In this document: piece by piece, positions 1 through 64,000 of the stretch
How positions within the stretch are numbered: the stretch's first letter is position 1
Layout of the letters: each line of letters starts with the position of its first letter
NCBI GenBank assembly: GCA_963667465.2
Contig: CAXXDN010000001.1
Location: 736,001-800,000, forward strand
Direction: 5' to 3'
Source: Dehalococcoidia bacterium
GTDB lineage: Bacteria > Chloroflexota > Dehalococcoidia > UBA2979
DNA length: 64,000 bases
Notes under the pieces: model-generated
What the model saw: the letters and a program-made list of their open reading frames with translations, nothing else
Told to the model about the DNA's origin: nothing
Database searches by the model: none
Translations under genes and position numbers: made by a program

Positions 1-439
1 CTGGGACGGCTTCGACGTGATGCGGGCGGCGATCGACGCGCCCGTCTACGCCGGGGCCGAGGAGACCGAGATCGATCCCGCGCGCGGAGTGGAGCGCCTG
101 GCCGACGGCGCGGAGGTCGCGATCGGCAGGGCGACGATGCGGGTGATCCATACGCCGGGGCACACGCCCGGCTCGATCTGCCTGCTGCTCGGCGGAGCGC
201 TGTTCAGCGGCGACACGCTCTTCCCCGGCGGTCCCGGCGCCTCGCGCTCGAACGAGCTGCTACAGCAGGAGATCGCCTCGATCACCTCGCGGCTCTACCC
301 GCTGCCGGACGAGACGCTGGTGCTGCCGGGGCACGGTCCCCGCACCACGATCGGCGAGTCCCGCAGCGAGTACGAGGTGTTCGCCTCCCGTGGGCATGAC
401 CCGGATCTGCACGGCGACGTGCTCTGGCTGGAATCCTGA
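1..439 (+). CDS. MBL-fold metallo-hydrolase (glyoxalase II-like), 5' truncated by window edge
   Basis: HTPGHTPGS, LFSGDTLF and VLPGHG motifs; frame open from window start. Confidence 0.85.
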   Translation, partial: WDGFDVMRAAIDAPVYAGAEETEIDPARGVERLADGAEVAIGRATMRVIHTPGHTPGSICLLLGGALFSGDTLFPGGPGASRSNELLQQEIASITSRLYPLPDETLVLPGHGPRTTIGESRSEYEVFASRGHDPDLHGDVLWLES

Positions 440-556
440 CGCTCGGGCCGCCTCGGCCGGCCGTGCCGCGGGGCGTTGGACCGCTGGCGAACGGCTCCCT
501 AGGATTCGCCAGCGCGCCTCCACTCAGCGGCGGCGGTGCGGGCGAGGAGCCCTGCC

Positions 557-1843
557 ATGAGCGTTGATTCGCGGCCACACGTCTCAACGCTCGACAACGG
601 CATCCAGCTCGTGCTCAGCGAGCTGCCCCACGCGCGCTCCGTCTCGATCTCGATCTATGTCCGCGCCGGGCAGCGCTACGAGGCCGCGCCGGCCGACGCC
701 GGCATCTCGCACTTCGTCGAGCACCTCTGTTTCAAGGGCACGGAGCGCCGCCCCGGCCCGCGCCACGTCGCGGCGGAGATCGACAACCTCGGCGGCTCGA
801 TCAACGCCGCCACCGACCGTGAACTGACGGTCTACTACGGCAAGGTCACGCCCGATCGCTTCGCCGAAGCGCTCGATCTGCTCGTCGACATGCTGCGCGG
901 CTCGCTCTGCCGCGAGGAGGAGATCGAGCGTGAGCGCGGCGTGATCCTCGAGGAGCTCGCGGGCGTCGAGGATGCACCGGACGAGCAGGTGAGCGTGCTG
1001 CTGGACGGGCTGCTCTGGCCCGGCGAGCCGCTGGGACGTGACATCGCCGGTGCGCCGCAATCGATCGCCGCGCTCAGCGCCGACCGGCTGCGCGACTACT
1101 ACCAGGACCAGTACGTCGCCAACTCGGTCGTGATCTCGATCGCCGGAGCGCTGCCTGCCGGCGAGGCGCGCGATCAGACTGCGGGCGCCGTCGGCGACTG
1201 GTCCGCGGGCGAACCGGTGGACTGGGTTCGCGCCGCTGGCGATCCGTCCGGTCCGGGGCTGCGGCTGCTGCAGAAGGAGACGGAACAGGCGCACCTCGCG
1301 CTCGGCCTGCGCGGCCTGGACTCGCGAGACGAGGACCGCCATGCCCTCGCCCTGCTCTCGATCGTGCTCGGCGAGGGGATGTCCTCGCGGCTCTTCCTGC
1401 GCCTGCGCGAGGAGCTGGGGCTCTGCTACGACGTGCACAGTTCCGCCGCGTACCTGCGCGACACCGGCGCGTTCGCCGTCCACGCGGGCGTCGATCCGGC
1501 GAACGCCGCGGAGACGGTGCGCGAGATCGTTGCCGCGCTCGCCTGCCTGCACTCCCCGATCGAGGCCGGTGAGCTGGCGCGCGCCAAGCAGGTGGTGCGC
1601 TCGCGTATCCAGCTGCAGCTGGAGGACACCCGCTCCGTCTCTGCCTGGCATGGCTCGCGGCTGGCCCTCGGCCTGCCGCTGCGCCAGCCCGAGGAGGCGA
1701 TCGCCGGATTCGAGCGCGTCACGATCGAGGACGTCGAACGCGTGGCGCGCCGGCTCGTGCGCGGCGATCGCCTGCAGCTGGCGGCGATCGGCCCGATCGC
1801 CGACGCCACGGCGCTCGAGGAGGCGCTGCGGATCGCGGACTGA
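557..1843 (+). CDS. M16 family (insulinase/pitrilysin) zinc peptidase
   Basis: Inverted zinc motif HFVEH, NAAT and ERGVILEE; GAGGAG RBS before ATG 557. Confidence 0.9.
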   Translation: MSVDSRPHVSTLDNGIQLVLSELPHARSVSISIYVRAGQRYEAAPADAGISHFVEHLCFKGTERRPGPRHVAAEIDNLGGSINAATDRELTVYYGKVTPDRFAEALDLLVDMLRGSLCREEEIERERGVILEELAGVEDAPDEQVSVLLDGLLWPGEPLGRDIAGAPQSIAALSADRLRDYYQDQYVANSVVISIAGALPAGEARDQTAGAVGDWSAGEPVDWVRAAGDPSGPGLRLLQKETEQAHLALGLRGLDSRDEDRHALALLSIVLGEGMSSRLFLRLREELGLCYDVHSSAAYLRDTGAFAVHAGVDPANAAETVREIVAALACLHSPIEAGELARAKQVVRSRIQLQLEDTRSVSAWHGSRLALGLPLRQPEEAIAGFERVTIEDVERVARRLVRGDRLQLAAIGPIADATALEEALRIAD

Positions 1844-1874
1844 GCGGCGCCGCGCCGCCCACCGGGCGGCACAC

Positions 1875-2098
1875 GTAAGCAGCCGGGCCGCCCATCGGGC
1901 GCGGTACAGGGGCTGCCCCGGTAAGCAGCCGGGCGGCCGATTGGGCGCGGTACTGGGGCGGCAGAGGTAAGCAGCCGCGCCGCCCATTGGGCAGCACAGG
2001 CAAGCAGCCGGGCCGCCCATTGGGCAGCACAGGCAAGCAGCCGCGCCGCCCATTGGGCAGCACAGGCAAGCAGCCGGGCCGCCCAATGGGCGGCCCGC
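1875..2098. repeat. Tandem palindromic repeat: two 46-bp units then four 33-bp units, core G(T/C)AAGCAGCCG(G/C)GCCGCCCATTGGGC
   Basis: Units start at 1875, 1921, 1967, 2000, 2033 and 2066; GCCCA.TGGGC-type hairpin core; lies between convergent genes. Confidence 0.85.
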
Positions 2099-2124
2099 TG
2101 GCGTACTCGTCCCCGGGGGCGAGG

Positions 2125-3828
<1,704 letters not shown>

Positions 3829-4131
3829 CTACTTTCCGTCGACGAGCTTGGCCAGCACGTCCTGGAAGCGGATGATGATGTACTCGACGTTGTCGACGGT
3901 GATGTCCTGGCCCGTGTACTTCTGGTAGAGCACGCGGTCGCCTGCATCCAGCTCCATCGTCTCCATCACGCCGGCGTCATTGGTCTTGCCGGGGCCCACG
4001 GCGACGACGTGGCCGTGCTGCGGCTTCTCCTTGGCGGAGTCCGGAATCACCAGTCCGGACGCGGTGATCTCCTCTTCCTTGACGGACTGCAGCACGATGT
4101 GGTCCGTCAAGGGAACGACTGAAGTACTCAA
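3829..4131 (-). CDS. groS: Co-chaperonin GroES
   Basis: PLTDHIV, TASGLVIPDSAKEKPQ, VVAVGPG; TTG start at 4131 after GGAGG RBS. Confidence 0.95.
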   Translation of the reverse strand: MSTSVVPLTDHIVLQSVKEEEITASGLVIPDSAKEKPQHGHVVAVGPGKTNDAGVMETMELDAGDRVLYQKYTGQDITVDNVEYIIIRFQDVLAKLVDGK

Positions 4132-4187
4132 TTCACTGTCCTCCCGATTGCCTGTTTCGTTGTTCAGCGATCTGTTCGCGCCGAATC

Positions 4188-4214
4188 TTAGCACTCTCCC
4201 CGTTAGAGTGCTAG
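4188..4214. promoter_or_regulatory. CIRCE operator (HrcA binding site)
   Basis: TTAGCACTC-N9-GAGTGCTAG, one mismatch to consensus, directly upstream of groES. Confidence 0.93.
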
Positions 4215-4283
4215 CGTGACGCGCTACATGAATTCGTGTACCTTCCGGGCGGCAGCGTGGCGCCGGCGGAAGCAGGCCCGGGG

Positions 4284-4580
4284 ATGACGGAGCAAGAGCC
4301 CCGCTACGGCGATCGGCTTGGCGATCGATACCGTCGTCCGCCGCCCGGCGATGGCGCGTGGCGCGCGGAAGAGGTGCGCGCGCTGCGCGGCCACCTCGGC
4401 GAGACGCAGCGTCAGTTCGCGGACCGCATCGGCACCAACCAGCAGACCGTCTCCGAGTGGGAGCGCCGCGCGCGCCGGCCGCGCCGGATGGCGCGGCGGC
4501 TGCTGCAGCTCGTTGCCGAGCAGGCCGGCTTCTACCGCCTCGACGGCACGGAGCGCGGGACGGACGGCCCGGAACGATGA
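4284..4580 (+). CDS. XRE-family helix-turn-helix protein
   Basis: VRALRGHLGETQRQFADRIGTNQQTVSEWE pattern. Confidence 0.8.
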   Translation: MTEQEPRYGDRLGDRYRRPPPGDGAWRAEEVRALRGHLGETQRQFADRIGTNQQTVSEWERRARRPRRMARRLLQLVAEQAGFYRLDGTERGTDGPER

Positions 4581-5743
4581 GCGCAGCGCTGATCGCCGAA
4601 GCGCCCGCGCGGCCGGCGGTGCACGCCGTGCGCGAGTCCGCCCCGCCGCCCTACCGGCTGCGGCCGCGCCCCGGGACGCCGCCCGCGGAGGCAGCGGACG
4701 GGCGGCTGCTGGAGCACGAGCTGGTCGCGCTCTGGCTGCTCGGCCGGACGCCGCCGCAGGCGCTGCCCTGGCCGCTGCTGCGGCCCGGCCGCGCCGGGCG
4801 CGGGCCCGGTCCGGACGTGCGCGAGGCGGCGTTCCTGCTGCCCGAGGGCGTCGTGCGCAGCGGCCCCGTGGAGGTGCACCTGCGGGCCAGCGACTTCCTG
4901 CGCCACGGCCACGATCGTGATCCCGCCTACGGCGCGCTCGTGCTGCACCTCGTCTGGATCGACGACCGCGCGGAGCCCGGTGGACCGCAGCCGCTGCCGG
5001 GCGGTGGACTCGCGCCCACGAGCGCGGTCGGCCCGGCGCTGGACGCTGATCCCGCACGGCTGCGCAGGCTGCTGCGGCTCGGCCCCGGCGGGACGGAGCC
5101 GTGCGCCGCGGCGGCCACGCGGCGCGGCGCCGGGGAGACCACGGCGCTGCTGCGCGCCGAGGGGCGGCGGCGCATGGCGGAGCTGGTCTGGCGCGCCGGC
5201 GCGCTGGCCGCCGGGCAGGGCTGGCACGGGGCCTGGGTGCGGCTGCTGCTGCGCGCGCTGGAGGCCTCCGCCGGTCGCCGCCGCGAGACGCCGCAGGCGC
5301 GTCTCGAGCTCGCCGCCGCGATCGGCCGCGCCCTCGGCGGCGAGCCGCTGCGCCGCCTCGCGGAGCTGGCTGCCGCCGGGCGGCCGGGCCCGCTGATCGA
5401 GGGGCTGCGCGGCGAACGGCTGATCGGTCGCGGGCGCGCGGCGGAGCTGGGCTGGAACGCCGCGCTGCCGCTGCTCGCCGCGCAGGCGGCGGCCTTCGGG
5501 GACCTCGCGCTGGCGCGCCGCAGCGCGGCGCTGATCGAGACCTGGCCGGCGCCCCGCCCCTACGGCCGCACGCTCGCACTGCGCCGCCTGCTCGGACCGT
5601 CGGCGCGCGGGGCGGGCGCGCTCCACGCGCAGGGGCTGCTGCACATGCAGGACCTGTGGTGCCGGCGCGGCGGCTGCGGCGTCTGCCCGCTCTCCGCAGA
5701 TGGCGCGGACGGCGCGGACGGCGCGGTCGGGCGAGCGGACTGA
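4577..5743 (+). CDS. DUF2851-like protein
   Basis: GPD...G.VEVH..ASDF..HGH..DPAY..LVLHLV N-terminal motif; AxxxQGLLH and C-terminal CxxxxCxxCP; ATGA overlap with the HTH gene. Confidence 0.7.
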   Translation: MSAALIAEAPARPAVHAVRESAPPPYRLRPRPGTPPAEAADGRLLEHELVALWLLGRTPPQALPWPLLRPGRAGRGPGPDVREAAFLLPEGVVRSGPVEVHLRASDFLRHGHDRDPAYGALVLHLVWIDDRAEPGGPQPLPGGGLAPTSAVGPALDADPARLRRLLRLGPGGTEPCAAAATRRGAGETTALLRAEGRRRMAELVWRAGALAAGQGWHGAWVRLLLRALEASAGRRRETPQARLELAAAIGRALGGEPLRRLAELAAAGRPGPLIEGLRGERLIGRGRAAELGWNAALPLLAAQAAAFGDLALARRSAALIETWPAPRPYGRTLALRRLLGPSARGAGALHAQGLLHMQDLWCRRGGCGVCPLSADGADGADGAVGRAD

Positions 5744-5752
5744 GCACTGCGG

Positions 5753-5978
5753 TTGAGGCGGGGGGACTCAAGCCCCAGATCGGCGGCCACGATCAGGCAC
5801 AGGACGGTGGGCACGATCGACCGCAAGCGGTCCACCCGGGAGTGGCCGCGCGCGAGCAGTGTCAGCACCCGGCACAGCGCAGCCAGGGCGACGTATAGCT
5901 CCAGCGCCGTGCTGTACGGGGTACCCGTCAGCGGATGATCGATGAAGCTGACACGTTCTCAAGCTGGCACGCTCTCAA
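5753..5978 (-). ncRNA. Candidate structured RNA, unidentified family
   Basis: Nested stems 5859-5866/5947-5954 and 5783-5790/5842-5849, terminal stem 5753-5760/5970-5978, G-CUUG-C tetraloop; G-U pairs favour the minus strand. Confidence 0.4.
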
Positions 5979-5985
5979 TGCTGGC

Positions 5986-6288
5986 TCAATCGGCGTGCAG
6001 CACGGCCTCCTCAATCGTGCGGTCGACGATCTCGGCGCGGCCGAGCAGCTCGCCGGCGGCGAAGCGCTGCGCCTCGTCGGTCAGCCGCCGCGCGGTCGCG
6101 AGGTCGCCGGAGACGACGGCGAAGCCGATCAGCGCGCGCTGTCGCTGATCCTGCGCGCCCACCTCGGCGGCGCTGAGCTCGAGCCGCCCGCGCAGTCGCG
6201 CGGTCAGCGAGCGCACCACGGCGCGCTTCTCCTTGAGGCTGCGCACGCCCGGCAGGTGCAGCGTCAGCAGCACGCTGATCGTGACCAT
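5986..6288 (-). CDS. DUF503 (YlxP-like) protein
   Basis: LHLPGVRSLKEKRAVVRSL...SAAEVG.QD motif. Confidence 0.88.
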   Translation of the reverse strand: MVTISVLLTLHLPGVRSLKEKRAVVRSLTARLRGRLELSAAEVGAQDQRQRALIGFAVVSGDLATARRLTDEAQRFAAGELLGRAEIVDRTIEEAVLHAD

Positions 6289-6314
6289 CGCCGGGCCCGC
6301 CGCGCAGCTCGCGC

Positions 6315-7655
6315 CTAGAGCCCGAGCGAGGGCTGGCGAGGGGACGCCGGCTCGTCGGACTCGGAGGTCGCGGCGCTGGCGGCGCCGTCCTCGTCCGCTG
6401 GCCCGTCGAACTCGGAGGTTGCGGCGGGGGCTGTGGCGGCGTCGTCCGCTGGCCCGTCGGACTCGGAGGTTGCGGCGGGGGCTGTGGCGGCGTCGTCTGC
6501 TGGCCCGTCGAACTCGGAGGTTGCGGCGGGGGCTGTGGCGGCGTCGTCTGCTGGCCCGTCGAACTCGGAGGTTGCGGCGGGGGCTGTGGCGGCGTCGTCT
6601 GCTGGCCCGTCGAGGTCCGAGGTTGCGGCGGGGGCTGTGGCGGCGTCGTCCGCTGGCCCGTCGGACTCGGAGGTTGCGGCGGGGGCGGCGCCGTCCTCGT
6701 CCGCTGGCCCGTCGAACTCCGAGATTGCGGCGGGGGCTGTGGCGGCGTCGTCCGCTGGCCCGTCGGACTCGGAGGTTGCGGCGGGGGCTGTGGCGGCGTC
6801 GTCTGCTGGCCCGTCGAACTCGGAGGTTGCGGCGGGGGCTGTGGCGGCGTCGTCCGCTGGCCCGTCGAACTCGGAGGTTGCGGCGGGGGCTGTGGCGGCG
6901 TCGTCTGCTGGCCCGTCGAGGTCCGAGGTTGCGGCGGGAGCTGTGGCGTCGTCGTCCGGCCGGGGGGCTGTCGCCTCCCCGTCCGGCGGCTCGTCGGACT
7001 CGGACGTCGCGCCGTCCCCGGGTGGCTCCGCGCCGCCCTCCGCCGCGGTCTGCCCGTCGAGCAGCCCTGCCTGCTCCGCGGGTGGGGCAACGCCGAGGCG
7101 CTCGGCGAACTCGTCGAGGCCGGGCAGCTCCGAGGCGCGCAGCAGTCCGAAGTGCTCGAGGAAGCGCTGCGTCGTGCCATAGAGCGAGGGGCGGCCGGGA
7201 CCGGCGGCGCGCCCGACGCGCTCGATCAGCCCGCGCGCGCGCAGCGTGGCCAGCACGTGGTCGCTGCTGGTCCCGCGGATCGCCTCGATCGCGGCGCGCG
7301 TGACCGGCTGGCGGTAGGCGATCACGGCGAGCGTCTCCAGCGCTGCTGTCGACAGCCGCCGCGCCGACTCCAGCCCGAGGAATTGCTCGACCAGCTCGGC
7401 GGCCTCCGGCGCGGTGACCAGCTGCACGCCCTCCGGACCGCGCTGCAGCTGCATACCGTGCCCCTCCAGCGCGCCCTCGAGGGCGTCGAGGGTGAGCTCG
7501 ATGCGGCGCGGGGTGACGTCCAGCGTGCGCGCGAGCGCGCCGGGCGCAACCGGGCCGTCGGAGACGAAGAGCAGCGCCTCGACGAGCGCGCGCAGCTGCG
7601 CGGGCTCGGGCGTGGCAGCCCGGGTGGTGGGTTCGGCGGCCGGTTCGTCAGCCAT
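6315..7655 (-). CDS. scpB: SMC-Scp complex subunit ScpB with long acidic repeat tail
   Basis: VEALLFVS, LSTAALETLAVIAYRQPVTRAAIEAIRG, GPGRPSLYGTT..FLEHFGL. Confidence 0.92.
   Translation of the reverse strand: MADEPAAEPTTRAATPEPAQLRALVEALLFVSDGPVAPGALARTLDVTPRRIELTLDALEGALEGHGMQLQRGPEGVQLVTAPEAAELVEQFLGLESARRLSTAALETLAVIAYRQPVTRAAIEAIRGTSSDHVLATLRARGLIERVGRAAGPGRPSLYGTTQRFLEHFGLLRASELPGLDEFAERLGVAPPAEQAGLLDGQTAAEGGAEPPGDGATSESDEPPDGEATAPRPDDDATAPAATSDLDGPADDAATAPAATSEFDGPADDAATAPAATSEFDGPADDAATAPAATSESDGPADDAATAPAAISEFDGPADEDGAAPAATSESDGPADDAATAPAATSDLDGPADDAATAPAATSEFDGPADDAATAPAATSEFDGPADDAATAPAATSESDGPADDAATAPAATSEFDGPADEDGAASAATSESDEPASPRQPSLGL
6351..6962 (-). repeat. 12 x 51-bp coding tandem repeat (PADDAATAPAATSEFDG)
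   Basis: Read directly from the translation; variant order repeats as two 6-unit blocks. Confidence 0.92.
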
Positions 7656-7727
7656 CGCGGTCCCGATCGGACGGCGGGGAGAGGCCTGCGGCAGGCGGAC
7701 TACCGCCTCCGGCGTACGATGCCCCGG

Positions 7728-8561
7728 ATGATCGTCGATGTCCATAGCCACGTCTTCCCGCCGGCGCTGATCGCGCGCCGCGAGGAGCTCGCGCGCGCCG
7801 ACGCCGGCTTCGCCGCGCTCTACGGCGACGCCCGCGCGCGCATGGCGAGCGCCCCCGAGCTGCTGGCCTCGATGGAGGGCGCGGGCGTGGACCGCGCGGT
7901 CGCCGCCGGCTTTTGGTGGCGTGATCGCGGACACGCTGAGGAGCACGCGGAGTACCTGCTCAACGCCGCGGCGCAGCCAGCGGGATCGTTGCTGCCCTTC
8001 GTGCCGATCGCCTTCGAGGATGGCGGGGCGCGGGAGCGGGCGCGCGACTATGCCGCGGCCGGCGCGTGCGGCCTTGGCGAGGTGCGCCCCGGCGAGCGCG
8101 ACGAGGACGAGGCGGCGGCCTGGCTGGCCGAGGTCACGGCGGGGCTGGAGCTGCCGCTGCTCGTGCACGCCTCGGAGCCCGTGGGGCATGGCTACGGCGG
8201 CAAGGGCGGGGGCTTCACGCCGGGCGGGCTGTGGCGGCTGCTCGAGGCGGGTCGGCTGCGCGTGATCGCGGGGCACTGGGGCGGCGGCTTCCCCTTCTTC
8301 GCGCTGATGCCGGAGGTGCGCGCGCTGCTCGCCGAGGGCCGGCTCGCCTTCGACTCGGCCGCCAGCACGCTGCTCTACGAGCCGCGCGTCTTCGAGGCGG
8401 TGGCGGAGTTGGCCGGCCCGGAGCTCGTGCTGTGGGGCTCCGACTACCCGCTGCGCGCGCAGGGCCGCGACCTCGCCGCGGCGCGAGCGGCCGTCGCCGA
8501 CCCGGTGCTGCGCGAGGCGCTGCTCGGCGGCAACGCCGCGCGCTTCCTCGGGCTCTCCTGA
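7728..8561 (+). CDS. Amidohydrolase family 2 protein
   Basis: IVDVHSH, VHASEPVGH.Y.GKG, GHWGGG, WGSDYP. Confidence 0.88.
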   Translation: MIVDVHSHVFPPALIARREELARADAGFAALYGDARARMASAPELLASMEGAGVDRAVAAGFWWRDRGHAEEHAEYLLNAAAQPAGSLLPFVPIAFEDGGARERARDYAAAGACGLGEVRPGERDEDEAAAWLAEVTAGLELPLLVHASEPVGHGYGGKGGGFTPGGLWRLLEAGRLRVIAGHWGGGFPFFALMPEVRALLAEGRLAFDSAASTLLYEPRVFEAVAELAGPELVLWGSDYPLRAQGRDLAAARAAVADPVLREALLGGNAARFLGLS

Positions 8562-8563
8562 GC

Positions 8564-9118
8564 GTGCGGCTCTTCCTCGCGATCGAGCCGCCCGAGGCGT
8601 GGCGGCGCGCCGCCGCCGCGGCGCTCGCGACGATCGACGGGCAGCACCCCGGCCTGCTGCGCCCGGTGCGGCCGGAGCTGCTGCACCTCACGCTGCGCTT
8701 CCTCGGCGAGGTCGAAGCGGAGCGGCTGGAGCCGCTGCAGGCGGCGCTGCGCGAGACCGTGCCGCCTGTCGAGGTCCCGCTCGAGCTCGGCGCGGCCGGG
8801 CTGTTCGGCGGGTCACGAGGCGGGGCGGTGTGGCTCGGCGTGGGCGGGGACCGCGAGGGCCTGCGCGCGCTGGCCGCGCGCGCGGAGGACGCGGTCGTTG
8901 CCGCCGGGCTGCCGGAGGAGCGCCGTGAGCTGGGTCCGCACCTCACGATCGCGCGTGTACGGAGGCAGCCGCGGGGGCCCGAGCGGCGCGCGATCGCCGC
9001 CTCGGTGCGCGCGCTCGCGGCGCCCGATGGCTCGCCGTTCGTCGCGCGGGAGCTGGTGCTGGTGCGCTCCTGGCTGCGGCCGGAGGGTCCGCGCTACCGC
9101 GCGCTGGCGCGGTTCTGA
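8564..9118 (+). CDS. thpR: RNA 2',3'-cyclic phosphodiesterase (2H phosphoesterase)
   Basis: RLFLAI start and two HxT motifs (LHLTLRF, PHLTIAR). Confidence 0.9.
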   Translation: MRLFLAIEPPEAWRRAAAAALATIDGQHPGLLRPVRPELLHLTLRFLGEVEAERLEPLQAALRETVPPVEVPLELGAAGLFGGSRGGAVWLGVGGDREGLRALAARAEDAVVAAGLPEERRELGPHLTIARVRRQPRGPERRAIAASVRALAAPDGSPFVARELVLVRSWLRPEGPRYRALARF

Positions 9119-9789
9119 GGGCGTCCGGCTCGGCCTGCGAGGGTTGCCGCCCCGTCAGTCCCTGAGCCGGGCAGTGAGCGCGGAGCCGCGCAGATCGCGG
9201 TCCGGCGGTGGTAGCGGCGGACCGGCGTGCACGGGCGCGCCCGGGAGCCAGATCGTGCACTCGCTGTCCCACGACCACAGCATCGAAGCGCCGGCCACCG
9301 AGCGGTGGCGAACGAACGGCGTGGTCAAGAGCGCCATGAACGTCAGGTGGACGCCGTGCCACCGCGCGGCGACCCGCGTCCAGTCGGGCACGAGCGTTCC
9401 GGCGCCCGCCGGACTGGTGCGATCCTCGTTGACCCGCGCGTAGCTGACGCACAGGTCGTGCCAGTCGGACGGGCCGGTGATCTCGATCACGCGCGAGGCC
9501 TCGCCGAGCCTGGCTTCGAACCGGCGGTGCGGCGATCCCTCCGCCCAGTCGCCGACACCCGTTGCGATCACCGTGTCCAGGCACGAGGAGCCCCCGCGCA
9601 GCGTCGAGGTGATCCGCCACCCCAGCGGACGCTGGGCGTAGTTCTCCCAGCGCGCATCCGACGCCGGCGAAGCGTGGCGCGGCGAGACCCGGTCGAGTCC
9701 CTCGCCGACGACCAGCCCCTGCGGGGCATCACATCACATCCGGGGCATCAAGAGTACCGCGCGCTGGCGCGGTTCTGAGCGTGTCCGGC
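9095..9789 (+). repeat. 35-bp direct repeat of the thpR 3' end (9095-9129 and 9755-9789) flanking an inserted fragment
   Basis: TACCGCGCGCTGGCGCGGTTCTGAG is identical in both copies; the next 10 bp have 2 mismatches. Confidence 0.88.
9155..9733 (-). pseudogene. 5'-truncated hypothetical gene fragment (Trp-rich, PDW..VA..WHGVHLT...WDSE.TIWL)
   Basis: Frame is open upstream of GTG 9571 to a TGA near 9735 with no start codon or RBS; bounded by the direct repeats. Confidence 0.55.
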
Positions 9790-9926
9790 GGCGGGGCGGT
9801 TGACTCGCAAGCGGGAGTGATTCTAGGCTCGCAGCGATGGGTGAGCATGCCGACGGAAACCCCTCAACGCGCCGCGGCCGGTCCGCGGCGTTCGCGCGTC
9901 AGACGCCCCGCGAAGAAGGAACGCAC

Positions 9927-10184
9927 ATGGAATCCGGGATGATCGGGAAGGTCGCAAAGGCGCACCGCTACGCCCGTGAGCGGGATCGCCTCCATGTCAC
10001 GCAGCTCACGGTCTCCGTGACCGGGGAAAACAGCACCCACGAGGTGACCCTCGACCACGGCCGCTGGCAATGCAGCTGCGACTTTTTCGTCCATCGCCGG
10101 GCCTGCGCCCACACCATGACCATCGAGCTCGTACTCGAGGGCGCCCTGCTGGAGCCCGAGACTGAGGCCGACGCCGTCGCCTGA
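9927..10184 (+). CDS. Small SWIM-type zinc finger protein
   Basis: CSCDFF...CAH (CxC...CxH); AAGGA RBS. Confidence 0.8.
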   Translation: MESGMIGKVAKAHRYARERDRLHVTQLTVSVTGENSTHEVTLDHGRWQCSCDFFVHRRACAHTMTIELVLEGALLEPETEADAVA

Positions 10185-10202
10185 GTTGCCGCGCTTCTGC
10201 GT

Positions 10203-10240
10203 CCCCTCTCCCCGGGCGGGAGAGGGTTGGGGTGAGGGGG
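10203..10240. repeat. REP-like palindrome CCCCTCTCCC-Nn-GGGAGAGGGTTGGGGTGAGGGG
   Basis: Same motif recurs near 12543, 12768/14279, 28918, 36353 and 36512. Confidence 0.85.
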
Positions 10241-10243
10241 TCC

Positions 10244-10867
10244 ATGCCCAACCTGCCCCGCCTGCTGATCGCCACCGGAAACGCCGGCAAGGCCGCCGAG
10301 TTCGAGCTGCTGCTCGCCGGCAGCGGCTGGGAGCCTGTCACCCCGGCCGCGATCGGTCTCGCTCCTGTCGCCATCGTCGAGACGGGGCGCTCCTACCTGG
10401 AGAACGCCGTCACCAAGGCGGTTCGCCACGCCGAGGCGTCCGGGCTGCCCTCGCTCGGCGACGACTCCGGGCTGGAGGTCGACGCGCTCGAGGGGCGGCC
10501 GGGCGTGCTCTCGGCGCGCTACGGCGGCTCGCGCGCTCCCGGCGCTCGCGAGCGCAACGCGCTGCTGCTCGAGGCGCTGCGGGGCGTGCCGCCGGGGCGT
10601 CGCGGCGCGCGCTTCCGCGCCGTCGTCGCCCTCGCGCTGCCGGGCGGGCGCAGCTGGGTGCGCGAAGGCGCCGTCGAGGGCCGCATTGCTGAAGCGCCGC
10701 GTGGCGCCGAGGGGTTTGGCTACGACCCGCTGTTCGAGCTGCCGGACGGCCGCACGATGGCCGAGCTGGGCGAGGCGAAGCACGACTTCAGCCATCGCGC
10801 CCGCGCCGTGCGCGCCCTGTTCCCGCTGCTACAACGCCTGGGCGCCGAACGCTCGGAGAGAAGGTAG
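10244..10867 (+). CDS. rdgB: Non-canonical purine NTP pyrophosphatase (RdgB/HAM1)
   Basis: ATGNAGK, DDSGLEVDAL.GRPGV.SARY, GFGYDPLF, SHRARA. Confidence 0.93.
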   Translation: MPNLPRLLIATGNAGKAAEFELLLAGSGWEPVTPAAIGLAPVAIVETGRSYLENAVTKAVRHAEASGLPSLGDDSGLEVDALEGRPGVLSARYGGSRAPGARERNALLLEALRGVPPGRRGARFRAVVALALPGGRSWVREGAVEGRIAEAPRGAEGFGYDPLFELPDGRTMAELGEAKHDFSHRARAVRALFPLLQRLGAERSERR

Positions 10868-10922
10868 GCCCTGCCACGCCGCGACCGCCCGCGTGCGATA
10901 CTGACAGGCCGAAGGAGTCCGC

Positions 10923-11996
10923 ATGAGTGCCGCCCAGCCCTCCGCCGCCCAGACTCCCGCCGCCCAGACTCCCGCCGAGGACCGCGGCGGAGCACTCGCC
11001 GATCGCTTCGGGCGGCCGCTGCGCGACCTGCGGATCTCGGTCACCGACCGCTGCAACTTCCGCTGCCGCTACTGCATGCCGCGCGAGGTCTTCGGGGCCG
11101 ACTTCGAGTTCCTGCCGCGCGACGAGATCCTGACATTCGAGGAGATCGCGCGCCTCGCGGGCATCGCCGCGCAGCTCGGTGTGCGCAAGATCCGGCTGAC
11201 CGGCGGCGAGCCGACGCTGCGCGCGGACCTGCCGGGGCTGGTGCGCCTGCTCAGGGAGGCCGCGCCTGCCGTCGAGCTGGCGATGACCACCAACGGCTCG
11301 CGCCTGACCACGCTCGCCGGCCCGCTCGCCGCGGCCGGCCTCGACCGCGTCACGGTCTCCCTCGACACCCTCGACGACGCCATCTTCCGCGCGATGAACG
11401 ACGCCGACTTCCCGGTGGCGCTGGTGCTCGAAGGCATCGAGGCCGCCGCCGCGGCCGGGCTCGCGCCGGTCAAGGTCAACGCCGTCGTCAAGCGCGGCGT
11501 CAACGACGCGGGCGTCGTCGAGCTTGCGCGGAACCTCAGGGGCGCGGGCGCGGTGCTGCGCTTCATCGAGTACATGGACGTCGGCGTCACCAACGGCTGG
11601 CGACTCGACGATGTCGTGCCGGCGCGCGAGCTGGTCGAGCGCATCGACGCCGAGCTGCCGATCGAGCCCGTCGAGGCGTCGTACCGCGGCGAGGTCGCGA
11701 AGCGCTGGCGCTACCGCGACGGTGCGGGCGAGATCGGCTTCATCACCTCGGTTTCCGCACCGTTCTGCGGCGACTGCACGCGCGCGCGCATCTCCGCCGA
11801 CGGCAGCCTCTACACCTGCCTCTTCGCCGTCGCCGGCACGGACCTGCGCGCACCGCTGCGCGAGGGCGCCGATGACGCCGCGCTGGCGGCGCTGCTGACG
11901 GGCGTCTGGCGCGAGCGCGAGGACCGCTACTCGGAGATCCGCTCCGCGGACACCGGGGAGATCCCGCGCATCGAGATGTCGTACATCGGTGGCTGA
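10923..11996 (+). CDS. moaA: GTP 3',8-cyclase MoaA (radical SAM)
   Basis: [29 protein letters not shown]-terminal MSYIGG. Confidence 0.96.
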
Positions 11997-11998
11997 CG

Positions 11999-12499
11999 GT
12001 GGTTGAGTCCGCGGCCGACGACCGCACGCTGTCCCACCTCGACGAGCGCGGCCACTCGCGGATGGTCGACGTCTCGGACAAGGACGTGACGCGGCGCGAG
12101 GCGACGGCACGCGGGCGTGTCGCGATGAGCGCCGGGACGCTGTCCCTCATCGGCGAGGGGGCACTGCCCAAGGGCGACGTGCTGGCAGCCGCGCGCCTCG
12201 CCGGGATCATGGCCGCCAAGCGCACGCCCGACCTGATCCCGCTCTGCCACCCGCTGCCGATCAGCGGCGTGGAGGTGCGGCTCTGCCTCGACCCCGAGGA
12301 TCCCGCGGTCGAGATCGAGGCGACCGTACGCACCAGCGCGCAGACCGGCGTGGAGATGGAGGCGCTGACCGCTGTCTCCGTCGCCGCGCTCACGATCTAC
12401 GACATGTGTAAAGCCGTACAGCGCGACATGCGCATCGAGGCGGTCCGCCTCGTCGCCAAGTCCGGCGGCCGCTCCGGCGACTACCGCGCGGAGTCGTAG
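11999..12499 (+). CDS. moaC: Cyclic pyranopterin monophosphate synthase MoaC
   Basis: [31 protein letters not shown]. Confidence 0.96.
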
Positions 12500-12538
12500 C
12501 CGCCGCCCCACGCGATCCGGCCGCGGTCCGGCCTCAAT

Positions 12539-12788
12539 CCGGCCCCCTCTCCTGGGGGAGAGAGGGTGGGGGTGAGGGGGAGAAGCCACGGGTGGCGCGA
12601 CTTCCCGAGGACGCACCTCGGCTTGTCGTGGGGGGCGCAGCCCCCCACACCCCCACCCCGGACGAGCACGCTGCGCGGCTCGGGCCCACCCACCCGCCCT
12701 CGGAGTTTCTTTCTGTGGGGGCGCAGCCCCCACGCCCTCCTCGGAGGTTTCGGGGGCGCATCGTCCGGCCCCCTCTCCTGGGGGAGAG
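12539..12788. repeat. Mosaic REP/BIME-like intergenic element (continues 14279-14432 beyond the IS110)
   Basis: REP units plus GGGGGCGCAGCCCCC hairpins; internal blocks shared with 29007-29116 and 36468-36523. Confidence 0.8.
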
Positions 12789-12809
12789 ACACCCCAGGGT
12801 GCTAAGGCG

Positions 12810-14033
12810 TCAAGCGGCGAGCTGTTCGCGGTCGTGGCGGTGCGCCCAGGCGGTGGCCTCGTCGTAGGGGCGACGTGCCTTCAGGCAGCCGTGGAGGTAG
12901 CCGACGAGGCGGTTGCCGAGAGCGCGCAGCGCCTGGTGGTGGAGGTCGCCCGCGGCGCGGCGGCGGTGGTAGAAGTCATGGCAGCCGGGGCTCGCCTGCA
13001 GCGAGCAGAGCGCCCAGCGGTCCACGGCGTCGGCGAGCCGGCGGTTGCGCACGAAGCGGGCGCGCACGCTGCGCTTGCGGCCCGATGCTACGGTGAGCGG
13101 CGAGGTGCCGGCGTAGTTCCTGCGGGACTTCGCCGACTCGTAGCGTTCGGGGTCGTCCCCGAACTCGCCGAGCACCCGGGCGCCGAGCACGACACCGAGA
13201 CCGGGCAGGGAACGGTAGATTGCGGCGTCCGGGTGCTGCTCAAAATGGCTCGTGAGCGCGGCCTCGAGCTCCGTAAGCTGACGGTTGATCTCGCTGATCT
13301 GCGCGACCGCCGCGCGGGTGCTCGCGGCGAACGCCCGGCTCACGGCAGGCGGCGCCTCGAGTTGCGGGGAGCGCAGCGCGTCGCGCACCGCGGCGGCGCG
13401 CCGCTCGAGGTTGCGCTGACGTCCGCCGCGGCGCAGCGCCGAGCGGATCTTCGACGTGCTCAGGCGCGCCGCCTCGCGCGGCTCGCTCGCCCGCGCCAGC
13501 ACGCCCAGGGCGTCGCCGTGCGCGAGGCTGGGGAAGGCCTGCAGGGCAGCCGGGAAATACTCCCTGAGGGCGTTGCGCAGCCGGTTGGTCTGGCGCACGC
13601 GGTCCCAGATCAGCTGCTGGTGGGCGCGGGCGAGGATGCGCACCGCGGCAGCCTCGTCGCTGTCGCCGGCCAGCGGACGGTGGTTGTGGCGGTCGGTGCG
13701 CACGAGGTCGGCGAGCAGCTTCGCGTCGGCGGCGTCGGACTTGGCGCCGCCCAGGTGGTGACGCTCACGGTAGCGCGCCGCCGAGCGGGGGTTGATCGCG
13801 TAGACGCGGTAGCCGGCCGCGAGCAGGGCCGTGACCCAGGGTCCGCGGTCGGTCTCGATGCCGACCACGACCGCGCCCGGGTCTGAGGCGTGCTCGGCAA
13901 CCAGTTCGTGCAGCACGGCGACGCCCGCGACGCCCTCGGGCAGCCGCCTGGCGGCGAGCCGTTCGCCGGCCTCGTTCATGAGCTGGACATCGTGGTGGTC
14001 TTCGGACCAGTCGTCACCGACGTAGAGGGTCAT
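12810..14033 (-). CDS. IS110 family DEDD recombinase/transposase
   Basis: VGDDWS, VGIET, KSDAADA (DEDD); SLPGLG...GEFGD...YAGTSPLTVASG with the catalytic Ser. Confidence 0.95.
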   Translation of the reverse strand: MTLYVGDDWSEDHHDVQLMNEAGERLAARRLPEGVAGVAVLHELVAEHASDPGAVVVGIETDRGPWVTALLAAGYRVYAINPRSAARYRERHHLGGAKSDAADAKLLADLVRTDRHNHRPLAGDSDEAAAVRILARAHQQLIWDRVRQTNRLRNALREYFPAALQAFPSLAHGDALGVLARASEPREAARLSTSKIRSALRRGGRQRNLERRAAAVRDALRSPQLEAPPAVSRAFAASTRAAVAQISEINRQLTELEAALTSHFEQHPDAAIYRSLPGLGVVLGARVLGEFGDDPERYESAKSRRNYAGTSPLTVASGRKRSVRARFVRNRRLADAVDRWALCSLQASPGCHDFYHRRRAAGDLHHQALRALGNRLVGYLHGCLKARRPYDEATAWAHRHDREQLAA

Positions 14034-14059
14034 CGTGCCTCGCTTTCCTGCGCTTCGTG

Positions 14060-14270
14060 CTGCTGTTTGCGACCTGCCGGGCTGGTCCTGCGACGGCCTA
14101 ATGGACCAGTGCTCTCGGGCACGACACCCCAGGAGTGCTGTGGACCACCCGGACGCACCAGCCGGGGCACGGTCTCTCCCTGGAGATCGCAGTGTCTCGG
14201 GGAGGGGCAGTGCTCACCGGCCGGCCGGTCCAAGACCAGTCTCCCAGATCGCTCCAGGGTCCGGTCGAAC
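14060..14270 (-). ncRNA. Putative IS110 bridge RNA (ends approximate)
   Basis: Contains segments matching both element ends (14123-14133, 14098-14104) and both target flanks (14174-14180, 14199-14207). Confidence 0.75.
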
Positions 14271-14445
14271 CCCATTAGGGGGGGGGTGAGGGGGCGCGCC
14301 CGGCGCTGCTCGCCGCTGCTCGCCGCAGCGATCGGTTGTTGCGCCCTCGCGGGTGCTCGCCCGGCGGGCGTCGGGAGTTGGTGCGCCCTCGATACTCCCG
14401 AGGGGGCGTGTGGGGGCGCAGCCCCCACACGCCGGACGCGCGCGG

Positions 14446-15273
14446 CTAGCGGGCGTGGTGGTCGGCGGGGCGGATCGAGCCGTCGTCGGCGGGGCTCGAG
14501 GACTCCAGGTAGCCCTGCACCAGCAGCGCGACGCGGCCGCGCTCGATCGCCGCGGCGGCGGGCAGCGGCTCGCCCTCGGCGTCCCCGGCGCCCGAAGCGG
14601 ACACGGCAGCGTGGGCGGCGAGCTGGGGCAGCGCCATGCGCGCGCGGCTGTCCCCCTCCATGCGCAGCAGCGGCTCGCAGATCGTCCAGGCGGCGCAGCC
14701 CTCGTGGCGGGCCGGGTCGATACTCGCGTAGGCGCACCAGTCGAGCGCGCGCTCGCGCACGTCGTAGTGCGAGAACAGCCGGTACTCGTGATCCCACCAG
14801 TCGCGCTCGAAGCAGGCGGGCGACCAGTCGATCGGCAGCGGGTTGTCCGAGCGCGCCTGCGGATCGAGCGCGATCAGCCAGAGCGAGACGGCGAGGGCGA
14901 GCGGCGTCTGGTGGTACGGTGCGCCGCCTTCGGTGGTCCAGGAGAGCGCGTGGGCGGCGGAAGAGGCCCGCGCGACGCGCTCGTCGATCACGAGCCCCGC
15001 CGCGATGAGCGTGCGCGTCACCAGCAGGTGGCCGAGGAAGCGCGCCTCGTCGTCGGAACGGCTCCGCTCGCCGCTCGGCAGCGTGACCGCTGCGTCCTCG
15101 TCCGGACCGAAGCAGGCGAAGGTGCTGGTCAGGCCGCAGTCGTGGCCGGGCGCGCCCGGCTGGCCCTGCGCGGCGAGGAGCGTGTCGAGGGCGCCCGGAT
15201 CGCCGACGGGCGCGCCGTCGCGCACTCCCGGCCAGAGCTGCAGGGCGAGGTCGAGGACTGGGCTCTCGGACAC
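14446..15273 (-). CDS. Hypothetical protein
   Basis: Protein-like composition and codon usage from GTG 15273; no motif recognised. Confidence 0.6.
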   Translation of the reverse strand: MSESPVLDLALQLWPGVRDGAPVGDPGALDTLLAAQGQPGAPGHDCGLTSTFACFGPDEDAAVTLPSGERSRSDDEARFLGHLLVTRTLIAAGLVIDERVARASSAAHALSWTTEGGAPYHQTPLALAVSLWLIALDPQARSDNPLPIDWSPACFERDWWDHEYRLFSHYDVRERALDWCAYASIDPARHEGCAAWTICEPLLRMEGDSRARMALPQLAAHAAVSASGAGDAEGEPLPAAAAIERGRVALLVQGYLESSSPADDGSIRPADHHAR

Positions 15274-15360
15274 GCCTCGCACGCTACGAACGCACACCCT
15301 CGCGGTCAACCTCGCGGGCTCGCGTGGCCGCCCGATGGCAGGCCGCGTACGATCGGCCCG

Positions 15361-16224
15361 ATGCCACCGATCGGCCCCGCTCGCCTGCTGCTTGCCTGCT
15401 GCGTGCTCGTCGCGGCGGTAGCTTGCGGCGGCTCGGAGGCGGACCCCGCGGACCAACCGGTGACCGTGAGGTTCACGGGCTCCCCGACGGCGACACTCTC
15501 GTCGGCCGGCACCCCGACGGCGACAGTGTCGCCCTCCGCGACGCCAACCGGGGCCGAGGCGCCTGTCCCGACGGCGCCACCCGCTTCGGAAGCGACGCCC
15601 ACCGCAACACCGGCGCCGACTGCCACCCCGGAGTCCGCCACACCGACCCCGACGCCTGCGGCAACACCGCTACCCACACCGACTGAGACAGCGACCCCGA
15701 CGGCAGCACCAACTCCCACTGTCACACCCTCGGCGACTGAGACAGCGACCCCGACGGCAACGCCGATCCCCAGCGTCACACCCTCGGCGACCGTGCCGCC
15801 GGAGCCGACCGCGACGACGGGTGCGCTGCCCCTTGAGGCGCTCCCCCACATCGAGTTCGCACGCGGCGACGGGGCGGCGGTGTCACTGCCGATCGAGATC
15901 CCGCCGCGCAGCGAGTACTCCATCGGGTTGTCGGGGCGCTACGAGCTGGGCGAGCGGGGGATGCTCTTCCACTACGAGGAGGAGGGACGCCGCTCGTTCT
16001 GGATGAAGAACACGCATATCGACCTCGACATCGCCTTCATCGGCGCGGACTTCGTGATCCGGGAGATCTTCGGCATGGAGGCGGAGTCGCTCGAGATTCG
16101 CCGTCCCGGCGACGTCTATCAGTACGCCGTCGAGGCGCCGTCGGGCTGGTACGCCGCGAACGGGGTGCAGGTTGGCGACACAGCGCGCTTTGCCTTCGAC
16201 CTCGCGGACTACCCGGTCGAGTGA
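15361..16224 (+). CDS. DUF192 domain lipoprotein with Pro/Thr-rich linker
   Basis: Lipobox-like AVAC; GL.GR...GMLF...FWMKNT.I.LDIAFI; YAVEAP.GW. Confidence 0.85.
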   Translation: MPPIGPARLLLACCVLVAAVACGGSEADPADQPVTVRFTGSPTATLSSAGTPTATVSPSATPTGAEAPVPTAPPASEATPTATPAPTATPESATPTPTPAATPLPTPTETATPTAAPTPTVTPSATETATPTATPIPSVTPSATVPPEPTATTGALPLEALPHIEFARGDGAAVSLPIEIPPRSEYSIGLSGRYELGERGMLFHYEEEGRRSFWMKNTHIDLDIAFIGADFVIREIFGMEAESLEIRRPGDVYQYAVEAPSGWYAANGVQVGDTARFAFDLADYPVE

Positions 16225-16234
16225 GCGCGGGCTG

Positions 16235-16765
16235 CTAGTACCACTCCTCCTCGATGACGCGGGAGGCGTGGACGGCGAGGGTTTCAAGGATGCGCTCGTC
16301 GTCTTCCCCGAAGCTGCGGCCCTCGCGGCGGTCGGCGACGTAGAGCGAGCCGCGGACGTGGCCCTGCGACCAGATCGGGACGCCGGCTAGGGCACGCATC
16401 TCCGGATGGTGCGGCGGGAAGCCGAAGGCGCGCGGGTGGTCCTGCACGTCCTCGAAGCGCACGGGCCGGCCGTCGGCGCGCAGCGCGCCGAGCGGGCCGT
16501 GCCCCTGCGGCGGCGCCTTGAGGCCTCGCAGCTCGATCGGCGTGAGGCCGGAGGTGACGAAGCCCTGCGTGGTGTCGTGCTCGTCGGTGACCGCGAGGGC
16601 GGCGTAGTCAGCGCCCGTCGCCTCGCGCGCGAGGTCGACGACCACCTGCAGGGAGTCCTCGGGGCGGTGGCGTTCGGGCAGGATCTTCAGGCCTCGCGCC
16701 AGCGCGCGCAGCGCCCGCGCCTCGGGGTCGCGCCGTAGCAGCCTCCGGAGACTCGCGATCGCCAC
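16235..16765 (-). CDS. Stand-alone GAF domain protein (DosS/DosT-type GAF)
   Basis: GADYAALAV, PQGHGPLG, GFPPHHPEM, FGEDDERILETLA; GGAGGAG RBS. Confidence 0.85.
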   Translation of the reverse strand: MAIASLRRLLRRDPEARALRALARGLKILPERHRPEDSLQVVVDLAREATGADYAALAVTDEHDTTQGFVTSGLTPIELRGLKAPPQGHGPLGALRADGRPVRFEDVQDHPRAFGFPPHHPEMRALAGVPIWSQGHVRGSLYVADRREGRSFGEDDERILETLAVHASRVIEEEWY

Positions 16766-16887
16766 GCCTCGCTCCTCCCGCGCTGAGTCTATCGCGAGGC
16801 GGCGTTGGGTGCGGGGAAGGGGGTCGGCGGCGTGTGGCCTCGGCGTGGCGGGCGTGGTCGGCGTATCGTGTATGCGGGAGAGGCGTG

Positions 16888-17197
16888 ATGGACAGGATCG
16901 TTGAAGAGCGGCTGGCCGAAATCGAGCAGCTCTGCCGGGACCACCGGGTGCGGCGACTTGATCTCTTTGGCTCGGCGGCGAGCGGGGAGTTCCAGCCGGA
17001 CGAGAGCGACCTCGACTTTCTGGTGGACTTCGATCCGCCGCCGTACGGCGCATACCGCAAGACCTACTTCGGGCTGCTTAACGGGGCTACGGGAGCTCTT
17101 CGGTCGGCCCGTCGACCTGGTGGATGCTTCAGCAGTCAGAAACCCCTACTTCCGCGAGGCTGTCGAGCAGACTCGGGAAACGCTGTATGCGTCTTGA
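16888..17197 (+). pseudogene. MNT nucleotidyltransferase antitoxin, frameshifted at GGGG 17083-17086
   Basis: LFGSA...SDLDFLV in one frame; LFGRPVDLV...RNPYFR in the next frame. Confidence 0.75.
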
Positions 17198-17528
17198 GGC
17201 ACGCAAGCTCCTCCACGATATTGAGAGCGCCATCACCCTGATCGAGCAGTTCACCAGGGGCCGGACATACCCGGACTATGAGCAAGACGCGATGCTGCGC
17301 AGCGCGGTCGAGCGCCAGTTCGCCATCATCGGAGAAGGGGTGGCGCGACTGGCGAGGTCCGAGCCCGATCTGATCGCGCGGATTAGCGACTACCGCCAGA
17401 TCGTCGACTTCAGGAACTTCCTGATCCACGGCTACGCTGAAGTGAATGACCGGCTCGTCCGGGAGGCTGTCGAAGCGGGGCTTCCGGTTCTTCGCCGTGA
17501 TATCGAGGCGCTACGAGACGGGATCTGA
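17187..17528 (+). CDS. HEPN/DUF86 ribonuclease toxin (HepT-like)
   Basis: AVERQFAIIGE and the RxxxxH motif RNFLIHGY. Confidence 0.88.
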   Translation: MRLEARKLLHDIESAITLIEQFTRGRTYPDYEQDAMLRSAVERQFAIIGEGVARLARSEPDLIARISDYRQIVDFRNFLIHGYAEVNDRLVREAVEAGLPVLRRDIEALRDGI

Positions 17529-17536
17529 CCCCATCC

Positions 17537-19153
17537 TCAGACCCCCGCAATCGCGCCCGCGATCTCGCGGGCGAGGGCGGCGGGCGGGCGTGTGGCGTCG
17601 AGGGCGAGGCTTGGGGCCTCGTCGGGTGTGACCGGCTCGAAGCCGTCGCGCTGCGCCTCGTAGACCGCCCATGTGGCGTCCGAGGTGCGCAGCGGGTCGT
17701 CCTCGCGCCCGGCGATGCGCGTGTGCGCCGTCGCGTCGTCGCTGCGCAACTCGACGACCGTCGCCGGCACGCCGTGCTCGACGGCCAGCGCGCGGACGGC
17801 GTCGCGCTCCGAGCGGCGGCCGTGCATCGCGTCGAGGACCACCGCCCGCCCCTCGCGCAGCAGGCGCGCGGCGCGGGCGCGCAGCTCGGCGTAGGTGCGC
17901 TCCGTCATTTCGGAAGCGTAGAGGCCGGCGCGCCACTCCTTGCGGACCCGCTCGCGCGGGTCGATGCCCGCGAGCTGCTTGCGCACCACGTCGGAGGACA
18001 GGTAGGCGGCGCCGATGCGGCAGGCGAGCGTGGCGGCGACCGTCGACTTGCCGCTCGCGGGCAGGCCGCTGAGCGCGATCAACTGTGGCGCGGCGCGGCG
18101 CTCGGCGTAGCTCGCCGCGAGGCGGAAGAAGCGCGCGGCGGAGGCGGCGAGGGCGCGCGCCTGCTCTTCGGGCGTCTCGGGAGCGTGCGCGCCGATCGAC
18201 TCCACCTTGCCGCGCACGAAGGCGCGGTAGGCGCGATGCAGCGGCTGCAGCAGGCCCAGTGTCTCGTCGGCCGAGGCTGCGAGGTAGCGCCCCGCCAGCT
18301 CCTCGCCGAGGTCCGCGTGGCCGAGCGCCTCGAGGTCCATTGCCAGGAAGGCGACGTCGTAGCCCGTGTCCAGGTAGCGGAAGTGGAACCACTCGTTGAA
18401 CTCGATGCAGTCGACGATCGTGATCGCCTCGTCCGGCCCGCCTGGCTCATCGTCGAACAGGTAGACGTGTGCGGCACGCAGGTCGCCGTGGCCCTCGACC
18501 ACATGCCCGGCAGCGAGGCGCTCATCGAAGAGCGCGGCGTCGCGTTCGAGCGTCTCCTCGATGAAGGCGCGGGTCGTCGTCGCATCGTCGGGCAGCCACG
18601 TATCGCCGATGAAGCCGGCGGCCTCGCCGTACTCGCGCGCCCACCACGCGCGCTCGGCGGACGCGCCGGCGAAGTCCGGGTCGTTCGCCACGACGACGGC
18701 GGACTCGTGGAAGGCGATCAGCCGCCGCGCGAGCCGCTCCGCGAGGTCGGCGGGCGCCTCGCCGGCCGCGAGCAGCCGGTCGAGCGTGCGATCGTCGGGC
18801 AGGCGGCGCAGCTTCACCGCGTGCTCGACGATCTCCCCCGCTGCCGGGTCGCCCTCGACGGCGTGGCGGCCGTCCGGCATCCGCACGACCGGGACGACGT
18901 CGAGGTACACGCCGGGCGCGAGGCGACGGTTAAGCCGCAGCTCGGCGTGGCAGAAGCGCTCGCGCGTCTCCCGGTCGAGCTGGCGGATGAAGCCGAAGTC
19001 GACCGGCTTCTTGGTCTTGTACACGAGGTCGCCGGCGAGGAAGACCCACGAGATGTGGGTCTGGAGCAGCTCGACCCGGGCCGGCGCGTGCGGGTAGGCG
19101 GCGGGGTCGAGCAGGGCCCGGACGTACTCCGGGAGCGCCGCGTCGCCGCTCAT
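17537..19153 (-). CDS. Bifunctional APH-like phosphotransferase / AAA_33 P-loop kinase (Rv2004c-like)
   Basis: THISWVFL, ELRLNRRLAP.VY, GHGDL, DCIEFN; GLPASGKST. Confidence 0.88.
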   Translation of the reverse strand: MSGDAALPEYVRALLDPAAYPHAPARVELLQTHISWVFLAGDLVYKTKKPVDFGFIRQLDRETRERFCHAELRLNRRLAPGVYLDVVPVVRMPDGRHAVEGDPAAGEIVEHAVKLRRLPDDRTLDRLLAAGEAPADLAERLARRLIAFHESAVVVANDPDFAGASAERAWWAREYGEAAGFIGDTWLPDDATTTRAFIEETLERDAALFDERLAAGHVVEGHGDLRAAHVYLFDDEPGGPDEAITIVDCIEFNEWFHFRYLDTGYDVAFLAMDLEALGHADLGEELAGRYLAASADETLGLLQPLHRAYRAFVRGKVESIGAHAPETPEEQARALAASAARFFRLAASYAERRAAPQLIALSGLPASGKSTVAATLACRIGAAYLSSDVVRKQLAGIDPRERVRKEWRAGLYASEMTERTYAELRARAARLLREGRAVVLDAMHGRRSERDAVRALAVEHGVPATVVELRSDDATAHTRIAGREDDPLRTSDATWAVYEAQRDGFEPVTPDEAPSLALDATRPPAALAREIAGAIAGV

Positions 19154-19170
19154 CAGGCTATGGATCGCGC

Positions 19171-21171
19171 CTACACGTAGAGATCGAGGCGCTCCTTGCG
19201 GAGCCGGTCTCCGAACGTCTCGCGCAGCACGTCGAAGCGGTCGAGGTCCATCTCGCTGGCGAAGGTGATCGCCTTGCCCTCGCGGCCGGCGCGGCCCGTG
19301 CGGCCGGTGCGGTGCACGTACTCCTCGGCGTTGTCGGGCACGTCGTAGTTGACGACGTGCGTGATCTCCGGGATGTCGATGCCGCGGGCGGCGACGTTGG
19401 TGGCGATCAGGATGTCCAGCTCGCCATTGCGGAAGCGCCGCACCATGCGGTCGCGGCGGCGCTGGTCGAGGTCGCCGTGCAGTGCGCCGACGTTCACGCC
19501 GCGGCCCTGCAACTCGCGCGCGAGGAAATCGACGCCGCGCTTGGTGCGCGAGAAGACGAGCGTACGCCCTCGCAGCTCCCGCTCAATCAGCTCGCTCAGG
19601 CCGTTGACCTTGTCGCGCTGGGCGACCTCGAAGTAGATGTGCTCGATCGACTCGACCGTCTCGAGGTCCGAGGCGACGGCGACGCGTTCGGGGTTCTCCA
19701 TGTAGCGGCGGATCAGGCGCGTGACGGTGTGCGGCATCGTGGCGGAGAAGAGCGCCGTCTGCCGGCTGCGCGGGGTGCGGCCGAGGATGTGCGTGATGTC
19801 CGGCAGGAAGCCGATGTCCAGCATCTGGTCCGCCTCGTCGAGAACGGCGAGCCGCACCCGCCGCAGCGAGAGCGTGCCACGGCGCAGGTGGTCCTTGATG
19901 CGCCCCGGCGTGCCGACCACGATCTGCGGGCCCTGCTCCAGCGCGCGGAAGTCGCCCTCGAGGGCATGACCGCCGAGCAGCCCGATCGCCTGCATCCCGA
20001 AGGGGCGCGAGAGGTCGATGAGCACGCCGAGCACCTGCTGCGCCAGCTCGCGGGTGGGCACCAGCACGAGCCCCTGCACGTCGTTCTGCTCGGGGTCGAG
20101 CGAGTCCGCCATCGGGATGCCGAAGGCGAGCGTCTTGCCGGTGCCCGTCTGGGCGATGCCGACCACGTCCCGGCCTTCGAGCAGCACGGGAATCGAGCGC
20201 TCCTGTACCGGCGTCGGCTGCTCGAAGCCCATGCGCGCGACGGCCGTAAGCGAGCGCTCCGAGATGCCGAGGGCGGCGAACGCCTCCGGCAGTTCGAGGT
20301 CGGCGTCAGCCTCGGCCTCCGGCGTGGCTTCGGCCCGTGTGGCGTCGGGTGTCCTCGCTGTATTGCCGTTGGCCGACGGCGCGGCGGCCTCGGCGTCCTC
20401 GGCGGCCTCCTCGCGCTCGCCGCGCCTGCGCCCGCGCCCGCCGCGCCGCCCGCGGCGGCGGCGACCGCCCGAGGCGGTCTCCTCGGCGCCGGACGCATCG
20501 GCGGCCGAGTCGTCGGCGGTGTTGTCGTCGCCGGTGTTGTCGATGACGGCTTCCGGCGCTTCCTCCGGCTCGGCTGGAGCGTCGTCATCGTCGACGTCGT
20601 GGAACACCGGCAAGTTGCGCTTGCCGGTGACGAGGACTCGAGGGGTCGTGCGGGCGCCGGGCGGGGGGCGTCGCCGGCCGGGCAGGATGCTGCTGTCGCC
20701 GCCCTCGGCGGCGGGCCGGAAGGCCACGTCCTCGGGCAGCGGTGCATCGAGGTCGGCGCGCCGCCTGCCGCGGCGGTCGTAGCGACCGCGTCCGCCGTCG
20801 TCGCGTCTGCGTCCGCCGTCGTTGCGCCTGCGTTCGCCGTCGTTGCGCGTGCGTCCGCCGTCGTTGCGTCTGCGTTCGCCGTCGTTGCGCGTGCGTTCGC
20901 CGTCGTTGCGCGTGCGTTCGCCGTCGTTGCGCGTGCGTGTTGGTGCTTCTGCGGTGGGTGTGATGGGTCCTCCGTGTTGTTGGGTCTGCTGTTGGGACTG
21001 CGCGTTGTCGGAGCCGCCGCCCCGCCTGCGGCCGCGGCCGCCGCGCCGCCCGCGCCTGCGGCGTGAGCGTTTGCCGCTCGCGTCCTCGTCTGCGGGCGCG
21101 CTGCTGGATGACGCTTCGGGGTCGCGTTCGCCTCCGCCGATGAGGCCGCGGATGCGGCGCAGCAGGCTCAC
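19171..21171 (-). CDS. DEAD-box RNA helicase with long disordered N-terminus
   Basis: Q motif, [40 protein letters not shown]. Confidence 0.93.
20791..20937 (-). repeat. 7 x 21-bp coding repeat R(T/R)RNDG(E/G)
   Basis: Seen in both DNA and translation. Confidence 0.88.
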
Positions 21172-21358
21172 GGGCGAGCGCCTGCGGTGGGCAGCGTCGC
21201 GCGAAGGGCGGCGCCGGGCCGCGCGAGGGCTGCCGCTGGTGTGAACGCCTCGGGTGCGGTGCCGGTGTGGTCCCCGTGGTGCAAGCCGACGGGCGACGCT
21301 GCGTGTTGCGTCATCGGGATGATGATACCAAGGAGCCGCCGGAGCCGCATCCGTGGCC

Positions 21359-22684
21359 TCAGCGCGGCGCTGACCGGCCCGCGAGCGGGGGCGCTCCGGC
21401 CCTCGCCGCGGCGTGCATCGCGGCGAAGTCCGCGCGCGCCCGCCGCATCAGCACGAAGAACAGCAACGCGCCCGCGAACACCACCACGCCGGCGTAGCGG
21501 AAGACCGACTCGAGGCCGAACAGCTCGACGACGCCGGCGCCGACGAGCGAGCCCGCGAGGAACCCGAGCGAGCTGCCCATTTGCGTCAACCCCATCACCG
21601 CGCCCATGCCGACGTTGCGGCCGACATCGACGAAGATCGCCTGCTGCGCCGGGAAGGCGATCGCCTCCGCGAGCCCGATCAGCAGGAAGATCGCGAGCAG
21701 CCAGGGCGCGATCACGAGCGTGCCGACCTCGAACGTCCCGACTGGCACGTTCGGGATCGCGAAGTGCCCGCCGGCCGAGAGCAGCAGTCCAACCATGACC
21801 AGCGTAAGCCGGCTCGTGCGATCGGCGAGGCGGCCGAACCAGGGCTGGAGCATGCCGCCGGCCAGCGCACGGCAGGCAAGCAGCAGGCCGACGAGAGTCG
21901 CGCTCTCCGTGCCCAGTCCGTCCTCGCTGATCACGTAGATCGCGAGGAAGGTCGCACCCGCACCCCAGCCGAGGGCGACGACGGCCTGCGCGGTGAAGGC
22001 AGCCTGGACCGGCGCGAAGCGCAGCAGCTGGACCCAGGAGCGCGTCGGCCCGCGGGCCGCGGGGTCAGTCGCTGCGGGCGTGTTCGCGGCCTCGTTGCTC
22101 TCGCCTGTTGCGACGGCGCTGTCCGGATCCACCTCCGAGGGCGGCAGTAGCAGAAAGGTGGCGATGCCGGTTCCGACGAGCAGCACCACGAGCGTCACAA
22201 AGGCCGCGTCCACGCCCGCGGCGTCGCGGATCAGGCCGCCCAGCAGGGGACCGGTGCCGAAGCCGATCACCTGCGAGACCGCGAAGGCTCCGACGTAGGC
22301 GCCCTCGCGGCCGGGCGGCGCGAGGCGGCCCACGTAGGCGAGCGCCATCGGGAAGATCGCGGCGGCGCCGACGCCGGAGAGCACGCGGAAGGCGACGACG
22401 TGCTCCCACCTCCCCGCGATCAGGTAGCCGGACGCCGCCAGCCCGTACAGCAGGAAGCCCCCGGCAACGAACGGCTTGAGCCCGAAGCGGTCACCGAGGC
22501 GGCCGACGATTGGCGAGAAGATCATCATCGGCACGGTCACGCCGGCGAAGGAAATCGCGACGGCGATCTCGGGACCGCCCAGGTCCTCGCGCACGAAGAC
22601 GGGCAGCAGCGGCGAGATCAGCGCGATGCCGATCATCGCGACGAACATGGCGAGCCAGAGCACGACGAACGGGCGCGTCCACAT
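21359..22684 (-). CDS. MFS transporter
   Basis: GRLGDRFG and GRLADR motif A; about 12 hydrophobic segments. Confidence 0.9.
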   Translation of the reverse strand: MWTRPFVVLWLAMFVAMIGIALISPLLPVFVREDLGGPEIAVAISFAGVTVPMMIFSPIVGRLGDRFGLKPFVAGGFLLYGLAASGYLIAGRWEHVVAFRVLSGVGAAAIFPMALAYVGRLAPPGREGAYVGAFAVSQVIGFGTGPLLGGLIRDAAGVDAAFVTLVVLLVGTGIATFLLLPPSEVDPDSAVATGESNEAANTPAATDPAARGPTRSWVQLLRFAPVQAAFTAQAVVALGWGAGATFLAIYVISEDGLGTESATLVGLLLACRALAGGMLQPWFGRLADRTSRLTLVMVGLLLSAGGHFAIPNVPVGTFEVGTLVIAPWLLAIFLLIGLAEAIAFPAQQAIFVDVGRNVGMGAVMGLTQMGSSLGFLAGSLVGAGVVELFGLESVFRYAGVVVFAGALLFFVLMRRARADFAAMHAAARAGAPPLAGRSAPR

Positions 22685-22769
22685 CGCCGGCAGGCCTCCT
22701 CGATCGCTTGCGGCCTCGCCGCACGTCGTCGCCCGGCGCGGCTCCGAGACGGGAGGAGCTGGACAAGTG

Positions 22770-23393
22770 GGAGCGCTGCTGCGACGACGTGTCACTCTGA
22801 TATTCGCGGGTTGCCCGAGGGCTTGCCGCATGACCGTGCTTTGCCGGGAGGGGTCGCCGTCTCACGTCGCGGGTTGACGGCGCCGGACGCCGTTGCCGCA
22901 AGGGTGAACCGCGCATCCTCCAGAGCCTGCCCGCGCTCATCCATCCTCTCCCTGCCTGAGCAGCGTAGCGCCGCCTCCGGCATCCGTGTGTGCTGTCCCG
23001 TCCGCTCGGGCCGCGGTGCACTGCCCGGCCTGCATGCTCAGTACCGTCCAGCTGTGGCTCGCCAGCTCACGCGCCACGGCGACGTTCGCCACCACAGCCG
23101 GCGTTGCAGCGCGAAGATCGTCGGACCCGCTTCGTAGCAGGCGACGAGTGGCCCCGCTGTATCGCGCAGCAGGTCCGCGCCAGGCGCTTCACTGCCCGCG
23201 GCTCGTTTGCCAACTGCCGCTCCTCGGGCCGCTCCGCCCCGGCGCCAGCACCGCGACCTGGATCGTTCGCGCGTGTGCAGCCATCCCCGCGTAATGTGGT
23301 AGTCATCGTCATGAACGGCTCCTTTGCATGCGGCTCTGCAGCCCTCGCGTCTGTAACCCGCGAGTTTGCGAACTCGGAGCCGGTCACTCCATA
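22770..23393 (-). mobile_element. Degenerate, internally deleted IS110-family element (ends approximate)
   Basis: Frameshifted YAGMAAHARTIQVAV and ACYEAGPT..ALQRRL joined directly to C-terminal ANVAVARELA..SW; non-coding tail retained. Confidence 0.7.
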
Positions 23394-23455
23394 CGGTCCA
23401 GCCCGCTCCCCAAGGGCGAGGGGACCGGAGGGGCGAGGCGCGAAGGGAACTGGCG

Positions 23456-24532
23456 ATGAACGATGTCAGGGCGATGGTGCTGACCGGGCCGAACCAGATG
23501 GAGCTGCAGCACTTCCCGCGACCCGAGACTGACGAGGACAGCGCGCTGCTGCGGATCGAGGCGTCCGGGATCTGCGGCACGGACTACGAGTCGCTGAGCG
23601 GCGAGTACTCGCGGGCCTACCCGGTGATCCTCGGCCACGAGCCACTGGGAGTGATCGAGGAGATTGGCGATCGCGCGGCCGCGCGCTGGGGCGTCGAGGC
23701 CGGCGATCGCGTGGTCGTGCAGCCGAACCACGGCTGTGGCGCATGCCGCCGCTGCAACGACGGCGCGCGCTGCAACCTCGTCGACGGCGGCTACGGCTCG
23801 ACGCCTGTGGCCGTCGAGCCCTCGCTGTGGGGCGGCTTCGCCGAGTACATGTACCTCGCGCGGGGCTCGAAGCTGCACAAGGTGCCGGACGGGCTGCCGC
23901 TCCAGCTCGCGGCGCTGACGAACCCGATCGCCGCCGGCTTCGGCTGGGCCGTCCGTGCGGGTGGGCTGCAGGCCGGCGACCGGATCGCGATCCTCGGCGC
24001 GGGCCAGCGTGGCCTCGCCTCGACGGTCGCGGCGAGTTACTCGGGCGCGGACTTCATCGCCGTCACCGGCCTCGCGCGCGACGAGCACAAGCTCGCGCTC
24101 GCGCGCCAGCTCGGCGCGCACGCGACGATCAACGTCGACGCCGAGGACCCCGTCGACGCCGTGCTCGAGCGCACGGATGGCGAGGGTGTCGATGTCGTCG
24201 TGGACCTCACGCCGTACGCGACGCAGCCGGTGGCGCAGGGCATCGAGCTGCTGCGCCCGGGCGGGACGATGGTGCTGGCCGGACTGAAGGGCACGCACCG
24301 CGTCGCCGAGTTCGACTCGGACTCGATCATCCGCCATGAGGCGAACGTGCGCGGCGTGCGCGGCGTCCCTCGCGACTCGTTCGTCCGCGCCTTGCGGCTG
24401 ATCGCCTCGGGCCGCTACCCGCTGGAGCGGATGCACACGCACGAATTCCCCCTCGAGGAGGTCGAGCGCGGGATCCGCACGCTCTCCGGCGAAACCGGCG
24501 AGCCCGCGATCTCGATCACGGTGGAGCCGTAG
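23456..24532 (+). CDS. Zinc-binding alcohol dehydrogenase (MDR family)
   Basis: GICGTD, GHE, CGACRRC...C, GAGQRG. Confidence 0.9.
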   Translation: MNDVRAMVLTGPNQMELQHFPRPETDEDSALLRIEASGICGTDYESLSGEYSRAYPVILGHEPLGVIEEIGDRAAARWGVEAGDRVVVQPNHGCGACRRCNDGARCNLVDGGYGSTPVAVEPSLWGGFAEYMYLARGSKLHKVPDGLPLQLAALTNPIAAGFGWAVRAGGLQAGDRIAILGAGQRGLASTVAASYSGADFIAVTGLARDEHKLALARQLGAHATINVDAEDPVDAVLERTDGEGVDVVVDLTPYATQPVAQGIELLRPGGTMVLAGLKGTHRVAEFDSDSIIRHEANVRGVRGVPRDSFVRALRLIASGRYPLERMHTHEFPLEEVERGIRTLSGETGEPAISITVEP

Positions 24533-24967
24533 GTGAGCGGGGCGACGGACGAGGCCGAACGCGCCGCGATCGAGGCCTACCGCGCGTGGCAGGACGCGTT
24601 CAACGCGCGCGATGTCGAGGGCATGCTCGCGCGCATGCACTTCCCGCACGTGCGCCTCGCCGGCGCGAGCCTGCACACCTGGGATTCGGGCGAGGACTTC
24701 GCGGCTGGCCAGGAGCGCATGACGGCGCAACTCGCGGCGGAGGGCTGGGCGCGGACCGATAACGTCTCAGCCGAGGTCGTCCACGCCTCGGAGGACAAGG
24801 TGCACCTCTCGCTGCGCAACGCGCGCGTCGGTGCGGACGGCACTGTCTACCACGCCTTCGATGCGCTCTGGATCTTCACGCTGATTGATGGGCGCTGGGG
24901 CGTGCAGTTCCGCTCGTCATACATCGAGGGCGTCGTGCACGCCCTCGGCGCGGCCTCGATCGGCTGA
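24533..24967 (+). CDS. NTF2/SnoaL-like protein
   Basis: AFNARD...MHFPHVRL...GRWGVQFRSS. Confidence 0.75.
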   Translation: MSGATDEAERAAIEAYRAWQDAFNARDVEGMLARMHFPHVRLAGASLHTWDSGEDFAAGQERMTAQLAAEGWARTDNVSAEVVHASEDKVHLSLRNARVGADGTVYHAFDALWIFTLIDGRWGVQFRSSYIEGVVHALGAASIG

Positions 24968-24984
24968 GCCGCGCCGCCGTCCGC

Positions 24985-25413
24985 GCTCCACAGCGCCGAG
25001 TCGACGACCAGCCCGACCGTATTGCTGCCGACGATCGCGAGCAGCCGCGAGTGCTGCCGGATGCGCCCGTAGCCGACCGCGCCGGAGAACTCTGAGACGG
25101 CGAACGCGGCTGCCGAGGCGATCGCGATCCTCGCGATCAGGTCGCTGTCCTGCCGGACCGCGAGGATGTAGCTGAGGATGCCGCCGATCGCGATCGCGAT
25201 CAGCGCGCCCTTGAACCCGAGCCGCTACCGCAAGCCGTCGCGGAAGGTGAAAGTGAGCCCCATGAGGTAGACGCTCGCCGGAGCGTCCAGCCCGAAGCCG
25301 ATGGAGACGACGCCGTAGGTCAGCAGCGACCAGTTCGCCCCCACCGCCGTGATCACGAAGGCGACGAGGAAGGCGATTCCGATCGTCCTGTCGGCGATCC
25401 TCGAGGGTGGAAC
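24985..25413 (-). pseudogene. VUT-family (YhhQ-like) membrane transporter pseudogene
   Basis: My translation: ANW...GFGLDAPASVYLMGLTFTFRD..*RLG...RIAIASAAAFAVSE...SNTVGLVVDS; in-frame TAG at 25225-25227, no in-frame start, 3' truncated. Confidence 0.7.
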
Positions 25414-25493
25414 TCACGACGCGGTCTCAGCTCGGCTGCGATCGGGGTTCCCTGGTTTCGTCCGCTCCTCAGTGCTCGCCGGGGCGACTGAGG

Positions 25494-26285
25494 TCAGCCG
25501 CGGCTCCGACCCTGACCTTGCTCCAGCCGCCCAAGGAAGTTGCGCAGCAGCACGTTGACCTGCTCCGGCGCCTCGAGCTGCGGGAAGTGCCCGCAGCCGA
25601 TCACCCACGCCTGCTCGGCGTGCGGGAGCAGGTCGCGCAGGAAGCTCAGGCTTGGGCGCGTCGAGTTGATCCACAGCGTCGGCTGCTCGATGCGGCGCAG
25701 CAGCGCGGCGTGGCTGAACTGCGTCGAGCCTACGCGGTTGGCCATCGCCACGTGGCGAGGCGTGCGCGCCGCCTCGGTGGCCCAGCCGCGCACCCTGTCC
25801 TGGTCGACGTGCGGACCGAAGAAGGCCTCGTAGCGCTGGGCCAGGACCTGCTCGTAGCCCTCGTCCTCGGTCGGGAGCTGGCCGACGCGGCCGCGGCGCT
25901 CGCGCAGCGGCCGCAGGTCCGGGCCCCAGTCGATGACGACGATGGCGCTGATCAGTTGCGGGTGGCGCGCCGCGAGCTGGAGCGTCGCCGGTGTCCCGCC
26001 GGCGTGGCCGATCGCGACGAGGTCGCGCAGCCCGAGCGCCTCGATCAGGCCCGCGATCTCGTCGGCCTGGTCGCGCGGGTCGTAGCCGCCTGGGGGGGCG
26101 TCGGAGCGCCCGTCGCCACGCCGGTCGACGCGCAGCACGCGGTGCGTACGCGCGAAGGCGCGTGCCTGCGGCTCCCAGTGCCCGGTGTTGCCGCACCAGC
26201 CGTGGATGAAGACCAGCCCCTGCTCGCCCGACCCCGCGAGGCGGTAGTGCAGCCGGGTTCCGTCCGGCGACTCATGGAACGGCAT
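25494..26285 (-). CDS. Alpha/beta-hydrolase fold protein (nucleophile position Ala)
   Basis: FIHGW, DRRGDGRSD, GHAGG, CGHFPQLEAPEQVN. Confidence 0.85.
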   Translation of the reverse strand: MPFHESPDGTRLHYRLAGSGEQGLVFIHGWCGNTGHWEPQARAFARTHRVLRVDRRGDGRSDAPPGGYDPRDQADEIAGLIEALGLRDLVAIGHAGGTPATLQLAARHPQLISAIVVIDWGPDLRPLRERRGRVGQLPTEDEGYEQVLAQRYEAFFGPHVDQDRVRGWATEAARTPRHVAMANRVGSTQFSHAALLRRIEQPTLWINSTRPSLSFLRDLLPHAEQAWVIGCGHFPQLEAPEQVNVLLRNFLGRLEQGQGRSRG

Positions 26286-26302
26286 CGCTCGCGCCCGCCC
26301 TG

Positions 26303-27094
26303 CTACCCGGAGTGGAAGCGCACGCCGAGCAGCCTCTCCGCCTCGGCCGCCGCGTCCCCACCCGCGAGGTCTGTCGAGCCATCGGAAGCAGCGATCGTGC
26401 AGTCGCGGATCACGGGTGCGCCTTCGATAGCCTCGTTGCGCAGCTCCAGCCGCACGCCGCCTGCCATCGTCAGCGTCGCCTCGCCGTCGCGGATCGCGGG
26501 CGGATCGAGGCCGAGCACGCGCGCCCAGCCCTCGGCGGCGGCGGCGACATCTGCCACGGCGAAGCCGATCGAGGCGAGCTGCGGTGCGTCCGCTGCCGCA
26601 TCCGGCGTTGCGCTGCCGCCCGGCGCCGCGCGCCCGGGCAGGATCTCGAGGTAGGCGCCGAGCTCCTCGCGCGCGTCGCCGTAGCCGTAGGACGCACCGC
26701 CCCCGGTGCGTCCCGTCTGCACGGTCGGGTAGCCGAGTGTGGCGAGCGCCTCGAGGGTGGCTGCGGAGTCGGAGACGGCGAACGCCAGGTAGCACGGGCC
26801 CGGCCCGAGGGTGTCGAGGTGGTCGCTCCAGGGGCTGGGGCCGCCGTTGGGCGCCATCAGGTTGACACTGGCAGTGGCGAGGCTGAACCAGGCGGCGTAG
26901 GTGCCACCGCCGATCAGCTCGCCTCGGTAGCGCACGCCGCGCGCGCGCATGCCTTCGCCATGGTTGTCGCGGATCTGCGGGACGGGCAGGCGGGTCAGCG
27001 CGGAGAACGCCCCGGCGGCCTCGGGCGCGGCGGCGACGACGATCCCGAGGTGGTCGAGCGCCCCGATGCCGGTAGCGGTCACGGCAAACCCCAT
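26303..27094 (-). CDS. VOC/glyoxalase superfamily protein
   Basis: LDHLGIVV, P..GPSPW..HL...GPG..YLAF.V, LG.YLEI. Confidence 0.7.
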   Translation of the reverse strand: MGFAVTATGIGALDHLGIVVAAAPEAAGAFSALTRLPVPQIRDNHGEGMRARGVRYRGELIGGGTYAAWFSLATASVNLMAPNGGPSPWSDHLDTLGPGPCYLAFAVSDSAATLEALATLGYPTVQTGRTGGGASYGYGDAREELGAYLEILPGRAAPGGSATPDAAADAPQLASIGFAVADVAAAAEGWARVLGLDPPAIRDGEATLTMAGGVRLELRNEAIEGAPVIRDCTIAASDGSTDLAGGDAAAEAERLLGVRFHSG

Positions 27095-27261
27095 CGTTGC
27101 GTGCGGATCGCTCCGCGCGCGCGATGCTACAACGTTCGTCGCCGACTGGTCGGGAGCCGCTCCCGTCGCCGGGGCCGACGCCTGCCTCGGGCAGGCCCGA
27201 CACCGAACGGAAGGGCTATGCCGGCGACCGCGTCCTCGCGGCCGCCGGCCGGTGTCGAAGG

Positions 27262-27546
27262 CTAGCTGTCGACGCGGTCGCGGAGGGCGCGCGCCGCCTT
27301 GAAGGCCGGGACGGTCTTCGCGGCGATCATCACGGACTCGCCGGTCGCCGGGTTGCGGCCCTCGCGCGCGGCGCGCTCACGCGCCTCGAACTTGCCGAAG
27401 CCGGCGATGGTTACGGCATCGCCGCCCGCGAGCGCGCCCGCGATCAGGCCGTCGCCGCCGAAGATCGCGTCCACGGCGGCCGCTGCGTTTGCCTGCGTCA
27501 GGCCGGTCTGGTCCGCGACCTCCTGCGCCAGATCTGACTTGTTCAT
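27262..27546 (-). CDS. hup: HU family DNA-binding protein
   Basis: MNKSDL, GFGKF, RAAREGRNPATGE, PAFKA. Confidence 0.95.
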   Translation of the reverse strand: MNKSDLAQEVADQTGLTQANAAAAVDAIFGGDGLIAGALAGGDAVTIAGFGKFEARERAAREGRNPATGESVMIAAKTVPAFKAARALRDRVDS

Positions 27547-27782
27547 GCCTCGCTCCTGTCCTGCCCCAACGGGCTACCGATGTGCGGTGGTTCACCCCGC
27601 TGCCGCTAGCCTAGCGTCACTCGCGAGTTTGTGCGAGTGGGTATGCGGGTGATCAGTGTGGCGATCTGCCAACGACAGATGCACAAATCCGCGCTTCGGG
27701 CCGCGAACCTGAGCGGCGGGGGTGGTAACGTGTGCCCTCAGAGCGGCGGAAGCATGCGTCGCGTTGACGGAGGTCTCGCCAG

Positions 27783-28388
27783 ATGACGTTCGTGATCACG
27801 CAGCCCTGCATCGACGTGCAGGACCAGTCGTGCGTCGAGGTTTGCCCGGTCGACTGCATCCACTACGACGAAGACTCGGACCGGATGCTCTACATCGAGC
27901 CGGAGGTCTGCATCGACTGCGGCGCCTGCGAGCCGGCCTGTCCGGTGAGCGCCATCTTCGCCGAGGCCGACGTGCCCGAGGACCAGGAGCACTTCCTCGA
28001 GATCAACGCGCTCTGGTTCGAAGACGCCGCCGCCGCGCGAGCGAAGGTGGTGGACATCCCGGCGCTCGAAGAGGCTGTCGCCGCGGCCGCTGCCAGCGCC
28101 CCGGCAGCCGAAGAAGCCGCGGAGGCTCCCGCTGCCGTCCCGGCAGCCGAGGCTGCTGCTCCGGCCGCCGCGCCGGAGGAGGCCGCCGAAGCAGCCATCG
28201 AGGAGCCCTCGCGCGGCGCCTACAAGTACGGCGACGGTGGCAACATCGAGGGCAAGTGCGCGCTCTGCGGTACCTACGTGATCCGCGGCGGCACGATGTT
28301 CCGGGAGAAGTCCGTGCTCTGCGCCGACTGCGCCCCCAGGGGCGAGCGCATGCCCGACCCCTACCGCAAGCGCGCCGGCGTCCGCTAG
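27783..28388 (+). CDS. 7Fe-type ferredoxin fused to a C-terminal four-Cys domain
   Basis: CIDVQDQSCVEVCPVDC and CIDCGACEPACP; A/E/P linker; CALC...CADC. Confidence 0.85.
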   Translation: MTFVITQPCIDVQDQSCVEVCPVDCIHYDEDSDRMLYIEPEVCIDCGACEPACPVSAIFAEADVPEDQEHFLEINALWFEDAAAARAKVVDIPALEEAVAAAAASAPAAEEAAEAPAAVPAAEAAAPAAAPEEAAEAAIEEPSRGAYKYGDGGNIEGKCALCGTYVIRGGTMFREKSVLCADCAPRGERMPDPYRKRAGVR

Positions 28389-28813
28389 CCGCTACCCATC
28401 ACCGCACGCGCGCACGGCAGCGAGCGCCTGAGGCTCGCGAAGCGCCACTCGCCGTCCTCGCGGCGCAGCTCCGCGTCGCCGAGCGCGAGCCAGGCGATCG
28501 CCGGACTGCCAGCCTCCGCGGCTCCGAGGTCGAAGCCGAGCAGGTAGCAGCGGACCCGCACGTTTGCCGCGTCGCCTTCGAGGATGACGTTGTTCGTCCA
28601 GTGCTGGCTGCCGTGCACGTTCGCGGCCTCGTGCGCGCGGACGAAGGCGGCGATCGCCTCGCGGCCCTCGAAACGGCCGTGCGGCGGGATGTCGAGCACG
28701 CCGTTCGTAGTGAAGCCGCCGGCGACCGCGTCGCCGTCGCCGCTGTCGAGGCCTCGCAAGCCGCGCGCGAGCAGCCCGAGGATCGCGAGCCGGTCGGCGC
28801 CGGGGAGCGTCAT
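28385..28813 (-). CDS. SnoaL-like (NTF2) protein
   Basis: DRLAI, FTTNG, EGREAI, QHW..N, LRREDGEWRF. Confidence 0.8.
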   Translation of the reverse strand: MTLPGADRLAILGLLARGLRGLDSGDGDAVAGGFTTNGVLDIPPHGRFEGREAIAAFVRAHEAANVHGSQHWTNNVILEGDAANVRVRCYLLGFDLGAAEAGSPAIAWLALGDAELRREDGEWRFASLRRSLPCARAVMGSG

Positions 28814-28917
28814 GCCGTCACGCTCTTCTGGCCCCGCGCTGCGCGCGGGCACCCCTTCACCCGCCCCCGCGAGGGAACTCTTGCAGGACTTCCTTGCGGC
28901 GCTCTGGCTTCCGGAGT

Positions 28918-29120
28918 CCCCCTCACCCTAACCCTCTCCCGCCAGGGGAGAGGGGATCGGAGGGGCGCCCCTCGATGCGCGTCGGTCCGGCTGCGGATCC
29001 GGCGGGGGCGTGGGGGCGGAGCCCCCACATGAAGGAAATCCGAGGGTGGGTGGGTGGGCCGGAGCGGCGCGCAGCGCACGCTCGTCCGGGATGGGGTGTG
29101 GGGCGCAGCCCCCGCAGGCA
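28918..29120. repeat. Mosaic REP/BIME-like intergenic element
   Basis: REP at 28918-28954; 29007-29116 is a reverse-complement homolog of ~12630-12737. Confidence 0.8.
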
Positions 29121-29171
29121 ACGCGCGCGCCTGGCATCGAGTGCTCGTTGCCCCTCAGGGAACGGGGCAGG

Positions 29172-29573
29172 CTAGCGGGCCCACCACTCCGGCACGAAGC
29201 GGCGCAGGCTGAACTTCCACTTGCCGTCCTCGCGGCGGAGGCGATCGTCGTACTGGCCGATCAGCGTCACGCGGCCGTCCCCCGTGTTGTCGAACATCAC
29301 GAGGTAACAGCGCAGCTCGGCCTCGTCACCCTCGCCCTCGATCCAGATGTTGTTGACCCAGTGGCGGAAGCGGTCCGCGCCGTGCCGCTCGTTCAGCGTC
29401 TCGGCCCACGCCGCGAGGGCGTCGCGGCCTTCGTGGCGGCGTCCGTTCAGGTCCAGCACGCCGTCCTCGGTGAAGGTGTCGGCGAAGGGCTCCGGGTCGC
29501 GGCGGTCGTAGTGGTGGTAGTGGGCGGCGACCAGTTGCTCGATCTCGGTGATGTCGGCGGCGCTCAGCGGCAT
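29172..29573 (-). CDS. SnoaL-like (NTF2) protein
   Basis: FTEDG, EGRDAL, RHWVNN, YDDRLRREDGKWKF. Confidence 0.85.
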   Translation of the reverse strand: MPLSAADITEIEQLVAAHYHHYDRRDPEPFADTFTEDGVLDLNGRRHEGRDALAAWAETLNERHGADRFRHWVNNIWIEGEGDEAELRCYLVMFDNTGDGRVTLIGQYDDRLRREDGKWKFSLRRFVPEWWAR

Positions 29574-29648
29574 CGGGGGCTCCTCTCGAGGCGTGCCGCG
29601 GCTCGGTGCGGCGAGGGCAAGATAGCAACCGCCGCCGCCCGGGGCGCG

Positions 29649-30542
29649 TCAGACCTCGCGGAGGTCGTCGAGGTAGGCGCGCGCGAAGCCGCCGATCAGC
29701 TCGGCGGACTGCCCGGCGGACGCCTCGACGCTGAGCCGGACGTGCTCCACGCCGCGCTCGCCGGCCTCGCGGAGCATGGTTGCCGTCTCCTCCTCGCGGC
29801 CCGGGGCGAGCGAGGGCAGGTTGACCATGCCGAAGATGAGCGCGTCGGGGTCGCGCCCGGCGTCCCCGGCGGCCTGGCGGACAGCAGCGATGTCCTCGGG
29901 GAACGTCGGCAGGCGATGTGCGCCCGCGATCCAGCCGTCGCCGAGGCGTCCCGCGCGGCGCAGCGCGGGCGGTCTCGCGCCGCCGATCCAGAGCGGGATG
30001 GGCCGCGCCGGGGTGGGGCGGCAGATCCAGCCGTCGACGTCGTAGAACTCGCCGTGGTGGGTGACCTCCTCGCCGCTCCAGAGCGCGCGCATCAGCACGA
30101 TCTGCTCGTCGACGCGCGCGCCGCGGCGCTCGAAGGACGCGGAGAGCACCTCGAACTCCTCGCGGCACCAGCCGACGCCGACGCCGAAGACGAAGCGCCC
30201 TCCGGCGAGCACATCGAGCGAGGCGATGACCTTGGCGTGGAGGACGGGATTGCGCATCGGCAGGACCATCACCGCCGTGCCGATCTGCACGCGCTCGGTA
30301 ATCGCGGCGACGTAGGCGAGCAGCGTCAGCGGCTCGAGCAGATCGGCGTCGCTCTGGAAGCGATCGGGCAGGCGGCCGCTCGCGGCGTAGGGGTAGCGGG
30401 ACGTGAACTGGCGAGGATAGACGACGTGGTCGCTGACCCAGAGCGAGGCGTAGCCCGACTGCTCGGCCGTGCTCGCGAAGCTGGCGAGGTGCTCACGGGT
30501 GGCGTCGCGGCCGGTCTGCGGGAGCACGAGTCCGATCTCCAT
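29649..30542 (-). CDS. LLM-class, probably F420-dependent oxidoreductase (Rv2161c-like)
   Basis: SLWVSDHVV, ASLDVLAGGRF.FGVGVGW..EEF, IPLWIGG, RRAGRLGDGW. Confidence 0.88.
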   Translation of the reverse strand: MEIGLVLPQTGRDATREHLASFASTAEQSGYASLWVSDHVVYPRQFTSRYPYAASGRLPDRFQSDADLLEPLTLLAYVAAITERVQIGTAVMVLPMRNPVLHAKVIASLDVLAGGRFVFGVGVGWCREEFEVLSASFERRGARVDEQIVLMRALWSGEEVTHHGEFYDVDGWICRPTPARPIPLWIGGARPPALRRAGRLGDGWIAGAHRLPTFPEDIAAVRQAAGDAGRDPDALIFGMVNLPSLAPGREEETATMLREAGERGVEHVRLSVEASAGQSAELIGGFARAYLDDLREV

Positions 30543-30628
30543 GCCGGCGCCCTCCTCGTGACCGTTCTCACCGGGAACGGCTAGGGTACGCTGCCCGGCG
30601 CGACGGCGCTCACGGGAGGTGGACGGCG

Positions 30629-31438
30629 ATGGGTGAGTTCGACGGCAAGGTGGCGCTGATCACGGGTGGCGGCTCCGGCATCGGGCGCGCCTCGGCGGTG
30701 GCCTTCGCGCGCGAGGGCGCGCACGTCGTCGTCGCCGACAGCAACGGCGAGGGCGCCGAGGAGACCGTGAGTCTCGTCGAGGCCGACGGCGGCGGCGCGA
30801 ATGCAGTCACGGTAGAGCTCACGGCCCCGGCTGCCGTCGCGGAGCTGCTGCGTGGCATCGCCGACATGCACGGACGGCTCGACTACGCCCACAACAACGC
30901 CGGTATCAACGACGCGCCCGTGAAGCTCCCGGAGCTGAGCGACGAGCGCTGGGACCGCATGATCGCGGTCAACCTGACCTCGGTCTTCTACTGCCTGCGC
31001 GAGGAGCTGCCGCTGATCGTCGAGACGGGCGGCGGGGCGATCGTCAACACCGCGTCCGGCGCGGGCGTCTTCGCCTCGGCGAACATCGCGCACTACGCCG
31101 CCGCCAAGCATGGCGTGATCGGCCTCACTCGCAGCGCGGCGATCGAGTACGGCGAGCACGGCGTGCGCGTCAACGCGGTCTGCCCCGGTCTGGTCGACAC
31201 GCCGATGCGTGGCCGCCACGTCAGCTACGACGCGGAGCACGCGCAGCGCACGCTGGCCTTCTCGGGCGGGAGAGTGAACCCGCCCGAGCTGATCGCCGAC
31301 ACCGCCGTCTGGCTCTGCCGCGAGGAGGCCTCGAACGTCAACGGACAGGCGCTGCTCGGCGACGGCAAGTACGGGCCGGAACTGCGCCTCGGCAGTTGGC
31401 AGCACTGGGTGCCCCTCGAGCAACTGACGGGCGGCTAG
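30629..31438 (+). CDS. Short-chain dehydrogenase/reductase
   Basis: TGGGSGIG, NNAG, YAAAK, VNAVCPG. Confidence 0.92.
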   Translation: MGEFDGKVALITGGGSGIGRASAVAFAREGAHVVVADSNGEGAEETVSLVEADGGGANAVTVELTAPAAVAELLRGIADMHGRLDYAHNNAGINDAPVKLPELSDERWDRMIAVNLTSVFYCLREELPLIVETGGGAIVNTASGAGVFASANIAHYAAAKHGVIGLTRSAAIEYGEHGVRVNAVCPGLVDTPMRGRHVSYDAEHAQRTLAFSGGRVNPPELIADTAVWLCREEASNVNGQALLGDGKYGPELRLGSWQHWVPLEQLTGG

Positions 31439-31467
31439 CGCCATCGAGGCAGGCCCGCCGGCGAGTC

Positions 31468-32028
31468 CTAGAAGCCGAGCGCGTCCTTGCCGAGCAACTG
31501 GCGCAGCACCTGCACCTGCCCGTAGTGCTCGCGCCCGTGCGCGATCACCACCTGCCCGAGCGTCTCGATACGCGCCCGCTCAGTCATCTCGCCGGCGATG
31601 CGGGCGGGCGTGGTGCCGACGAGGAAGGCCTCGTCCATCGCCTCGATCTTCGGCTGCACGGCCTCGCGCACGCCCGCGCCGTAGGCCGCGAGGTCGGTGG
31701 CGCTCGCGAACTGCAGCGCCGTCGACTCCTCGGCGGTCATGCCGGTGCCCTGGTCGATGCGAGGCATCGCCCAGGCCTCGTCCAGGCCCTCGGCGACCCA
31801 GATCGGCCGGTCGCGGTGGAAGACGAAGTTGACGATGTTGTCGACCGTGCGCAGCACGTGCCAGACGTGGAAGCCGATCGACGGCGCGCCCTCCAGTGGC
31901 TGGGCGTTCAGCTCCTCGGCGCTGAGGTCCTCGATGGCCGTGTTGAGGTCGCCGAGCAGGTTGCCGACCAGGGTGGCGAGCGGTGCGGCGAGCGCACTGG
32001 GCGTGGCTTCGGCGGTCGAGTCGGTCAT
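31468..32028 (-). CDS. DinB family protein
   Basis: SIGFHVWH and H..EHYGQ His triad. Confidence 0.82.
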   Translation of the reverse strand: MTDSTAEATPSALAAPLATLVGNLLGDLNTAIEDLSAEELNAQPLEGAPSIGFHVWHVLRTVDNIVNFVFHRDRPIWVAEGLDEAWAMPRIDQGTGMTAEESTALQFASATDLAAYGAGVREAVQPKIEAMDEAFLVGTTPARIAGEMTERARIETLGQVVIAHGREHYGQVQVLRQLLGKDALGF

Positions 32029-32071
32029 GGCTTCCCCCCAATGGATCAGTGCTGTGTGCGGTAGTCCGGCA

Positions 32072-33862
32072 TCAGGGTAGCGCGATCGCGTAGGCGATGG
32101 CGCTGCGAGGCGAGGCGGCGGCCTCGCAGAGGCCGTCGGCGGGGCGGTAGGAGGCGGCCATCACGCGCCCGTGCCGCCACGCCCCGCTGCGCCGCACGCG
32201 GTGCCCGCGCCGCTCGAGCTCGGCGAGCACGCCCTCCTCGATGCGCGTTTCGGCGTCGACGAGGCCGGGGTTGGCGAGGCGCGGGTAGAACGACTCGGGC
32301 CAGTGCTCGCTGTGCACCGTCGGCGCGTCGATTGCCGCCTGCAGGTCCTCGAAGCCGAAGTCGACGACGTTGAGCAGGAAGTGCAGCGACCACTGGTCCT
32401 GCTGATCGCCGCCCGGCGTGCCGAAGGCGAGGCGCCGTCCGTCCGGCAACTCGGCCAGCGAGGGCGTGAGCGTGGTGCGCGGGCGCTTGCCCGGCGCCAG
32501 CGCGTTCGGGTGCGCCGGATCAAGGACGAACATCTGCCCCCTCGTGCCGACCGGGAAGCCGAGCTGCGGGATCGTCGGCGAGGACTGGAGCCAGCCGCCG
32601 CTCGGCGTGCAGCTCGCGAGGTTGCCCCAGCGGTCGACGGCATCGCAGTGCGTCGTGTCGCCGCGGCCGGACGCGGCGAGCAGCGCCTCCGGATCGGCGC
32701 GCGGCAGCCCGGCGGGACTCAGCGCCGCGCCGTCCTCGTCCCTCGCCAGCAGCGGCCAGCCCGCGGGCAGCCGGCCGCGGCCGGGCCGCAGCTCCAGCGA
32801 GGCGCGCGCCGGATCGACGAGCGCGCGGCGGCGCTCGCTGTAGCCGTCGGAGAGCAGCTCGTCGAGGGGCACCTCGACGTGGGCGGGGTCACCGTAGTTC
32901 GCCTCGCGGTCGGCGAAGGCGAGCTTGGCGCACTCGATCCAGGTGTGCAGTGCTGCGGCGCTATTGTGGCCCATCGCCGCGAGGTCGAAGCCCTCGAGCA
33001 GCCGCAGCTGCTGGAGCAGCACCGGGCCCTGTGACCAGGGCGGGCACTTCCAGACCGTGACGCCGCGGTAGGTGGCCGAGACGGGCGTTTCCACGGCGCC
33101 CTCGTAGCCCGCGAGGTCGGCGGCGGTCAGCAGGCCGGCGTGCGCCTCGCCCGAGGCGTCGCGCACGGGCTCGCGCAGGAATGCCTCGATCCATTCGGCG
33201 GGCTCGCCGCGGTAGAACGCGTCGCGCGCGGCGCGAATGCCGGCCTCGCGCCCGCCTCCCGCGGTCCGCTCGGCCTCGGCCATGCTCGCGAGCAGCGAGG
33301 CGAGCGCGGGGTTGCGCACCCGCTCGCCGACCGCCTTCGCGGGCAGCCAGATCGCGGCCGTCGTCGGCCACTCCGCGGCGATGCGGTCGCCGGCGATCTC
33401 GAGCAGCCGGCGGAGCGCGGGGTACATCGGGAAGCCGCGCTCGGCGAGGGCGCGGGCAGGCGCGAGCACCTCGGCGAGCGTGCGCGTGCCGAAGCGTTCG
33501 AGCAGCAGCCGCCAGGCGTCGAGGGCGCCCGGGATGGCGGCGGCCGTCAGCCCGTCGCCGGGGATGCGGTCGAGGCCGAGCGAGCGGAAGTGCTCGATCG
33601 TCGCGGCTGCCGGAGCGGCGCCCTGCCCCGAGATCGCGTGGGTCTCACCGCTCGCGGCGTCGTGGTAGAGGATCGGAGCCTCGCCGGCGAAGCCGTTCAT
33701 GTGCGGCTCCAGCACCTGCAGGGCGAATCCCATCGTGCAGGCGGCGTCGGCGGCGTTGCCGCCCTCGGCGAGCAGCTGCGCGCCAGCCTGTGCGGCGAGG
33801 TAGTGCCCGGCGCTGACGGCGCCGCCGTAGCCGCGCACGGTCGGACGGGTGGTGAACTCCAT
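32072..33862 (-). CDS. Gamma-glutamyltransferase family protein
   Basis: GGNAADAA, DTTH nucleophile site, PGKRPRTTLTP, FGTPGGDQQ. Confidence 0.92.
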   Translation of the reverse strand: MEFTTRPTVRGYGGAVSAGHYLAAQAGAQLLAEGGNAADAACTMGFALQVLEPHMNGFAGEAPILYHDAASGETHAISGQGAAPAAATIEHFRSLGLDRIPGDGLTAAAIPGALDAWRLLLERFGTRTLAEVLAPARALAERGFPMYPALRRLLEIAGDRIAAEWPTTAAIWLPAKAVGERVRNPALASLLASMAEAERTAGGGREAGIRAARDAFYRGEPAEWIEAFLREPVRDASGEAHAGLLTAADLAGYEGAVETPVSATYRGVTVWKCPPWSQGPVLLQQLRLLEGFDLAAMGHNSAAALHTWIECAKLAFADREANYGDPAHVEVPLDELLSDGYSERRRALVDPARASLELRPGRGRLPAGWPLLARDEDGAALSPAGLPRADPEALLAASGRGDTTHCDAVDRWGNLASCTPSGGWLQSSPTIPQLGFPVGTRGQMFVLDPAHPNALAPGKRPRTTLTPSLAELPDGRRLAFGTPGGDQQDQWSLHFLLNVVDFGFEDLQAAIDAPTVHSEHWPESFYPRLANPGLVDAETRIEEGVLAELERRGHRVRRSGAWRHGRVMAASYRPADGLCEAAASPRSAIAYAIALP

Positions 33863-34001
33863 CGTGCGAGGAGTCTAGCCGCCCACGCCTCGCGCCGGCG
33901 GAGGTTCACGCGAGCGGGCGCGTTCCGCCATAGTGGCGGGGGAGCCCTCGCCGCGGCGGCCTCGAGGCGCGCGCGGCGGGCGGTGCGGACGGAGGTCGGC
34001 G

Positions 34002-35324
34002 ATGAGCGGGACGGAGCAGTGGGGTGCGCTGAGCGGCGTGCGCGTCATGGAGTTCACAGTCGTGCTCGCCGGACCGGTCTGCGGGATGCTGCTCGCCCAG
34101 CTGGGCGCCGACGTCGTGAAGATCGAGCCGCCGATGGGCGATCCGCAGCGCCGCAACGGCAGCGTGGTCCCGGGCGAGAGCAAGCACTACCAGGCCTATA
34201 ACCACGGCAAGCGCAGCCTCGTCGTGGACCTCCGCGAGGAGCGCGGCCGCGCGCTGATCCAGCGCATCATCCCGCAGTTCGACGTGGTGCTGACCAACTA
34301 CCGCCCCGGCGTCACCAAACGCCTTGGCATCGACTACGAGACGCTGCGGCAGTACCGCCCGGACCTCGTCTATCTGGAGATGAACGCCTTCGGCTTCCAC
34401 GGCCCCGAGGCGCCCCGTGCGGGCTCGGACGTGGTCGTGCAGGCCTACGCCGGGCTGATCGCCGGCGGTGGGCAGGTCGACGATGATGGCGCGCCCCGCT
34501 CGGCACTCTCGATCGCTCTCGCCGATCACATGACGGGCACGGCCTCGGCGATGGGCATCGCGGCCGCGCTCTACCACCGCGCGCAGACCGGCGAGGGGCA
34601 GCTCGTGCGCGGCTCGCTGCTGCGCTCGACGCTGTTCGCGCAGGGCTCGGCGGTGATGCGCGAGCCGGTCACCGATGCTTCCAGCCGCGATGTGATGATG
34701 GCCGAGCTCGAGGCGATCCGTGAGCGAGGCGGCGACTACGCGGAGCAGGTCGCCGCGCACAACGAGCGGCGCGGCCTCGGCGCGGGTTTCAACCTCTACT
34801 ACGGTGGCTACCAGGCGAAGGACGGCGGGCTGTTCTTCGGCGCGCTCAGCCCCGCCGGGCGTGACACGATCCGCCGCGCTGTCGGCGCCGAGGCCGAGCG
34901 CTCCGACGACCCCGGCTACGACGTGTACGACGCCGGCAACATCGCCGAGGCGCGCCAGTGGAAGCGCACGATCCAGGAGCGAATCCGCACCAGGACCGCC
35001 GCCGAGTGGCGCGCGATCCTCGACGAGGCGGGCGGCGCGCCGGTCTCGCAGGTGCAGTTCGCCGAGCAGATGTCGGAGGACGAGCACGTCCAGGCCGAAG
35101 GCATGGTCTGGGACATCGAGCACGAGATCACCGGCCCGCAGCGCGTCGTCGGCCCGATCGTCGAGATGGAAGGCACGCCCACGCGCGTGCCGCGCGCCGC
35201 TCCGCCGCTGGGCCGCCACACCCACGACATCCTCAAGGAGCTGGGCGTCACCGAGGAGGAGCGCGCGGCACTGCTGGCCGCCAACGTGATCCGCGACGAC
35301 GCGGCAGGGCCGTCGCGGCAATGA
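34002..35324 (+). CDS. CoA-transferase family III (CaiB/BaiF)
   Basis: LAGP, LGADVVKIEPP.GD, N.GKRS, NYRPG, APPLGRHT. Confidence 0.92.
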   Translation: MSGTEQWGALSGVRVMEFTVVLAGPVCGMLLAQLGADVVKIEPPMGDPQRRNGSVVPGESKHYQAYNHGKRSLVVDLREERGRALIQRIIPQFDVVLTNYRPGVTKRLGIDYETLRQYRPDLVYLEMNAFGFHGPEAPRAGSDVVVQAYAGLIAGGGQVDDDGAPRSALSIALADHMTGTASAMGIAAALYHRAQTGEGQLVRGSLLRSTLFAQGSAVMREPVTDASSRDVMMAELEAIRERGGDYAEQVAAHNERRGLGAGFNLYYGGYQAKDGGLFFGALSPAGRDTIRRAVGAEAERSDDPGYDVYDAGNIAEARQWKRTIQERIRTRTAAEWRAILDEAGGAPVSQVQFAEQMSEDEHVQAEGMVWDIEHEITGPQRVVGPIVEMEGTPTRVPRAAPPLGRHTHDILKELGVTEEERAALLAANVIRDDAAGPSRQ

Positions 35325-36325
35325 GCCTTGCGCCCGCGCTGCGCGCGGCGATCGTCGAGGCGCTCTCGCGCTGGGACCTCGCGGGTGAGGCCGAACCGCT
35401 GGGCGGCGGAGCGGCCAACGAGCACTGGCGCATCACCGTCGAGGGCGAGGATCGCCCCTGCGTGCTGCGCCGCTACCACCCGCGCCACGACGCCGGCGAT
35501 GTCGCCTACGAGCATCGCGTGCTCGGCTTCCTCGGCGACCGCGACTGGCCGGTGGCGCCGCCGATCGCGGACGCTCGAGGGCGCACGCTCGGCGAGACCG
35601 ACGCCGGGCTGTGGGCGCTGTTTCACTGGCGCTCGGGCGAGCCCGCGCCACCCGACGCGCTGCTCTACCTGCAACGCAAGGGCGCGTTGCTGGCGCTGCT
35701 CCACACCGACCTGGCCGAGGCGCCGGACTTCGGCCAGCGCCCCGGCTTCGGGCGCGCCGACGACCTCGACGCCAACGTGCGCGCCGATGGACACGAGGGC
35801 GTCGGGGCGCTGCTCGGCTGGTACGCCGGGCGGGACGAGGCGCGGGCAGGGGTGCTCGCGGACGCCCTCGCGCGCAACAGCGAGGCGCTCGCCGAGGGCG
35901 GCTTCGCAGCGCTGCCCGACCAGCTCGTCTACTACGAGTGCCTGGGCGAGAACGTGCGCTTCCGCGACGACACCGTGACGGCGCTGTTCGACTTCGATTT
36001 CACGCATCGCAACGCGCGTGCCGCCGACATCGCGCGCAGCCTCGCCGTCGACTGCGGCGTCTCGGCGAAGCGCGCCGGTGCGTGGCTGGCCGGCTACGTG
36101 AACCTGGCGCAGCCCCCGCTCAGCGAGGCCGAGGCGGCGCTGATCGCTCCGCTGATGACGGCAGCCGAGCTGTGGAACACGGTGCTCCCGCTCTCGATCG
36201 GTGCGCGCTGGGGCAGCGAGGCGCAGCTCCGCTCCGCCGAGACCTCGATCGACCGTCGCCTCCCGTTCAGCGAGGACGCCGAGCGCCTGCTCGGCGCAGT
36301 CGCGCAGCAAGCCGCGCGCACCTGA
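35321..36325 (+). CDS. APH / homoserine kinase type II-like phosphotransferase
   Basis: GGAANEHW, VLRRY, YEHRVL, LFDFD; catalytic-loop motif degenerate (YYECLGEN). Confidence 0.75.
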   Translation: MSLAPALRAAIVEALSRWDLAGEAEPLGGGAANEHWRITVEGEDRPCVLRRYHPRHDAGDVAYEHRVLGFLGDRDWPVAPPIADARGRTLGETDAGLWALFHWRSGEPAPPDALLYLQRKGALLALLHTDLAEAPDFGQRPGFGRADDLDANVRADGHEGVGALLGWYAGRDEARAGVLADALARNSEALAEGGFAALPDQLVYYECLGENVRFRDDTVTALFDFDFTHRNARAADIARSLAVDCGVSAKRAGAWLAGYVNLAQPPLSEAEAALIAPLMTAAELWNTVLPLSIGARWGSEAQLRSAETSIDRRLPFSEDAERLLGAVAQQAART

Positions 36326-36352
36326 CATCGAGGCAGCAGTCAGTCCGGCGAG

Positions 36353-36560
36353 CCCCCTCACCCCCGCCCGCTCCCCCAGGAGAGGGGGCCGGAGGGGCCG
36401 GATCGGGTTCGAGGGTTCGGGCGGTGCAAGCGCAGCCTGAGGGCGTGGGGGCGCAGCCCCCCGCGGCAGGCCGAGGTGCGCCCTCGGGAGTTCGCGCCAG
36501 CCGTGGCTTCGCCCCCTCACCCCAACCCGCTCCCGCCAGGGGCGAGGGAGCAGGGAGGGG
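36353..36560. repeat. Mosaic REP/BIME-like intergenic element
   Basis: Two REP units flank a GGGGGCGCAGCCCCC hairpin; the block near 36455-36523 matches ~12569-12635 in reverse complement. Confidence 0.8.
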
Positions 36561-36584
36561 AGGGCCCGAGCGGAAGTGGGCAGG

Positions 36585-37457
36585 TTAGGGGAAGACGACC
36601 GTCTGGTTGCCGTGGACGAGGATGCGGCTCTCGATGTGCCAGCGCACCGCGCGGGCGAGCACGACGCGCTCGATCTCGCGGCCGCTGCGGATCAGCTCGG
36701 CGCGCGTGTCGCGGTGCGAGACGCGCGCCACGTCCTGCTCGATGATCGGACCCTCGTCCAGGTCCTCGGTCGCGTAGTGGGCGGTGGCGCCGATGATCTT
36801 CACGCCCCGCTCGCGCGCCTGGCGGTAGGGATCCGCGCCGATGAAGGCGGGCAGGAACGAGTGGTGGATGTTGATGATCGCCTCCGGGAACTCGTCGAGG
36901 ACCGTGGGCGTGAGGATCTGCATGTAGCGGGCGAGCACCACGAGGTCCACGTTTCCTCGCAGCAGCGCCAGCAGCTCCTGTTCCTGCGCGACCTTCGTCT
37001 CCCGGATAACGGGCAGGTGGTGGTAGGGCACGCCCAGCGGTTCGACATCGGACCGGAAGCGGTCGTGGTTGGAGATCACCATCGCGATGTCGGCGTGCAG
37101 CTCGCCCGAGCGCCAGCGCCAGAGCAGGTCCAGCAGGCAGTGGCCCACGTTGGAGACGAGGATCGCGATGCGCGGCCGGTTCTCGCTGTAGGAGACGCGC
37201 CAGTGCATCCCGAAGCGCGGCGCGATCTCCTCGCCGAACAGCCCGGCGATCTCGCCCGGGTTCGCGTCGAGGCCCGCCAGCTCGTACTCCATGCGCAGGA
37301 AGAAGCGCGGCTCCTCACCGCCGCTCGCGTACTCATCGGCCTGGACGATATTCGCGCCGTGCTGGAAGAGGAACTGGGAGACGCCCGCAATGATGCCGGG
37401 GCGATCCGGGCACTGCACCAACAGGCGCGCGGTCCCCTCGGTCGGCGTGTCGTTCAC
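36585..37457 (-). CDS. purU: Formyltetrahydrofolate deformylase
   Basis: CPDRPGIIA, LARYMQIL, INIHHSFLPAF.GA.PY, GATAHY, DEGPIIEQ. Confidence 0.95.
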   Translation of the reverse strand: MNDTPTEGTARLLVQCPDRPGIIAGVSQFLFQHGANIVQADEYASGGEEPRFFLRMEYELAGLDANPGEIAGLFGEEIAPRFGMHWRVSYSENRPRIAILVSNVGHCLLDLLWRWRSGELHADIAMVISNHDRFRSDVEPLGVPYHHLPVIRETKVAQEQELLALLRGNVDLVVLARYMQILTPTVLDEFPEAIINIHHSFLPAFIGADPYRQARERGVKIIGATAHYATEDLDEGPIIEQDVARVSHRDTRAELIRSGREIERVVLARAVRWHIESRILVHGNQTVVFP

Positions 37458-37524
37458 GAGGGCGATGATAGCCCGGTGGCCGGCTAGCGCCGACCGCAGC
37501 GCGCGGATCGTTGATACTTGCACC

Positions 37525-37929
37525 ATGGACGCGCAGCAACCTACTCGCTTCGAGCGCCTCGGCGGGCGCGCCGCCATCGAGGCGATCGCCGATACGTTCT
37601 ACGAGCGCATCGATGGCGATCCGGAGCTGCGGCCGGTCTTCCCGCCAGACCTGCGGCCGGGCCGCGACAAGCAGGCGGTGTTCCTCGAGGAGCTGTTCGG
37701 CGGCGAGGCGCGCTACGCGCAGCTCTACGGCGAGGCGGCGCTGCGCCGCCGGCATCGCGCGTTCACGATCACGGAGCTCGGCGCCGAGCGTTGGCTGGAG
37801 CACTTCGCCGCGGCGCTCGAGGCACACGCGGTTGAGGAAGCGCTCGCCCGCGAGATCATGGACGCCCTGCGCCCGCTGGCGCTGCGCATGGTCAACACCC
37901 TGGAGGTCGTTACGCGCCTCGACGGGTAG
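37525..37929 (+). CDS. Truncated hemoglobin (2/2 globin, group II-like)
   Basis: FERLGG...FYERI..DPELRPVFP, FGG...Y, LRRRH..F.I. Confidence 0.85.
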   Translation: MDAQQPTRFERLGGRAAIEAIADTFYERIDGDPELRPVFPPDLRPGRDKQAVFLEELFGGEARYAQLYGEAALRRRHRAFTITELGAERWLEHFAAALEAHAVEEALAREIMDALRPLALRMVNTLEVVTRLDG

Positions 37930-38653
37930 CGACGTGCAGCGCGACCGTGCCGAGGCCGAAGCGGCGGATCGCTGCCGCCTCGAAGCCCGCGTCCTCGATC
38001 CGCTCCGCCAGCTCCGAGGCCGCCGGGAAGTGGTCGACGGAGTCCGGCAGGTAACGGTAGGCCGAGGGGTGGCGCGTGATCATGCGCCCGAGCAGCGGCA
38101 CCACCCGCTCGAAGTGGAAGCGCGCGAGCGGTCGCAGCCAGCCGCGCTCGATCCTCGTGATCTCCAGCACGCCGATCCGTCCGCCGGGGCGCAGCACGCG
38201 CCGCGCCTCGGCGAGCGCGGCGTCGAGGTCCGGGATGTTGCGCAGCACAAAGGCGGCGCACCAGACATCGACGCTCGCGTCGGCCAGCGGCAGCCGTGTC
38301 GCGTCGGCGGCGGCGAAGGAGCTGGACGCCGTCAGCCGCGCGCCGGCCTTGCCGCGCGCGATCGCGAGCATCGGCTCGGCAAAGTCCACGCCGAGCACGG
38401 CCCCCGCGCCGCGCGCCGCGCAGTCGAACGCGAGGTCCCCGGTGCCGCAGCCGACATCGAGGACGGTGTCGCCGGGACGGACGAGGGCGCGCGCGGTGGC
38501 GCGTCGCCAGGCGCTGTGGCGGCCGCCGGTCATGACGGTGTTCATCAGGTCGTAGCGCCCGGCGATCTCGCCGAACATCGAGCGGACGTACCCCGCGCGC
38601 GCGGTGTCGTCCTCGAACAGCGTCGGCTCGCCGCGTGCGTCTCGTCGCGTCAT
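37910..38653 (-). CDS. menG: UbiE/MenG family methyltransferase
   Basis: MF..IA.RYDLMN.VMT.G.H..WR, VLDVGCGTGD, RVLRPGG, AYRYLP.SV. Confidence 0.88.
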   Translation of the reverse strand: MTRRDARGEPTLFEDDTARAGYVRSMFGEIAGRYDLMNTVMTGGRHSAWRRATARALVRPGDTVLDVGCGTGDLAFDCAARGAGAVLGVDFAEPMLAIARGKAGARLTASSSFAAADATRLPLADASVDVWCAAFVLRNIPDLDAALAEARRVLRPGGRIGVLEITRIERGWLRPLARFHFERVVPLLGRMITRHPSAYRYLPDSVDHFPAASELAERIEDAGFEAAAIRRFGLGTVALHVATRRGA

Positions 38654-38772
38654 GCGGCGAGCCTACGACGCGGGCGCGGCGGGCAGGAAGCCCGCGGCTC
38701 GCGTGGTCGCTATACTGCGGGCACTCCCCGGCCTCTGTTCGCAACTCCACCGCGCCCGCGCGAGGTTCCGCG

Positions 38773-39833
38773 ATGCTGCGCCTGCTGCCCTGGTCTCCCG
38801 AGTACGGCAGCGCCATGCAGGCCGACCCTGAGTCGTTCGACGGCGCGGACGAAGGCCTGCGAGCCGACACGTCCGTCGAGGGCGAGTGGCGCGCGCGGCG
38901 ACCCTCGGGCGAGCCGCCCGGCGCAGTGCAGATCGTCGACGGCGTGCGGCGCGTCGAGGCGCACGCCATCGACGACCTCGCGGACGGGGAGACGGCGTTC
39001 GGGCTGTTCGGCTCCTACGCCGTCGGCGCCGTGCGCTGCGAGGGCGCTCGCTCCTGGGTGCTCGACGGCGACGCGCCGGAGGGGGATCGGCTGCGTGTGT
39101 TCCGCGTCTACCTGCAGGGCGGCGGCGAGCCGCGCGACCAGGAAGTCGCGGCGGGCGCGCTGCGGTTGCGCTTCCGCGCGCGCGTCGAGAACAGCGCGCG
39201 CACCTCGAATCAGCTGGCCGACGTGCTCCAGCGCTCGATGCTCGATGCGGAGGCGCAGCTTGCCGAGGCGCTCGCCGAGGACGAGAGCGCGCTCACGATC
39301 GTGGACGGGCCGCTGCGGCTGCGCTCCGTCGAGCAGCGCGTGGCGGGCTACATCAAGCGCATCCAGTCCTGGTACATCGGCGCGCACGAGTTCCCGCTCC
39401 TCGGCGAGCTTGCGGTGGGCGAGCGCACGTCGCTGTTCCGGATCCCCGGCGGCGGCGAGGCGGGCAGCCGCGGCCGCCCCGATCGCTACGCCTGGTACCT
39501 GCGGATCGCCGACCTGGGGCCGCACTACCACCAGCTGTCCGGCATCGTGCGCCTCGAGGCGCCCGGCGCGCTGCCGCTCGGTGCTGCGGCGCGGCTGGCC
39601 GACGAGTGTGCGCTGGCGCTGCCGCGGCTCGCCTCCTCGCCGGTGCGCGATCCGCGCGCACCGCAGAACCTGACGCCCGTCGGCGCGCTCGAGTCGCTGC
39701 TGACGCGGCGGCTCGGCGAGCGCGAGTGGGTGCGACGGCTGATCGCGAGCGCGCTGCGCGCCGTACCCGAACCCCTCGATCCAGCCCCGCCCGGGGATGC
39801 GCTGCTCTCCGCGAACGGCGCCGGAGGTGCGCG

Positions 39834-39840
<7 letters not shown>
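38773..39840 (+). CDS. nurA: NurA-like nuclease
   Basis: IVDGVRRVEA, IVDGPL, GYIK, GERT.LF, DPRAPQNL.PVGALE; first gene of the operon. Confidence 0.75.
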
Positions 39841-41524
<1,684 letters not shown>

Positions 41525-41528
<4 letters not shown>

Positions 41529-42739
41529 GGCTGCTGCACACCGCCGACTGGCATGTCGGCCGCACGATGCGCGGCCGCAGCCGCACGGCCGAGTTCGAGG
41601 CGGTGCTGGCCGAGCTCATCGCGATCGCGCGCGACGAGGAGGTCGAGGCGCTGCTCGTCTGCGGCGACATCTGGGACAAGGCGACGCCCTCGCCGGAATC
41701 GGATCGGCTGGTCTTCGAGGCGCTGCGCGAGTGTGTGGGGCACGGCATCCAGGCCGTGCTGCTCGCCGGCAACCACGACAATCCGCGCAAGCTCGAGGCG
41801 CTGGGCCTGCTCTCCGAGCTGCTCGGCGTGCAGACCCAGCACGAGGTGCTGCGGCCCAACGCCGGGGGCGTGCTGACCATCGAGGGCCGCGAGCACGTCG
41901 CCCGGATCGCCGCCGTGCCCTTCATCACCGAGGGCCGCTACGTGGACGCGGCGGCCGTGATGGGCCTGCAGGAGGACTGGTGGGGCGCCTACGCGGACGG
42001 CGTCACGGGCATCCTGCGCGCGATCTGCGACGGGTTCGGCGACGAGCCCGCCGTCAACATCCTCGCGACGCACATCTTCGTCGACGGCTCACGCGTCGCG
42101 CGGGTCGATGGCTCCGAGCGCCTGCTGCACATCGGGCAGACCTATGGGATCAACGCGCCGCAGCTGCCGATCACGCCGCAGTACATCGCGCTCGGCCACG
42201 TGCACGAGCCACAGGAGATCCTCGCGGCGCCCGTGCCGACGGCCTACAGCGGCTCGTTGCTGCAACTCGACTTCGGCGAGCGCGGGCAGCAGAAGGTCGT
42301 GCGCATCATCGACGCCGTGCCAGGGCAGCCGGTGACGCACACGGCCGTGCCGCTCAGCAAGGGCCGCCCGCTCGCCGAGCTGCGCGGCAGCGTCGACGAG
42401 GTGCTGGCACAAGCCGGCGACCATCGTGAGACGCACCTGCGCGTGTACCTCGATGTCGAGCGGCCGGAGCCCGGCATCGCCGACCGTGTGCGCGAGGCGC
42501 TGCCCAACGCCGTCGACGTGCAGCTTGACTACGAGCCCGCGGAGGACGAGGGGGCGGTCGAGGCGTTCGGCCAGCTCAGCGCCGCCGAGCTGTTCACCCG
42601 CTACTACCTCGCGCAGCACGGCGCGGAGCCCGTCCCGGAGCTGCTTGCCCTGTTCCAGGAGCTGCTCGCGGAGGTCGACGACGTGCAGACGGCGGAAGCG
42701 GCCGGCGAGCCGCCCGCCCAGGCGGCGGTCGTGCCATGA
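41525..42739 (+). CDS. sbcD: SbcD/Mre11 nuclease
   Basis: HTADWHVG, GDIWD, AGNHD, YIALGHVH, YSGS. Confidence 0.93.
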
Positions 42740-45700
42740 GACCGCTGCGCCTCGAGCTGCGGGGCTTCACCTCGTTCCGCGATACGGCGGTCGTGGACTT
42801 CGAGGACCGCCGGCTGTTCGCGATCACCGGTCCGACGGGAGCGGGCAAGTCCTCGCTGCTCGACGCGATCACCTGGGCGCTCTACGGTGAGGCGCCGCGC
42901 GTGGGAAGAGCGGCGCTCCAGCTGATCACGCACGGCGCGCGCTCGATGGCGGTGCTGTTCGAGTTCCGCGCGCGCGGGCAGCGTTACCGCGTGAGCCGGC
43001 AGGCGCCGAGCAGCACCGGCACACGCCTCGAACGGCAGCGCGTGGACGGCGAGTGGGAGCCACTGGCCGACCGCGCCCGCGAGGTCACCTCGCGCGTCAC
43101 GGAGCTGCTCGGGCTCGATTTCGCGACGTTCACGAAGACGGTGCTGCTGCCGCAGGGCGAGTTCGATGCGTTCCTGCGGGGGGAGGCGAGGCAGCGCAGC
43201 GACATCCTTGCCGAGTTGCTCGGCCTCGGACGCTACGAGGAGGCCGGCCGCGCGGCGCGCAACCGCTCCGCGGGCGCGAGCGAGGCGGCGCGCACGCTGC
43301 GCGAGCAGATCGAGCGCCTCGAAGCGGCCACGCCGGAGGCGATCGCCGGCCTCGAACGGGAGCACGACGTGCTGGCCGCACAGGTCGCAGCGCTCGAGGC
43401 GCGCAGTGGCCTGCTGGAGGCGCTGGAGCGGGAGGCGCGCGCGAGCACCGAGGCTGCTGCGGCGGCCGAGCGCGCCGCGGAAACCGGTGCGGAAGCCGCA
43501 CGCGGATCCGAGGCGGCGCGAAACGCCCTCGCCAAAGCGGAGCAGGACTGCGAGCGCGTGCAGGCGGTGCACGATCGTCTCGAGGCGGAACGCGCTGCCC
43601 TCGGCTACGACGAGCAGGCGCACCGCGACCTCGAACGTCAGGCCGTGCTGCTGGAGCAGCGCGCGGCCGCGACGCGCGCCGTCGGCGCCGCCGAGGCGGA
43701 GCAGCACGCGGCGATCGAGGCTGGCGAGGAGGCCTCGGAGCGGGCGGCGGTCCTCCAGACAGAGACGGAGCAGGCGGAGGCCGCGCGCGCGGCGGCGGAC
43801 GAGGTGCAGCAGACCGCGTGGGACGCTCTCGCGGCCGCGGCCGCGGCCGCGCTGGCCACCGAACGGGCACTCGGCGAGCAGGCGAACGCGTCGGACGAGG
43901 AGCGCGCTGTCGCCGAGGACGCCGCCCTCGCGCGTGCGGAGGAGGCGCGACAGCTCACCGCGCTCGCCGAGCGCCTGAACGAACAGCGCGAGGCAATCGT
44001 TGCCGCCGAGCGCGAGCAGCAGGAGGTGCATGAGTGGCACGAGGCTGCCGCCGGCGCCTCGAAAGCCGCTGAGGCGCTGCTGCGTGGCGCCGAGCAGGCG
44101 CACGCCGGTCGCGCCGGGGCGCTCGAGGTGGCCCAGCGCCAGGACGCGGCGCTCACGCTTCAGCGATCGCTGAAGCCGGGTGACCCGTGCCCCGTCTGCG
44201 GCGAGCCGATCGAACAGATCGAGTTGCACGCCGCCCCCGAACTCGACGAGGCGCGCGCGGCGCTCGATGCGGCGGAGGCGGTGCTGGTGGAGGCGCGCGG
44301 GGAGCACGCGACAGCCTCGACGGCCCTCGCGGCGGCGAAGGTGCGGGCCGCGCAGACAGGGGAGGTGCAGGAGCGTGCGCAGGCAGCGCTCGCCGAGCTG
44401 CGCGAGGAGGCTGCACAGGCAGGCGCCGATCCGGAGGCCGTCGACGAGGCCGTTGCCGCGGCCGGGACGGCCGCGGAGGCGGAGCGCGCCCGGGCAGCTG
44501 CCGCCGCCGCCGCTCGCGATCACGCCTCCGAGGCGGGACGGGCGCTGGCGCTGCTGCGCGCCTCGATCGGCGAGGCGATCGGCGACGAGGAGGCGGGCGA
44601 GGCGGGCGAGCCGGAGGCCGTGCAGGCCGCCCTCGACGCGGCGATCGGGCAGCAGCGCGCGGCGAGCGCCGCTGCCGAGGGCGCCCGCGAGGCCGCGCGC
44701 CAGGCGGCCGATCGCGCCCGTGAGGGAGCCTCGAACGTGACGCGCGCGCAGGAGCGCTGCGAGCGGGCCGAGGCCGCCCTGGCGCGTGCGCGCGAGCAGC
44801 TCGCCGCGCTCGGCGGCGAGGACGCGGACCCGGAAGCCATCCGCGCCGCGCTCGCCACGGCGAAGCAGCAGGCCGCGCGCCATCGCGCGCTCGAGACGTC
44901 GCTGCGCGAGGCCGGCCAGGCCCTCGCCGGCGCCGGTGCGACCCGCGACGCGGCTCGCGAGGCGCTCACCCGAGCGGACGCTGCCGGCGCGCGCCTCGAG
45001 GGTGAGCTCGCTGGAGCGCGCGCGGCGGCGGACGAGGCGGGGGCGCGTTTCGCGGAGGCGTGGACGGCGGCGCAGGCGGACGGGGAGCCCTCGGCGGAGC
45101 GCGTGCCCGCGCTGCTCGCCGCGCACCGCGCCGCGCACGCCGAGTGCGCACGGGATCAGGCCCTGGCAGCGCAGCGGCTGGAGCGGGCGCGTGCGGATGC
45201 GGAGCGCGCGCTCGGGCTGCAGGCCGAGGTGGAGGACTACGACGGTCGCGCGCAGCTCTCGGACGCCCTCGCGCAGGAGTTGCGGCGCAACCGCTTCATC
45301 GCCTACGTGCAGCGAGAGGCGATGCAGCTGCTGGCGGCCGATGCCGCGGAGCGGCTGCTCGCGCTCTCCAGCGGCCGCTACCGGCTGGTCGCCGAGGGCG
45401 ACGCATTCTCGGTGATCGACAAGCTGAACGGCGACGAGCGGCGCTCGGTCAAGACGCTCTCCGGAGGCGAGACCTTCCTCGCCAGCCTCGCGCTGGCGCT
45501 GGCCCTCTCCGAGCGGCTGCCCGAGATCGCCGGGCACGGCGGCGCGATGTCGCTCGAGTCGCTGTTCCTCGACGAAGGCTTCGGCTCGCTCGACCAGGAT
45601 TCGCTCGACACCGCGATCGGGGGCCTCGAGGCGCTCGCGGGCGGGCGGCGGCTGGTCGGCGTGATCTCGCACGTGCCCGAGGTCGCCGAGCGCCTGTCCG

Positions 45701-45801
45701 ACCGCATCGAGGTGGTGCGCAGCGGCGCGGTGAGCACGATCCGCGATTCGCGTGCGTCCAGCGCGAGGGAAGCCCTCGAGGCGGTCGAGCAGCCGGTCTA
45801 G
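42736..45801 (+). CDS. sbcC: SbcC/Rad50 SMC-type ATPase
   Basis: [12 protein letters not shown] zinc hook, coiled coils, [19 protein letters not shown]. Confidence 0.93.
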
Positions 45802-46229
45802 GCGTCGCTGCGCCCGCGGCGGCCGCGCTGCAGGACGTGGGCGAGCAGCGAGACAAGCGAGACGATCAGTGAGCCGAACAGCGCCGACCAGAAGCCCTCG
45901 ATGCTGAAGGCCAGGCCGAGTTGCCCGCAGATCCAGGCCGTGGCGGCCAGCAGGCCCGCGTGGATCACGAAGATGAAGAGCCCGAGCGTCAGCACAATCA
46001 GGCAGGCCGAGGCGAGATAGGCGAGCGGCCGGACGAAGGCGTTCAGCAGCCCGAAGATCGCCGTCGCCGCCGCCAGCGAGGCCACGTCGCCGACCTGGAT
46101 GCCGGGCACGAGCCCGGCGGCGAGCCAGAGGCCCGCCGCGTGCACGACGAAGCGCACGAGGATCTCGCGCGGCGAGCGCGGCGCCGAGCCGCCGAAGTCG
46201 AAGACCCGTACGCGGATGTCTCGTCTCAT
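45798..46229 (-). CDS. Phage holin family IV (YvlD-like) membrane protein
   Basis: GLLNAFVRP...LTLGLF.FVI...GFWSALFGSLIVS. Confidence 0.82.
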   Translation of the reverse strand: MRRDIRVRVFDFGGSAPRSPREILVRFVVHAAGLWLAAGLVPGIQVGDVASLAAATAIFGLLNAFVRPLAYLASACLIVLTLGLFIFVIHAGLLAATAWICGQLGLAFSIEGFWSALFGSLIVSLVSLLAHVLQRGRRGRSDA

Positions 46230-46354
46230 CTGGCTCGGCTCATCTGGCTCGACTCATCTGGCTCGGCTCATCTGGCTCGACTCATCTGGCTCGTCTCAAC
46301 TAGCTCGTCTCAACTGGCTCGTCTCATCTGGCCCGACTCACCTGGCTCGTCTCA
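46225..46354. repeat. 9 x 14-bp tandem repeat CTCATCTGGCTCG(G/A/T)
   Basis: Units every 14 bp from 46225 to 46350. Confidence 0.9.
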
Positions 46355-46362
46355 CGCCGGCC

Positions 46363-47673
46363 TTACTCCGTACCGTCCGCCGCGAGCGCGCGGATGCGCT
46401 CCTCGTCGGCGGGGACGCGCGCATCCTCGGCGGCCCCGATGCGGCGCGAGTAGAGCACGACGATGGCGACCAGGACGGCGCCCGCGGCGCCCTCGGCGAT
46501 CAGCGCGCCGCGCACGCCGATCGCGTCGGCGAGCGCCCCGATTGGGAGCGAGATGAAGCCGAGGAAGCTGAAGCTGGAGACGATCAGCGCCTGCACGCGG
46601 CCATCGTAGCGGCGGTGCGAGTAGGCCATGCCGAGCCCCAGCACGAAGGAGATGTAGCCCATCTCGACGGCGCCGAGCAGCACGATGATCACCAGCGCGA
46701 TCGGGAAGGTCGGAGCAAGGCCGAAGGCGATGACGGCCAGCCCGAACAGGAACGAGGTTCCGAGGAAGAGGTGCCAGGCCACGGGACGATGCACGACCGC
46801 CGCCGCCCAGATGGTGACGCCGATCGCGCCGACGGAGGATGCAGACGTGATCGCGCCCAGCTCGAAGGAGTCGCGCCCAAAGACATCGATCACCATCCCC
46901 GGCAGCAGCACGAAGTAGGGGATCGAGGTCAGGGCCACGCAGTACGCCGTGATCACGGTGACGAGCAGCGCGGGCCGCCCTCGTACGTAGCGGAGGCCCG
47001 CGGTGAGGGTGCCGAAGAAGGAGTCGCGCGACTGCTCCTCGCTGCGAAACTCGCCGGGCACGCGGAAGGTCAGCCAGGCGGCGACGCCGTAGCAGAGGGC
47101 GACGAGCAGGAAGACCCCGCCGGCGCCGAGCAGCGTGCCGACCAGCCAGCCGCCGCCGATCGGCCCGAGGATGCGCCCCACGCCCATCGCGCCCTGCTGC
47201 AGCACCACACCGCGGCCCGCGCCCTGCGCGCCGAGCAACTGCCCGGTCATCGCCTGCCGCGAGGGCACGAGGAAGGCGACGGAGAAGCCCTCGACCAGGG
47301 ACTGGGAGAAGAGCATCCAGTACTCCAGCAGTCCGCTCAGCGTGACCACCCCGAGCAGCAGCGCCTGCGTCATGAGCAGCACCTGCGCGGCCGAGAGCAC
47401 CGACTTGCGCGAGAGACGGTCCGTGATCACGCCCGCCCCGATCATCGTGGGAAACAACGCGATCCCGAAGGCGAAGAGCTGCGCGGCGACGGCGGTGTTG
47501 GATCCGGTCAGGTCGAACGCGAGAAAGGCGCGCACGACGCCCGCCGTCATCATCCCGAGGAACTGGATCAGCGTTGCCGTCCAGAGCTGCCGGTAGGCGC
47601 CGCTGGCGAGCGGCGAGAGGGCGCCGCGACTCCACCTGCTCCCGGATTGGGCGTCCGAAGGCTGCGCGCTCAT
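46363..47673 (-). CDS. MFS transporter (H+ antiporter-3/EntS-like)
   Basis: AGVITDRLSRK, PSRQA, GLRYVR; about 12 TM segments. Confidence 0.85.
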   Translation of the reverse strand: MSAQPSDAQSGSRWSRGALSPLASGAYRQLWTATLIQFLGMMTAGVVRAFLAFDLTGSNTAVAAQLFAFGIALFPTMIGAGVITDRLSRKSVLSAAQVLLMTQALLLGVVTLSGLLEYWMLFSQSLVEGFSVAFLVPSRQAMTGQLLGAQGAGRGVVLQQGAMGVGRILGPIGGGWLVGTLLGAGGVFLLVALCYGVAAWLTFRVPGEFRSEEQSRDSFFGTLTAGLRYVRGRPALLVTVITAYCVALTSIPYFVLLPGMVIDVFGRDSFELGAITSASSVGAIGVTIWAAAVVHRPVAWHLFLGTSFLFGLAVIAFGLAPTFPIALVIIVLLGAVEMGYISFVLGLGMAYSHRRYDGRVQALIVSSFSFLGFISLPIGALADAIGVRGALIAEGAAGAVLVAIVVLYSRRIGAAEDARVPADEERIRALAADGTE

Positions 47674-47743
47674 CGGCGCGGGGCGGCGCGGTTGCGGTGG
47701 GCTGCCATCAGGCGGTCACGCTACGCCCCACCCGGCCCTGCGG

Positions 47744-48802
47744 CTACAGCTCGACGAGCGCGACCGCGCGTCCCTCGGACCAGCTGCGCCAGACGGCTTC
47801 GGTGAACTGCATGTAGCGGACGCCGTCCTCGAAGCTGGTCAGTTCGACGGGCGCGCCCTCGCGGATCGAGGCAACGAAGTCGGCCTCGACGTTCCAGGCG
47901 CCTGCCGTGCCGGGGTCCGGCTCGAGGGGTTGCGGTTCCTCGCCGCGCGGGGCGAGCGTCATGCGGTCGCCGGCCTGCGTCCAGTGCAGGGTGGCGGCGC
48001 TGCCGTAGAGCGAGATGCCGTTGGCGGCGGCGGGGGCGTGCGTGAGCGCGCTCAGCTGGTAACTGACACGCGCGCCGCTGGCCATGCCGGCGAAGACGCC
48101 GAGGCTGTCGGGAATCCCGATCGCGTAGTCCTCGCCGCTTTCGGGGTCGCGCCGCGAGGTGACGAAGGTGGCGGCGTCGGCGACGACGCGCTCGGTGGGG
48201 CCGAGCCAGCGCTGCACGGTCTCGGCGAAGATGCCGAGCATCATCGTGTTGCGGCCGGAGTACTCGCTGCGCTCCCGCCAGTGCAGCGGCGTGGCGGGGT
48301 CGAGTGCGCCGCCGCCGAGCACCGTGACGTGCGCCTCGCGCAGCTCGCCGAGCGCCCCCTCGGCAAGCAGGCGGCGGATCGTGCGCCAGCTCGCGAGGTC
48401 GAACGGCGCCGGCACGAGCTGCGCCACGCGGTCGGGCCGCGCCTGCGCGGCGGCCAGCATCTCGCGCGCCTCGGCGGCGTCCATCGCCATGCGCGCCTCG
48501 CAGAGCACGTGCTTGCCCGCCTCGAGCGCGCGCACGCTGTACTCGCGGTGGCGGTAGGGCCAGGTGCCGATGCAGATCGCGTCGATCTCCGGGTCGTCGA
48601 AGATCGCCGCCGGGTCCTCGTCGACGCGGGCGATGCCGAACTCGTCGGCGACGCGCTGCCCGCTCTCGCGTGAGCGGTTGCAGACGGCGGCCAGCTCGAC
48701 GCCCTCGATCGCCTGGAAGCCGGGGATGTGGCGGGAGCGGGTGTTCGCGCCTGCGCCGATGAAGCCGATGCGCAGTGTGCCCCCGGTGCTGTCAGTAGCC
48801 AT
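47744..48802 (-). CDS. Gfo/Idh/MocA oxidoreductase
   Basis: IGFIGAG, IDAICIGT, ALEAGKHVLCEARMA. Confidence 0.9.
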   Translation of the reverse strand: MATDSTGGTLRIGFIGAGANTRSRHIPGFQAIEGVELAAVCNRSRESGQRVADEFGIARVDEDPAAIFDDPEIDAICIGTWPYRHREYSVRALEAGKHVLCEARMAMDAAEAREMLAAAQARPDRVAQLVPAPFDLASWRTIRRLLAEGALGELREAHVTVLGGGALDPATPLHWRERSEYSGRNTMMLGIFAETVQRWLGPTERVVADAATFVTSRRDPESGEDYAIGIPDSLGVFAGMASGARVSYQLSALTHAPAAANGISLYGSAATLHWTQAGDRMTLAPRGEEPQPLEPDPGTAGAWNVEADFVASIREGAPVELTSFEDGVRYMQFTEAVWRSWSEGRAVALVEL

Positions 48803-48927
48803 GCTCGCCTCCTCGGGCCACCGCCCGCTTGCTTGCGGCAGGGCGGCGGCGGCCAGCGTATCCTCTGCGTGCGAGCGGCAGCGCGCCAGACGCAGCGCGA
48901 CGCTCGCCATCGAGGGTGGAGCCCGGC

Positions 48928-49743
48928 ATGACGCTGCAGCGCGGCGGCGAGCAGCCCCAGGCGGAGGTCACGGCGCTGCTTCGCGCCGTCGGTCAGTTGC
49001 TGGTCGCCATCTCCGGCGACGAGGCCGCCCCGGCTTCGCAGGCCGAGCCGCCGCCGCGGACGGCGCCCTCGATGGACGAGATCGAGCAGATCCTCGCCGA
49101 TGCCCGCGCACGTGCGCAGCAGCTCATCGACGAGTCGTTCGCCGACGCGCGGGAGCAAATCGAGGCTCTCGCTGCCCCGGACGCCCCGCCCGGGCAGCCG
49201 CCGCCCGCCGAGGAGCCGGCCGGAGCGCTGGGCGAGAAGCTCCGCTCCCTGCAGGAGCTGCTCGGCGACATCGACGCGCTGCAGCAGGCCCAGGCCGGGG
49301 AGCCTGCCCCGCCGGAGCCCGAAGCGCCGGAACCGGCAGCAGCGAGGGACGCAGCGGCGGCGGCCTCGGAGGAGCCGGAAGCGCAGGCCGAGCCCGCCGC
49401 GGATGCCGGCGCGGAACGTGTGGAGGCCGTGGCGTGGAGCGATGACGGGGCCGAGGCGGGCGGCGTCTTCCAGCCGGAGGGCGGCTCGGTGCTGCTGCGA
49501 GTGACGCCCGTCGAGGGGTTCCAGGGCCTGCTGCGCGTGCAGGGGGCGCTCGCACAACTCGGCGGCGTGCGCCAGGCCTTCGTCGAGGGCTACGCCGAGG
49601 GCGAGGCACAGTTGCGGCTCACGTTCGACGCAGCGCTCGCCGCCGAGGCGCTCGGGGCGGCCCTCGGCGAGCGTCTCGGCGTGCGCGTGGAGGCGGCGGA
49701 CGTCTCCGAGGCCGAGCGCAGCCTGCGCTTCGAACTGCGGTAG
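48928..49743 (+). CDS. Hypothetical protein, N-terminal coiled coil plus small C-terminal alpha/beta domain
   Basis: EQILADARARAQQLIDE heptads; host-like codon usage; directly upstream of recF. Confidence 0.65.
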   Translation: MTLQRGGEQPQAEVTALLRAVGQLLVAISGDEAAPASQAEPPPRTAPSMDEIEQILADARARAQQLIDESFADAREQIEALAAPDAPPGQPPPAEEPAGALGEKLRSLQELLGDIDALQQAQAGEPAPPEPEAPEPAAARDAAAAASEEPEAQAEPAADAGAERVEAVAWSDDGAEAGGVFQPEGGSVLLRVTPVEGFQGLLRVQGALAQLGGVRQAFVEGYAEGEAQLRLTFDAALAAEALGAALGERLGVRVEAADVSEAERSLRFELR

Positions 49744-49762
49744 CCCGCCCACAGGGCGCCCG

Positions 49763-50968
49763 ATGCACCTCGAACGCCTCACGCTCGCCAACGTCCGCAC
49801 CTTCCGCGACCTCGATCTCTCGCTGGAGCCCGGCGCCTACGTAGTCAGCGGGCCGAACGCGAGCGGCAAGAGCAACCTGCTGGAGGCGATCACGCTGCTG
49901 GCGACCGCGCGCAGCGCGCGGGCGCGCGCCGACATTGAGCTGATCGCACGGGAGGCGTTGCGCGACGACCCGCTGCCCGCCGCACGTCTGGTCGCCGAGG
50001 TGTCGACGGCGAGAGGTTCGGTCGCCGCCGAGCTTGCGGTGACGGTGCGCGAGGGATCAGCGGCGGACGGCCGCCCGGCGGCGACGGGACGGCGCTTCCG
50101 CGTCAACGGGGTCGCGAGGCGCGCCTCGGACCTGATCGGCCAGCTGCGCGTCGTGCCGTTCTCCGCCGACGACCTGCAGATCATCGCCGGGTCGCCGGGT
50201 CAGCGCCGCCGCTACCTGGACATCACGATCTCACAGCTGGACGTGCGCTACGTGCGCGCGCTGCAGCGCTACCAGCGCGTGCTGACGCAGCGCAACGGGC
50301 TGTTGCGACGGCTACAGGAGCGGCGCGGCCGGGGCGCCGACGAGCTCGAGTTCTGGGACGGCGAGCTGGCGGCGGCCGGCGGCGTGATCCTCGCCGGGCG
50401 CGCGGCGGCGCTGGCCGCACTCGCCGCGGGCGCCGCCGCGCGCTGGGAGCAACTCGCGCCCTCCTCGCCGCCGCTCGAGGTGCGCTACCAGCCACGGCTG
50501 CCGCCGGAGCAGGCCGCGGCGGTCCCGGACGGCGGGCCCGGCGGCGCGGAGGACGCCACCGGGGCCGCGCAGTCCGCGCTGCTCGAGACGCTGCTGGCGC
50601 GCCGCGGCGACGACATCGCCGCGGGCATGACGCGCAGCGGGCCGCATCGCGACGATGTGCACTTCGCCATCGGCGAGGGCGAGGCGGGCGCGTTCGCCTC
50701 GCGCGGCGAGCAGCGCACGCTGGCCCTCGCGCTGCGGCTGGCCGAGGTTGCGCTCTCGCACGAGCGCACGGGCGACCCGCCGCTGCTGCTGCTCGACGAC
50801 ATCCTCTCGGAGCTGGACGCGGCGCGCCGCGAGCGCGTGCTGGCCGCCGCCTACGGCGTCGACCAGGTCGTCATCACCACGCCCGACCCGGACCGCCCCG
50901 GCGCCGACGAGTTGCCCGACGCGCGCCGCTACCGCATCGAGGACGGCGCGCTGCGCGCGGGCGACTGA
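49763..50968 (+). CDS. recF: DNA replication/repair protein RecF
   Basis: GPNASGKSNLLEAI, RRRYLD, QRN.LL, GPHRDD, SRGEQR, LLLDDILSELD. Confidence 0.95.
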   Translation: MHLERLTLANVRTFRDLDLSLEPGAYVVSGPNASGKSNLLEAITLLATARSARARADIELIAREALRDDPLPAARLVAEVSTARGSVAAELAVTVREGSAADGRPAATGRRFRVNGVARRASDLIGQLRVVPFSADDLQIIAGSPGQRRRYLDITISQLDVRYVRALQRYQRVLTQRNGLLRRLQERRGRGADELEFWDGELAAAGGVILAGRAAALAALAAGAAARWEQLAPSSPPLEVRYQPRLPPEQAAAVPDGGPGGAEDATGAAQSALLETLLARRGDDIAAGMTRSGPHRDDVHFAIGEGEAGAFASRGEQRTLALALRLAEVALSHERTGDPPLLLLDDILSELDAARRERVLAAAYGVDQVVITTPDPDRPGADELPDARRYRIEDGALRAGD

Positions 50969-50995
50969 ACTGCGAGGTCTCGAGGGGTGCCCTGA

Positions 50996-51976
50996 CTACT
51001 CGCCGAGCAGCCCGTGCGGTCGCGGCGCGATCAGCACCTCGAGCGCCCTCGGCTCGACAGTGAGCGTGAGCGGCGTCGCGCCGAGGTACTCGCCGTCTGC
51101 CTGCACCGCGAGCGGGGTCTCCGGCTCGATGCGGATGGTTGCGCCGCGCCGGTAGTCGGCGGAGCCGCCGAGCAGCGGCGCGAGCGGGCCCCGGATGCCC
51201 CGCCCGAGGGCGCGCGGGATGGTCCGCGCGCCGAGCGAGAGGCGCGAGGCGAGACTGCCGCCGCAGAACGCCACGAGGTCCAGCAGGCCGTCGTCGGCGC
51301 GGGCGTCGCCCGTGAGCCGCGCGACGCCGCCGTAGAGTCGCGTGTTGCCGGCGATGGCGAAGAGCAGCGAGCGCTCGATCGGCGCCTCCTCGGGCCCCTC
51401 GATGGCGATGCGTGTGTGCGCCGCCGGCGCGCGCAGCAGGCGTTCCGTGCCGCGCAGTCCGTACGGAACCGGGCCGAGCCAGCGTTTGGCCCAGCCACCC
51501 CCGCCGATGCGCTGCACGACCGCGGCGTCCAGTCCGGTGCTGCACATCAGCAGGAATCTGCGCTCCTCGCGCTCCCCGCCGGGCCCCTCGAACCCGGCGC
51601 GGCCGAGGTCGATGCGGACCCGGCGTGCGCCCTCGATCCAGGCGAGTGCGCGGGCGGAGTTGCGCGGGATGCCGGCCTCCCGCGCCCAGACGTTGCCGGT
51701 GCCTGCGGGGACGGCGGCAAGCGCCGTCTCGCTGCCCGCGAGGCCGTTCATCGCCTCGTGGATGGTCCCGTCGCCGCCTGCCGCGACGAGCAGCTCGACG
51801 CCGTCGCTCGCCGCCGAGGCGGCGAGCTCGCGTGCGTGGCCGGGCGCCGAGGTGCTGCGCAGGTCGATCGCCACGCCTTGCGCGCGAAGCGGCTCGGCAG
51901 CCTCGCGCAGGGCGGCCTCCGAGGGCGCGCGGCGGGCGCGCGGGTTACGGACGATCAGCAAGCTGCCGGGTAGCAC
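50996..51976 (-). CDS. Diacylglycerol kinase family lipid kinase (YegS/DagK-like)
   Basis: NP, GGDGTIHE, PAGTGN, DDGLLD, QADGE. Confidence 0.9.
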   Translation of the reverse strand: MLPGSLLIVRNPRARRAPSEAALREAAEPLRAQGVAIDLRSTSAPGHARELAASAASDGVELLVAAGGDGTIHEAMNGLAGSETALAAVPAGTGNVWAREAGIPRNSARALAWIEGARRVRIDLGRAGFEGPGGEREERRFLLMCSTGLDAAVVQRIGGGGWAKRWLGPVPYGLRGTERLLRAPAAHTRIAIEGPEEAPIERSLLFAIAGNTRLYGGVARLTGDARADDGLLDLVAFCGGSLASRLSLGARTIPRALGRGIRGPLAPLLGGSADYRRGATIRIEPETPLAVQADGEYLGATPLTLTVEPRALEVLIAPRPHGLLGE

Positions 51977-52423
51977 CCCTCGATGCTAGTGGCTGGCCCC
52001 TCCGAGGCCAACGAAGGCGAGACTGGCGGGCGTGCCTCCATCCCTGGGAACATCAGCGCCGTCTCAGCATGTTCGTTAGGTTCCACGGGGGTAATCTCCA
52101 GCATGATCGTCATGAGGCAATCCCCCTGCTCCAATCCGGCTGCCATGGCCTCGCAGAATGCGCCTCGAAGGAGGTCACCGCTGGTAGCGCCCCATCGAGC
52201 GCGGGTCGAAGGGAAAGCGCTTCCTCGGTCGGTGTCATTTCTTTCGGTCCCGCCGCAGCGCAATCTACAATGCCGGGGCTGGTTGGCGCGCAAAGCCGTC
52301 CTGTAGAGGCGCTTGCAGTCGAGGAGGGTAAGCGCACCGCCTTGCCAGGGAGCGTGGGGCGTGCGACGCGCGCCCGGGGTGCTCCGCCGCCCCGGAGCGA
52401 GAACCTATTGAGAGCATGACCGC

Positions 52424-53989
52424 ATGACAGCCATCGGTTCGCCCTGGTCACGACGCGTTGCCTTGCTCCTTGCGGGTTTCGCGACCGTCATGGCCTTGGC
52501 TTGCAGCGGCGGTGATGAGGCGATCGGCGAGACGGTAGTCCCCACTCCTGGCCACACCACTGAAGCGCCGCCGGAGACTCCGACCCAGGCGCCACAGCCG
52601 ACTGAAGCACCGCCTGAGACTCCCACCCAGATGCCGCAGCCCACTGAAGCACCGCCTGAGACTCCCACCCAGATGCCGCAGCCGAGTGAAGCACCGCCTG
52701 AGACTCCCACCCGGGCGCCACAGCCGAGTGAAGCACCGCCTGAGACTCCCACCCAGATGCCGCAGCCGAGTGAAGCACCGCCTGAGACTCCCACCCAGGC
52801 GCCGCAGCCGAGTGAAGCACCGCCTGAGACTCCCACTGCACCGAACGCGACAGCGACCCGACGGCAATCCCGGTCCCCATGCGAACACATCGACCCTTCC
52901 CCGCGGGCAATTGAGTTCGAGGGCGACTTCTCGCCAGAACAACGCGTCAGATACGCAGCCGAGATCACGCGAGAGTACGAGAGCGTGGCCTGCTTCTTCT
53001 CCACACGCTTCGGGTTGACGGCGCCGGCACTGACTATCCGGCTCGCGGCGCCTGATGCACCGGGAGCGCAGGGCTTCGCGTACGGCGGGGGAGTCATCCA
53101 CCTGGAGCAGTACCGCCGCTCAACCACCACCACCGAGGTGCGTGGAGGGACGGTGACAGTGGGTGCTGATGAGCTGGGGTTCGTCGGGGTCATCGCGCAT
53201 GAATACGTGCACGCGCTCCAGATTCAGATTGACAACGACACATGGGCGCCCTCCTGGATTCACGAGGGGACGGCGTGGTATCTCGACGCTCTCCACGATC
53301 AGGTGAGTGGGAATCATGACTTCTTCAAGAGCCGCCCGCATCTGTTGTGGTTCGCCAGGGGCTGGAGGGGCTCGCTCCGCGAGATGGAGTCTCCGGATTG
53401 GTGGCACGCGGGGGTCGGATTCCTCGCGATAGAGCGGCTTGTTGAGCGTTCCGGCGAGGCCTCCCTGTTCGACTTCTACCGGCAACTCGCCGCCGCCTCC
53501 GACTGGCAGGTGGCGTTCGAGAGCAGCTTCGGTCTGACTGCGGAGGAATTCTACCGGGACTTTGAGTCCTGGCGCGCTGAAGCGGTACCACCGTGGTCAT
53601 ACTTCTCTGGGGTGGTCGTCGGGCCCGATGGCAATCCCGCACAGGGCGTTTTCATCGGCGCGGTGCGTTCGCTTCCCGGGTCCCTGGCGAGCGCTACGGA
53701 CAGTTGGGTTGTCCCGATTGGCGTGAGCGGGGACGAGGGCATGTTCCGCACATCTGCGGAGCCCGGCCTTACGGTCCTCATTGTCGGAACCGAAGCCTGC
53801 GGGGACGTTGGCTTCGTGAGCAACGAGGGAGGGCTCACCCGCGATCCAGGCGCTGCGCGCCGGTACACGATCGAACTCGAAGGCGTATCAGGCATCAACG
53901 TGCGGTTGCCACGCTCTCCCGAAGATCTGTGCGCGCCCGAAGACGCTTACACATGGAACCCGATACGGGCCATGGGCTGGAGGGACTAG
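52424..53989 (+). CDS. Lipoprotein with Pro-rich repeats and gluzincin-type (peptidase MA-like) domain
   Basis: Lipobox LAC, HEYVH...WIHEG.A, FESSFG. Confidence 0.75.
   Translation: MTAIGSPWSRRVALLLAGFATVMALACSGGDEAIGETVVPTPGHTTEAPPETPTQAPQPTEAPPETPTQMPQPTEAPPETPTQMPQPSEAPPETPTRAPQPSEAPPETPTQMPQPSEAPPETPTQAPQPSEAPPETPTAPNATATRRQSRSPCEHIDPSPRAIEFEGDFSPEQRVRYAAEITREYESVACFFSTRFGLTAPALTIRLAAPDAPGAQGFAYGGGVIHLEQYRRSTTTTEVRGGTVTVGADELGFVGVIAHEYVHALQIQIDNDTWAPSWIHEGTAWYLDALHDQVSGNHDFFKSRPHLLWFARGWRGSLREMESPDWWHAGVGFLAIERLVERSGEASLFDFYRQLAAASDWQVAFESSFGLTAEEFYRDFESWRAEAVPPWSYFSGVVVGPDGNPAQGVFIGAVRSLPGSLASATDSWVVPIGVSGDEGMFRTSAEPGLTVLIVGTEACGDVGFVSNEGGLTRDPGAARRYTIELEGVSGINVRLPRSPEDLCAPEDAYTWNPIRAMGWRD
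52559..52837 (+). repeat. ~6.6 x 42-bp coding repeat (T/S)EAPPETPTQ(A/M)PQP
   Basis: Seen in both DNA and translation. Confidence 0.9.
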
Positions 53990-54291
53990 CGGGGTCAGTC
54001 TGCGGCCGCAAGCGGTGCGGCGAAAAGATGCTCGACCTCGTGACCTTTATCATATTCGGCCAGCCACCGCGGGACGAGTCGGCGCAGGGACGAACCCCCG
54101 AGGGTGATCGGCTAAGACCAGGCGACACATCGCGCTATGCGTCAGGACCATACCTTGGCCTTTCCGATGACGCGCTCGGGGGTGCGGCCACGGGTCCAGC
54201 GGCCGACCTTCCCTGGCAGGACGCCTCGCCGCGCCGGCGCCGTTCGTCGCAGGGCGGCGGTTTCGTATGATGGCCGCCGGACGGAGGGCCC

Positions 54292-55188
54292 ATGCTCGAG
54301 ATCACGCGCATCGACCGCGTCGGCGTCGTCGTGCCGGCGTTGCCGCCGCAAGTCGCGCTGTTCGAGGAGCTGTTCGGCTTCCGCGCCGGCACACCAACTG
54401 TCGATGCCGACGGCAGCGCGGTGCGCGTCCGGCTCTCGATGCCGGGCCGCTCCGGCGTCGACTGGGAGGTGGCCGCGCCGACGCTCAAGTCCTCGCCGTT
54501 ACAGGCGTTCATCGACAGCCCACTCGGGCCGGGCATCCACAACCTCGTGCTACGCGTTCCCGGCCTCGATGCTGCCGTTCAGGAGCTGCGAAGCCACGAG
54601 ATCGAGCCGTGGCGCGGCGACCCCGGCGACGGCAGCGAGCCGGGCGAGGAGGTCTTCATCCACCCCTCGCGCGGCGGGCAGGGCTTCCTCTTCCGCCTGC
54701 GCGGCCTTGAGGATGGGGGCGAGCGGCCGCCGCCGCCCGAGGACCACGAGGGCGCGCTCGGCATCATCGCGCTCGACCATCTCTCGCATGCGCATGGCGA
54801 GCGCGACGCCCTCGCGGACTGGTACGAGCGCGTCTTCGGGATGCGGCTCGGCCGCCGCGGGCAGGCGGACGAGCGGCCGTTCGTGACCACGGTGCTCGAC
54901 ATTCCGACCGGGCAGCTGCACTGGGAAGTGATCCAGCCCGTCGGCGAGCGTTCGTTCATCCAGCGCTTCATCGATCGGCGCGGTCCCGGGATCCACCACG
55001 TCACCTTCCAGGTCGGCGACTGGGAGCGCGCGCTCGCCGCCTGCGAGGCCTACGGCGTGACCACCTTCGGCGGCTCGGAGGGCGTCAGGGACGGCTCGGG
55101 CTGGGCCGAGACCTTTCTCCATCCCCGCCAGGCCGGCGGAATGCTGGTGCAGCTCTTCTGGGAAGAGCACCCGGGCGTGTGGATCTAG
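54292..55188 (+). CDS. Tandem two-domain VOC protein (methylmalonyl-CoA epimerase-like)
   Basis: Two copies of WEV..P....S....F....GPGIH and FxHP. Confidence 0.82.
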   Translation: MLEITRIDRVGVVVPALPPQVALFEELFGFRAGTPTVDADGSAVRVRLSMPGRSGVDWEVAAPTLKSSPLQAFIDSPLGPGIHNLVLRVPGLDAAVQELRSHEIEPWRGDPGDGSEPGEEVFIHPSRGGQGFLFRLRGLEDGGERPPPPEDHEGALGIIALDHLSHAHGERDALADWYERVFGMRLGRRGQADERPFVTTVLDIPTGQLHWEVIQPVGERSFIQRFIDRRGPGIHHVTFQVGDWERALAACEAYGVTTFGGSEGVRDGSGWAETFLHPRQAGGMLVQLFWEEHPGVWI

Positions 55189-55190
55189 GC

Positions 55191-56603
55191 GTGGCCTCGG
55201 ACCTCGACCTCGGCGCCGCGACGATCACCGGCCTCGGCGAGCGCATCCGGCGCCGCGAGCTCTCGCCCGTCGAGGTGATCGAGGCGACGAACGAGCGCAT
55301 CGAGCGGCTGCAGCCCGTGCTGCACTCGTTTGTCACGCACTGCGGGGACTACGCGCTGGAACGCGCGCGCCAGGCGGAGCGCGAGATCGCGGCGAACCGC
55401 TATCGCGGACCGCTGCACGGCATCCCCTACACGCTCAAGGACGTGATCGCCACGCGCGGCGTGCGCACCACCTTCGGCAACCCTCGAGGCGTCGACTATC
55501 GCCCGCCGGAGCAGGCGACGCTGCACCGGTTGCTGGAGGAGGCGGGTGCGATCCTCGTCGGCAAGGTCGTCTCGGAGATCGGCCGCGACACGCGCGGGCC
55601 GGTCGGCTGCCGTAACGCCTGGGACCCCTCGCGCAGCCCCGGCACGTCGAGCAGCGGCTCCGGCTCGGCCACGGCGGCCTCGCTGGGACTGCTCTCGATC
55701 GGCACGGACACCGGCGGCTCCGTCCGCCACCCCGGCAGCAACAGCAACCTTGTCGCGATGAAGCCGACGTTCGGGCGCATCTCCCGCCACGGCATCTGGG
55801 CCGCGTCGTGGAGTGACGACACCGCCGGCCCGCTCACGAAGACCGTCGAGGACAACGCCGCCGCCCTCGAGGCGATCGGCGCCTACGACCCGCTCGACCC
55901 GCTGAGCATCAACGAGCCGCCCTCGGACTACCGCGCCGGCCTCGGCGACGGCATCGCCGGCGTGCGCATCGGCGTCCCGGTGGACGACTGGATCTGGCGC
56001 GACTGGCTGAGCGAGGACGAAGAGGAGATCGCACGCGCGGCGATCGAGCGGCTCGGCGAGCTGGGCGCCGCGCTCTCGGAGGTGCGGATGCCGCTCGCGG
56101 AGCACGCCCGCAATCGCGCACTGGGCCTCTCGCTGGCCTCGGAGCGTCCGGTCTTCATCCGCGATCACTTCAGCGAGGCGGAGATCGAGGCGTGGACGGA
56201 GATCCACCCGCAGATCGAGACGGGCGAGGCGCAGCCGTTCGAGCAGTACCTGCATACGCAGCAGTTCCGCGCGCGCATTACGCAGGAATCAAACGCCGTG
56301 CTGCGCGAGGTGGACGTGATCGCGATGCCGACGGGCAGCACCTACGGTGACGCCTGGGACGCGGAGACGGTCGTGATCCGCGGCCGCGAGGTGCAGGCCC
56401 GCTCGCGCGGTGTCTACCGCAACGGCGCCGCCAGCGTCTCCGGCCACCCGGCGATCTCGGTGCCGTGCGGCTTCGGCAACGACGACCGCTGGCCGGTGGG
56501 GCTGATGCTGCACGGCCGCTCGCTGGAGGAGGGGCTGCTCTACCGCGTGGCCCACGCCTACCAGCAGTCCACCGACTGGCACCTCCGCCAGCCGCCGCTC
56601 TGA
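55191..56603 (+). CDS. Amidase signature family enzyme
   Basis: GPLHGIP..LKD, GTSSSGS, GTDTGGSVRHP, KPTFGRISR; start may be 55179. Confidence 0.9.
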   Translation: MASDLDLGAATITGLGERIRRRELSPVEVIEATNERIERLQPVLHSFVTHCGDYALERARQAEREIAANRYRGPLHGIPYTLKDVIATRGVRTTFGNPRGVDYRPPEQATLHRLLEEAGAILVGKVVSEIGRDTRGPVGCRNAWDPSRSPGTSSSGSGSATAASLGLLSIGTDTGGSVRHPGSNSNLVAMKPTFGRISRHGIWAASWSDDTAGPLTKTVEDNAAALEAIGAYDPLDPLSINEPPSDYRAGLGDGIAGVRIGVPVDDWIWRDWLSEDEEEIARAAIERLGELGAALSEVRMPLAEHARNRALGLSLASERPVFIRDHFSEAEIEAWTEIHPQIETGEAQPFEQYLHTQQFRARITQESNAVLREVDVIAMPTGSTYGDAWDAETVVIRGREVQARSRGVYRNGAASVSGHPAISVPCGFGNDDRWPVGLMLHGRSLEEGLLYRVAHAYQQSTDWHLRQPPL

Positions 56604-56730
56604 CCTCGCGGGCATGGCCGAGCCCGGTCATCGCGCACGAAGCCACGTTGCCTGAGAAGGCGCGGTGGTCCCGCCGCGCGCTGCCGGGGGCGGATGTATG
56701 CCCGGTCAGCGCAGAGCTGCCGGACTGTCA

Positions 56731-56759
56731 TTGACCGGCGCCGCCCCGCTCCGTACGGT
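56731..56759 (+). promoter_or_regulatory. Putative sigma70-type promoter of the DUF1538 operon
   Basis: TTGACC-N17-TACGGT about 50 bp before the GAGGAG RBS and ATG 56811. Confidence 0.5.
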
Positions 56760-56810
56760 GTAGCCGCCCCGCGCTGGCCCTTGAACCCCTGCAGCACGCG
56801 CGCGAGGAGC

Positions 56811-57551
56811 ATGGTCTTGCGGCGTTTCGCGTTGTCCGTGGGGAAGCAGACCCTGGGCGCGCTTCGAGACCTGGCCCCCATCTTCGCCGTTGTCGCGTTC
56901 TTTCAGATTGTCGTCCTGCAACAGCCCTTTCCGGACATCGCCGACGTGATTGTCGGGTTGGTGTGCGTGGTCCTGGGGCTGGCGCTATTCGTCGAGGGGC
57001 TGGAGCGCGGGCTGTTTCCGCTGGGCGAGGCGCTGGCGCAGGGGATGGCGCGCAAGGGCAGCACGACGGCACTGCTGGCGATGGCGTTCTGTCTGGGCTT
57101 CGGGACCACCGTGGCGGAGCCGGCGCTGATTGCCGTGGCGGCCGAGGCGGCTGAGGTGGCGGCGGATGCGGGCTTCATCGGCGGCAGCCAGGCCGCCCAG
57201 AACCAGTACGCCCTCGAGGTGCGCGCGGTGGTGGCCGTCGCCGTCGGCCTCGCCATCGTGTTGGGCGTGCTGCGCATCCTGAAGGGGTGGCCCATTCACC
57301 GCTTCATCATCAGCGGCTACGTGTTGGTCATGGTGATGACCCTGTTCGCGCCCGAGGAGATTGTGGGGGTGGCGTACGACTCCGGGGGCGTGACGACCAG
57401 CACGATCACGGTGCCCCTGATCACCGCGCTGGGAGTGGGCCTCGCCTCCACCATCCGGGGGCGCAGCCCGATGCTCGACGGCTTCGGGCTGATCGCCTTC
57501 GCCAGCCTCACGCCCATGATCTGCGTGCTGGGCTACGGGATGGTGGCGTGA
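56811..57551 (+). CDS. DUF1538 membrane protein
   Basis: [41 protein letters not shown]. Confidence 0.88.
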
Positions 57552-58339
57552 TGCTGGAGTTTGCGGCGCGCTTCGGCGAAACCCTGCTGTACACGCTGAG
57601 GGACGTGACGCCCATCGTCGTGATCCTGGTGGTGTTCCAGTTGGGGGTGCTGCGGCGCAGCCTGCCCAACATCAGGGGCATCGTCACCGGGTCGGTGATG
57701 GTGCTGCTGGGCCTGGCGCTGTTCCTCATCGGGCTGGAGCAGGCGCTGTTCCCCATCGGCGAGACGATGGCGCGGCAACTCACGGAGACGGCCGGGTCGT
57801 CGTCGCTGACGAGCGCGGTGCGCTGGGAGGACTACTGGGTCGTCTATCTCTTCGCGGCGGCCATCGGCTTTGCGACGACTGTGGCCGAGCCGGCCCTGAT
57901 CGCGGTAGCGCTGAAAGCCGAGGAGGTTTCGGGCCGCACGGTGAACGCCTGGGGGCTCCGGATCGCCGTGGCGGTGGGCGTGGCCGCCGGGGTGTCGCTG
58001 GGGTGCTTCCGCATCGTGACCGGTACGCCGCTGCCGTGGTACATCGTGGTGGCCTACGTGGTCGTCATCGTGCAGACGTTCCTGAGCAGGCGCACCATCG
58101 TGCCGCTGGCCTACGACAGCGGGGGCGTCACTACCTCGACCGTCACGGTGCCGGTGGTGACGGCGCTGGGCCTGGGCCTCGCCGCCAACGTCCCGGGGCG
58201 CAGCCCGCTCCTCGACGGCTTCGGGCTCATCGCCTTCGCCAGTGTCTTTCCGATCATGTCGGTGCTAGGCTACGCCATCGTCGCGGAGCGGGTAGGGCGC
58301 TGGCGCACACGGAGGGAACGCCAGGGGGTCGAGTCATGA
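57551..58339 (+). CDS. DUF1538 membrane protein (second paralog)
   Basis: Same motif set as the upstream gene; stop/start overlap. Confidence 0.88.
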   Translation: MLEFAARFGETLLYTLRDVTPIVVILVVFQLGVLRRSLPNIRGIVTGSVMVLLGLALFLIGLEQALFPIGETMARQLTETAGSSSLTSAVRWEDYWVVYLFAAAIGFATTVAEPALIAVALKAEEVSGRTVNAWGLRIAVAVGVAAGVSLGCFRIVTGTPLPWYIVVAYVVVIVQTFLSRRTIVPLAYDSGGVTTSTVTVPVVTALGLGLAANVPGRSPLLDGFGLIAFASVFPIMSVLGYAIVAERVGRWRTRRERQGVES

Positions 58340-58686
58340 AGATGGCGCTGGTCGTCGCGCTGGTGAGCACCGAGAAGACGAACGACATCATCGATGCGGC
58401 GCGGGCCGGCGGCGCGACGGGCGCCACCATCATCGGCGGCGTGCGTGGCGAGGGACTGAAGCCGGCAAAGACCTTTCTCGGGCTGGACCTGGCGGCGAGC
58501 GGAGACGTTGTGCTCTTTCTGGTCGCGGAACCGCGGGCCCGCGACATCCTCGAGCGCCTCGCGGCGGCCGGGGGCATGGACCGCGAGCACGGCGCAGGCG
58601 TCGCCTTTCAACTTACTATCGAGGACGCCGTCGGCCTCTCAACGCAGTTGCCCACGCTCATGGAGGAGTTGGAAGACGCCGTATGA
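58336..58686 (+). CDS. PII-like signal transduction protein
   Basis: AARAGGATGATI..VRGEG, G.GVAF; 116 aa. Confidence 0.85.
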   Translation: MKMALVVALVSTEKTNDIIDAARAGGATGATIIGGVRGEGLKPAKTFLGLDLAASGDVVLFLVAEPRARDILERLAAAGGMDREHGAGVAFQLTIEDAVGLSTQLPTLMEELEDAV

Positions 58687-59093
58687 CTGATCAGGGCGAC
58701 CATCCGGCGATCCGCGTGTCCGACATCATGGGGACCGAGGTGCACGCCATCGACGGACTGGCGACGGTGGCCGAGGCCATGGCGCTGATGAAGCGGCTGC
58801 AGATCAGCTCGTTGGTGGTCAACCGCCGCCACGACGACGACGAACCGGGGCTGATCACGGTGAGCGATCTGGCGCGGGAGGTTGTCGCGCGCGACCGCGC
58901 GCCCGAGCGGGTCAATGTCTACGAGGTCATGGCGAAACCGGCGTTGACGGTGCGCTCGGGGATGCTGGCGCGCTACGCGGTGCGGCTGCTGGTGCAGTTT
59001 CACGTCTCGCGCGCGCTGGTCGTCGACGACGCCGGGACTCCCCGCGGCCTGGTGACGCTGCGCGACCTGGTTTTGGGGCTGACCCGGGAATAG
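58683..59093 (+). CDS. CBS domain pair protein
   Basis: VSDIM, ATVAEA, GLITVSD, VYEVMAKP, GLVTLRD. Confidence 0.88.
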   Translation: MTDQGDHPAIRVSDIMGTEVHAIDGLATVAEAMALMKRLQISSLVVNRRHDDDEPGLITVSDLAREVVARDRAPERVNVYEVMAKPALTVRSGMLARYAVRLLVQFHVSRALVVDDAGTPRGLVTLRDLVLGLTRE

Positions 59094-59260
59094 GCGCGGA
59101 GCCCCTTGCTTCGCGCGCCCGGGGCTCAACACACCGCTGACGGCGCAGGACGCGATGCAGATCCCTCACGGCGGCGCCGTGGCGAGACCCTGAGAGGCGA
59201 CGCCAACCCCTGTCAGGACCTCGGCGAGTGGCTACGGCGGGACACGGCCGGAACCCCGCG

Positions 59261-61486
59261 TCAGGCGCTCCGGCCGAGGCGCTTGCGCTTGCGCTGCACA
59301 TAGTCGACCAGAATGTACTCGCCGAGCTTGTCCGGCGTCGTGTAGAAGACACGGCCGCCGTTGATCTTCGCGAGCTGGTTCACGAACTCCTTGAGGTAGT
59401 AGTTGCGGTCCAGCATGAAGGTGTTGATCGTGATGTCCGCCTGCGTGCAGCGGCGGACCTCCTTCAGCGTCTCGCGGATTGTCGTCGGGCTCGGCGGATA
59501 GGAGAACTGCGAGCGGCCGCGCTCCAGGTGCGCGGTCGGTTCGCCGTCCGAGATCATGATGATCTGGCGCGTGCCGCCGCTGTGCCGGGCGAGCTTGTTG
59601 CGGGCCATCATCAGCGCGTGGTGCATGTTGGTGCCGAGCACGGACTCGTCCCAGCGCACGTACGGCAGATCGGCGATCCGCAGCTCCCGCGCGTAGGCGG
59701 AGAAGCCGAGGACGTAGAGCTCGTCACGCGGGTACTGCGTGCTGATCAGGTTGTGCAGGGCGAGCGCGACCTTCTTCGCGGACTGGAACGAGCCACGTAG
59801 CGCCATCGACCAGGAGAGGTCGACCATCACCACGGTGGCGGTCTCTGTCAGCTGCTCGGAGCGATGCACCTCGAAGTCGTCGGGCATGAGGCGCACGGGC
59901 GTCTGCGGTCCCTCACGCTCGACGGCGTTCATGATCGTGCGGCCCATGTGCAGGTGGAACGGGTCGCCGAACTCGTACTCCTTGGTGTCCTCGGTGCGTT
60001 CGCCGTGCCGTCCCGCCTCGGGGATCGGGTGGTTGCCGATGCCCTGGCGCTTGAGCTGTGCGTAGATCTCGGTGAGCGCGCGCTGGCCGATCATGCGCGT
60101 GCCTCGAGGAGTCAACTCCCAGTTGTTGCCCTCGCGCCGGATGTAGCCCTCGCGCTCCAGGATCTCGAGCAGCTCGCCGAGCTGGTCGATTGCCTCGGAC
60201 GCCTCGTCGCCGAGCAGCTCGCGCAGCTGGTCGAGGTCGATGCCGTCGATGTCGCCGTCGTACTGGGCGCGCTCCAGCTGGCGCTCGAGGCCGTCGATGT
60301 CCTGCATCTCCGACATCAGCTGCATCGCCGCCTCGAGGCCGATCTCCTCGTCGCCGCGGAACGGGTAGGCGGGCGCGCGTTCGGCGCCGGGGTTGAGGTA
60401 CTCGAGGTTGGCCGCGAGCTGTGAGAGCTCGCCCTCGAGCTCCGGGTCCCCGAACTTGTCGGCCATCAGCGACTGCAGCTGCTGGCGCTGGTCGCCGGGC
60501 AGCGACTCCATCAGCGACTGCATCGCCTGCGTCTGCGCCTGCATCTGCTCGATCAGCTCGTCGAGCGACTCGGGTGGGTTGTCGCCGAACATGTCGCCGT
60601 ACTTGTCCATGAAGGAGTCGAAGTCGGGCTGCTCGCCGCGCATGCGCTGGATCAGCATGTCGTTGAGGTCGCGCAGCATTTCCTTCATGCGCTCGAGGTC
60701 GCCCTCGGACATCTCGTCGACCATCTGCGAGACATCCTTGAAGAAGGATTCGGTCATCGCCTGCTTGAGCTGCTCGAGCAGTCCCTGGAACTTGTCGCGC
60801 GCGTCCGGGTTGAGGAACTCGTAGTTCTGCAGCGACTGGACCTGGCCCGCGGGCTCGTCCGGCAGCTCTTCGAGGTACTGCTGCTTGCGCTCGACGATGC
60901 GGCGCAGCATGTCGGACAGGTCTCCGTCCCCGGCTGCGCCGCCCTCGCCGCCGGACCCTTGCGCGGGCGCGCCGCCCGCCGTCTCGCCGGGGGCGCCGGC
61001 CTGCTGCTGCGCGGCGCCGCCGGCGCCCTGCTGGCCCTCGGCGCCCTGCGGGCCCTGCTGGTCCTGCTGGCCGTCCGTCTGCGCGCCCGCGCTTGCCTCG
61101 CTGTCCTCGTCCGGGGCCTGATCGGCGGCGTCCGGCTCTGGCTGCGAGGGGCCGCCCGCCTCGGCGAGCCGCTGGTCGAGGGTGCTCTGTTCGAGCTCGA
61201 GGATCTCGCGCAGCGCCTCCTCGATCTGCTGCATCGTGCCGCCGAGGTCGAACTGGTCGAGACGCTGGCGGCGCTGCTGCCGCAGCTGGTGGAGCAGGTC
61301 GCGCAGGCCCGGGGCGCGCGCTCCGTCTGGCCTGCGCATCCCGCGCTGCATCAGGTTGCGCAGCGCGTGCTGCAGGTCTCCGAAGTTCATCAGGTCGTCG
61401 GACAGCGCCTCGAGGATATCGCCGGCCTCGAGTTCCGGGATCTCCTGGCTGCCGTCCCAGGCGGAGTAGCGCGCGAGCAGCGTCAT
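59261..61486 (-). CDS. VWA domain protein (Rv0959-like)
   Basis: RYSAWDG N-terminus, MIDAS DLSWSM, GTN, ISDGEPTAH. Confidence 0.88.
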   Translation of the reverse strand: MTLLARYSAWDGSQEIPELEAGDILEALSDDLMNFGDLQHALRNLMQRGMRRPDGARAPGLRDLLHQLRQQRRQRLDQFDLGGTMQQIEEALREILELEQSTLDQRLAEAGGPSQPEPDAADQAPDEDSEASAGAQTDGQQDQQGPQGAEGQQGAGGAAQQQAGAPGETAGGAPAQGSGGEGGAAGDGDLSDMLRRIVERKQQYLEELPDEPAGQVQSLQNYEFLNPDARDKFQGLLEQLKQAMTESFFKDVSQMVDEMSEGDLERMKEMLRDLNDMLIQRMRGEQPDFDSFMDKYGDMFGDNPPESLDELIEQMQAQTQAMQSLMESLPGDQRQQLQSLMADKFGDPELEGELSQLAANLEYLNPGAERAPAYPFRGDEEIGLEAAMQLMSEMQDIDGLERQLERAQYDGDIDGIDLDQLRELLGDEASEAIDQLGELLEILEREGYIRREGNNWELTPRGTRMIGQRALTEIYAQLKRQGIGNHPIPEAGRHGERTEDTKEYEFGDPFHLHMGRTIMNAVEREGPQTPVRLMPDDFEVHRSEQLTETATVVMVDLSWSMALRGSFQSAKKVALALHNLISTQYPRDELYVLGFSAYARELRIADLPYVRWDESVLGTNMHHALMMARNKLARHSGGTRQIIMISDGEPTAHLERGRSQFSYPPSPTTIRETLKEVRRCTQADITINTFMLDRNYYLKEFVNQLAKINGGRVFYTTPDKLGEYILVDYVQRKRKRLGRSA

Positions 61487-61541
61487 GGTTCGAGCCTCCC
61501 GCTTCTCCGTGCTCCGCCGGGTCTCTGCCCGGCCCGGTTCG

Positions 61542-61584
61542 GCTAGCCCCGGTACAGCTAGCCCCGGTACAGCTAGCCCCGGTA
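61542..61584. repeat. 3 x 15-bp repeat GCTAGCCCCGGTACA duplicating the ATPase stop region
   Basis: Units at 61542, 61557 and 61572. Confidence 0.8.
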
Positions 61585-62973
61585 ATGGGCCTCGCCGTCG
61601 ATGCTGTCCTTGTTGAGGCGCTTGTTGAGGTGCAGCCCTTCGAGCACGAACTCGATCGCCGCGGCTTGCTCCGCGGCCGACTCGCCCGTGGCCACGGCGG
61701 CGACGGCCTCCGCGAGCCCGTCCACGCTGCCGAGCATCGACAGGTAGCCCTCCGAGGGCATCCCCTCCCCGACCTCGGCCGTGACGCCGGTCTTGAACGA
61801 CTCGATCAACGGCTCCATGTCGCTGATGCTGCAATGGCGGTTGAACACGGCCACGACCGCACCCTGGATCAGCCGCTCGATGATCTGGTCCTCGCGGCCT
61901 TCCTCGACGGTTTCGAGTTCGACCTTGCCTTCGAGCGAGGCGCGGATGAACCCGAGGTCGGAGATGCGCGGCGCGACCTCCGGCTCGCCGAGGCGCACGG
62001 CGCGCCGCAGCGCGTTGGCGACGAGCGATTCGTAGTTGGAGATCGAGGCGCGCACGGAAACCCCGGAGCGCTGGTTCACGTCCGGCGAGCGGCGCGCGAG
62101 GCGGGTGACCTCGGCGATGATCTCCTCCATGTAGCGCGGGATCCGCAGCTCGCGCCCGGCCGAGGCGATCTCGACACGCTCCTGGGCGACGATCTCCAGT
62201 TCCTCGTCGATGTCGCGCGGGTAGTGAGTGCGGATATGCGAGCCGTAGCGGTCCTTGAGCGGGGTGATGATGCGGCCGCGGTTGGTGTAGTCCTCCGGGT
62301 TGGCCGTCGCCACGATGAAGACGTCGAGGTCCAGGCGCACCTTGTGGCCGCGGATCTGGATGTCGCGCTCCTCCATCACGTTGAGCAGGCCGACCTGGAT
62401 GCGTTCGGCCAGGTCCGGCAGCTCGTTGATCGCGAAGATGCCGCGGTTGGTGCGCGGGATCAGGCCGTAGTGGATGGTCAGTTGGTCGCTCAGGTAGCGG
62501 CCCTCGGCGACCTTGATCGGGTCCACCTCGCCGATCAGGTCGGCGATGGTGATGTCGGGCGTGGCGAGCTTCTCGCCGTAGCGCTCGTCGCGGTGCATCC
62601 AGTGGATCGGCGCGTCGTCACCGTGCTCCCCGATGATCTGGCGGCCCTGCTCGCTGATCGGGCCGAACGGGTTCTCCGGGATCTCGGCGCCGGCGAGCGT
62701 GGGGATCCACTCGTCGAGCAGCCCGGTGAGGCTGCGGATCAGGCGGGACTTCGCCTGGCCGCGCTCGCCGAGCAGGATCACGTCGTGGCCGGAGAGGAGC
62801 GCATTCTGCAGCTGCGGGATGACGGTCTGGTCGTAGCCCTGGATCTCGGGGAAGAGGTCGTCGCCGCTCTCGATCGCCGCGATCAGGTTCTCGCGCAGCT
62901 CCTCGCGGACGCTGCGCACCTGGTAGCCGGAGCGGCGCAGGGCGCCGAGGGTCGTCGCTCGCTCGCTCGCCAC
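61573..62973 (-). CDS. Mg-chelatase-like AAA+ ATPase (Rv0958-like)
   Basis: GERGQAKS, EKLATPD, NELPDLAERIQV, ANPEDYTNRGRIITPLKDR. Confidence 0.9.
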   Translation of the reverse strand: MASERATTLGALRRSGYQVRSVREELRENLIAAIESGDDLFPEIQGYDQTVIPQLQNALLSGHDVILLGERGQAKSRLIRSLTGLLDEWIPTLAGAEIPENPFGPISEQGRQIIGEHGDDAPIHWMHRDERYGEKLATPDITIADLIGEVDPIKVAEGRYLSDQLTIHYGLIPRTNRGIFAINELPDLAERIQVGLLNVMEERDIQIRGHKVRLDLDVFIVATANPEDYTNRGRIITPLKDRYGSHIRTHYPRDIDEELEIVAQERVEIASAGRELRIPRYMEEIIAEVTRLARRSPDVNQRSGVSVRASISNYESLVANALRRAVRLGEPEVAPRISDLGFIRASLEGKVELETVEEGREDQIIERLIQGAVVAVFNRHCSISDMEPLIESFKTGVTAEVGEGMPSEGYLSMLGSVDGLAEAVAAVATGESAAEQAAAIEFVLEGLHLNKRLNKDSIDGEAHYRG

Positions 62974-63185
62974 ATGGTCCTCCTTGCCGATGCCCGCCCC
63001 CGCGGGCGTGCGTGACCGAGTCCGACGCGAGGCTGCCGGGCAGGGCCGCACCGTGCAGTGCGGCGGGTGTCTCGCCGCTCCGGCCGGGAGCGCCGTTTCC
63101 CGCCTCGTACGGCGCTCAGTATACGTGCAGTGTCATACACGGCGGCGAGCCGGTCCGGCCGCGTCCCTCGGGCTCGGTGGGCACA

Positions 63186-63213
63186 GCAAAAGCGGGCCGG
63201 CATGCGGCCCGCT
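63186..63213 (-). terminator. Intrinsic terminator after the XRE gene
   Basis: Minus strand AGCGGGCCG-CATGC-CGGCCCGCT followed by TTT. Confidence 0.65.
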
Positions 63214-63233
63214 GTCACGGGGTGCGCGGAGCG

Positions 63234-63584
63234 TCAGGAGGCGGCGCTGTGGCCGTTCGTCTCGCCGTAGCCGTTCGCGACGCTCTCGATCAGATCCGGC
63301 GACTCGACCAGCGCCTCCACGGCGCGCCCAAGCCGCGAGTCGCGGACGACGATCACATCGGTGGTCGCGACGATGTCGCTGAACGGCACGTCCAGCTCGG
63401 CGGCGATGTTCAGGGCAGTGGAGAGCGGAACCTCGCGCTTGCCCGTCTCATAGTTCGAAAGTGATGCCTGGGTGATGCCGGCGCCCCGGGAGACGTCGGT
63501 CTGGGAACGGCCGGCCTTGTGACGGAGGGTCCGCAGCTGCTGGCCGAGCTTTGCCCGGTGTTCCAGGCTCCCTGACTTTCGCAT
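63234..63584 (-). CDS. XRE-family transcriptional regulator
   Basis: LGQQLRTLR...SQTDVS..AGITQASLSNYETGKRE. Confidence 0.88.
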   Translation of the reverse strand: MRKSGSLEHRAKLGQQLRTLRHKAGRSQTDVSRGAGITQASLSNYETGKREVPLSTALNIAAELDVPFSDIVATTDVIVVRDSRLGRAVEALVESPDLIESVANGYGETNGHSAAS

Positions 63585-63735
63585 TTCGGGTCCCGCTCCT
63601 CCCCTTGCCGCCACGCTGTGGAAGTCCGTCGACTCCCGCGAATTCGGCGATTGTTCAATCTTGCACAATAGAGATTATCGAGCCCGGCCCCTTGGAGCAA
63701 CGGGCCCGGCGGCGCACCCGTGCGAACAGCCAGAA

Positions 63736-64000
63736 TCAGCCGCCGGAGCCGAGCAACCCCTCCGCTCGGAGCTCTGAGATCGCGACGTCGAAGGCGGCCA
63801 GCGTGTCCTCGATCTCGGCCTCGCCGTGCGTCGCCGAGACCATGCCGCCGGTGCCCATCAGGTCCACGCCGTGGTTGAGCAGCGCCTGCCGCAGCGGGAT
63901 TGCCAGCGCCGCGTCCACGCCTCGAGCCTCCTCGGCGGCGTCCCACTCCACGTCGGAGGGCCGCGGCGCGTCGTAGCCGAGGTTGAGATGCCACATCGAG
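63736..64000 (-). CDS. C-terminus of a class III aminotransferase (GSA aminomutase-like), truncated by window edge
   Basis: ALLNHGV...GMVSATH.EAEIEDTLAAF. Confidence 0.6.
   Translation of the reverse strand, partial: SMWHLNLGYDAPRPSDVEWDAAEEARGVDAALAIPLRQALLNHGVDLMGTGGMVSATHGEAEIEDTLAAFDVAISELRAEGLLGSGG

What the first reader, a model, noticed from the sequence alone, without database searches (positions are those of the whole stretch)
12787..14278. IS110 with a directly readable bridge RNA programmed against the host REP palindrome
Seen (minus strand): the 245-bp upstream non-coding end holds a donor-type loop CCTGGGGTGTC-gtgc-ccgaga-gcac-tggt-CCATTAG. CCTGGGGTGTC (14123-14133) is identical over 11 nt to the element end at 12788-12798, and CCATTAG is the reverse complement of the other end CTAATGG. 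A second loop carries CCCCTCCCC (14199-14207; 8/9 match to the left target flank up to the core C) and GGGAGAG (14174-14180; reverse complement of core plus right flank CTCTCCC). Removing the element at the CT core restores a REP with the same GGGAGAG-N8-TGAGGGG spacing as the copy at 10203-10240. Joining the ends creates TTGACG-N18-TCTAAT, a plausible junction promoter. Established: IS110 recombinases such as IS621 use bispecific bridge RNAs with a CT core, and IS621 targets REPs. Inference: this is an intact bridge recombinase with its own donor/target code, aimed at a C-run REP family that offers many safe landing sites.
Basis: partly seen in the sequence, partly recalled or inferred. Interest (0 to 1): 0.82.

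Follow-up and report, generated by a model that had tools for sequence, protein, structure and literature searches.

The report
IS110 element with REP-aimed bridge RNA
This is a recently active IS110-family insertion sequence whose own guide ("bridge") RNA is programmed for a repeated hairpin in its host genome: a clear natural example of a mechanism described in 2024, not a new kind of system.

Summary
Window 12787-14278 (minus strand) is a 1490-bp IS110-group element plus a duplicated CT core. It has a 407-aa DEDD/Tnp recombinase, a 245-nt left end, a 21-nt right end and no terminal inverted repeats. The genome holds 10 essentially identical copies.

The left end folds, by comparison with 36 relatives, into two internal loops flanked by covarying stems. 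One loop copies the element's own ends. The other matches the REP-like target CCCCNCC|CT|CTCCC.

- **Guides track flanks:** across 68 related insertions in 20 guide classes, the target loop changes with the flanks.
- **Occupancy falls with mismatches** to the predicted 14-mer: 1 of 1, 6 of 50, 2 of 77, 1 of 379, and none of about 319,000 other CT sites.
- **Handshake nucleotides** behave as in IS621.

- Only about 9 of the 11 donor-guide bases are conserved.
- The junction -35 is conserved, but the -10 (TCTAAT) lacks the consensus A.

Verdict: a new member of a known kind. One copy and two relatives have an unexplained CT|AACCC right flank.

The parts
12787..14278 (-). Whole IS110-group element including both copies of the CT core (1490 bp element plus 2 bp core duplication)
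   Evidence: 10 copies in the own genome: 9 identical and 1 with a single SNP at element position 124. Boundaries are defined by where the flanks diverge. No terminal inverted repeat longer than 4 nt.
14277..14278 (-). Left copy of the CT core
   Evidence: CT is the only sequence shared by both junctions in all 10 copies.
14034..14276 (-). Left non-coding end (LE) encoding the bridge RNA
   Evidence: 245 nt including the core. Alignment with 36 distinct related LEs and covariation of the stems.
14234..14266 (-). 5' stem-loop of the bridge RNA
   Evidence: Helices 1 and 2 (95.5% and 67.6% of cells paired).
14210..14226 (-). Target-binding loop, outer stem, 5' strand
   Evidence: Pairs with 14157-14170. 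14 pairs, 93.1% of cells paired, 5 pairs with compensatory change.
14199..14207 (-). Left target guide (LTG) CCCCUCCCC: 7 nt for the left target plus 2 nt facing the core
   Evidence: Lies in the internal loop. The homologous 9-mer in relatives equals their left flank plus CT.
14183..14198 (-). Target-binding loop, inner hairpin GAGA-N8-UCUC
   Evidence: 4 pairs, 99.3% of cells paired, 3 of 4 pairs with compensatory change.
14174..14180 (-). Right target guide (RTG) GGGAGAG, the reverse complement of core CT plus CTCCC
   Evidence: Relatives' RTGs match their right flanks at 4.69 of 5 positions against 2.25 of 5 cross-class.
14172..14173 (-). Target-loop handshake guide AC, complementary to the last two bases (G, T) of the left donor
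   Evidence: Position and rule taken from Hiraizumi 2024 passages. Sequence.
14157..14170 (-). Target-binding loop, outer stem, 3' strand
14135..14152 (-). Donor-binding loop, outer stem, 5' strand
   Evidence: Pairs with 14077-14094. Helices 5 and 6 (86.1% and 99.1% paired; 8 pairs with compensatory change).
14123..14133 (-). Left donor guide (LDG) CCUGGGGUGUC, identical to the right end through core C
   Evidence: The G-to-A change GGGATGT occurs in both the right end and the LDG in the L088, L089, L091 and L093 classes.
14109..14122 (-). Donor-binding loop, inner hairpin GUGC-CCGAGA-GCAC
   Evidence: The 4 pairs are invariant in 37 of 37 sequences.
14098..14104 (-). Right donor guide (RDG) CCAUUAG, the reverse complement of CTAATGG at the left end
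   Evidence: Invariant in relatives.
14096..14097 (-). Donor-loop handshake guide GC; the G is complementary to target position 7 (C)
   Evidence: The first handshake base pairs with target position 7 in 74 of 76 insertions over 24 guide classes. This includes 3 classes where position 7 is G and the handshake base is C.
14077..14094 (-). Donor-binding loop, outer stem, 3' strand
12810..14033 (-). Recombinase gene, 407 aa (DEDD RuvC-like domain plus Tnp domain)
   Evidence: Pfam PF01548 (E 6.9e-38) and PF02371 (E 7.1e-11). NCBIfam NF033542, 185.8 bits against a cut-off of 140. A family profile hits IS621 (8wt6, E 4.7e-11) and ISCro4 (9t56, E 1.4e-11).
12808..12813 (-). TTGACG, candidate -35 of the circle-junction promoter; overlaps the stop codon
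   Evidence: TTGAC is conserved in 27 of 28 distinct right ends, 17-19 nt from the junction TCTAAT.
12789..12809 (-). Right non-coding end (21 nt), ending in the left donor CCTGGGGTGT
12787..12788 (-). Right copy of the CT core
14279..14296 (-). Left half of the interrupted REP (CGCCCCCTCACCCCCCCC)
   Evidence: Same motif as about 40 uninterrupted copies.
12762..12786 (-). Right half of the interrupted REP (CTCCCCCAGGAGAGGGGGCCGGACG), i.e. the rest of the hairpin
10199..10240 (.). Uninterrupted REP copy in the window, used as the empty-site comparison

Best explanation
This is a recently active IS110-group insertion sequence. Its recombinase has a DEDD RuvC-like domain and a serine Tnp domain.

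Its 245-nt left end encodes a bridge RNA with two internal loops:
- **Donor loop.** LDG (U)GGGGUGUC, RDG CCAUUAG and handshake base G recognise the joined ends of the excised circle (...GGGGTGT-CT-AATGG...).
- **Target loop.** LTG CCCCUCC+CC, RTG GGGAG+AG and handshake bases AC recognise CCCCNCC|CT|CTCCC, which lies in the 5' arm of a REP-like hairpin.

Recombination at the CT core then puts the element into the hairpin arm and duplicates CT.

**Shown here:** the anatomy; the complementarity; covariation of stems, guides and the handshake base across relatives; and the site specificity of 10 copies in this genome.

**Inferred from IS621 work:** the circular intermediate, transcription of the RNA from a junction promoter, RNA-protein binding, and the order of strand exchange.
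For: - **Protein.** Both Pfam domains match full length. NCBIfam 'IS110 family RNA-guided transposase' scores above its cut-off. A family profile hits the IS621 and ISCro4 structures. In the printed ISCro4 alignment, the family's GDD, GIET, KSDAxDA and SG motifs align with GID, an E, KTDAVDA and SG; the invariant residues there are D7, E60, D100, D103 and S317.
- **Architecture.** LE 245 nt against RE 21 nt; no terminal inverted repeats; CT at both junctions.
- **RNA structure.** On 37 distinct LEs my bridge-type structure has 90.9% of cells paired, against 28-45% when the partners are slid. 20 of 48 pairs show compensatory change, and 0 of 500 shuffles reach the observed values. RNAalifold finds the target-loop stems unaided.
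- **Guides track flanks.** Over 68 insertions in 20 guide classes, own-class matches are 5.15 of 7 (left) and 4.69 of 5 (right). Cross-class matches are 2.78 of 7 and 2.25 of 5. Relatives 92% identical in protein carry LTG UGGCUCC and sit in CCGGCTCC|CT.
- **Handshake base.** The donor-loop handshake base pairs with target position 7 in 74 of 76 insertions, the rule reported for IS621.
- **Own genome.** Occupancy by mismatches to the predicted 14-mer is 1 of 1, 6 of 50, 2 of 77, 1 of 379, and 0 of about 319,000. No insertion is in the opposite REP arm (CGGCCCC 30, CGGCTCC 11 copies), which has the same right half.
- **Recent activity.** 9 copies are identical and 1 has a single SNP.
- **Chance.** Both donor matches together occurred in 0 of 20,000 shuffles.
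Against: - No RNA, circle or protein data exist for this element. No listed sequencing run is RNA, and only assembled contigs could be laid.
- The single-sequence fold is no better than shuffles (z = -0.51), and it pairs the LTG with the RTG (CUCCC/GGGAG). The free RNA of this particular element may therefore close its target loop.
- LTG position 9 is C opposite core T, and LTG position 5 (U) mismatches the G of the commonest REP variant. 5 of 10 occupied sites carry that mismatch. IS621 work reports a strong preference for pairing with both core bases.
- The junction -10 TCTAAT lacks the consensus A at position 2, and the -35 overlaps the stop codon, so part of its conservation may be coding.
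- One copy has a right flank (AACCC) that matches the RTG at only 3 of 5 positions.
- Rfam 15 gave no match on the LE at E up to 1.
Confidence: 0.93

Rival explanations
1. Target choice is made mainly by the recombinase recognising the REP hairpin structure. The complementarity of the RNA loop to the target is secondary or a by-product of living in a C/G-run repeat.
For: All 10 insertions are in the 5' arm of a hairpin. A preprint on ISPpu10 reports that a target stem-loop adds specificity beyond base pairing; I saw only its abstract and outline. GGGAGAG alone is common by chance in this composition (1845 of 20,000 shuffles).
Against: The same hairpin read on the other strand offers the identical right half with left halves CGGCCCC (30 copies) and CGGCTCC (11 copies), yet holds 0 of 10 insertions. 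Sister elements whose LTG reads UGGCUCC or CGGACCC sit exactly there. Relatives with unrelated guides sit in unrelated sites that match their guides.
Confidence: 0.04
2. The element is a real IS110, but the left-end RNA is only a leader or regulator of recombinase expression. The matches to the ends are remnants of end recognition at the DNA level.
For: Older literature assigned a regulatory role to IS110 non-coding ends, as cited in Durrant 2024. An Rfam antisense sRNA family (Ms_AS-4) matches inside the gene. There are no expression data here.
Against: A leader model does not predict covariation of both target-loop strands with the flanks, of the LDG with the right end (GGGGTGT or GGGATGT), or of the handshake base with target position 7. 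It also does not predict conserved internal-loop geometry with compensatory stem changes.
Confidence: 0.02
3. The copies are inactive relics, spread by duplication of REP-containing segments or homogenised by gene conversion rather than by RNA-guided insertion in this genome.
For: The end of contig C2 repeats C1:4027-7802 at 99.6% identity over 3.8 kb, so some repeats here are assembly overlaps or segmental duplications. Identity among copies could in principle come from gene conversion.
Against: The 10 copies have different flanking sequence beyond the REP and an intact ORF with all catalytic motifs. Occupancy is graded by match to the guide, which duplication does not predict.
Confidence: 0.02

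Closest known systems
IS621 of Escherichia coli (IS110 group): the reference bridge RNA recombinase (Durrant et al. 2024, PMC11208160; Hiraizumi et al. 2024, PMC11208158)
   Same: Same two protein domains and catalytic motifs. Long LE and short RE. CT core. LE-encoded RNA with a 5' target loop and a 3' donor loop. The left guides have the sense of the top strand and the right guides are antisense. Two-nucleotide handshake guides follow the core complement, with the donor-loop G facing target C7. The target lies inside a REP. A -35 in the RE is joined to a -10 across the circle junction.
   Different: Too distant for a single-sequence match to the PDB chains; only a family profile reaches them, at E 4.7e-11. 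The RTG is 7 nt here against 4 nt natively in IS621. The LTG's last base mismatches core T. Guides, ends and REP family are different, and the host is a high-GC Dehalococcoidia-like genome.
ISPpu9 and ISPpu10 of Pseudomonas putida (IS110 family, REP or stem-loop targets)
   Same: Multi-copy IS110 elements inserted into repeated palindromic intergenic sequences. For ISPpu10 the target stem-loop is part of recognition. I saw the search listing and abstract for ISPpu9 and the abstract and outline for ISPpu10.
   Different: I made no sequence comparison. Here the insertion point is inside the 5' arm of the hairpin, and sister lineages use either strand of the same palindrome. Whether hairpin structure matters here is untested.
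IS1111 group / seekRNA elements
   Same: Same recombinase family and the same principle of an RNA that reads both target and donor.
   Different: IS1111 elements have a long RE that carries the RNA, plus 7-17 bp subterminal inverted repeats. Here the RNA is in the LE, the RE is 21 nt, and there is no inverted repeat longer than 4 nt.

Membership tests
IS110 family, IS110 group (bridge RNA recombinases) | N-terminal DEDD RuvC-like domain (PF01548) with the D, E, D, D residues | tested here: met
   PF01548 covers residues 5-161, profile positions 1-155 of 155, E 6.9e-38. D7, E60, D100 and D103 are invariant in 13 relatives. In the printed ISCro4 alignment the motifs containing them align with GID, an E and KTDAVDA. 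Equating these with IS621 D11, E60, D102 and D105 rests on the paper's numbering.
IS110 family, IS110 group (bridge RNA recombinases) | C-terminal Tnp domain (PF02371) with a conserved serine | tested here: met
   PF02371 covers residues 273-356, E 7.1e-11. S317-G318 are invariant, and the SG motif aligns with the SG of ISCro4.
IS110 family, IS110 group (bridge RNA recombinases) | No terminal inverted repeats; short core repeated at both junctions | tested here: met
   The longest inverted match between the ends is 4 nt. CT is at both junctions of all 10 copies.
IS110 family, IS110 group (bridge RNA recombinases) | Long left non-coding end and short right end | tested here: met
   245 nt against 21 nt. 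The criterion comes from Durrant 2024.
IS110 family, IS110 group (bridge RNA recombinases) | LE RNA with two internal loops closed by conserved stems | tested here: met
   90.9% of cells paired, 20 of 48 pairs with compensatory change. The single-sequence fold alone is uninformative.
IS110 family, IS110 group (bridge RNA recombinases) | Target loop: 5' strand has the sense of the left target plus core; 3' strand is antisense to core plus right target | tested here: met
   Exception: LTG position 9 is C opposite core T. Among 24 guide classes this position pair reads CT in 18, CC in 4 and CA in 2.
IS110 family, IS110 group (bridge RNA recombinases) | Donor loop complementary in the same way to the joined right and left ends | tested here: met
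   Both matches together arose by chance in 0 of 20,000 shuffles.
IS110 family, IS110 group (bridge RNA recombinases) | Handshake guides pairing with position 7 of the non-cognate DNA | tested here: met
   Donor-loop handshake base: 74 of 76 insertions, with 3 covarying classes. Target-loop AC against donor G,T. The second handshake base mostly does not pair.
IS110 family, IS110 group (bridge RNA recombinases) | Promoter reconstituted across the circle junction | tested here: inconclusive
   -35 TTGAC in 27 of 28 right ends at 17-19 nt from TCTAAT. But TCTAAT lacks A at position 2, and the -35 overlaps the stop codon. No sigma-70-like site was found in the integrated arrangement.
IS110 family, IS110 group (bridge RNA recombinases) | Circular intermediate, transcribed RNA bound by the recombinase, reprogrammable recombination | not testable with these tools
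   Only assembled contigs of public runs were available, and none is on record as RNA.
REP-like repeat (target) | Short palindromic sequence present in many copies | tested here: met
   189 matches to N7-CTCTCC-loop-GGNGAGG on both strands, 9 of them the IS's own right junctions. A palindrome can count once per strand. 42 matches to CCCCNCCCTCTCCC.
REP-like repeat (target) | Extragenic location | not tested
   Checked only for the window copy. It lies after moaA-moaC (ending at 12499) and before a gene with a DUF192 domain.

The most novel reading that the evidence does not exclude
Sister IS lineages in these Dehalococcoidia-type genomes share one donor code (identical ends and donor loop) but carry different target loops. 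They split the two strands of one REP palindrome between them, and any lineage's bridge RNA could move any lineage's circle. On this reading, the recurrent right junction CT|AACCC (own copy C2:1583211-1584702, L018, L019) records either trans-guidance by a variant RNA with RTG GGGUUAG or a left-half-only ('half-match') insertion. The hairpin partner at these sites predicts CT|CTCCC, and the AA equals the first two bases of the left end.
Probability: 0.2. Interest if true: 0.55.

Novelty: new member of a known kind. Interest (0 to 1): 0.32.

Why it matters
It adds no new mechanism, but it is an unusually clean natural record of bridge RNA targeting. It includes:
- an occupancy gradient against guide mismatches within one genome;
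- natural retargeting between 92%-identical elements to the opposite strand of the same palindrome;
- independent support for the handshake rule in a clade far from IS621;
- natural tolerance of a mismatch at the second core base.

These points bear on specificity rules for engineered bridge recombinases. The 7-nt RTG and GC-rich guides may interest people looking for orthologues. For genome annotation, the 10 copies and the REP family explain the contig breaks and repeats in this assembly.

Tried and rejected
- **Single-sequence fold of the LE.** -108.7 kcal/mol against a shuffle mean of -106.1 (z = -0.51). It is not informative and pairs the LTG with the RTG. I replaced it with comparative analysis.
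- **Rfam scan of 12000-15000 at E up to 1.** No family matched on the LE. The only hits were Ms_AS-4 and a sub-threshold guanidine-II match, both inside the gene.
- **Single-sequence PDB searches.** No IS110 hit. The family profile did hit.
- **Public runs.** No RNA holder is listed, and only Logan contigs were available. A 'skips 1491' joint at 12786/14278 appears in one contig in each of 3 runs from 2 studies. It has only 23 nt on the short side, one extra letter and a second skip nearby, so it is most likely another REP copy. I do not use it as evidence of excision. Contig depths were not used.
- **Class-wide pattern search for the odd right junction.** Only the own genome matched, out of 401 genomes searched.
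- **Metagenome scan for the same 15-mer.** At least 119 stretches matched and 80 were fetched. 11 of the 80 passed my right-end filter upstream, one of them doubtfully. In the 5 of those where a left end could be read, the RTG is GGGTTAG, so AACCC is their cognate target. This does not explain the odd copy here: all 10 RNAs in this genome read GGGAGAG, and no second lineage with this donor loop is assembled.
- **Natural REP variant as the source of CT|AACCC.** No uninterrupted CCNCCCTAACCC was found in the own genome or in L019's genome. L018's genome had 4, no more than the reversed-pattern control (3). A segmental-duplication origin for the partial copy at the end of C2 could not be told apart from an assembly overlap.
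- **A 3-bp subterminal repeat (ACC...GGT) flanking the donor.** I considered it by eye and dropped it because it is not kept in relatives.
- **Supplementary files of papers** were closed. Durrant 2024's supplementary tables of predicted bridge RNAs may list relatives of this element, and I could not check them.
Full report
**What is there.** On the minus strand, window 12787-14278 holds a 407-aa ORF (14033-12810). A 245-nt non-coding stretch precedes it and 21 nt plus CT follow it.
- The protein has both IS110 domains full length: PF01548 at E 6.9e-38 and PF02371 at E 7.1e-11.
- It scores 185.8 bits (cut-off 140) on NCBIfam NF033542, 'IS110 family RNA-guided transposase'.
- Single-sequence searches of solved structures found nothing relevant. 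A profile of 13 relatives hits ISCro4 transposase (9t56, E 1.4e-11) and IS621 transposase (8wt6, E 4.7e-11).
- D7, E60, D100, D103 and S317-G318 are invariant in the family. In the printed ISCro4 alignment the motifs holding them align with GID, an E, KTDAVDA and SG.
- The two ends share no inverted repeat longer than 4 nt.

**Copies and insertion sites.** The window's genome (2 contigs, 2.97 Mb, 93.6% complete) holds 10 full-length copies. Nine are identical, and one has a single C-to-T change at element position 124, in the linker between the two loops.
- A partial copy at the end of contig C2 lies in a 3.8-kb stretch that is 99.6% identical to C1:4027-7802. It is probably the same locus, or a very recent duplicate, rather than an eleventh insertion.
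- Nine of the 10 copies have the flanks ...CCCCTCACCCC(C)NCC | CT ... CT | CTCCC(loop)GGGAGAGGGGGCCGGA. CT is the only sequence common to both junctions.
- Removing the element restores a hairpin whose 5' arm (CCCTCTCCC) contains the insertion point.
- The hairpin motif N7-CTCTCC-loop-GGNGAGG occurs 189 times on the two strands, 9 of them the IS's own right junctions. Because it is a palindrome, one repeat can be read on both strands. Left halves are then CCCCGCC (34 copies) on one strand and CGGCCCC (30) or CGGCTCC (11) on the other.
- The window copy lies between moaA-moaC and a gene with a DUF192 domain.

In 20,000 dinucleotide-preserving shuffles of the left-end interior, a copy of the last 9 nt of the right end through core C occurred 39 times. 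The complement of the first 7 nt of the left end occurred 12 times, and both together never. GGGAGAG alone occurred 1845 times, so that match needs other support.

**Structure.** Its energy is no better than shuffles (z = -0.51), and it pairs CUCCC of the left target guide with GGGAG of the right one. This is a caveat: in this element the two strands of the target loop are complementary to each other.

Comparison settles the matter.
- A scan of one genome per species returned 243 relatives, of which 80 loci were kept. Their recombinases are 67-92% identical to this one. Most are from Dehalococcoidia metagenome-assembled genomes and a few from Actinomycetota.
- They give 36 further distinct left ends. 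On the 37-sequence alignment, RNAalifold by itself finds the outer and inner stems of the 5' loop.
- A bridge-type structure that I wrote has 90.9% of cells paired against 28-45% when partners are slid by 1-3 columns. 20 of 48 pairs show change on both sides, the covariation score is 0.249 against at most 0.085 when slid, and 0 of 500 shuffles reach the observed values. That structure comprises a 5' hairpin, the target-loop outer and inner stems, and the donor-loop outer and inner stems.
- All four guide segments fall in the internal loops. The structure was derived partly from the window sequence, which favours it somewhat against the slid controls.

**Guides covary with DNA.**
- *Donor side.* All relatives share the ends GGG(G/A)TGT-CT-AATGG and the donor loop. 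The one variable donor position changes together: GGGATGT in both the right end and the LDG in the L088, L089, L091 and L093 classes, and G opposite A in L097, which allows a G-T wobble. Identity between LDG and right end beyond about 9 nt is not kept.
- *Target side.* The 9 nt before the inner stem and the 7 nt ending in AG after it differ among 20 guide classes and follow the flanks. Examples are UGGCUCC-CU with CCGGCTCC|CT, CAACAAC-CU with CAACAAC|CT, and GCGGU-AG with CT|ACCGC.
- Over 68 insertions with both flanks readable, own-class identity is 5.15 of 7 (left) and 4.69 of 5 (right). Cross-class identity is 2.78 of 7 and 2.25 of 5. Twelve of the 80 loci were left out of that count because an end was missing from the fetched DNA. 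One class (L061/L062) fits badly on the left (1 of 7), apparently through a one-base shift.
- By homology, the window's left target guide is CCCCUCC plus CC. Its U faces target position 5 (the variable -3 base), and its last C faces core T. Among 24 classes these last two positions read CT in 18, CC in 4 and CA in 2. IS621 work reports a strong preference for pairing with both core bases, so this clade seems more tolerant. That tolerance is an inference.

**Handshake guides.** In IS621, the two bases 3' of each right guide pair with positions 6-7 of the other DNA after strand exchange. Position 7 covaries across orthologues, and pairing with the cognate DNA blocks the reaction (passages of PMC11208158).
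- Here the target loop has AC after GGGAG-AG. These bases are complementary to T and G at the end of the left donor and not to the target's C.
- The donor loop has G after CCAUU-AG, complementary to target C7.
- Across 24 classes and 76 insertions, that base pairs with target position 7 in 74 cases. These include three classes where the target has G and the RNA has C. The second handshake base mostly does not pair.

**Specificity inside this genome.** I scored every CT on both strands against the predicted 14-mer CCCCTCC-CT-CTCCC.
- The only perfect site is occupied (1 of 1).
- 6 of 50 one-mismatch sites are occupied.
- 2 of 77 two-mismatch sites are occupied.
- 1 of 379 three-mismatch sites is occupied.
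- None of about 319,000 other CT sites is occupied.

Uninterrupted CCCCNCC sites have G at position 5 in 34 of 36 cases. Occupied CCCCNCC sites have G 5 times and C, A and T once each. The numbers are small, but they fit a guide with U there. No copy is in the opposite arm of the palindrome, although it offers the same right half.

**Sister lineages use the other strand.** Relatives with LTG UGGCUCC (L021-L024, L072; 91-92% protein identity) or CGGACCC (L082) sit in TCCGGCTCC|CT|CTCCCC...GGGCGGGGGTGAGGGG. This is the reverse complement of the site used by the CCU(C/U)GCC lineages (L025, L029, L042). Both kinds occur in the same assemblies: L072 with L042, and L082 with L025.

**Promoter.** When the ends are joined, TTGACG (12808-12813) lies 18 nt from TCTAAT.
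- TTGAC is present in 27 of 28 distinct right ends at a 17-19 nt spacing. This includes distant relatives whose C-termini differ.
- It overlaps the stop codon here.
- TCTAAT lacks the A at position 2 that the scan tool, and most sigma-70-type promoters, require.
- No promoter-like site is found in the integrated arrangement.

A junction promoter is therefore plausible by analogy with IS621 but not shown.

**Unexplained.** The copy at C2:1583211-1584702 has a normal left flank (CCCCGCC|CT) but the right flank AACCCGCCGGGGAGAC. L018 and L019 (with L020) likewise have AACCC where the other hairpin arm predicts CTCCC.
- The two changed bases equal the first two bases of the left end after the core.
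- Uninterrupted sites of this kind were not found in the own genome or in L019's genome.
- Some metagenomic relatives have RTG GGGUUAG, for which AACCC is the cognate target. No such RNA is assembled in this genome.
- A preprint reports 'half-match' insertions by IS621, in which one arm plus the core suffices. A left-half-only event is the simplest reading, but it does not explain why the same two bases recur.

**Comparison and verdict.** This element works like IS621 and meets every sequence-level criterion of the IS110 group that I could test. It is not an IS1111-type element: the RNA is in the LE, the RE is short and there are no subterminal repeats. REP targeting by IS110 elements is established for IS621 and the P. 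putida elements. It is therefore a new member of a known kind. It is of moderate interest as a well-resolved natural case and for the side observations above. Expression, the circular form and RNA dependence remain untested. The only public data reachable were assembled contigs, among them sponge metagenomes, with no RNA run listed.

Noticed in passing
own genome C2:1583211-1584702 (locus L098); also L018 and L019/L020: The right junction reads CT|AACCC instead of the guide-predicted CT|CTCCC, although the other hairpin arm still predicts CT. The AA equals the first two bases of the left end after the core. No uninterrupted site of this kind was found in the own genome or in L019's genome.
   Followed up: partly
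L021-L024, L072, L082 versus L025, L029, L042: Closely related elements with different left target guides insert into opposite strands (arms) of the same REP palindrome. Both kinds occur within one assembly.
   Followed up: partly
window 13128-13209 (+): Rfam Ms_AS-4 (Actinobacteria sRNA) matches at 65.1 bits, above its gathering score of 50, antisense to the conserved Tnp-domain part of the recombinase gene. It may simply reflect conserved coding sequence.
   Followed up: no
window 14174-14207 (-): The two strands of the target loop (CUCCC and GGGAG) are complementary to each other, so the free RNA may close this loop. Relatives with other guides do not share this feature.
   Followed up: partly
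L020 and L026: In these two related copies no CTAATGGG left end is found and the target-loop region aligns to unrelated sequence. L020 keeps the donor loop; L026 keeps only its 3' part. They look like truncated or disrupted elements.
   Followed up: no
own genome, e.g. window 28927-28959; C1:35611, C1:764927: A second REP variant reads CCCCCTCACC-CTAACC-CT-CTCCC...GGGGAGAGGGGATCGGA (about 8 copies). None is occupied by this element.
   Followed up: partly
own genome, last 3.8 kb of C2 versus C1:4027-7802: The two contig ends repeat each other in reverse orientation at 99.6% identity, running into a copy of the element. This is likely an assembly break at the IS or a recent duplication. It slightly inflates counts of empty REP sites.
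   Followed up: partly
own genome C2:27011-27138, C1:460189-460316, C1:223757-223884 (L013-L015): Three identical 128-nt stretches are 71% similar to part of the recombinase gene, which may indicate a second, distant IS110-type element in three copies.
   Followed up: no
window 10923-12499 (+) and 14353-16224 (+): Neighbours of the insertion: moaA (Radical_SAM plus Mob_synth_C) and moaC upstream, and a gene with a C-terminal DUF192 domain on the other side.
   Followed up: yes
public runs X4, X7, X8, X13: Several runs that hold most of this stretch are labelled sponge metagenome. This fits a sponge-associated host, but the contigs give no further information.
   Followed up: no
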